Shown: piece after piece, positions 1 through 32,000 of the stretch
Layout: each line of letters opens with the position of its first letter
Position numbering within the stretch: the stretch's first letter is position 1
Origin: Polynucleobacter necessarius
Lineage (GTDB): Bacteria; Pseudomonadota; Gammaproteobacteria; Burkholderiales; Burkholderiaceae
Length of the DNA stretch: 32,000 bases
Assembly (NCBI RefSeq): GCF_900095195.1
Contig: NZ_LT606950.1
Location: 304,163 to 336,162 of the forward strand
Reading direction: 5' to 3'
The notes under the pieces: model-generated
Seen by the model: the letters and a program-made list of their open reading frames with translations, nothing else
The model's database searches: none
Told to the model about the DNA's origin: nothing
Position numbers and translations under genes: made by a program

Positions 1-841
1 GTGCATTAGTTGCAGGAAGTAAACGCATAGACGCAAATGCTTTAGCAATGGCCAAAGATTTAAAAATCGTTCCCAACATTTCAGTGGGCTATAACAATTT
101 TGATGTATCTGCCATTACTGCGGCTGGTGTCATGACAACCAATACACCCGATGTGTTGACCGATACTACCGCTGACTTTGGTTTTGCTTTGCTCATGGCA
201 ACAGCGCGGCGTATCACCGAATCAGAGCATTGGGTGCGCGCTGGCCATTGGGACAAATGGTCGATTGTGAATAACCCACTCGGTATGGATTTGCATCACA
301 GCACAATCGGCATCATTGGTATGGGACGGCATTGGACAGGGTGTTGCTAAACGAGCATTGGGTTTTGGCATGAATGTGATTTATCACAATCGCAGTCGTT
401 TATCGGAAGCGGATGAGAGGGCATGTGGCGCACGCTACGTATCAAAAGAAGAAATTACTACGAACTGTGGATCACGTGGTCCTGGTATTGCCATATACCG
501 CCGAAAGCCATCACACCACTGGAGCTGAAGAGCTTGCCTTCATGAAACCCACGGCAACCCTTATCAATATTGTTCGTGGCGGGATTGTTGATGACTTGGC
601 TTTGGCGCAAGCCCTGAAAGAAAAACGAATATTTGTTGCTAGTCTAGATGTATTTGATGGGGAGCCAAACGTGAATCCTGAGTTACTCAAATTGAGCAAT
701 GTTGTTCTAGCTCCGCACATTGCGAGCGCGACTGAAAAAGCCCACAGAGCCATGGTGGACCTCGCAATCGAAAACTTGCAAGCAGCGTTGGCCGGGAAAA
801 AACCGCCCAGCTTAATTAATGCTGAGGCATTTAAAGGGTAG
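1..841 (+). pseudogene. D-isomer-specific 2-hydroxyacid dehydrogenase (glyoxylate/hydroxypyruvate reductase family), frameshifted; 5' end lies outside the window
   Basis: ORF pieces 48-350, 316-528 and 413-841 are in three different frames. Together they read as one protein: ...NISVGYNNFDV...GIIGMGR|IGQGVAKRALGFGMNVIYHNRS...YVSKEE|LLRTVDHVVLVLPYT... The NAD-binding GxGxxG motif and the catalytic R/E/H motifs (VRGGIVD, DVFDGEP, APHIASAT) are present. The frame is open from base 3. Frame breaks lie near 320-330 and 450-460. Confidence 0.85.
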
Positions 842-886
842 CACTTGTTTCTTGCTTTCGAAAAGGTTGCCGGAGAATATCAATGA

Positions 887-1180
887 TTACTCGGCATCTA
901 CTTCTTCTGGTAAATCGCGTAGTGCTAGCTCAACGCCACCGAATTTTTCAGCAACCCAGTTATAGACTTTGCAAGCAATCCACAGCAAGGCAAAACCCAG
1001 TAACGCATTGAGAATTAATGCGGACAAAACGGTAAATCCAGGGATTGCACCATCTCTGATGAGGGCAACGAATAATGCCAACAGCACGATGGGCACTGAG
1101 AAGCAGAGGTAAACCAATACCAGTGTTTTAGCGGTATGGGTTGGATCGAGAAAGGCGAGTTCTTTTTTGGTAAGTTTCAT
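887..1180 (-). CDS. small hypothetical membrane protein (97 aa; 2-3 hydrophobic helices, acidic C-terminal tail)
   Basis: Trimmed from - strand ORF 887-1210 to the MKLTKKE start (ATG 1180-1178), 13 nt after the moeA stop. Hydrophobic segments are LVLVYLCFSVPIVLLALFVALI and FTVLSALILNALLGFALLWIA. I recognise no family. Confidence 0.45.
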   Translation of the reverse strand: MKLTKKELAFLDPTHTAKTLVLVYLCFSVPIVLLALFVALIRDGAIPGFTVLSALILNALLGFALLWIACKVYNWVAEKFGGVELALRDLPEEVDAE

Positions 1181-1193
1181 GATGACCGCAATC

Positions 1194-2450
1194 TTAAAGC
1201 AGTCCATCAAAAAGCGCTATATCTACTAGGTCACCCGGAGCAACATTTCCTTGGTCGTGACCCAGAATGACAAAACAGTTTGCCTCGCTCATGGAGCGCA
1301 AAATGCCCACCCCTTGACTGCCAGTCAGTCGCACACTTGGCTTGCCATCAGCATTGCGCCCCAAGATGGCGCGTTGAAATTCGGTGCGACCAGGTTTCTT
1401 ACGAATCGCTGTTTCGGCAATCGCTTGAACTAGTGGAGGCATTGTTTGAGTGGCCCCATTGAGTTGCAGCAGTGCGCTGCGAACGAGCTGATAAAAAGTC
1501 ACCATAACGGCAACAGGGTTACCTGGTAAACCAAAAAATAGGGTTTTGCGGGCAGGCGATTTTCCAGAAGCCAACATCACCCAGTTCTTGCATGATTTGT
1601 TTGGTGAAGTCTGCTTCACCAACAGAGACGCCACCAGATGAAATTAATACATCGGCTTTAGAGACTGCTTCGATGAATGCTTGTTTTAGTGAAGCAGGAT
1701 CATCACGCACAATTCCACAATCGATAATGTCTAGATCTAGACGATTGAGTAAGCCAGTAAGACTGTAACGATTGCTGTCATAGATGCTGCCAGGATCCAG
1801 GGTCTGACCCAAGGAACGTAATTCATCTCCCGAAGACAAAATAGCGACTTTGAGCTTGCGCCGAACATGAAGCGTGGCGATACCAAGGGATGCTGCCAAT
1901 CCTAAATCCGAGGGTCGCAATAACCGACCAGCAGCAATTGCAGGTTTGCCTTGTTGTAAATCCTCGCCACGCAGGCGACGATTTTCCCCTGCCTTCAATT
2001 GATTTGACTGAAATCGAACGAATTGATTGTCGTTGCTCGTTGTGAATTCCTGAGGGATCACGGTGTCGCAATCCGCAGGCATGACGGCGCCTGTCATGAT
2101 TTTGAGGCATTCACCTTGAGCAATTTTGCCCTCGTAAGGTTTGCCAGCCAAAGCAGTGCCAACAATCTTTAATGAGATCTCAGCGCTATTTTGATTCAGG
2201 CATTGGCCATTAAATACAAAGCCATCCATCGCTGAGTTATCAGCAACGGGACATCAATGGGTGAAAGGAGATCGCGCGCTAGAACCCGATTAATTGCTTG
2301 ATCTAGTGGAACACTCTCGATATCGGCAGGATCATTGATTGCAGCGGATTCTTGGAGTAATTCATCGACAAGATCTGCAATCGCCTGACGAGCTTCATCA
2401 ACATGAAGTGATGACGTCAGCAAGATGGGGTTATTGGGAGAATGCTTCAT
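1194..2450 (-). pseudogene. moeA: molybdopterin molybdenumtransferase MoeA, disrupted by at least two frame breaks and a small internal deletion
   Basis: Three - strand ORF pieces (2196-2450, 1519-2229, 1194-1634) are collinear with MoeA: ...SPIDVP|..MDGFVFNG...ISSGGVSVGEADF...GFWKIA|..LFFGLPGNPVAV...DIALFDGLL. Breaks lie near 2225-2250 and 1530-1580. Only about 9 codons separate FWKIA from GLPGNPV, against 18 in E. coli MoeA. Confidence 0.9.
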
Positions 2451-3050
2451 GCTGAAATGGCTTCTAGTGATTTCAATTCTTCTAGAGTATTGACGTTTGC
2501 AAATACTTGCTCATCGTCGAATACGACAGTGCTGCTCTTAATTTCTTGAAACCAACGATCAATTTTGAAATCGCCTTTACGCAAAAAAGCATCCAACGAT
2601 TCTTGTAAATTAGCGCGCATTAGGCAGAACACTGGTTGTGCCCAAACCCTGTCATCGACACCTTTGGTCGAGGCATAAACCAATTGAAAATCGCCACGTT
2701 CAAGTTCGGCGGTAAGCTTTATGCCGAGATTTTGGGGCAATAGCGGTGAGTCACAGGGTGTGGTTAGTAGGTATGGTTTTACAGGCCTTGAGCCCCACCG
2801 AGAATCCTGCAAGTGGCCCAGAAAAATCGGGGGTCTCATCCAGAATTACTGGGTAGCTATAGACGGCGTATTTGGTGATATTACGGTTGGCGTTAATCAG
2901 GATGGATCCAACCTGGGGCCTTAGGCGGGAGATGGTCGATTCAATTAAGGGTTTTTGGTGAAATGGAATTAATCCTTTATCGATTCCGCCCATTCGTTGG
3001 GCACGACCGCCAGCCAGAATGAGTCCGGTTATATTTTTAGCAGTAATCAT
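2447..3050 (-). pseudogene. mobA: molybdenum cofactor guanylyltransferase MobA, frameshifted
   Basis: The N-terminal piece (2751-3050) reads MITAKNITGLILAGGRAQRMGGIDKGLIPF...GPLAGFSVGLKACKT. The C-terminal piece (2447-2839), in another frame, reads YLLTTPCDSPLLPQNL... The break is at the A4/CC run near 2772-2780. The stop overlaps the moeA ATG (ATGA). Confidence 0.85.
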
Positions 3051-3052
3051 TA

Positions 3053-3750
3053 GCCACCAATGTAAGACATTTCAACTTTACGAGAATTGGATTTCAGACC
3101 TTCCGTTTGCGAGCCCCGAATTTCAGAATAGTGATTATTGCGTCCAGACCAGGTATTCATGATGGCGTTCGCAATTTCTAAATCGGTTTTATCAGAGCGC
3201 AATAAGGATTTGAAACAAACCCCTCATTCGCAAACAAACATAGATACATTTGGCCATCAGTAGAAATGCGTGCACGCGTGCATTCATGGCAGAAGGTTTG
3301 TGTCACGCTGGATATCATCTGATTCATCTGCATAACGCCAACGCTGGGCTACCTCACCAGGGTAGTTTGGTTCCATTGACTCCAGCGGAAATGTTGCATG
3401 GATCCTCGAGATAACCTCTTTAGATGGCAATACTTTTGCCATATTCCAACCATTCGAGCTACCAACGTCCATAAATTCGATGAAGCGCAAAATAATACCG
3501 CTGCCCTTGAAATGGTTTGCCATTGGCACGATCTCGTGATCGTTCGTTCCTTTTTTCACCACAATATTGACTTTGATGTTCTCAAAGCCAGCGTCTTGCG
3601 CGGCAGCAATGTCATCCAAAACATCGGCCACCGAAAATCAACATCGTTCATTTTGCGAAAGATGTCATCGTTCAAACCATCGAGACTGACGGTTAGCCTT
3701 TGCAATCCCGCTGCTTTTAAGGAAACTGCTTTTTTGCGCAAGATGCTACC
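3053..3750 (-). pseudogene. moaA: GTP 3',8-cyclase MoaA, 3' two-thirds (5' part is at 11050-11282 on the other strand); three further frameshifts
   Basis: The - strand reads (G)[38 protein letters not shown]|[25 protein letters not shown]...[15 protein letters not shown]|[31 protein letters not shown]|[34 protein letters not shown]...RKVEMSYIGG*. Frame breaks lie near 3631, 3312 and 3217-3223. The canonical C-terminal CxxCxRxR and IGG tail are present. Confidence 0.85.
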
Positions 3751-3815
3751 ACCCGCTTCAAAGCGCTTGGATCTGCCGATAACTCCACTTGAGGTAAAAC
3801 TTGATTACGATTCAT
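3751..3815 (-). pseudogene. yceD: 5' fragment (about 21 codons) of yceD (DUF177), detached from the rest of the gene by the inversion
   Basis: The - strand from ATG 3815-3813 reads [22 protein letters not shown]. This continues in frame with [26 protein letters not shown]... starting at 11283 on the + strand. Confidence 0.55.
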
Positions 3816-3867
3816 GACATCAGTCCAAATCAAGGCAAGTGCAAAATCTGCAGTAATCACTAAATTC

Positions 3868-4464
3868 ATGAGTTCATCGAATAACCCACCGTTAATTTTG
3901 GCATCCACTTCGGTCTACCGTCGCGAGCTTTTAACTCGCTTACGCATTCCATTCGAAGTGGTCTCACCCAAGGTCGATGAGACACCACTTACTGGCGAGA
4001 CCACGCTGGACCTAGCGTTGCGATTGGCGAACGCCAAAGCTGCAGCAGTTGCAAAAATACACCCCGATACCTGGGTCATTGGCTCTGATCAGGTTGCCGA
4101 TCTTTGTGGTGCTGCGATAGGTAAACCCGGAAATTTTGATAGAGCGCTTGCACAACTTCAACTCATGCGCGGGCAAACCATCACCTTTCATACTGCACTC
4201 TGCTTGATGAAAAACGATGTTCACACCACCCTGAGCATTCCCACGGAAGTGACTTTTCGCAAACTCTCCGACGATGTTCTAGAGAATTATTTGCGCGCAG
4301 AAGAGCCCTACGACTGCGCGGGAAGCGCAAAGTCTGAAGGCCTCGGAATCAGTCTATTGGAGGCGATTAAAAGCGATGATCCAACCGCCCTAATTGGCTT
4401 GCCACTCATTGCGCTGACGGGTTTATTGCGAGATGCAGGTTTCGCTATTCCGGCTACCAAATAG
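3868..4464 (+). CDS. maf: Maf-like nucleoside triphosphate pyrophosphatase (septum formation inhibitor family)
   Basis: ORF 3814-4464. The family N-terminus MSSSNNPPLILASTSVYRRELL begins at 3868. The ATG at 3814 is a possible longer start. Confidence 0.85.
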   Translation: MSSSNNPPLILASTSVYRRELLTRLRIPFEVVSPKVDETPLTGETTLDLALRLANAKAAAVAKIHPDTWVIGSDQVADLCGAAIGKPGNFDRALAQLQLMRGQTITFHTALCLMKNDVHTTLSIPTEVTFRKLSDDVLENYLRAEEPYDCAGSAKSEGLGISLLEAIKSDDPTALIGLPLIALTGLLRDAGFAIPATK

Positions 4465-4467
4465 ATT

Positions 4468-5238
4468 ATGGCAACGCTCGGCACACTCTATTTAATTCCG
4501 AATACTTTAGGCAATGACGCTCGTGCAGAGCAATTACCTTGGGTCTTATCAAGTGAGACGATTGCCTGTACTGCAAAGCTGCGGCATTGGATTGCCGAAG
4601 ATGCTAAAACAGCGCGGGCATTTTTAAAAGCAATCGATAGCATCTCACCACTCGCTTGCGCCATTCAAGAAATGCAAATGTCGGAATGGCGCGGCACATC
4701 CCGTCATGCAAAGTATGGTGACGCCGTTAAACCTGCTGACTTACTCAAACCATTACTGGCTGGTAACGATATGGGTTTGATGTCCGAAGCAGGTGTTCCA
4801 GGCGTCGCTGATCCTGGTGCTGAATTGGTTCTCGCGGCCCATCGCTTCTGTGCGCAAGTCAAACCATTAGTGGGGCCAAGCTCGATCCTGCTTGGCCTGA
4901 TGGCAAGTGGTCTTAACGGTCAGCGCTTTGCTTTTCAAGGCTACCTCCCGCAGGGAGCTCCAGAGCGAAGCGCCAAACTCAAACAACTTGAGACTGAGTC
5001 CCGCAAATTGAAACAAACCCAGATTTGGATCGAGACGCCGTACCGCAATACCGCCATGCTGCTGGCGTGCACTCAAGCGTTAGCACCGCAAACATTGCTT
5101 TGCCTTGGTGTAGACCTTAGCCTTCCATCGGAGATGATTGCCACACTCTTCATTGCAGAGTGGCGCAAGCGCTACCCAAATGAAGCGGCCTGCGCAGCAC
5201 TACAAAATAGGCCAACGGTATTTCTGCTGTTGGCCTAG
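4468..5238 (+). CDS. SAM-dependent methyltransferase, tetrapyrrole-methylase (RsmI/YraL-like) fold
   Basis: Intact 256-aa ORF with motifs GTLYLIPNTLG, SEAGVPGVADPG, GPSSILLGLMASGLNGQRFAFQGYLP and ETPYRN. It starts 3 nt after maf. Confidence 0.7.
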   Translation: MATLGTLYLIPNTLGNDARAEQLPWVLSSETIACTAKLRHWIAEDAKTARAFLKAIDSISPLACAIQEMQMSEWRGTSRHAKYGDAVKPADLLKPLLAGNDMGLMSEAGVPGVADPGAELVLAAHRFCAQVKPLVGPSSILLGLMASGLNGQRFAFQGYLPQGAPERSAKLKQLETESRKLKQTQIWIETPYRNTAMLLACTQALAPQTLLCLGVDLSLPSEMIATLFIAEWRKRYPNEAACAALQNRPTVFLLLA

Positions 5239-5267
5239 TGATTCATTCATTAAATATATTCTGACTA

Positions 5268-6215
5268 TTACTTGAGGTCTGGTGATTTGACCAAGGCCTT
5301 GCCCGCTGCTGCACCTGCCTCAGCACCAAAACGTTTGGCGACGCGCTCCGCAAAGTTTTCTTTCATGGTGTAGTCCAGTACATCGGGCGCCTTAAAGATG
5401 TCGCGAGCAACCGAGTCAACTGTGCCATAACCATCTACCAAGCCCAACTTAACTGCCTGCTCACCATTCCAAATGCGACCTGAAAATAAATCGGGTGCAT
5501 CCTTTAAGCGATCACCACGACCCTCTTTCACTACCTGAATAAATTGTTGGTGAATTTCGTCGATCATCTTTTTCACCATCTCGACTTGCTTGGGCTCTTC
5601 CTTGCTAAAAGGATCGAGCATGCCTTTGTTTGATCCAGCGGTAATCATGCGTCGTGTGACGCCCAACTTATCCATCAAACCAGTAAAACCAAAGCCCTCC
5701 ATGATCACTCCAATGGAACCCACCAAGCTCGCTTTATCGACCAGAATTTGATCTGCGGCAACCGCCGCATAGTAACCACCGGATGCGCAGATATCCTCCA
5801 CCACTACATAAAATGGCTTCTTGGGATAAAGCTTACGTAAGCGGTGAATCTCATCATTAATCATGCCCGCTTGAACTGGCGAACCCCCTGGACTGTTTAT
5901 GCGCAAAATGACGCCGGCACTATGTTCATTTTCAAATGCCGATACCAAAGAAGAATTGATATCCATCGCATTGGCCATCGAGCTAGATGAGATTTCTCCC
6001 TCCAAAGTCACCATCGCTGTATGTCGCTCAACGCCCATGCCACGACCAGGAATATGAAAATCAAATACCACGAGCACCACTGCAATAATCACCAACAAAG
6101 TCAGTACACGAAGTACCGCTTTCCAGCGACGCGCCTTACGAGTCTCTTTGAGATTCTCTAAGAGCAAATATTCTAGGGCTTGACGCTCCCAGTTTGGATT
6201 GGAGTTATTTTCCAT
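5268..6215 (-). CDS. sppA: signal peptide peptidase SppA, 36K type (peptidase S49)
   Basis: ORF 5268-6281 trimmed to the MENNSNPNWERQ start, which has an AGAGGA Shine-Dalgarno sequence 6 nt upstream. It has an N-terminal TM helix and S49 motifs INSPGGSP and ASGGYY. Confidence 0.85.
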   Translation of the reverse strand: MENNSNPNWERQALEYLLLENLKETRKARRWKAVLRVLTLLVIIAVVLVVFDFHIPGRGMGVERHTAMVTLEGEISSSSMANAMDINSSLVSAFENEHSAGVILRINSPGGSPVQAGMINDEIHRLRKLYPKKPFYVVVEDICASGGYYAAVAADQILVDKASLVGSIGVIMEGFGFTGLMDKLGVTRRMITAGSNKGMLDPFSKEEPKQVEMVKKMIDEIHQQFIQVVKEGRGDRLKDAPDLFSGRIWNGEQAVKLGLVDGYGTVDSVARDIFKAPDVLDYTMKENFAERVAKRFGAEAGAAAGKALVKSPDLK

Positions 6216-6225
6216 ATGGATTCCT

Positions 6226-6888
6226 CTATAGATTCTTTTCAAGCCATTGAGCCAGTTGCGGAACATCATCGACATGCGCAAGCGATGGCGATGCTTTTAA
6301 CGTATCTGGTGGGTGGGCACCATAGGTCACCGCAATGGCATCAACGCCGGCATTGGCTGCCATATCTAAATCGTGAGTCGTATCCCCGATCATCAACATC
6401 CGACGCGTAGGCACTTGGGTTGCATCGGATAGCTCGAGCAGCATTCCCGGATGGGGTTTGGAGAAAGACTCATCCGCTGTGCGTGTTTCGTGAAAGAGAT
6501 GTCCAATCTGATGGTGCTTAAGCGAACGGTCTAGACCAACGCGCGATTTGCCAGTAGCTACCCCCAAGAGATACTGATCGCTTCGGAGCTTTTCTAGTAA
6601 CTCACGAATACCCACAAACAAATCCAGTTCGTGATCTTTTGCTAAATAGTGATAACGAAAACGATCCGTCAACTTTGGAAAGTGCACTGGTTCAATCCAT
6701 GGGACTGCGCGTCGCAACGAATCCTGGATGCCTAACCCAATCACCGAGCTGGCCAAAGAATCATCCGGCTCTTGAAAACCCAAATCGCGGCACACTTGCT
6801 GAATGCAGTGCACGATCGTTGGCGTGGAATCCATAATCGTGCCGTCCCAATCCCAAATAGCGACGATTGGCTTCGATCCTTCAGACAT
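6226..6888 (-). CDS. HAD-superfamily hydrolase, phosphoglycolate phosphatase-like
   Basis: 220-aa ORF with the DxDxT motif (WDWDGTIMDS), a conserved GKSR and the distal GDTTHD motif. Confidence 0.8.
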   Translation of the reverse strand: MSEGSKPIVAIWDWDGTIMDSTPTIVHCIQQVCRDLGFQEPDDSLASSVIGLGIQDSLRRAVPWIEPVHFPKLTDRFRYHYLAKDHELDLFVGIRELLEKLRSDQYLLGVATGKSRVGLDRSLKHHQIGHLFHETRTADESFSKPHPGMLLELSDATQVPTRRMLMIGDTTHDLDMAANAGVDAIAVTYGAHPPDTLKASPSLAHVDDVPQLAQWLEKNL

Positions 6889-6911
6889 TGTTCATGCGTT
6901 TCAGTTGCGTT

Positions 6912-7919
6912 TTATTGCTCAAAATTTTGCATCATGGCAGTAAATTCTGCTGGCAGCGGTGATTCAATTCGCATCTTTTCACCAGTACGAGGGTGCGTAA
7001 AACCCGCCAAGTGTGCATGCAAATATAAGCGCTTCGATTTAATAAGCTTATCTTGGTCTTCAAATCCATATTTATCGTCGCCCAAAATCGCATGACCTAA
7101 TTTTTGCAGATGTACCCGAATTTGATGAGTGCGGCCCGTTTTCAGCTGCGCCTCAGCCAGCGTCATGGCAGCGTCTGCGCGCGTAAATATTTTGGTAACA
7201 CGCAAAGCCGTATGGCTGGGTAATCCATCGGGATCCACTCGCACCCTTCTCTCACCATTGGCAAGGAGATATTTATGCAAAGGGTATTTCAATTGCATCA
7301 CTTGCGCACCCTGCTGAATTTCACCGTGTGCCAGTAAATAGTAGCGCTTGTCCGTTTGACCCTCACGAATTTGGCGATGCAATTCCACGAGCGCACTGCG
7401 CTTTTTTGCCAGCAGCAATACTCCGGAAGTATCGCGATCGAGGCGATGAACCAATTCCAAGAATTTCAATTTTGGTCGAGCAATCCGCAACGCCTCAATT
7501 ACACCCAAGGCAATCCCGGAGCCGCCGTGTACCGCCAATCCAGCAGGCTTATCCACAATTAGTAATGCCTCATCCTCAAACAAAATGGGCATCTTCTCAG
7601 AAAAGCCTCGGGCACGAGATTTGGTTTTGGCAGTATTAACTGCCGCCATTTGGGCTGGCTCGGCAATTCGGACCGGGGGAATTCGTACAACATCTCCCTC
7701 AATCAAGCGAGTCGTTGGCTCAGCCCGTTTTTTGTTAATCCGAACCTCACCCGAGCGAATAATCCGATAAACGTGACTTTTGGGGGCTCCTTTGGCCCAA
7801 CGCAGTAAATAGTTATCCAAACGCTGACCAGCTTCCTCTGGACCAATGGTTTGCAAATGGACTGCAGCGGGAGGGGGCGTTTTTACCTTGGAAGGCTTGG
7901 ATACTGGGTCGGATTTCAT
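6912..7919 (-). CDS. rluC: 23S rRNA pseudouridine synthase, RluC type (RluA family with N-terminal S4 domain)
   Basis: 335-aa ORF with an S4-like domain (RLDNYLLR...RIIRSGEVRINKKR) and the catalytic motif HRLDRDTSGVLLLAK. It is divergent from rne, as in many proteobacteria. Confidence 0.85.
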   Translation of the reverse strand: MKSDPVSKPSKVKTPPPAAVHLQTIGPEEAGQRLDNYLLRWAKGAPKSHVYRIIRSGEVRINKKRAEPTTRLIEGDVVRIPPVRIAEPAQMAAVNTAKTKSRARGFSEKMPILFEDEALLIVDKPAGLAVHGGSGIALGVIEALRIARPKLKFLELVHRLDRDTSGVLLLAKKRSALVELHRQIREGQTDKRYYLLAHGEIQQGAQVMQLKYPLHKYLLANGERRVRVDPDGLPSHTALRVTKIFTRADAAMTLAEAQLKTGRTHQIRVHLQKLGHAILGDDKYGFEDQDKLIKSKRLYLHAHLAGFTHPRTGEKMRIESPLPAEFTAMMQNFEQ

Positions 7920-8379
7920 GATTTTGCTCCCTTGTCGCCTCGGAAAAAGACGATAAGGGACTCAACAATACCCCATTGTCATTCAACTTATGCCGTACAA
8001 TCAACGCTCTAGCCAATTTATTCGCTAGATACCCGCCAAAAAAATGGCGTGAATTGTGGGGCTTGGAGTCGCCTTTTAATAGACTCTCGGGGTTGCCCCT
8101 CCCCCGTTGCAATGAGGCACAGGGTTGGTGTGCCGTATGCCGCGACCCGCGATTAGATGACAGTTTTCAGGCGCGCGCCTGCATGGATGACCTAAAGGAG
8201 GTCTCTGCGGCGATCGTCAAGTGTGGCACCGATTTAACCAACAGTTAACGAGGTGAACTAGGAAAAAAGTGCCTTATTTGCATGATCCACACTCATACAC
8301 CGCCATAGGCTTGCCTATGCGGCCAATAACTGACCCCTAACGCATCGCGCTACTCCCACCTCCCCCATAGGAGAGTGTT
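7920..8379 (+). promoter_or_regulatory. rluC/rne divergent control region and long structured rne 5' leader (candidate autoregulatory UTR)
   Basis: This is a 460-bp non-coding gap upstream of rne. It contains hairpins at 8116-8134 (GGCACA/TGTGCC) and 8300-8322 (9-bp stem, CTTG loop) and a 14-nt GC palindrome at 8168-8181. An AGGAGAG Shine-Dalgarno sequence ends at 8373, 6 nt before the ATG at 8380. E. coli rne is known to carry a ~360-nt regulatory leader. The promoter position is not resolved here. Confidence 0.35.
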
Positions 8380-10992
8380 ATGAAACGCATGTTGTTTAAT
8401 GCAACTCAACAAGAAGAGTTGCGAGTTGCCATCGTCGATGGTCAAAAACTCATTGATATTGATATCGAAGCTGCCGGTCGTGAACAACGTAAAGGCAATA
8501 TCTACAAAGGTGTTATCACCCGCATTGAGCCCTCTTTAGAGGCCTGCTTTGTGAACTACGGCGAGGAGCGTCATGGCTTCCTCCCCTTCAAAGAAGTTGC
8601 CAGAGCCTATTTCAAAGAGGGTATTGATGTGCGCAATGCGTCCATTAAGGATGCCCTGCGTGAAGGTCAAGAAATTATTGTTCAGGTAGAAAAAGAAGGG
8701 CGTGGCCAAAAAGGTGCCGCCCTCACCTCTTTTATCTCTTTAGCGGGTCGTTACTTGGTGTTAATGCCCAACAAACCACGGGGTGGTGGCGTCTCCCGTC
8801 GCATTGAAGGCGAAGACCGTCAAGAACTGCGCGAAGCCATGGCTCAATTAGAGGTGCCTGATGGCATGAGCATCATTGCCCGTACTGCTGGTATTGGTCG
8901 TGATGCTACCGAATTGCAGTGGGACTTAAGCTACCTCTTGCAATTGTGGAAAGCCATTGATGAAGCTGCTAAGGGCAATTCAGCCCCGCTATTGATTTAC
9001 CTCGAGTCCAGCTTGGTGATTCGTGCGATCCGCAATTACTTCCAACCGGATATTGGCGAAATCCTGATCGATACCGATGACATTTACGAGCAAGCTGCTG
9101 CCTTTATGTCGGTGGTGATGCCAGATAACTTGCCACGAGTAAAGCGCTATCAAGATGATGCGCCGCTCTTCTCACACTTCCAAATTGAACATCAGATTGA
9201 GATTGCCTATTCACGCACTGTGCCACTACCATCGGGTGGCGCGATTGTGATTGACCACACTGAAGCACTTGTTTCTGTAGACGTGAACTCTGCACGCGCT
9301 ACCCGCGGTTCCGATATTGAAGAAACAGCGACTCGCACAAATTTAGAAGCTGCCGATGAAATCGCCCGACAAGCCCGTTTGCGCGACTTAGGCGGCTTGA
9401 TCGTGATTGACTTCATTGATATGGAGTCCAGCAAGGCTCAGAAGGATGTTGAGAATCGCCTACGCGATGCTCTGCGTCATGACCGTGCGCGCGTTCAAAT
9501 GGGCAAGATCTCTAAGTTTGGCTTGATGGAAATGTCCCGCCAACGTTTGCGCCCAGCGTTATCCGAAGGCAGTCATGTCACCTGCCCACGTTGCAATGGC
9601 ACTAGTCACATTCGTGATACCGAATCTTCTGCATTGCAAGTTCTACGCATCATTCAAGAAGAGGCAATAAAAGAAAACACAGCGGCGATTCATACGCAGG
9701 TTCCAGTCGAAGTGGCTGCGTTCCTGCTCAATGAAAAGCGTGCAGAAGTCATCAAGATTGAGACTCGCTTCAAAGTTAATGTCTTGTTAGTACCGAATAA
9801 GTATTTAGAAACACCGCACTATAAGTTAGAGCGTTTGCGTCATGATGATCCTCGTTTGGATGATCAAAAGGCTAGCTATGTCATGTCTGAAGAAGCAGCA
9901 CGCGAATTAGAAACTGACACTACAGTTAGTCGTAAAGATGCGGATGTAAAAGCGCGTCCTGAAGCTGCAGTCAAAGGCATCACCCCAACGCAACCAGCAC
10001 CAATCAGTCAGCCGCAGCCAGCACGCGCTGAGAAGGCTGCTGGCGAGAGTTCTGGTGGTTTCCTTGGTTTCATTAAGAAACTCTTCACCTCCAGCCCAGC
10101 TGCAGAAGAAAAACCTTCACCAAGTAATGGCCGTGGTCGCAACCAAGGGCGTAATGGTGATCGTAATCGCGGTCGCAATCGTCGCGGTGAGCGCAACGGT
10201 GATCGTGCAGAGCGCTCCGCAGCAAATGCTGGAGAGGGTACTACTGAAACTAATAGCAATCGTGGCCGCAACAACCGCAACGGCAACCGTAACCAAAACA
10301 ATCAAAGTAACCAAAATGGCCCGAAACCAGAACGTCAAGCGAATCCCGCTGCCGTAACGCCTGCCACCGAAGCAACTCCTGGTAGTGAAACAACTTCAAC
10401 GGCTGATAGCGATGAGCGTCGCGGTCGTGGATGTAACCGAAATGATCGTGGTGAGCGCACCGAAATTGGTGATGGCGCAACTGCGGCAACAGCCGCCCCA
10501 TCTGCAAGTCCTTTTAGAAGGCCTCCCGTTGGTATGGCCGGCGCATCCGTTTCAATGCCGATTCAAAACATTGTCAATAGTTTTGGTGATAATCTGGTTG
10601 CCGAAAAATCTGAGCGCAACGAGAGGCCAGCACGCGCACCGAGTCAATCAAATCGTTCTGAAAAAACTGCTGGCTCAGCATCATCAGCAGCACCAGTAGC
10701 ACCGCTTGCAGTTGTAGCTACTGCAACAGCGATTGAAGTGATTGCAAAACCAGCGCCAGAACTGCCAAAAGTTGCTTTTCAAGCGCTTGAAGAAACGCCA
10801 TTGCATAGCGTTGTGCAATCCGCTGGAATGATTTGGGTCGCTACCGATGCTTCGAAGCATACAGAAGCGCAAAACCAGATTCAGTCTGAACCCGTCATTC
10901 ATAACGTCGGCAGAACACCAAAGCCAGCGGCCACGCTTCCAGAAGGCCCAATGGTTCTAGTTGAAACTGGCGGCCAAGAAAAAACGGTCTAA
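8380..10992 (+). CDS. rne: ribonuclease E
   Basis: 870-aa ORF. The N-terminus is the S1/catalytic domain (MKRMLFNATQQEELRVAIVDGQKL..., DFIDM Mg site, Zn-link CPRCNGTSHIRD). The C-terminal ~350 aa are low-complexity Arg/Asn/Gly-rich scaffold. Confidence 0.95.
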   Translation: MKRMLFNATQQEELRVAIVDGQKLIDIDIEAAGREQRKGNIYKGVITRIEPSLEACFVNYGEERHGFLPFKEVARAYFKEGIDVRNASIKDALREGQEIIVQVEKEGRGQKGAALTSFISLAGRYLVLMPNKPRGGGVSRRIEGEDRQELREAMAQLEVPDGMSIIARTAGIGRDATELQWDLSYLLQLWKAIDEAAKGNSAPLLIYLESSLVIRAIRNYFQPDIGEILIDTDDIYEQAAAFMSVVMPDNLPRVKRYQDDAPLFSHFQIEHQIEIAYSRTVPLPSGGAIVIDHTEALVSVDVNSARATRGSDIEETATRTNLEAADEIARQARLRDLGGLIVIDFIDMESSKAQKDVENRLRDALRHDRARVQMGKISKFGLMEMSRQRLRPALSEGSHVTCPRCNGTSHIRDTESSALQVLRIIQEEAIKENTAAIHTQVPVEVAAFLLNEKRAEVIKIETRFKVNVLLVPNKYLETPHYKLERLRHDDPRLDDQKASYVMSEEAARELETDTTVSRKDADVKARPEAAVKGITPTQPAPISQPQPARAEKAAGESSGGFLGFIKKLFTSSPAAEEKPSPSNGRGRNQGRNGDRNRGRNRRGERNGDRAERSAANAGEGTTETNSNRGRNNRNGNRNQNNQSNQNGPKPERQANPAAVTPATEATPGSETTSTADSDERRGRGCNRNDRGERTEIGDGATAATAAPSASPFRRPPVGMAGASVSMPIQNIVNSFGDNLVAEKSERNERPARAPSQSNRSEKTAGSASSAAPVAPLAVVATATAIEVIAKPAPELPKVAFQALEETPLHSVVQSAGMIWVATDASKHTEAQNQIQSEPVIHNVGRTPKPAATLPEGPMVLVETGGQEKTV

Positions 10993-11013
10993 GGCTTTTT
11001 CTTTTTCTCCAGA

Positions 11014-11047
11014 CCGCCTCGTATCCCAAAAGGATATTGGGCGGTTT
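11014..11047 (+). terminator. imperfect hairpin plus TTT downstream of rne (possible terminator/attenuator)
   Basis: The 13-bp stem pairs 11014-11026 with 11032-11044 (1 mismatch, 2 G-U pairs). The loop is CAAAA, followed by TTT. Confidence 0.3.
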
Positions 11048-11049
11048 GG

Positions 11050-11282
11050 CAGAAACTCCGTTTCACAGATCAAAACTATTCGTATTTAGCACACAAAGAA
11101 TTACTCAGTTTTGAAGAAATTACCCGCCTGTCCAACATCTTCGCAACCCTGGGCGTTGAAAAGATTCGCCTAACCGGTGGCGAACCGCTGCTTCGTAAGA
11201 ACTTAGAAGTATTAATCGAAATGTTGGCTGCCGTCCGCACTCCAGCAGGCAAACATTTGGGTCTCACCTTCACGACTAACGG
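11050..11282 (+). pseudogene. moaA: GTP 3',8-cyclase MoaA, 5' fragment lacking the radical-SAM cysteine motif
   Basis: The + strand reads ...[77 protein letters not shown] and then breaks. The 3' continuation [11 protein letters not shown]... is at 3750 on the - strand. No CxxxCxxC is present in this frame upstream, back to the rne stop. Confidence 0.8.
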
Positions 11283-11788
11283 ATTTTTGTGCTCCGCAGA
11301 CCTATCAAGGTGCTGGTTTTTTAGGCATCTCGGATCTGCCCAGGCTGGCTGAGGAAGTTTCTACAGTTGCATCAGGGGACGGCTTTAATTGGGAAGTTCA
11401 AACCCATTTTGGGATTCCCCGGGGGTTGAGCCCCGTCAAATCTGCAATTAGGCCTCAACGGGCGCCTACATCTGATATGCCAGCGGTGTTTACAGGATTG
11501 CGCTGTAGATTTAGCTGAAAAACGGCGTTTTATCATTCTGGCAACTGAAGAAGAGGCGGATCACTATCCAGTAGAGGACGAGGACCAAGAGCCCTTGGTT
11601 GCCAGTCAGCAATTTAACTTTTGGAGACCATTGAGGATGAAATTTTGCTCTCTATCCCTTTGATTCCAAAGCATCCCGAGGGCTTTTGTGAGTCCCATCT
11701 CCTGGCTTTGGGGGGCGAAGAGCCTGAAGAAGTTTCTTCTGAACGGGAAAATCCCTTTAACATATTGAAAAATATGAAGAAAAACTAA
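11283..11788 (+). pseudogene. yceD: yceD (DUF177, large-subunit rRNA accumulation protein family), 3' part with two frameshifts
   Basis: No ORF of 60 aa or more exists here. Three frames read collinearly: [51 protein letters not shown]|SNLQLGLNGRLHLICQRCLQDCAVDLAEKRRFIILATEEEADHYPVEDEDQEPLVASQQFN|LLETIEDEILLSIPLIPKHPEGFCESHLL...ENPFNILKNMKKN*. Breaks lie near 11421-11436 and 11615-11622. The gene sits immediately upstream of rpmF, as yceD does in E. coli. Confidence 0.75.
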
Positions 11789-11873
11789 ATTTGGGATGCC
11801 GCTTTTGGCTTTTGGGATGCCCCGTTGTTTTTGCTCACTTCATTGATAAATCAAGCATTTAGACGCTTTTCCG

Positions 11874-11882
11874 TGCTAGAAT
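11874..11882 (+). promoter_or_regulatory. candidate extended -10 promoter element (TGCTAGAAT) for rpmF
   Basis: A TGnTAGAAT motif lies 24 nt upstream of the rpmF ATG. There is no good -35 at 17-bp spacing. This is sequence inspection only. Confidence 0.25.
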
Positions 11883-11905
11883 GTCGCCTTATTTAGGAGT
11901 TCATT

Positions 11906-12085
11906 ATGGCCGTTCAACAAAATAAAAAATCACCTTCCAAACGTGGCATGCATCGTGCGCACGACTTTTTGACCGCACCTGCTACGGCTGTTGAAGCCAC
12001 TACTGGTGAGGCTCATTTGCGCCACCACATTTCACCTAACGGCTACTATCGTGGTCGTAAAGTTGTTAAAACCAAAAACGACTAA
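11906..12085 (+). CDS. rpmF: 50S ribosomal protein L32
   Basis: 59-aa ORF, below the ORF-track cutoff: [64 protein letters not shown] Shine-Dalgarno sequence lies 7 nt upstream. Confidence 0.95.
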
Positions 12086-12106
12086 TTTCTTAGTCTAAAC
12101 AGATCG

Positions 12107-12136
12107 AAGCGGCTCCATTTACGGCCGCTTTTTCTT
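12107..12136 (+). terminator. rho-independent terminator/attenuator between rpmF and plsX
   Basis: The stem is AAGCGGC (12107-12113) / GCCGCTT (12124-12130) with a 10-nt loop, followed by TTTTCTT. Confidence 0.5.
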
Positions 12137-12176
12137 GGATAACGTCGGTTAACCACTTGCTGCAATCGAACAGTTT

Positions 12177-13190
12177 ATGAGCGTTACTCTCGCTATCGAT
12201 GCCATGGGCGGAGATCATGGAGTCGTCGTGACGGTTCCCGCTGCCTGCGATTTTCTAGAAAAACATACTGATGTGAAGATTGCCTTAATTGGCGATCCAG
12301 AGTTAATTTCACAAATATTAAGTAAGTCCTCTAAGGCGCCAGTAAAGCGCATTCAAATTATTCCTGCAAGTGAAGTGGTATTGATGGATGATCCCATTGA
12401 AATTGCTTTGCGCCGTAAAAAAGATTCATCCATGCGCGTTGCTATAGAGCAGGTTAAAGAAGGCGTCGCAGATGCAGTGATCTCGTCTGGTAACACCGGC
12501 GCATTAATGGCGATTTCTCGTTACATATTGAAAACATTAGATGGCGTAGACCGCCCGGCTATCGCTGCTGCGATACCGAATGAACTTGGGCGCGGCACAA
12601 CGATGTTGGATCTGGGCGCAAACGCCGATTGTGAGCCCATACACTTAGTGCAGTTTGCACAAATGGCCAACGTGATGGTTCAGGTTGTTGATGGCAAACC
12701 CATTCCTTCGATTGGCCTTCTCAATATTGGCGAAGAGGTCATCAAAGGCAATGAAGTAGTTAAGCAAACCAGTGAACTTCTGCGTCAAACAAACTTAAAC
12801 TTTTACGGCAACGTTGAAGGAAATGACATCTTTAAAGGCACCACCGACATTGTGGTGTGCGATGGATTTGTTGGTAATGTTGTACTCAAGGCCAGCGAGG
12901 GTCTTGCGAAAATGATGAGCGGCATGATCCGTGAAGAATTCAATCGCTCTTGGCTTACAAAATTGATGGCTGTTTGCGTTATGGTGCCATTATTACGAGT
13001 ACGTAAACGTGTCGATCATCGCCGTTATAACGGCGCGGTATTGTTGGGTCTTCGCGGTTGCGTTATTAAGAGTCATGGTTCTGCTGATCGCTTTGCATTT
13101 GGTTTTGCATTAGAGCGCGCTTATGAAGCCGCTAAAAATCGGATGGTTGATCGTATTGCTGCAGCCTTTGTAGCGGAGACAACAGAATGA
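12177..13190 (+). CDS. plsX: phosphate acyltransferase PlsX
   Basis: 337-aa ORF starting [15 protein letters not shown]..., with [10 protein letters not shown]. Its stop overlaps the fabH start (ATGA). Confidence 0.95.
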
Positions 13191-14173
13191 GTATTTTTGC
13201 GAGAGTAGCTGGAACAGGAAGTTATCTTCCGGCGCAACGTTTAACGAATCAAGACCTAGTGGAGCGTTTAGCAAAATCGGGTTTAGAGACTAGCGATGAG
13301 TGGATTACGACGCGCAGCGGAATTTCGGCGCGCCATTTTGCTGCCGATCACGAACTAACCAGTGATTTGGCAGTCAAAGCAGCGCAAGCAGCGCTGACTA
13401 GCGCGGGCATCACTTCCAAGGATATCGATCTGATTATTTTGGCAACCTCGACTCCAGATCATTTGGGTGGTTTTCCGAGTACTGCTTGCGTCGTGCAAGA
13501 TAAATTAGGTGCTCATACTTCTTGCGCCGTATTTGATGTGCAAGCAGTTTGCGCGGGATTTATGTATGCATTAGCTACAGCAGATGCATTTATTCGGACA
13601 AGCGCATACAAAAAAGTATTGGTAATTGGTGCCGAAACATTTTCTCGCATCTTGGATTTTCAGGATCGTGGCACCTGTGTTCTCTTTGGTGATGGTGCAG
13701 GTGCAGTAGTGCTTGAGGCCTCTACTAAAGCTGGTATTTTGTCGTCTGCATTGCATGCTGACGGTAGTCAACGCGATATTTTGTGCGTTCCGGGTCGCGC
13801 AGGTAATGGCGTTGTTCATGGTTCACCATTTATGACGATGGACGGTCAAGCTGTCTTTAAGTTAGCAGTGAAAGTGTTAGAGCAAGTTGCGCATGAAGCG
13901 CTGGAAAAAGCCAAACTCAAACCTGAACAGATTGATTGGTTAGTCCCACATCAGGCAAACATTCGTATCATGGAGGGCACTGCTAAGAAGATGGGCATAT
14001 CAATGGATAAAGTGATTGTGACAGTACATGAGCATGGCAACACATCCGCAGCATCGATCCCATTGGCTCTTGACGCAGGTGTTCGCTCTGGCCAAATTCA
14101 ACGTGGTCATCACCTCTTGTTAGAGGGTGTTGGCGGTGGTTTTGCTTGGGGCGCGGTTGCTTTGAAGTATTAA
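13187..14173 (+). CDS. fabH: 3-oxoacyl-ACP synthase III
   Basis: 328-aa ORF with Cys-His-Asn triad contexts ([23 protein letters not shown]). Confidence 0.95.
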
Positions 14174-14244
14174 TTCTCTCCAATGGTTTTCAGTTCGCGT
14201 TAATCCGTATTTAATCGATTCCAATTCTTTACTAAATTCACCCT

Positions 14245-15153
14245 ATGACATTTGCATTCGTTTTCCCAGGACAAGGCTCTCAATCTGTTGGCATGCTCAG
14301 TTCCATTGCTGAGCGCCCCGAAGTGCGAGCAACATTGCAAGAGGCTTCCGAGGCTTTGGGTGAGGATGTGGCGAAATTAATCGCTGAAGGTCCTGCCGAA
14401 GCATTGTCATTAACTACGAACACCCAACCAGTAATGCTGACTGCAGCGATTGCGTTTTATCGCGCATGGCTAGCAGCGGGAGGCCCTGTTCCAAAGGTCA
14501 TGGCAGGCCACAGCTTGGGTGAGTACTCAGCCTTAGTTGCCGCTGGCGTGATTTCGTTTAAAGATGCCGTTCCCTTGGTGCGTTTTCGTGCTGAAGCGAT
14601 GCAGACGGCTGTGCCTGTCGGTACCGGCGGCATGGCTGCCATTTTGGGTTTGGATGACGCAACTGTGATTCAAGTGTGCGCGCAAGCGAGCGCTGAATCA
14701 GGCGGGGTTGTCGAGGCAGCGAACTTTAATGCACCCGGCCAAGTAGTCATAGCTGGTGCAAGTGATGCTGTAGCAAAAGCATGCGAACTTTTAAAAGTAG
14801 CGGGTGCTAAACGTGCGTTGCCGTTGCCAGTATCTGCACCATTCCATTCTTCTTTATTGCAGCCTGCTTCTGAAAAGCTCAAGGGCTATTTAGCCAACAT
14901 TGAATTTAAAGCACCTACTATTTCTGTAATCAATAACGTGGATGTAGAAATTCTGAATGATCCTGCGGCAATCAAAGATGCTTTAGTGCGTCAAGCGGCT
15001 AAACCGGTTCGCTGGCAAGAAACCATTCAAGCGATGGTGGGTCAAGGGGTTAATCAAGTCGTGGAGTGCGGCCCTGGAAAAGTATTAGCCGGTTTGACTA
15101 AGCGTATTAATGACCAGGTGACTGGCGTGCCAGTATTTGAGAGGCGAGCTTGA
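14245..15153 (+). CDS. fabD: malonyl-CoA-ACP transacylase; the extreme 3' end appears frameshifted
   Basis: 302-aa ORF with FVFPGQGSQ, GHSLGEYSA and the motif APFHSSLL. It ends ...GVPVFERRA*. The adjacent frame from 15144 reads ASLNEVLASLK* (stop 15177-15179), which resembles the normal FabD C-terminal helix. Confidence 0.9.
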   Translation: MTFAFVFPGQGSQSVGMLSSIAERPEVRATLQEASEALGEDVAKLIAEGPAEALSLTTNTQPVMLTAAIAFYRAWLAAGGPVPKVMAGHSLGEYSALVAAGVISFKDAVPLVRFRAEAMQTAVPVGTGGMAAILGLDDATVIQVCAQASAESGGVVEAANFNAPGQVVIAGASDAVAKACELLKVAGAKRALPLPVSAPFHSSLLQPASEKLKGYLANIEFKAPTISVINNVDVEILNDPAAIKDALVRQAAKPVRWQETIQAMVGQGVNQVVECGPGKVLAGLTKRINDQVTGVPVFERRA

Positions 15154-15219
15154 ATGAAGTGCTTGCTAGCTTAAAGTAAAAATAAAACACAGTATCAATA
15201 AAACACAGCGAAAGACATT

Positions 15220-15963
15220 ATGAATCTCGACCTCAGCGGACAAATTGCCTTAGTCACTGGAGCTTCACGCGGTATCGGGCAGGCTATTGCAGATGAGTTA
15301 GTAAAGTGTGGCGCCAAAGTAATTGGTACCGCTACTTCTACCGATGGAGCCAGCGCTATCGATGCGCGTTTAAAACCTGCTGGCGGTGCTGGCTTGGTAT
15401 TGAATGTCACTGCGCCTAATGCTTGCGAAGAAATTATTGATCGCATCGTGAAGAAGTATGGCGGCACTCATATTTTGGTGAATAACGCAGGCATCACGCG
15501 CGATAACTTAGCAATGCGCATGAAATCCGAAGAGTGGTCTGATGTCATCGATACGAACCTGAGTTCAGTATTTCGGTTATCCCAAGCAGCGCTTCGTCCA
15601 ATGACGAAAGCACGTGGTGGTCGCATCATTAACATCACATCCATCGTGGGCCATATGGGTAATCCTGGTCAGGCAAATTACGCTGCAGCAAAGTCTGGTG
15701 TTTCTGGAATGACGCGCGCCTTAGCTCGCGAAATTGGCAGTCGTAACATCACGGTGAATTGCGTAGCTCCCGGATTTATCGATACCGATATGACTAGGGC
15801 ACTGAGTGAAGAGCAGCAAAATGCACTAAAAGTGAACATCCCGTTGGCGCGTTTGGGTAGCCCTGAGGATGTCGCCCAAGCTGTGGCATTTTTAGCCTCT
15901 CCAGCAGCGGGGTACATTACGGGTAATACCCTACATGTCAATGGCGGGCTCTATCTGGCCTAA
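15220..15963 (+). CDS. fabG: 3-oxoacyl-ACP reductase
   Basis: 247-aa SDR with TGASRGIG, NNAG and YAAAK. Confidence 0.95.
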   Translation: MNLDLSGQIALVTGASRGIGQAIADELVKCGAKVIGTATSTDGASAIDARLKPAGGAGLVLNVTAPNACEEIIDRIVKKYGGTHILVNNAGITRDNLAMRMKSEEWSDVIDTNLSSVFRLSQAALRPMTKARGGRIINITSIVGHMGNPGQANYAAAKSGVSGMTRALAREIGSRNITVNCVAPGFIDTDMTRALSEEQQNALKVNIPLARLGSPEDVAQAVAFLASPAAGYITGNTLHVNGGLYLA

Positions 15964-16065
15964 CGGCAAAACGCGGATTTGGTCATTTTTTGGCGGTTTT
16001 GCTAATTACGTCCGCCAAACTGATAAAATCCTTCCATCGTTTTTTTACAACCCTTGGGGGACTTA

Positions 16066-16305
16066 ATGGATAACATCGAACAACGCGTTAAGAAAATCGT
16101 CGCTGAGCAATTGGGCGTCGCTGAAGGAGATATCAAGAATGATTCTTCTTTTGTGAATGACCTGGGCGCTGACTCTCTTGACACTGTTGAGTTGGTAATG
16201 GCTTTGGAAGATGAATTCGGCATCGAAATTCCTGATGAGGAAGCTGAAAAGATCACCACCGTTCAACTCGCGATCGACTTCGCTAAATCAAAAGCTCAGG
16301 GTTAA
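16066..16305 (+). CDS. acpP: acyl carrier protein
   Basis: ORF 16054-16305 trimmed to the [12 protein letters not shown] start (79 aa). The phosphopantetheine site is [13 protein letters not shown]. Confidence 0.95.
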
Positions 16306-16326
16306 TTCCCAAGCTTACGCATTACT

Positions 16327-17574
16327 GTGTCAGCATCAAATGGCCGACGCCGGATAGTAGTCACCGGCCTTGGCCTCATCTCACCTGTTGGTAATTCTGT
16401 TGATGTAGCTTGGTCTAATTTGCTTGCGGGCAAATCGGGCATTGCTACGATCACCAAGTTCGACCACGCTCCACTTAGCGTTCATTTCGCTGGAGAGGTG
16501 AAAGATTTCAATGTCGAAGAATATGTTTCTGCCAAGGAAGCGCGCCATATGGATACGTTTATCCATTACGGTATCGCCGCTGGCACGCAAGCTATTCGCG
16601 ACAGTGGCCTGAAAGTAACCGATCAGAACGCCGAGCGTGTTGGCGTCATGGTTGGCTCAGGCATTGGCGGTTTGCCCATGATTGAAGAGACGAGCGCCGA
16701 GCATTTAGCCCGCGGTCCTCGTCGTATCTCACCATTCTTTGTGCCAGGATCAATCATTAATATGATTTCTGGGCACCTCAGTATTTTGTTTGGACTAAAA
16801 GGCCCTACCATTGCGGCTGTTACTGCATGCACAACAGGTTTGCACAGCATTGGTTTGGCTGCGCGTCTGATTCAGTACGGTGATGCTGATGTCATGATTG
16901 CTGGCGGCGCCGAATCCACTATCTCCCCGTTGGGTGTTGGTGGCTTTGCTGCTGCGCGAGCACTCTCAACACGCAATGATGACCCTGCTACTGCTTCACG
17001 TCCCTGGGATAAGGACCGCGATGGTTTTGTGCTTGGTGAAGGTGCTGGCGTAGTGGTGTTAGAAGAATATGAGCACGCAAAGGCACGTGGCGCGAAGATT
17101 TATTGTGAGCTCAAAGGTTTTGGTATGAGTGGTGACGCGTACCACATGACTGCTCCCAATATGGATGGTCCGCGTCGTTGCATGGTCAATGCAATGCGTG
17201 ACGCTGGCATTAACCCAGATCAAATCCAATATTTAAATGCTCACGGTACTTCGACCCCATTGGGCGACAAAAATGAAACGGATGCTATCAAAGCGGCGTT
17301 GGGAGACCATGCCAAAAAAGCATTGATTAATTCCACTAAGTCGATGACTGGCCACCTATTGGGTGGGGCGGGGGGCTTGGAGTCGGTTTTCACGATTCTG
17401 GCGTTTCATCACCAGAAATCACCCCCTACCATCAATATCTTCAACCAAGATCCTGAGTGCGACTTGGACTACTGCGCCAATTCCGCCAGAGATGTGAAGA
17501 TTGACCATGCAGTCAAAAACAACTTTGGCTTTGGTGGTACTAACGGCACCTTGATTTTTGGTAAGCTGACCTAA
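16327..17574 (+). CDS. fabF: 3-oxoacyl-ACP synthase II
   Basis: 415-aa ORF with a GTG start. Active-site contexts are ACTTG, HMTAP and NAHGTSTP. Confidence 0.95.
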
Positions 17575-17623
17575 TACTCTCTTTATCACCATTTTTTGGT
17601 TTTTACCAAGTAGGTCACGCATT

Positions 17624-19066
17624 ATGAAAAAGCACTTAATTGCGCTCATGACTGTTTTGAGTCTGGGGCAAATGTCATTTATTGCGCCAGCCGTTGCGCA
17701 AAATCCTCGCGTCACTATTCCGGACTTTGCGGATTTGGTTGAGCGCGCTAGTCCCGCTGTAGTAAATATTCGGACGACTGAAAAGGTCATGGTGCAGCAG
17801 CAAAGCGGCATTCCAGGAATGCCAGAGGATCAAGCAGAATTTTTTCGCCGTTTCTTTGGTGTGCCTATTCCAGGCATTCCGAATGGTCCTAAACAATCTC
17901 AGCCAAATTCGGGCAAGCCGCAAGAAGCGGAGCGTGGTGTTGGTTCAGGTTTTATTATCGAATCAAACGGTTTAATTTTGACGAATGCACACGTTGTGGA
18001 GGGTGCGACAACGATCTATGTCACGCTGACAGATAAACGTGAGTTCAAAGCGAAGTTGCTTGGCATGGATAAGCGCACGGATGTCGCGGTAGTCAAGATT
18101 GATGCTCGTGAATTGCCCAAGCTTACTTTGGGCGACTCATCAAAAGTGCGTGTTGGCGAATGGGTATTAGCGATTGGCTCCCCGTTTGGTCTAGAAAATA
18201 CTGTGACGGCTGGCATTGTGTCTGCCAAGAGTCGAGACACTGGCGACTATCTCCCATTTATTCAAACGGACGTTGCGGTTAATCCCGGAAACTCTGGTGG
18301 CCCCTTATTAAATACTGCCGGTCAGGTGATTGGCATTAATTCTCAGATCTTTAGCCGTTCCGGTGGCTACATGGGAATCTCCTTTGCCATTCCAATTGAC
18401 GAAGCTATGCGAGTAGCTGATCAACTGCGCACAAATGGAAAAATGACACGTGGTCGTATTGGTGTGGCGCTTGGTGAAATGACAAAAGATGTTGCTGAGA
18501 GTTTAGGTCTCGGTAAGCCGCGAGGCGCCTATGTGCGTAACGTTGAACCAGGTGGACCAGCGGCAGCAGGTGGTATTGAGTCCGGCGATGTGATTTTAAG
18601 TTTCAATGGTCGTGATATTGCTAAGTCGACGGACCTGCCGCGTATCGTTGGCGATACAAAACTGGGCACCTCGGTTCCAGTGCAAGTGTGGCGCAAAGGT
18701 GCTACGCGTGAATTAACGGTCACCGTTACCGACATGGAGTCAGCGCAGGTTGCGAAAAAAGCCGATGCTTCAGCGGGTGGCGGAGGTAGTGCGAATTCTA
18801 TGGGTGTGATCGTCACCGATGTTTCAGACGCCAAAAAGAAGGAGCTCAACATCAGAGGCGGCGTTGAGGTGACTGGCTTAGGTGACGGTCCCTTGGCTAG
18901 AGCGGGCGCTCGCCCTGGGGACGTGATTATTCGGGTGGCCGATACCGATATTTCGGGAGTAAAGCAGTTTGAGGCTCTGGTTAAAGGCTTGGATCCCAAC
19001 AAGGCGGTTGCAGTCTTTATTCGCCGGGCTGATAGCACTCTGGTCGTACCGGTTCGACCAAAATAA
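17624..19066 (+). CDS. periplasmic serine endoprotease, DegP/HtrA/MucD family (trypsin domain plus two PDZ domains)
   Basis: 480-aa ORF with a signal peptide (MKKHLIALMTVLSLGQMSFIAPAVA). The catalytic triad contexts are TNAHVV, DVAVVKI and GNSGGPL. Confidence 0.9.
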   Translation: MKKHLIALMTVLSLGQMSFIAPAVAQNPRVTIPDFADLVERASPAVVNIRTTEKVMVQQQSGIPGMPEDQAEFFRRFFGVPIPGIPNGPKQSQPNSGKPQEAERGVGSGFIIESNGLILTNAHVVEGATTIYVTLTDKREFKAKLLGMDKRTDVAVVKIDARELPKLTLGDSSKVRVGEWVLAIGSPFGLENTVTAGIVSAKSRDTGDYLPFIQTDVAVNPGNSGGPLLNTAGQVIGINSQIFSRSGGYMGISFAIPIDEAMRVADQLRTNGKMTRGRIGVALGEMTKDVAESLGLGKPRGAYVRNVEPGGPAAAGGIESGDVILSFNGRDIAKSTDLPRIVGDTKLGTSVPVQVWRKGATRELTVTVTDMESAQVAKKADASAGGGGSANSMGVIVTDVSDAKKKELNIRGGVEVTGLGDGPLARAGARPGDVIIRVADTDISGVKQFEALVKGLDPNKAVAVFIRRADSTLVVPVRPK

Positions 19067-19202
19067 GCCCTTTTTTGGGTAAAAAATGGGGTTTGGCGCC
19101 TTTTGGGCGCCACCCATTACAATCCCTTTAAGATGGCTTTTTGCAGCGCATCATTGTGGTGCGTTCTGACAAGGCGTTTTTGGAATCACTGAATAAGACG
19201 CT

Positions 19203-21008
19203 ATGGATTTAATCCGCAATTTTTCTATCATCGCCCATATTGATCACGGCAAATCAACGCTTGCGGATCGCATTATTCAACTCTCCGGTGGTCTCTCTGA
19301 TCGCGAAATGGAAGCCCAAGTACTCGATTCGATGGATATCGAGCGAGAGCGTGGCATCACGATTAAAGCGCAAACAGCAGCGCTAAATTACAAGGCGAAG
19401 GACGGCAAGACTTACAACATCAATTTGATTGACACCCCGGGACACGTTGATTTTTCTTATGAGGTGAGTCGGTCTTTGTCTGCCTGTGAGGGTGCTTTAT
19501 TAGTTGTCGATGCCAGTCAAGGTGTTGAGGCTCAAACAGTTGCAAATTGCTACATGGCCCTTGAGCTCGGTGTTGAAGTGGTTCCCGTTCTGAACAAGAT
19601 TGATTTGCCACAAGCCGATCCTGATCGCGCGAAGAAAGAAATTGAAGATGTCATTGGTATTGATGCATCGGAAGCGGTCACTTGTTCGGCCAAGACAGGT
19701 ATGGGCGTTGCGGATGTCATTGAAGAAATGATTGCGAAAGTGCCACCGCCAAAAGGTGACGCAGCAGCGCCCCTGCAGGCGTTGATTATTGACTCTTGGT
19801 TTGATAACTATGTTGGTGTTGTCATGTTGATTCGGGTTGCGAATGGCACCCTAAAACCAAAAGAAAAAATTACATTGATAGCCAATGGCTCAACCCATTT
19901 GGTAGAGCATGTTGGCGTGTTTAGCCCGAAATCGGTAGATCGTCCTGAGCTTTCTGCGGGTCAAGTGGGCTTCGTGATTGCCGGTATTAAAGAATTAAAA
20001 GCGGCAAAAGTGGGTGATACCGTTACGCACGCTTCTGGACAGCAAGGGCGCGTTCCTGCGGCTGAACCTTTGCCCGGTTTTAAAGAGGTGAAACCACAAG
20101 TCTTCGCTGGTTTGTACCCAGTCGAGGCAAGTGAATACGATCAGTTACGCGAGTCGCTGGAAAAACTCAAGCTCAATGACGCATCCCTCTTATATGAGCC
20201 TGAGGTATCTCAAGCTTTAGGATTTGGTTTCCGATGCGGTTTCTTGGGTTTGCTCCACATGGAGATCGTCCAAGAACGCTTAGAGCGCCAGTACGGGATG
20301 AACTTAATTACGACTGCGCCAACTGTTGTCTATCAAGTTGAGCAGTCGGATGGCACCACCATCATGGTGGATAACCCATCCAAGATGCCTGAGGTCAGCA
20401 AGATCGATACTATCTTGGAGCCGATCGTTACCGTGAATCTTTACATGCCTCAAGAGTATGTGGGTTCGGTGATTACGCTGTGTGTTGGCAAGCGGGGTAT
20501 TCAGACGGGGATGAACTATTTGGGTCGCCAGGTTCAGTTAACGTATGAATTGCCAATGGCCGAGATCGTGTTGGATTTCTTTGACAGACTGAAATCGATT
20601 TCACGTGGTTATGCCTCGATGGATTATGAGTTTAAGGGGTATCGACCTGCCGATGTGGTGAAGGTGGATATCTTGATTAACGGCGATCGTGTAGATGCAT
20701 TGTCCGTGATTGTTCATAGATGTAATAGTCAGTCACGTGGCCGAGAAGTGGTTTCTAAAATGCGCGGCATTATTCCTCGTCAGATGTTTGATGTCGTTAT
20801 TCAAGCGGCGATTGGTAGCAATATCGTCGCGCGTGAAAATGTGAAAGCATTGCGCAAGAACGTTTTGGCAAAGTGTTATGGCGGTGATATTTCTCGTAAG
20901 CGCAAACTCCTGGAGAAGCAAAAAGAGGGTAAGAAGCGCATGAAGCAAGTAGGTAACGTAGAGATACCGCAGGAAGCTTTCCTGGCAATTTTGCAGGTGG
21001 AAGAATAA
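19203..21008 (+). CDS. lepA: elongation factor 4 (LepA)
   Basis: 601-aa ORF with GTPase motifs [14 protein letters not shown] and NKID, and a conserved C-terminal domain. Confidence 0.95.
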
Positions 21009-21814
21009 TGAATTTTGCGCTGATCCTCTTTATCTTGGTGATCGTCTCAAGTGTTGCCTGGGTAGCTGACAGAATGTACTTCGCCCCCCAGCGCAAGCTA
21101 GCTGGTATTGATCGTATGCCGCCTTGGCTGGAATACACAGCTGGATTCTTTCCAGTGATTTGCGCAGTTTTTGTATTGCGGTCTTTCATTGTGGAGCCAT
21201 TCAAGATTCCATCAGGATCGATGATTCCAACACTGCAAATTGGCGACTTTATTTTGGTCAATAAGTTCACTTACGGTATTCGCTTGCCAGTTATTAACCA
21301 AAAAGTGGTTGATCTGGGATCGCCCAAGCGTGGTGACGTAATTGTGTTTCGTTACCCACGTGACGAATCCGTTGATTACATCAAGCGTGTAGTAGCTATT
21401 CCTGGCGACGTCATTACGTACCAAGATAAACGCTTAATCATCAATGATCAGCCCTTGCAATACAGTGGCGGTGAAGCTTATCTCGATCCTGAGAATATGC
21501 GTTACGCCAAACGCTATACCGAAACATTTCCGGTAGATTTGGGCGGTAATCGTCACGAGATTCTGAATGATCCTGATCGTCCAGCAACTGTATTTCCAAC
21601 AGAGCGTTTCCCAGGTGCTGAGTTTTGCCAATACCAACCCTCAGGCTTAACGTGTAAGGTGCTACCAGGCCACTACTTCGCGATGGGTGATAACCGTGAT
21701 AACAGCGCGGACTCCCGCTACTGGGGTTTTGTGCCTGATAAGAACATTGTTGGACGAGCCTTCTTTGTTTGGCTTAATCTGGGCAATCTGGGCCGCATCG
21801 GTGGCTTTGAGTAA
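21008..21814 (+). CDS. lepB: signal peptidase I
   Basis: 268-aa ORF with PSGSMIPTL (Ser), IKRVVAIPGD (Lys) and GDNRDNSADSRYWGFV. Its start overlaps the lepA stop (TAATG). Confidence 0.95.
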   Translation: MNFALILFILVIVSSVAWVADRMYFAPQRKLAGIDRMPPWLEYTAGFFPVICAVFVLRSFIVEPFKIPSGSMIPTLQIGDFILVNKFTYGIRLPVINQKVVDLGSPKRGDVIVFRYPRDESVDYIKRVVAIPGDVITYQDKRLIINDQPLQYSGGEAYLDPENMRYAKRYTETFPVDLGGNRHEILNDPDRPATVFPTERFPGAEFCQYQPSGLTCKVLPGHYFAMGDNRDNSADSRYWGFVPDKNIVGRAFFVWLNLGNLGRIGGFE

Positions 21815-22612
21815 ATGATCATGAGTGCGCGCGCCGTTATCGAAACCGCACCGTTGCAAAAGCGCCTCGGCTATACCTTTAAGAAGCCTGAGCTTTTGCA
21901 TCAAGCACTGACTCATCGTAGTCATAGCAAGAAAAATAACGAGCGCTTAGAGTTTTTAGGGGATTCCATTCTGAATTGCGTGGTCGCAGACCTTTTGTAT
22001 GAGCGTTATTCTGATTTAGATGAAGGCGATCTTTCGCGTGTTCGGGCAAATTTAGTAAAGCAACAAGCTTTATATGAGATTGCTCAGACCTTGTCGTTAT
22101 CAGACTACCTACGTTTAGGTGAGGGCGAATTGAAAAGTGGAGGCATCCGTCGCCCCTCCATACTTGCGGATACGCTAGAGGCCGTGACAGGCGCTATCTT
22201 TCTCGATGGTGGGTTTGAAGCGGCTAAGGGATGCTTGCGTAAGCTGTACTCAATTATTCTGGCGCAAGTCGATTCAAAGAGCTTGGGCAAGGATGACAAA
22301 ACACTACTACAAGAGTGTTTGCAAAGCTATCAACTGCCCTTGCCAACCTATAACGTTACTGGGACCAGTGGCGCTGCACACAATCAGCAATTTGAGGTGG
22401 AGTGTTTAATTCTGAGCTTGAAGGTATCGGTCAAAGGTGAGGGTGCATCTCGCCGCGCGGCTGAACAGTCAGCTGCCAAGACTGCATTGCTTGCAGTACT
22501 CAAGGCCTTGCCACAAGAATCTCGCAAGCCCAAGAAGACTCGCTCAGCAAAGAAAAAAGCTGCCAAAAAAGAAGCGACCGAAGGTCAATTAAATCTGAAG
22601 CTAAAGGGCTAA
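21815..22612 (+). CDS. rnc: ribonuclease III
   Basis: 265-aa ORF with the signature [12 protein letters not shown], a dsRBD and a Lys-rich tail. Confidence 0.9.
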
Positions 22613-22614
22613 TC

Positions 22615-23550
22615 GTGTTTAGATGCGGCACTATCGCCATTGTTGGTCGTCCAAACATGGGCAAGTCCACCTTATTGAATGCTTTAGTTGGACAAAAGAT
22701 CAGCATCACATCGCGTAAAGCGCAAACCACACGTCACCGAATTCTGGGTGTTCAAAACCGTCCAGAAGCGCAATTTATTTTTATTGATACACCCGGATTT
22801 CAGACGCGTTTGATGAATACGCTGAATAAAGCATTGAATCGAACGGTGACTACGGCATTGCAAGATGTGAATGTTGCTTGCTTTGTAGTAGAGGCGGGTT
22901 ATTTTGGCGAGGACGACAAAAAGGTATTAAAGCTGTTGCCGGATAACTTGCCGGTGGTGTTGGTGTTAAACAAGCTTGATGTTTTCAATAGTCGCTTTCA
23001 GACACCGTCAGAGCGTGATCAAGCCTTGCTCAATTTCATCAAAGAAATGGCCCAGCCTTGGTGTGCAATCGGCGGTCATGAGGATCAAACGTCCGAGTTT
23101 GCGGAAATTGTGCCGATGAGTGCGAAGAGCCCTGGCGATATTGAAAGGCTCTTAGATGTGCTGGAGGGATATTTGCCGGGAGGCGAGGCGATTTATGATG
23201 AGGATACTGTCACAGATCGTAGTGAGCGCTTCTTGGCTGCAGAAATTTTGCGAGAAAAAGTTTTTCGTTTTACCGGTGAAGAGTTGCCGTACACCTCAAC
23301 TGTGGTGATTGATCAGTTCAAGATGGATGGCAAAATGCGCCGCATCTCCGCCACCATTTTGGTCGATCGTGATAGCCATAAAGCCATGATCATTGGTCAA
23401 AAAGGGGAACGTCTTAAAAAGATTTCAACCGATGCCCGCATCGACATGGAAAAGCTCTTTGATGGAAAAGTCTTTTTAGAGACTTGGGTCAAGGTGAAGC
23501 GTGGTTGGGCAGATGATCGCGCTGAATTGCGAGCACAAGGTCTGGAATAA
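22615..23550 (+). CDS. era: GTPase Era
   Basis: 311-aa ORF with a GTG start. It has motifs [25 protein letters not shown] and NKLD, and a KH domain at the C-terminus. Confidence 0.95.
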
Positions 23551-23556
23551 AAACTC

Positions 23557-24291
23557 ATGGCTTCGATTTGCATTGCTGACGAGCCTGCTTTTGTATTGCA
23601 CAGTATTCCCTATAAAGAAACCAGTCTCATATTAGACGTCTTTACCAGACAGCATGGTCGCATGGCGTTGATCGCAAAAGGTGCAAAACGTCCACATTCA
23701 ACACTACGCCCAGTCTTACAGCGCTTTCAGCCACTACTGGTTTCTTGGAGTGGTAAATCGGAATTGCGTACCTTAACTAAATCTGAGTGGGTGGGTGGGA
23801 TGCCCTCATTGGTTGGTGATGCCTTGCTTTGTGGTTTCTATCTCAATGAATTATTGGTGAAATTTCTGGCGCGTGAGGATGAGCACGAGAAACTCTACGA
23901 TCGTTATGCCGAGACAATTAATGCGTTATCGAATCTCGAATTTGAATCCAAGGGTTTAGAGGAAATTCTGCGTCCTTTCGAACTCTCGCTATTACAAGAG
24001 GCTGGCTATGCTGCTGCCCTAGATCGCTGCGTGGAAACCAACGATCTTCCAGACGCTGAAACGGAATATGTTTACCAGCCTGAGCGAGGGGTGCGTCCGG
24101 CGCAAGCTGATGATCCTGGGCATTGGCCTGTTCTGAAGGGCCAATCCTTGTTGGCGATTGCGGCAGGTGATTTTTCAGATCTGCAGACTCTTTCTGAGAG
24201 TAAGCAATTGATGCGTTTTCTATTGGGTTTGCATTTGCATGACCAAGTTTTAACGACACGTCAAATTTTGATAGATCTCAAGAAAATCTAG
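23557..24291 (+). CDS. recO: DNA repair protein RecO
   Basis: 244-aa ORF with N-terminus PAFVLHSIPYKETSLILDVFTRQHGRMALIAKGAKR. Its position between era and pdxJ is the conserved one. Confidence 0.85.
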   Translation: MASICIADEPAFVLHSIPYKETSLILDVFTRQHGRMALIAKGAKRPHSTLRPVLQRFQPLLVSWSGKSELRTLTKSEWVGGMPSLVGDALLCGFYLNELLVKFLAREDEHEKLYDRYAETINALSNLEFESKGLEEILRPFELSLLQEAGYAAALDRCVETNDLPDAETEYVYQPERGVRPAQADDPGHWPVLKGQSLLAIAAGDFSDLQTLSESKQLMRFLLGLHLHDQVLTTRQILIDLKKI

Positions 24292-24303
24292 TAATCTATA
24301 GGC

Positions 24304-25064
24304 ATGACAGCAAATTACCTTCTGGAGCTCGGTATCAATATTGATCACGTTGCTACATTACGCAATGTTCGGGGTACGGTTTATCCAGATCCGATCAAGG
24401 TAGCCCAATTGGCTGAAGAAGCTGAGGCTGATTTAATTACCTTGCATCTTCGTGAGGACCGACGCCATATTAAAGATGCGGATCTAATCGCGCTACGCCC
24501 ATTGATCAAGACGCGCATGAATTTGGAGTGTGCGGTTACACCTGAAATGCTCATATTGCGTGTCAAGTGAAGCCACACGATGTGTGTTTAGTGCCTGAGA
24601 AGCGTGAAGAGGTGGCCACTGAGGGTGGCCTTGATGTTGTGGGCCATTTTGCGGCAGTGAAAGCGGCAACGGCACAGTAGCAAGAAGCCGGTATCAGGGT
24701 GTCCTTATTTATTGACCCGGAAGAAAAGCAAATTCAGGCGGCAAAGGATGTCGGTGCTACTGTAGTGGAATTGCATACCGGACGTTACGCCGATTTGGGG
24801 GGCGCTGAACAAGCGCAAGAGCTAGAGCGTATCCGTCAAGCGGCGAAGCTTGGAAAAAGTATTGGGCTTCGAGTCAATGCTGGCCATGGCTTGCATGAGG
24901 GTAACGTCGTGCCAATTGCGGCGATTGAGGAGCCATCCGAACTTAATATTGGCCATGTCATCGTGGCAGAAGCTCTCTTCAAGGGCTGGCAAAATGCCAT
25001 CGAAGATATGAAAGCCTTGATGGCTCGAGGTCGTCATAAAGACCATATTCATCCATTGAAATAG
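24304..25064 (+). pseudogene. pdxJ: pyridoxine 5'-phosphate synthase PdxJ, one frameshift plus one in-frame TAG
   Basis: Piece 1 reads [16 protein letters not shown]...ECAVTPEML and is broken near 24550. The next frame reads [44 protein letters not shown](24678-24680)[37 protein letters not shown]...[14 protein letters not shown]. Confidence 0.9.
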
Positions 25065-25072
25065 AACGCCCG

Positions 25073-25465
25073 ATGATTATTGGTATTGGCACAGATACAT
25101 TGCAGATCGAGCGCTTACAAGCGGCCTACGATCGCACCCAGGGTCGATTAGCTGAGAGAATTCTTGGCCCCGATGAGATGAAGGTGTTTCAGCATCGTCT
25201 TGCCAGAAATCACAAGCGCGGTATGGCATTTTTAGCGACTCGATTTGCAGCCAAAGAAGCGTTTTCAAAAGCGATTGGTCTGGGCATGCGCATGCCGATG
25301 ACCTGGCGTTCCTTGCAAACCTTGAATGAGCCTAGCGGAAAACCGATCACTACCTATTTGGGAGCCTTAGCGCAATTTATGAAGGAAAAAAACTGGGAAG
25401 CGCAGGTTACCGTAAGCGATGAACAAAATATGGCTATTGCGCATGTCATTGTTACGCAAAAGTAA
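25073..25465 (+). CDS. acpS: holo-ACP synthase
   Basis: 130-aa ORF starting MIIGIGTDTLQIERL..., with FAAKEAFSKA. Confidence 0.9.
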   Translation: MIIGIGTDTLQIERLQAAYDRTQGRLAERILGPDEMKVFQHRLARNHKRGMAFLATRFAAKEAFSKAIGLGMRMPMTWRSLQTLNEPSGKPITTYLGALAQFMKEKNWEAQVTVSDEQNMAIAHVIVTQK

Positions 25466-25524
25466 ATCACGGAATATTTTTAACCATTATTAAAACGCTC
25501 GATTACCGATATCCAGAGGAAAAG

Positions 25525-26601
25525 ATGACTGTAGCCACCATGAAACCAGGCCCAATTATCTTGGACGTAATAGGTCAGACACTGAATGCAGAAGACCGTC
25601 GTCGTATCTTGCATCCACTGACTGGCGGTGCCATTTTGTTCGGTCGCAATTTTGCCAATCGCCAACAACTCACCAAATTAACATCCGATATCAAAAAGCT
25701 GCGCCCCGATGTCTTGATTTCGATTGATCACGAGGGTGGTCGAGTACAGCGTGCCAAGACCGGTGGCTTTACCCATTTACCTGCAATGCGCAAGCTAGGG
25801 GAGTTGTGGGGCGCAAAACATAAATCCACTCATGCGGCTGAGTCTGCTGCATTGGCTATGGCGGCAGCGACTGCCTGTGGATATGTGTTGGCTACAGAGT
25901 TGCGTGCGTGTGGGGTCGACTTTAGTTTTACGCCAGCACTGGATTTGGATTTCGGTCGCAGCGGTGTCATCGGTGATCGTTCATTTAGCCGTGATCCGCA
26001 AATCGTGTTTGCCCTTGCAAAGAGTTTGAACGAAGGTTTGCGACTGGGTGGCATGGCAAATTGCGGCAAGCATTTTCCAGGTCACGGCTGGGCTGAAGCA
26101 GATTCACATGCTGCCATTCCAGTCGATGAGCGTTCTTTAGCCGAAATCCTAAACGACGATGCCAAGCCCTATGAATGGTTAGATCTGAGTTTGGCAGCGG
26201 TGATGCCGGCGCACGTGATTTATCCCAAAGTCGATCAGAACCCAGCCGGCTTTTCTAAAATCTGGTTGCATTCGATCTTGCGTCAAGAACTAGGATTTGA
26301 GGGCGTGATTTTCAGTGATGATCTGTCGATGGAGGGTGCAAGTGTTGCTGGATCGGTAGTGAAAGGCGCCGAAATGGCTTTGGATGCAGGCTGCGATGCA
26401 GCGTTAATTTGTAATCGTCCTGATTTGGCAGATCAATTGCTCAGCAAGTTAACGGTTTCTAAGCAAAAACAAGCAGAGTCTGCTGTTCGATTAAATCGCC
26501 TCATGCCGAGCTCACCGGCGCTTTCGTGGAATGCGTTGCAAAAAGAGGCTGAGTATCAGCATGCGAAGGGCTTGCTGAAGCAGTTCAAGTTGATTGCATA
26601 A
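25525..26601 (+). CDS. nagZ: beta-N-acetylhexosaminidase (peptidoglycan recycling, GH3)
   Basis: 358-aa ORF with motifs IDHEGGRVQR, KHFPGHG and FSDDLSMEGA. The start could be the internal MKPGP instead. Confidence 0.9.
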   Translation: MTVATMKPGPIILDVIGQTLNAEDRRRILHPLTGGAILFGRNFANRQQLTKLTSDIKKLRPDVLISIDHEGGRVQRAKTGGFTHLPAMRKLGELWGAKHKSTHAAESAALAMAAATACGYVLATELRACGVDFSFTPALDLDFGRSGVIGDRSFSRDPQIVFALAKSLNEGLRLGGMANCGKHFPGHGWAEADSHAAIPVDERSLAEILNDDAKPYEWLDLSLAAVMPAHVIYPKVDQNPAGFSKIWLHSILRQELGFEGVIFSDDLSMEGASVAGSVVKGAEMALDAGCDAALICNRPDLADQLLSKLTVSKQKQAESAVRLNRLMPSSPALSWNALQKEAEYQHAKGLLKQFKLIA

Positions 26602-26627
26602 ATTGAGCGCATAACCTAAACAAAAGA

Positions 26628-26653
26628 AAAAAGCCCGGCATGCCGGGCTTTTG
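26628..26653. terminator. bidirectional rho-independent terminator between convergent nagZ and efp
   Basis: AAAAGCCCGGCATGCCGGGCTTTT is a perfect GC-rich stem, flanked by an A-run on one side and a T-run on the other. Confidence 0.75.
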
Positions 26654-26672
26654 CCTATTTGTAGCTGACTAC

Positions 26673-27233
26673 TTAGTTAGCACGGCTACGATATTCGCCA
26701 GTACGAGTATCGATCTCAATCTTATCACCTGTGTTACAGAATAAAGGTACTTGCAATTCATAGCCGGTAGCCAATTTTGCTGTCTTCAATACTTTGCCTG
26801 AGCTCGTATCGCCTTTCACTGCAGGTTCTGTGTAAGTAATCTCGCGTACTAAGGAATTTGGCATCGCAACTGAGAGTGCTTTGCCTTCGTAGAACACTAC
26901 TTCGCATGGCATGCCTTCTTCGAGGTAGTTCAAAGCATCGCCCATGTATTCGGATTCCACTTCATATTGGTTGTAATCACCATCCATGAAAACGTACATC
27001 GGATCAGCAAAGTAAGAATAAGTGCATTCTTTTTTATCCAGAATGACCACATCAAACTTGTCATCCGCTTTGTAAACACCTTCGTTGGGGGCGCTGGTTA
27101 ACAAATTCTTAAATTTCATTTTCACAACGGAGGAGTTGCGACCTGAGCGGCTGTATTCGGCCTTTAAGACGACCATGGCATCAGCGCCAATCATCACTAC
27201 GTTACCAACGCGGAGTTCTTGTGCTGTTTTCAT
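26673..27233 (-). CDS. efp: elongation factor P, Arg32 (EarP-modified) type
   Basis: ORF 26673-27332 trimmed to the [11 protein letters not shown] start (186 aa). The modification loop is SRSGRNSS, with Arg32 encoded by the codon at 27140-27138 where E. coli EF-P has Lys34. Confidence 0.95.
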
Positions 27234-27321
27234 ATTTGCTATTCCTGGGAGCAGAATGCTTAATCTGCGGTTTTTATCAAAACCAAGATTGTAACCGCCT
27301 GTAAGGCACTTTAGCCGGGGT

Positions 27322-28392
27322 CTAGGACACAAACCGCAATAGACGGGTCACTAAGTCACCATCACCCTGATTTTGGAGTAATTGGGCGCGCCATTCTTTA
27401 GCATGCGTGCCCCATGGATCGAGGAGGTCTAGCCACTCGCTTGGCATGGCCCATGTCATCGCCGCAATGATCGCAAGCCGTAGCTCCTGAGAGGCATCCG
27501 CGAGATAAAGATCTAAAAATGCAGCCAATTTCACCTCATGTGCACGATCTTCTTGAGGGTAGATGTGCCAAATAAATGGCTTGCCAACCAATTGTGCTCG
27601 AATGAAAGAATCTTCGCCCCGCACAATATTGAAATCGCATTGCGATAACACCCAGTCGTAATGGTCTTGTGAGACAAACGGAATTGAAATCAATTGCACA
27701 TTGTTCGGTATTTCAAATGGCTGTTCCCCATAAAGATGGAGATGCTCTGCATGGCCATGAGTGAGAATGACATCCACTTCAATACCCAAGTTGCCCAGGT
27801 CTAGCAACCATTTACGCAATGGCGCGCCGGGATAACAGAAAATGCTGATACGTTTCGCGCCTGCACGTAACTTAGACCATGCATCTTGTAGATCTACAGG
27901 AGTACGCTTGGCAATCGCTTCACCTACAGGTGGGACTGGGTCAATCAGAATTCCGCCAACATCTCGTTGAAATCCTGGAAAGAAAAAATACTTTGATATC
28001 CCATGGGATTGGGGGGAGGGCTTTGCATGAAAGTCTACGATCCAGGGCTCTGCGCTGAGATATTCAAGGTTAATGATGATGGGTTTTACGGATGCAATAA
28101 ACAGTCCTGCAAGGTAGCGCTCTGGTAACTCACACCCAAAGGCCTCGATGACAACATCGGGTGTCCGTACAGGGTGTTTGGCATTGCTGTAGCTGGCCTC
28201 CCAGGGTTGTAAATCAATTTTCTGTTTAATTGCGGGATCAACACCAGAAGCGAGTAAATTGAGGGTGGGGAGATCGTCGCAAAAAATGCGCACCTCTTGG
28301 CCGTGAAGACTTGATAAGCTTCTCGCTAGACGCCAGCAAACACCGGCATCCCCATAGTTGTCTACGATTTGGCAGAAAATATCCCAACGCAT
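27322..28392 (-). CDS. earP: EF-P arginine-32 rhamnosyltransferase EarP (DUF2331)
   Basis: 356-aa ORF with N-terminus [26 protein letters not shown], which matches the EarP signature WDIFCxVVDNYGDxGVxWRLAR. It lies directly upstream of the Arg32-type efp. Confidence 0.85.
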
Positions 28393-30319
28393 GAGTAATT
28401 CGCTTTTTGAAACCCTTCAGCAGGATGTTAAACGGCTACCCGGATTGCCGGGGGTATATCGCTTTTTTGATGAAGCGGGAAATATTTTGTATGTGGGCAA
28501 AGCACGCAACCTTAAAAAGCGGGTATCCAGTTATTTTCAGAGTAAGCAACTATCGCCTCGAATCGCATTGATGGTGGGCAAAATTGCTCGTTATGAAATA
28601 ACAGTAACACGGACCGAAACGGAAGCCCTTATTCTAGAGAATAATCTCATTAAAGAGTTGGCGCCACCATTTAATATTCTTTTTCGTGATGACAAGTCCT
28701 ACCCTTATGTCATGCTCACCGGCCATGAATTTCCCCGCCTAGCCTCCTATCGTGGCAAGGTCGATAAACGAAACCAGTACTTTGGACCATTTCCGAATAG
28801 TTGGGCAGTGCGCAATAGCGTGCAGATATTACAAAAAGTCTTCCGCCTGAAAACATGCGAGGATTCCGTTTTTAAGAATCGTAGCCGTCCATGTTTGCTA
28901 CATCAGATTCATCGCTGTAGCGCACCTTGTGTGGGGCGATTAAGTGCCCAGCAGTACGGGCAAGACGTGGCGCAGGCTACGCGGTTTTTGCAAGGAGATC
29001 ACAGTCGCGTTCTCTCCGAACTGGAAAAGGAGATGCATGCGCATAGTGATGCTATGGAATTTGAAATGGCCGCAGTCTTGCGCGATCGAATTGCAGACTT
29101 GTCCAGCGTTTTACAACAGCAAGCGATGGATGTGGTTGCTGAAGGCGAAGGAGATGTCGATATTATTGCTGTCGCACAAATGGAGGGAATAGTTTGCGTT
29201 AACCTAGCCATGGTGCGTGGTGGACGACATTTTGGGGATCGAGCGTATTTTCCGAAAAGCTTACGCTCGGCCTCAGGTGAAATGCCTCCCCCCGCAGAAA
29301 TTTTGGAGGCGTTTATTGCGCAACATTACTTGGAGGATGTCGATGAAAAACATGACGCAAGTGGTGGTGTAAGTGCGGTTGTCATTCCACCAGTCTTAGT
29401 CCTCAATCACTCTCTGCGTTCCGTAAGTGATGATGTTAGTGAATCAATAGAAGAAACCCCTGAAGATCTGCGCGATTTATTGAATGCGCAAGCAGGTAGA
29501 AAAATCACTTTCTTACACCAACCTCAGGGGCAACGTCGTCATTGGCTTGTCATGGCCGAAGGAAATGCGAAGATCGCCTTAACTAAACGCATTGTAGAAA
29601 CTGGTGGGCAACTAGCCAGGGCGCGCGCCTTGGTGGATGTATTGGGCCTTGATCTGGAAGGGCTCGAGCATTTGCGCATTGAATGCTTTGATATTAGTCA
29701 TACATCGGGAGAGGCAACCCAAGCCTCCTGTGTTGTCTACGCCAAAAATGCGATGCAGTCTGGAGAATATCGGCGTTTTAATATCAATGACATTACGCCA
29801 GGCGATGACTATGCCGCTATGCGACAGGTACTGCAAAGACGCTATGCCAATTTTCAGGAGCTTCCCCAAGAAAAAATGCCACACGTTATTTTGATTGATG
29901 GTGGTAAGGGCCAAGTCGAGATGGCAAGACAAGTGCTATCAGCGTTTCGGATGGATATAAGCCTCATTGTTGGCGTAGCCAAAGGTGAGGGGCGTAAAGT
30001 AGGCTTAGAAACCTTAATTTTTGCGGATGGCCGTAAGTCTCTCGAGCTAGGTATTGATAGCGCGGCACTATTGCTGGTGGCACAAATTCGTGATGAGGCG
30101 CACCGTTTTGCGATTACGGGGATGCGTGCCAAGCGTGCGAAAGCCAGAACGGTATCGCGTTTGGAGGAGATTGAGGGTATCGGCGCAAAACGGCGACAAA
30201 AGTTATTGGCCCGCTTTGGCGGTCTTAAAGGAGTAGCCAACGCTACTGTGGAAGAGATTGCCAGTGTAGAGGGCGTATCACTTACATTGGCTGAACAAAT
30301 TTATCGCCAGCTTCACTAG
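28391..30319 (+). CDS. uvrC: excinuclease ABC subunit C
   Basis: ORF 28358-30319 begins at a TTG. The first ATG, at 28391, gives [49 protein letters not shown] (GIY-YIG). It has a UVR domain, an RNase H-like domain and a C-terminal (HhH)2. The start is uncertain (28358 or 28391). Confidence 0.93.
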
Positions 30320-30352
30320 TGTATTACTGACGATTTCGTTTATTCTTCATTC

Positions 30353-30928
30353 ATGCCATTTAATCTACCGATTGCACTGACCTGGTTGCGTGTTGCCGCA
30401 ATACCATTGCTGGTAGTGGTTTTTTATCTTCCTGCTGCTTGGTTTTCTCCGTTTGAAAAGAATGTCATCGCAGCCATCATTTTTGTTTCAGCAGCAATCA
30501 CCGATTGGTTGGATGGATTTTTAGCGCGCCGCTTAAAGCAGGAATCTGCCTTTGGCCAATTTTTAGATCCGGTTGCGGACAAATTAATCGTGGCTGCTGC
30601 ATTGCTTGTTCTGTTAAACATGGATCGTGTGCAGGTATGGGTTGCGCTAGTTATTATTGGTCGTGAGATTACGATCTCTGCCCTTAGAGAGTGGATGGCA
30701 TTGTTGGGTGCAGGTAAAAGTGTTGCGGTACATATGGTGGGCAAACTCAAAACCACCGCACAATTGGTGGCCATTCCATTTTTATTAATTCATGACACGT
30801 TATTTGGCCGGCTAGATTGCTCGAGAGTCGGCACTTGGTTGATTTGGGTGGCAGCGTTTTTGACGCTTTGGTCGATGTTTTATTACTTAAAAAAGGCCTT
30901 ACCGCAATTAGTCGGCAAAATCGACTAA
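30353..30928 (+). CDS. pgsA: CDP-diacylglycerol--glycerol-3-phosphate 3-phosphatidyltransferase
   Basis: 191-aa ORF with the CDP-alcohol phosphatidyltransferase motif DWLDGFLARRLKQESAFGQFLDPVADK. Confidence 0.95.
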   Translation: MPFNLPIALTWLRVAAIPLLVVVFYLPAAWFSPFEKNVIAAIIFVSAAITDWLDGFLARRLKQESAFGQFLDPVADKLIVAAALLVLLNMDRVQVWVALVIIGREITISALREWMALLGAGKSVAVHMVGKLKTTAQLVAIPFLLIHDTLFGRLDCSRVGTWLIWVAAFLTLWSMFYYLKKALPQLVGKID

Positions 30929-31043
30929 TTCGATTTATTTCCGTTCCGTAAGGCTCGCAGGGTGAGTTGATGGGTGAGAAAGTTCTGTTTCCTGCGGAAT
31001 AATGCTTTCTTTTCGATTGTTTGTTAAACTATCGCCCTGTTAC

Positions 31044-31119
31044 GCGGGAATAGCTCAGTTGGTAGAGCGCAACCTTGCCAAGGTTGAGGTCGCGAGTTCG
31101 AGCCTCGTTTCCCGCTCCA
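31044..31119 (+). tRNA. tRNA-Gly (GCC)
   Basis: 76-nt cloverleaf with acceptor stem GCGGGAA/TTCCCGC, anticodon loop TTGCCAA, T-arm GCGAGTTCGAGCCTCGT and an encoded CCA. Confidence 0.95.
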
Positions 31120-31124
31120 AATTC

Positions 31125-31152
31125 GATGGGAAGCCCTAAAAAGCTTCCCATC
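31125..31152 (+). other. perfect 10-bp hairpin in the tRNA-Gly/tRNA-Cys spacer (possible processing or termination signal)
   Basis: The stem is GATGGGAAGC (31125-31134) / GCTTCCCATC (31143-31152) with loop CCTAAAAA. Confidence 0.4.
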
Positions 31153-31167
31153 TTGGTTCTAGAGTTT

Positions 31168-31241
31168 GGCGCGTTGGCCGAGTGGTTAGGCAGGAGCCTG
31201 CAAAGCTTCGTACGGGGGTTCGATTCCCTCACGCGCCTCCA
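31168..31241 (+). tRNA. tRNA-Cys (GCA)
   Basis: 74-nt cloverleaf with acceptor stem GGCGCGT/ACGCGCC, anticodon loop CTGCAAA, a GGTTCGATTCC T-loop and an encoded CCA. Confidence 0.95.
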
Positions 31242-31276
31242 GTAATTTTGCTTGACGAAATAGGCCAAGACCTCAA

Positions 31277-31783
31277 ATGTTTTTTGAGCACACAAGCAAT
31301 GGACATTCATCCTTAATAGCAAAGATCACCAGTCACTCTCTTAAATTCGGCGCCCTTGTACTATCTCTAGCCGCTCTCTTGAGCGCATGCGTAAGCTCTA
31401 GCGATTCCCCAACAGGCACTCTACAAGAAGTGCAGAAGATTCAATCGCAACTGTTGGGCGATATGCCGTTACCAGCAGCTTCCAAAATTATTGGCGCGGA
31501 TTCTCTGATTATTGGTCGTGGTGACAATTGGGTCGGTCGAGTTGTGTTGTCTGGAGTTCAGTCGCCAATCGATATTTATGCATTCTTTCAATCGGAATAT
31601 CCACGCGCTGGTTGGACAACCGTCAGTTCCGTGAAAACAAAAACCAGTATTTTGGTTTTCACCAAGGGCGATCGTACTGCGACAGTGGAATTGAATGAAG
31701 GCTCGCTGACTGGACCCAAAACACTCATTACGATTACATCCTTACCTAAGAATGCAAACGTGGTTGCACCAAGCAAGAAGTAA
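31277..31783 (+). CDS. hypothetical lipoprotein
   Basis: 168-aa ORF with a signal peptide ending in the lipobox LLSAC (LVLSLAALLSAC|VSSS). I recognise no family. This is the only in-frame ATG. Confidence 0.65.
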   Translation: MFFEHTSNGHSSLIAKITSHSLKFGALVLSLAALLSACVSSSDSPTGTLQEVQKIQSQLLGDMPLPAASKIIGADSLIIGRGDNWVGRVVLSGVQSPIDIYAFFQSEYPRAGWTTVSSVKTKTSILVFTKGDRTATVELNEGSLTGPKTLITITSLPKNANVVAPSKK

Positions 31784-31806
31784 TTAAAAATATAAACACA
31801 CAAATC

Positions 31807-31832
31807 AAAAGGCCTCCAATTGGAGGCCTTTT
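31807..31832. terminator. bidirectional rho-independent terminator
   Basis: AAAAGGCCTCC-AATT-GGAGGCCTTTT is a perfect 11-bp stem including the A/T runs. It lies between convergent genes. Confidence 0.75.
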
Positions 31833-31860
31833 GATTTAATCGGCAAGTAATAGCTATGCG

Positions 31861-32000
31861 TTATAGTCTTTCAGCTCGAATTAAGCCAACCGCTTGCCCT
31901 TCAATTACAAAGTTTGGTTGACGTCTGTCAACCACAATATTTTTGAAATCTGGATTCTCTGCTTGTAGTTCCACGACTAAGCCATTGGCGGTTTTCTTTT
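31861..32000 (-). CDS. 3' end of an unidentified CDS (continues beyond the window)
   Basis: The - strand frame is open to the window edge: ...KKTANGLVVELQAENPDFKNIVVDRRQPNFVIEGQAVGLIRAERL*. The stop is at 31863-31861. The product is not recognised. Confidence 0.45.
   Translation of the reverse strand, partial: KKTANGLVVELQAENPDFKNIVVDRRQPNFVIEGQAVGLIRAERL

Follow-up and report, generated by a model that had tools for sequence, protein, structure and literature searches.

Gene content of the locus and its two junctions

The window, the whole stretch of 32,000 nucleotides of Polynucleobacter necessarius DNA that we analysed (contig NZ_LT606950.1), contains a block of 7,532 bp which, by alignment, is reversed with respect to both flanks in every relative examined (Table 1). 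The six genes of the block are all intact orthologues with 86-95% protein identity to their free-living counterparts, including the 256-aa RsmI-like protein, which found no match in a Pfam search and is 87.5% identical to its free-living orthologue. Profile and homology searches of the block returned no foreign or mobile genes.

Table 1. Features around the inverted block (window coordinates)
Feature	Coordinates	Strand	Remarks
moeA pseudogene	1197..2480	-	three frame pieces; tblastn with MoeA of L013
mobA pseudogene	2450..3050	-	two reading frames; tblastn with free-living MobA
moaA 3' remnant, pseudogene	3050..3750	-	Radical_SAM 91-164 and Mob_synth_C; two frames by tblastn
Junction 1 crossover dinucleotide CC	3749..3750		between moaA 3' remnant and yceD 5' remnant
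Inverted block	3751..11282		maf, RsmI-like methyltransferase, sppA, HAD phosphatase, rluC, rne, moaA 5' remnant
yceD 5' remnant, codons 1-22	3751..3815	-	keeps its ancestral divergent arrangement with maf
maf, intact	3868..4464	+	Pfam Maf, TIGR00172; longest ORF start 3814; NCBI product 198 aa
RsmI-like methyltransferase (weak similarity), intact, 256 aa	4468..5238	+	TIGR00096 69.8 bits, under cutoff
sppA, intact	5268..6215	-	Peptidase_S49; 94.6% identity to free-living orthologue
HAD-family phosphatase, intact	6226..6888	-	HAD_2
rluC, intact	6912..7919	-	similarity to relatives
rne (RNase E), intact, 870 aa	8380..10992	+	similarity to relatives
Hairpin	11004..11055	+	just 3' of rne stop; -32 kcal/mol, z -4.9; conserved in relatives
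moaA 5' remnant	11069..11282	+	Radical_SAM profile positions 24-86
Junction 2 crossover dinucleotide GG	11281..11282		between moaA 5' remnant and yceD 3' remnant
yceD 3' remnant	11283..11788	+	PF02620 YceD, 64 bits; three private 1-bp deletions
Conserved element 5' of rpmF	11843..11899	+	includes TGCTAGAAT (extended -10-like) and AGGAG; uninverted side
rpmF, intact	11906..12085	+	identical to free-living L32; first gene to the right, in the unaffected flank

Both ends of the block lie inside genes. Six-frame translation follows the 5' part of moaA on the forward strand to ...GLTFTTNG, where the Gly codon spans 11281-11283 and the final moaA-derived base is 11282, and finds the gene resuming on the reverse strand from 3750. 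When the two pieces are joined they give a single Radical_SAM match (positions 25-164, 79.7 bits), which bears out the claim of the preliminary description that moaA had been divided into two halves. The same translation places the 5' part of yceD on the reverse strand from 3815 to 3751 and its continuation on the forward strand from 11282/11283. The split of yceD described earlier is likewise real: its 3' piece is recognised by the family profile, and its 5' piece of 22 aa, below the usable Pfam length, aligns with the yceD of relatives at the nucleotide level.

Comparison with relatives by blastn sets the breakpoints at 3750/3751 and 11282/11283; the junction coordinates proposed before thus stand, apart from a codon offset of one base. 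Junction 1 reads GATGCTA-CC-ACCCGCTT in the window, and the corresponding parental sequences are GATGCTACCGTTAG for the reverse complement of moaA and AAAATCCACCCGCTT for that of yceD. Junction 2 reads ACTAAC-GG-ATTTTTGTGC, with the parental sequences ACTAACGGTAGC in moaA and GGGTGGATTTTTG in yceD. The two junctions are exactly reciprocal, the GG/CC dinucleotide is present once at each, and not a single base was gained or lost. As had been stated, GG/CC is the only identity between the parental sites at the crossover. We looked for an inverted repeat linking 3750 with 11282 and found none, both joins being situated in unique sequence, and neither junction carries an insertion sequence (IS) or a target duplication. 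The window holds no N bases. Together with the housekeeping nature of all ORFs in the block, this agrees with the earlier statement that repeats and IS are lacking at the junctions.

Neither of the two interrupted genes is functional any longer. The gene of MoaA (GTP 3',8-cyclase) is a pseudogene that has lost its start codon and its CxxxCxxC cluster, carries several frameshifts and is split. The start codon and the cluster are missing from the 5' remnant because of a private deletion of 217 bp at 11068/11069, defined against the sister strain L011 and free-living relatives and having 1 bp of microhomology. The 3' remnant bears private deletions of 11 bp and 1 bp and a further 1-bp deletion, at GATTTT-CGG, which is common to the window and the uninverted sister. 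Because of this common lesion moaA was a pseudogene before the inversion, and therefore the inversion divided a dead gene and did not inactivate a live one. All of the moaA-mobA-moeA operon is decaying in the window, as it is in three further symbiont lineages. The YceD/DUF177 gene is also a pseudogene, being split by the inversion and frameshifted by three 1-bp deletions. No yceD lesion is common to both strains. The yceD remnant holds 5 of the 13 small inter-strain indels listed from the alignments of the block and the right flank, and a sixth lies in a T-run immediately outside the aligned segment. This distribution suggests that yceD is under relaxed constraint and evolving neutrally in both strains.

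The inversion also changed the surroundings of rpmF: rne was correctly described as now lying upstream of rpmF-plsX-fab and reading in the same direction. The hairpin behind rne is now the sole predicted barrier separating it from the rpmF operon; it folds strongly, yet is not scored as an intrinsic terminator. The element in front of rpmF hardly varies among seven sequences whose identity elsewhere is about 75-80%. A scan of 10900-12000 for sigma-70 promoters and terminators returned nothing; it is by its conservation that the element is a candidate rpmF promoter, from which rpmF is probably still expressed. An Rfam search found two tRNAs only, and near the junctions it showed neither a riboswitch nor a leader.

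Gene order in relatives and the polarity of the event

The ancestral order predicted in the preliminary description (moeA<mobA<moaA<rne, rluC>HAD>sppA, methyltransferase<maf, yceD>rpmF>plsX) was found exactly in all relatives. With its endpoints inside moaA and yceD, one inversion accounts for both splits, as had been proposed. All ten free-living genomes and metagenome-assembled genomes with an identical L32 are uninverted, with intact moaA (370-375 aa) and intact yceD (191-195 aa). Among 170 related loci the yceD site is contiguous in 149, the moaA site in 61 and both in 56, and neither window junction is present in any (0/170). The GC skew of the block is -0.054. In relatives, where the block keeps its native orientation, the value has the opposite sign and lies between +0.02 and +0.05.

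The sister strain, with the accessions SRR32119647 / ERZ27248707, is 98.96% identical to the window inside the block and 99.05% outside it, and is uninverted. The same order is present in L174, a separate Logan assembly 99.98% identical to the sister, and again in two further lineages of symbionts, P. necessarius PPGSP2 (L055) and L172, whose RluC is identical to that of STIR1. Judged from these comparisons, the inversion is the derived state and is both private and recent, because a sister strain of about 99% identity is uninverted. A re-inversion in the sister strain was rejected as unparsimonious in view of about 150 uninverted relatives, and a horizontal replacement of the block was rejected since the divergence of the sister is equal inside and outside it.

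The inverted arrangement is known from one genome and one NCBI record, a contig of 1,550,368 bp with the proteins WP_114661906-WP_114661930. A 22-mer of junction 1 had no matches in JGI metagenome contigs, and a metagenome scan with Maf retrieved only relatives of at most 88% identity, uninverted wherever informative; the best Maf match among GTDB species representatives was 87%. No other assembly is on record with the exact Rne, the methyltransferase-like protein or the junction-spanning ORF.

The moaA of the sister strain is itself rearranged, with a 41-bp piece (corresponding to window 3208-3247) kept in inverted orientation between two deletions. The two sisters, diverged by about 1%, each have an independent inversion-type rearrangement with a breakpoint in moaA, a balanced one of 7.5 kb in the window and a deletion-inverted 41-bp-deletion in the sister.

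Origin of the inversion

In our estimation, with a probability of roughly 85%, the locus records a real, recent and lineage-specific inversion by illegitimate, that is homology-independent, recombination in one strain of P. necessarius, an endosymbiont of Euplotes. The features belonging to such an exchange are present: the junctions are reciprocal, there is no repeat beyond a few bp, and the arrangement is derived with respect to the outgroups. Illegitimate recombination had been suggested as the cause before, and the lack of IS or repeats around the 2-bp GG/CC microhomology speaks for it. The dinucleotide in itself is uninformative, because microhomology of at least 2 bp is expected by chance with a calculated probability of about 0.16.

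Two sites 7.8 kb apart, one in moaA and one in yceD, would have been broken and rejoined crosswise, in an exchange that was reciprocal and conservative within the 2-bp GG/CC overlap and left six intact housekeeping genes flipped. Because zero bases were lost at either junction, we favour a concerted break-and-rejoin, which could be a subunit exchange of type II topoisomerase or a joining in which two double-strand breaks were ligated directly, without processing; end joining that depends on resection seems less likely. The inversion may have survived since both endpoints fell into dispensable DNA and no functional gene of the block was hit. It would have been tolerated because moaA was frameshifted, the moaA-mobA-moeA operon was decaying and yceD is dispensable in the clade, and was thus probably neutral.

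An error of assembly is unlikely; in this case the true chromosome would have kept the ancestral order, and the stretch of 7.5 kb would have been a contig of its own or have been turned round by mistake in scaffolding or finishing. One would argue for it that the arrangement exists in a single assembly next to an uninverted sister of 99% identity and that junction 1 was found in no independent sequence. However, misjoins occur at repeats, gaps and low-coverage ends, and here there is neither repeat nor N, and both junctions are complete to the base, with nothing lost or doubled. Random chimeric reads yield single junctions, not a balanced reciprocal pair. Additionally, because the breakpoints lie in unique intragenic sequence, an assembler would need the junction k-mers in the reads.

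Still less probable is template switching during replication, set off by fork stalling downstream of a head-on rne, with the moaA region as a fragile site. The complex event in moaA of the sister, which is independent of the inversion, would be in keeping with it, as would a GC-skew decomposition that suggests an ancestral rne on the lagging strand, and microhomology-mediated U-turn inversions are described for organelle genomes (PMC4417113). However, the usual products of template switching are inverted duplications or deletions and not a balanced, base-perfect inversion, two events are insufficient for the claim of a hotspot, and the direction of replication is deduced from skew alone. The broader idea that the moaA stretch directly 3' of rne is a recurrent breakage site in symbionts free of mobile elements is doubtful as well. 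If it were true, the inversion would have freed rne from its head-on position, and from the two genomes together one could read, at base resolution, the spectrum of structural mutations that conflict causes independently of homology.

Homologous recombination between inverted repeats or IS copies that were later lost is generally the commonest source of bacterial inversions, but here it is highly improbable and effectively refuted by the scar-free junctions, which restore the parental genes to the base without foreign residue or target-site duplication, by the lack of a repeat at either site in the sister or any relative, and by the absence of mobile elements reported for the symbiont in PMC4285135 and PMC5632650. 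A switch operated by an invertase was rejected, since neither inverted recombination sites nor a recombinase gene is found in or around the block.

Comparison with known systems

Ikeda and co-workers reportedly proposed a DNA gyrase subunit-exchange model for illegitimate recombination that is independent of short homology. The inversion resembles this type in that unrelated sequences, identical over 0-2 bp, exchanged partners reciprocally and conservatively, with neither a mobile element nor a long repeat. The classical examples, however, are deletions or phage excision selected in E. coli, whereas the 7.5-kb inversion is known from comparative genomics alone.

The programmed invertase switches of the Hin, Gin and FimB type also exchange DNA conservatively and reciprocally, and the serine invertases use a 2-bp crossover core. 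In contrast to them, the present locus has no inverted sites or recombinase gene, its contents are housekeeping genes and not a promoter or alternative cassettes, and the two orientations are divided between strains about 1% diverged and not within one population. With the inversions caused by repeats or IS (rrn, IS, prophage repeats) it shares a flipped segment in which the GC skew is locally reversed, but its endpoints are intragenic and free of repeats, and the segment is small and local and not symmetric about ori/ter.

A further setting is the erosion of P. necessarius itself, which Boscaro et al. (2013), as cited in passages of the review PMC4285135, ascribed to illegitimate recombination in the absence of mobile elements. 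A neutral, homology-independent inversion fits this published view. The organism group and the lack of mobile elements are the same, neighbouring deletions bear the same signature, the one of 217 bp mentioned above and one of 118 bp with no microhomology, and several symbiont lineages show parallel decay of the moa operon. The emphasis in those passages of the review is on deletions and pseudogenes, whereas the present event is an inversion whose ends are known to the base and for which a sister of 99% identity gives the date.

For a genome that is eroding, the locus is a clean but ordinary case of illegitimate recombination, and the inversion reveals no new kind of element or mechanism. Its worth is in being a balanced inversion without repeats or mobile elements, known to the base, for which an uninverted sister of 99% identity provides a date. 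It illustrates how gene order changes in a degenerating endosymbiont, with breakpoints persisting in genes already free of selection. The symbiont genome, reported to be without mismatch repair and mobile elements, offers a setting for a spectrum of rearrangements, and a full comparison of the near-identical pair could quantify illegitimate deletions, inversions and complex events.

Gene order around the moaA and yceD breakpoints

Our data imply that the block comprising maf, an RsmI-like methyltransferase gene, sppA, a HAD phosphatase gene, rluC and rne is inverted in the window, with its endpoints inside moaA and yceD. By six-frame translation all four gene fragments lie where the preliminary description had placed them: the plus-strand moaA piece ends in ...GLTFTTNG, with 11282 as the final moaA-derived base, and moaA is picked up again on the minus strand from 3750; yceD starts at 3815 on the minus strand, its identity ends at 3751, and it resumes on the plus strand at 11282/11283. 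The pieces also align to the corresponding Pfam profiles. The plus-strand moaA piece covers Radical_SAM positions 24-86 and the minus-strand piece positions 91-164 together with Mob_synth_C, the joined pieces give a single unbroken Radical_SAM match (25-164), and the yceD 3' piece matches PF02620.

An exact look-up of the window L32 protein (the rpmF product) retrieved ten genomes and MAGs of free-living Polynucleobacter, each with intact moaA and yceD and the ancestral order that had been predicted: moeA<mobA<moaA<rne, rluC>HAD>sppA, methyltransferase<maf, yceD>rpmF>plsX>fabH... The blastn alignments of the window to these loci break cleanly at both junctions, with the middle piece on the opposite strand. 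The comparison was widened by 80 GTDB species representatives and 80 metagenome contigs, giving 170 loci with matches; the yceD site is contiguous in 149 of these, the moaA site in 61 and both sites in 56, and a collinear alignment across either window junction was found in 0 of the 170.

The window Maf protein is also encoded on a 184-kb ENA metagenome contig of a sister strain (L011), which is 98.96% identical to the window within the block and 99.05% in the right flank, and has the ancestral gene order. The same order is seen in a separate Logan assembly of run SRR32119647 (L174), 99.98% identical to L011. Since these near-identical contigs retain the ancestral order, the inversion postdates a split at about 1% nucleotide divergence. 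P. necessarius PPGSP2 and a STIR1-like contig, from other symbiont lineages, are uninverted as well. The latter encodes the same RluC as strain STIR1; in the window RluC, 35 of 335 residues are different, and the window strain is thus not STIR1.

It could be argued that the inversion is a misassembly. The window's exact proteins (NCBI WP_114661906 to WP_114661930) were found in one assembly, with no second found. With the rpmF set on the plus strand, GC skew in relatives is +0.02 to +0.05 in the block and +0.09 to +0.10 in the right flank; the window has -0.054 and +0.09 to +0.10, respectively, and its gene-by-gene skew, once flipped, fits the native pattern (plus-strand genes about +0.10, minus-strand genes about 0 to +0.05). 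Such a block skew, not re-equilibrated, is consistent with a recent event, and the same skew is expected of a mis-oriented contig. However, both joins lie within unique sequence, the window is gap-free, and the junctions complement each other down to the single base, which makes an artefact very unlikely.

Junction sequences and the crossover

Coordinates and sequences of the junctions and neighbouring features (L011, sister strain; L055, PPGSP2; L172, STIR1-like contig)
Feature	Window	L011	L055	L172	Sequence
Inverted block	3751-11282
moaA parental site					...ACTAAC GG TAGCATC...
yceD parental site					...AAGCGGGT GG ATTTTTGTGC...
Junction 1, reverse-complemented	3750/3751				AAGCGGGT GG TAGCATC
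Junction 2	11282/11283				ACTAAC GG ATTTTTGTGC
yceD	3751-3815 + 11283-11788	9435-10002	9426-10002	14150-14725
moaA-mobA-moeA remnants	1197-3750 + 11069-11282		17347-19052	4682-6889
217-bp moaA deletion	11068/11069
Inverted 41-bp piece	3208-3247	17982-18022
Stretch missing from sister	726-842
HAD gene frameshifted in sister	6301 (2-bp difference)	12416-13043
rne	8380-10992
Hairpin 3' of rne	11004-11055
rpmF upstream element	11843-11899				ATAAATCAAGCATTTAG...TGCTAGAATGTCGCC...AGGAG
fabD	14245-15153

L011 and the free-living genomes served as parental proxies for the junctions. The GG is present once per junction, zero bases were gained or lost at either, and the proxies share no identity at the crossover beyond this dinucleotide, in agreement with the original reading. 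The exchange was reciprocal, conservative and repeat-free. Assuming equal base frequencies, about 16% of joins made at random would show identity of at least 2 bp, and the inversion is therefore effectively homology-independent. No inverted repeat connecting the two sites, no N in the window, no tRNA near the junctions and no foreign gene in the block were found; thus the claim that the junctions lack a repeat or IS also holds.

Because no bases were lost, resection-dependent end joining is disfavoured relative to concerted break-and-rejoin, for example subunit exchange of a type II topoisomerase, or to two unprocessed breaks that would have been ligated directly. As read from the sequence, the junction signature is common to neighbouring lesions: the 217-bp moaA deletion (1 bp), a 118-bp difference from the sister (0 bp) and the sister's inverted 41-bp piece. 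Illegitimate recombination features in P. necessarius genome erosion according to Boscaro et al., as summarised in a review (PMC4285135). The inversion adds a clean example to a known class of events, expected in this species; it is of value mainly because it is reciprocal at base level and because an uninverted sister genome of 99% identity is at hand.

Decay of moaA and yceD

A 1-bp moaA deletion (GATTTT-CGGTGG, directly 3' of ...FRKMNDVDF) is common to the window and the uninverted sister and absent from free-living relatives. Therefore moaA was a pseudogene before the inversion, which refines an otherwise sustained interpretation; the event was probably neutral. Private to the window are the 217-bp deletion, which took out both the start codon and the CxxxCxxC motif of radical-SAM enzymes with 1 bp (G) of microhomology, an 11-bp deletion and a 1-bp deletion. 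The sister has its own +1 insertion and 8-bp deletion, and has also lost 2.1 kb that held the moaA 3' end, mobA and most of moeA. This loss is complex, a 41-bp piece being kept inverted between two deletions (likewise in L174), and represents a second, independent inversion-type illegitimate event in moaA.

mobA and moeA are frameshifted in the window, and the operon is broken also in PPGSP2 and the STIR1-like contig, and intact in every free-living relative checked. Molybdenum-cofactor synthesis was thus lost in parallel across symbiont lineages, with moaA-mobA-moeA independently pseudogenised in four of them (window, sister, PPGSP2, STIR1-like contig).

No yceD lesion is common to window and sister. 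Three 1-bp deletions occur in the window alone. In the sister the T-run at the breakpoint has lost 1 bp, and there are further deletions of 3 bp and 1 bp; in PPGSP2 the C-run next to it has gained a base (+1). The STIR1-like contig carries an intact gene (191 aa). Three symbiont lineages have thus lost yceD through different lesions, of which two lie in homopolymer runs adjoining the breakpoint codon. In the block and right-flank alignments 5 of the 13 small indels between window and sister fall in the yceD remnant, a sixth yceD indel lying in the T-run just beyond the aligned segment, and this concentration implies that yceD has been neutral in the two lineages from roughly the time they diverged.

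Block genes and the rne-rpmF interval

All six block genes are orthologues, with 86-95% protein identity to free-living counterparts. The gene named a methyltransferase has an RsmI-like match, but this is sub-threshold and a Pfam match is lacking. The inversion damaged no intact gene. As first described, rne is now co-directional with rpmF-plsX-fabHDG; rne and rpmF are separated by a strong hairpin and some 850 bp of pseudogene sequence. The compound 52-nt hairpin (-32 kcal/mol, z -4.9), directly 3' of the rne stop, is kept across Polynucleobacter, is without a clear U-tract and has no Rfam family. The element upstream of rpmF, with TGCTAGAAT and AGGAG, is near-invariant, and the spacer preceding it is unalignable. 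It probably supplies rpmF's own promoter, which may be of the extended -10 type; a consensus scan gave no canonical sigma-70 site upstream of rpmF.

The maf ORF is longest when read from ATG 3814, where it overlaps the start codon of the divergent yceD (3815-3813), and the NCBI-annotated Maf has 198 aa and starts at 3868; from these starts, the control region of the divergent maf and yceD is either very small or within coding sequence. Rne differs from that of the sister at 21 of 870 residues, mostly in the C-terminal half, despite about 99% identical DNA, which suggests that selection is relaxed or that a scaffold region is evolving fast. The HAD phosphatase gene is intact in the window; the sister copy has a frameshift close to the C-terminus. 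The 118-bp stretch missing from the sister shows no junctional microhomology and is surrounded by gene fragments (a 2-Hacid_dh_C remnant in L011). FabD has 302 aa in both window and sister versus 311 aa in free-living relatives, the shared shortening being C-terminal.
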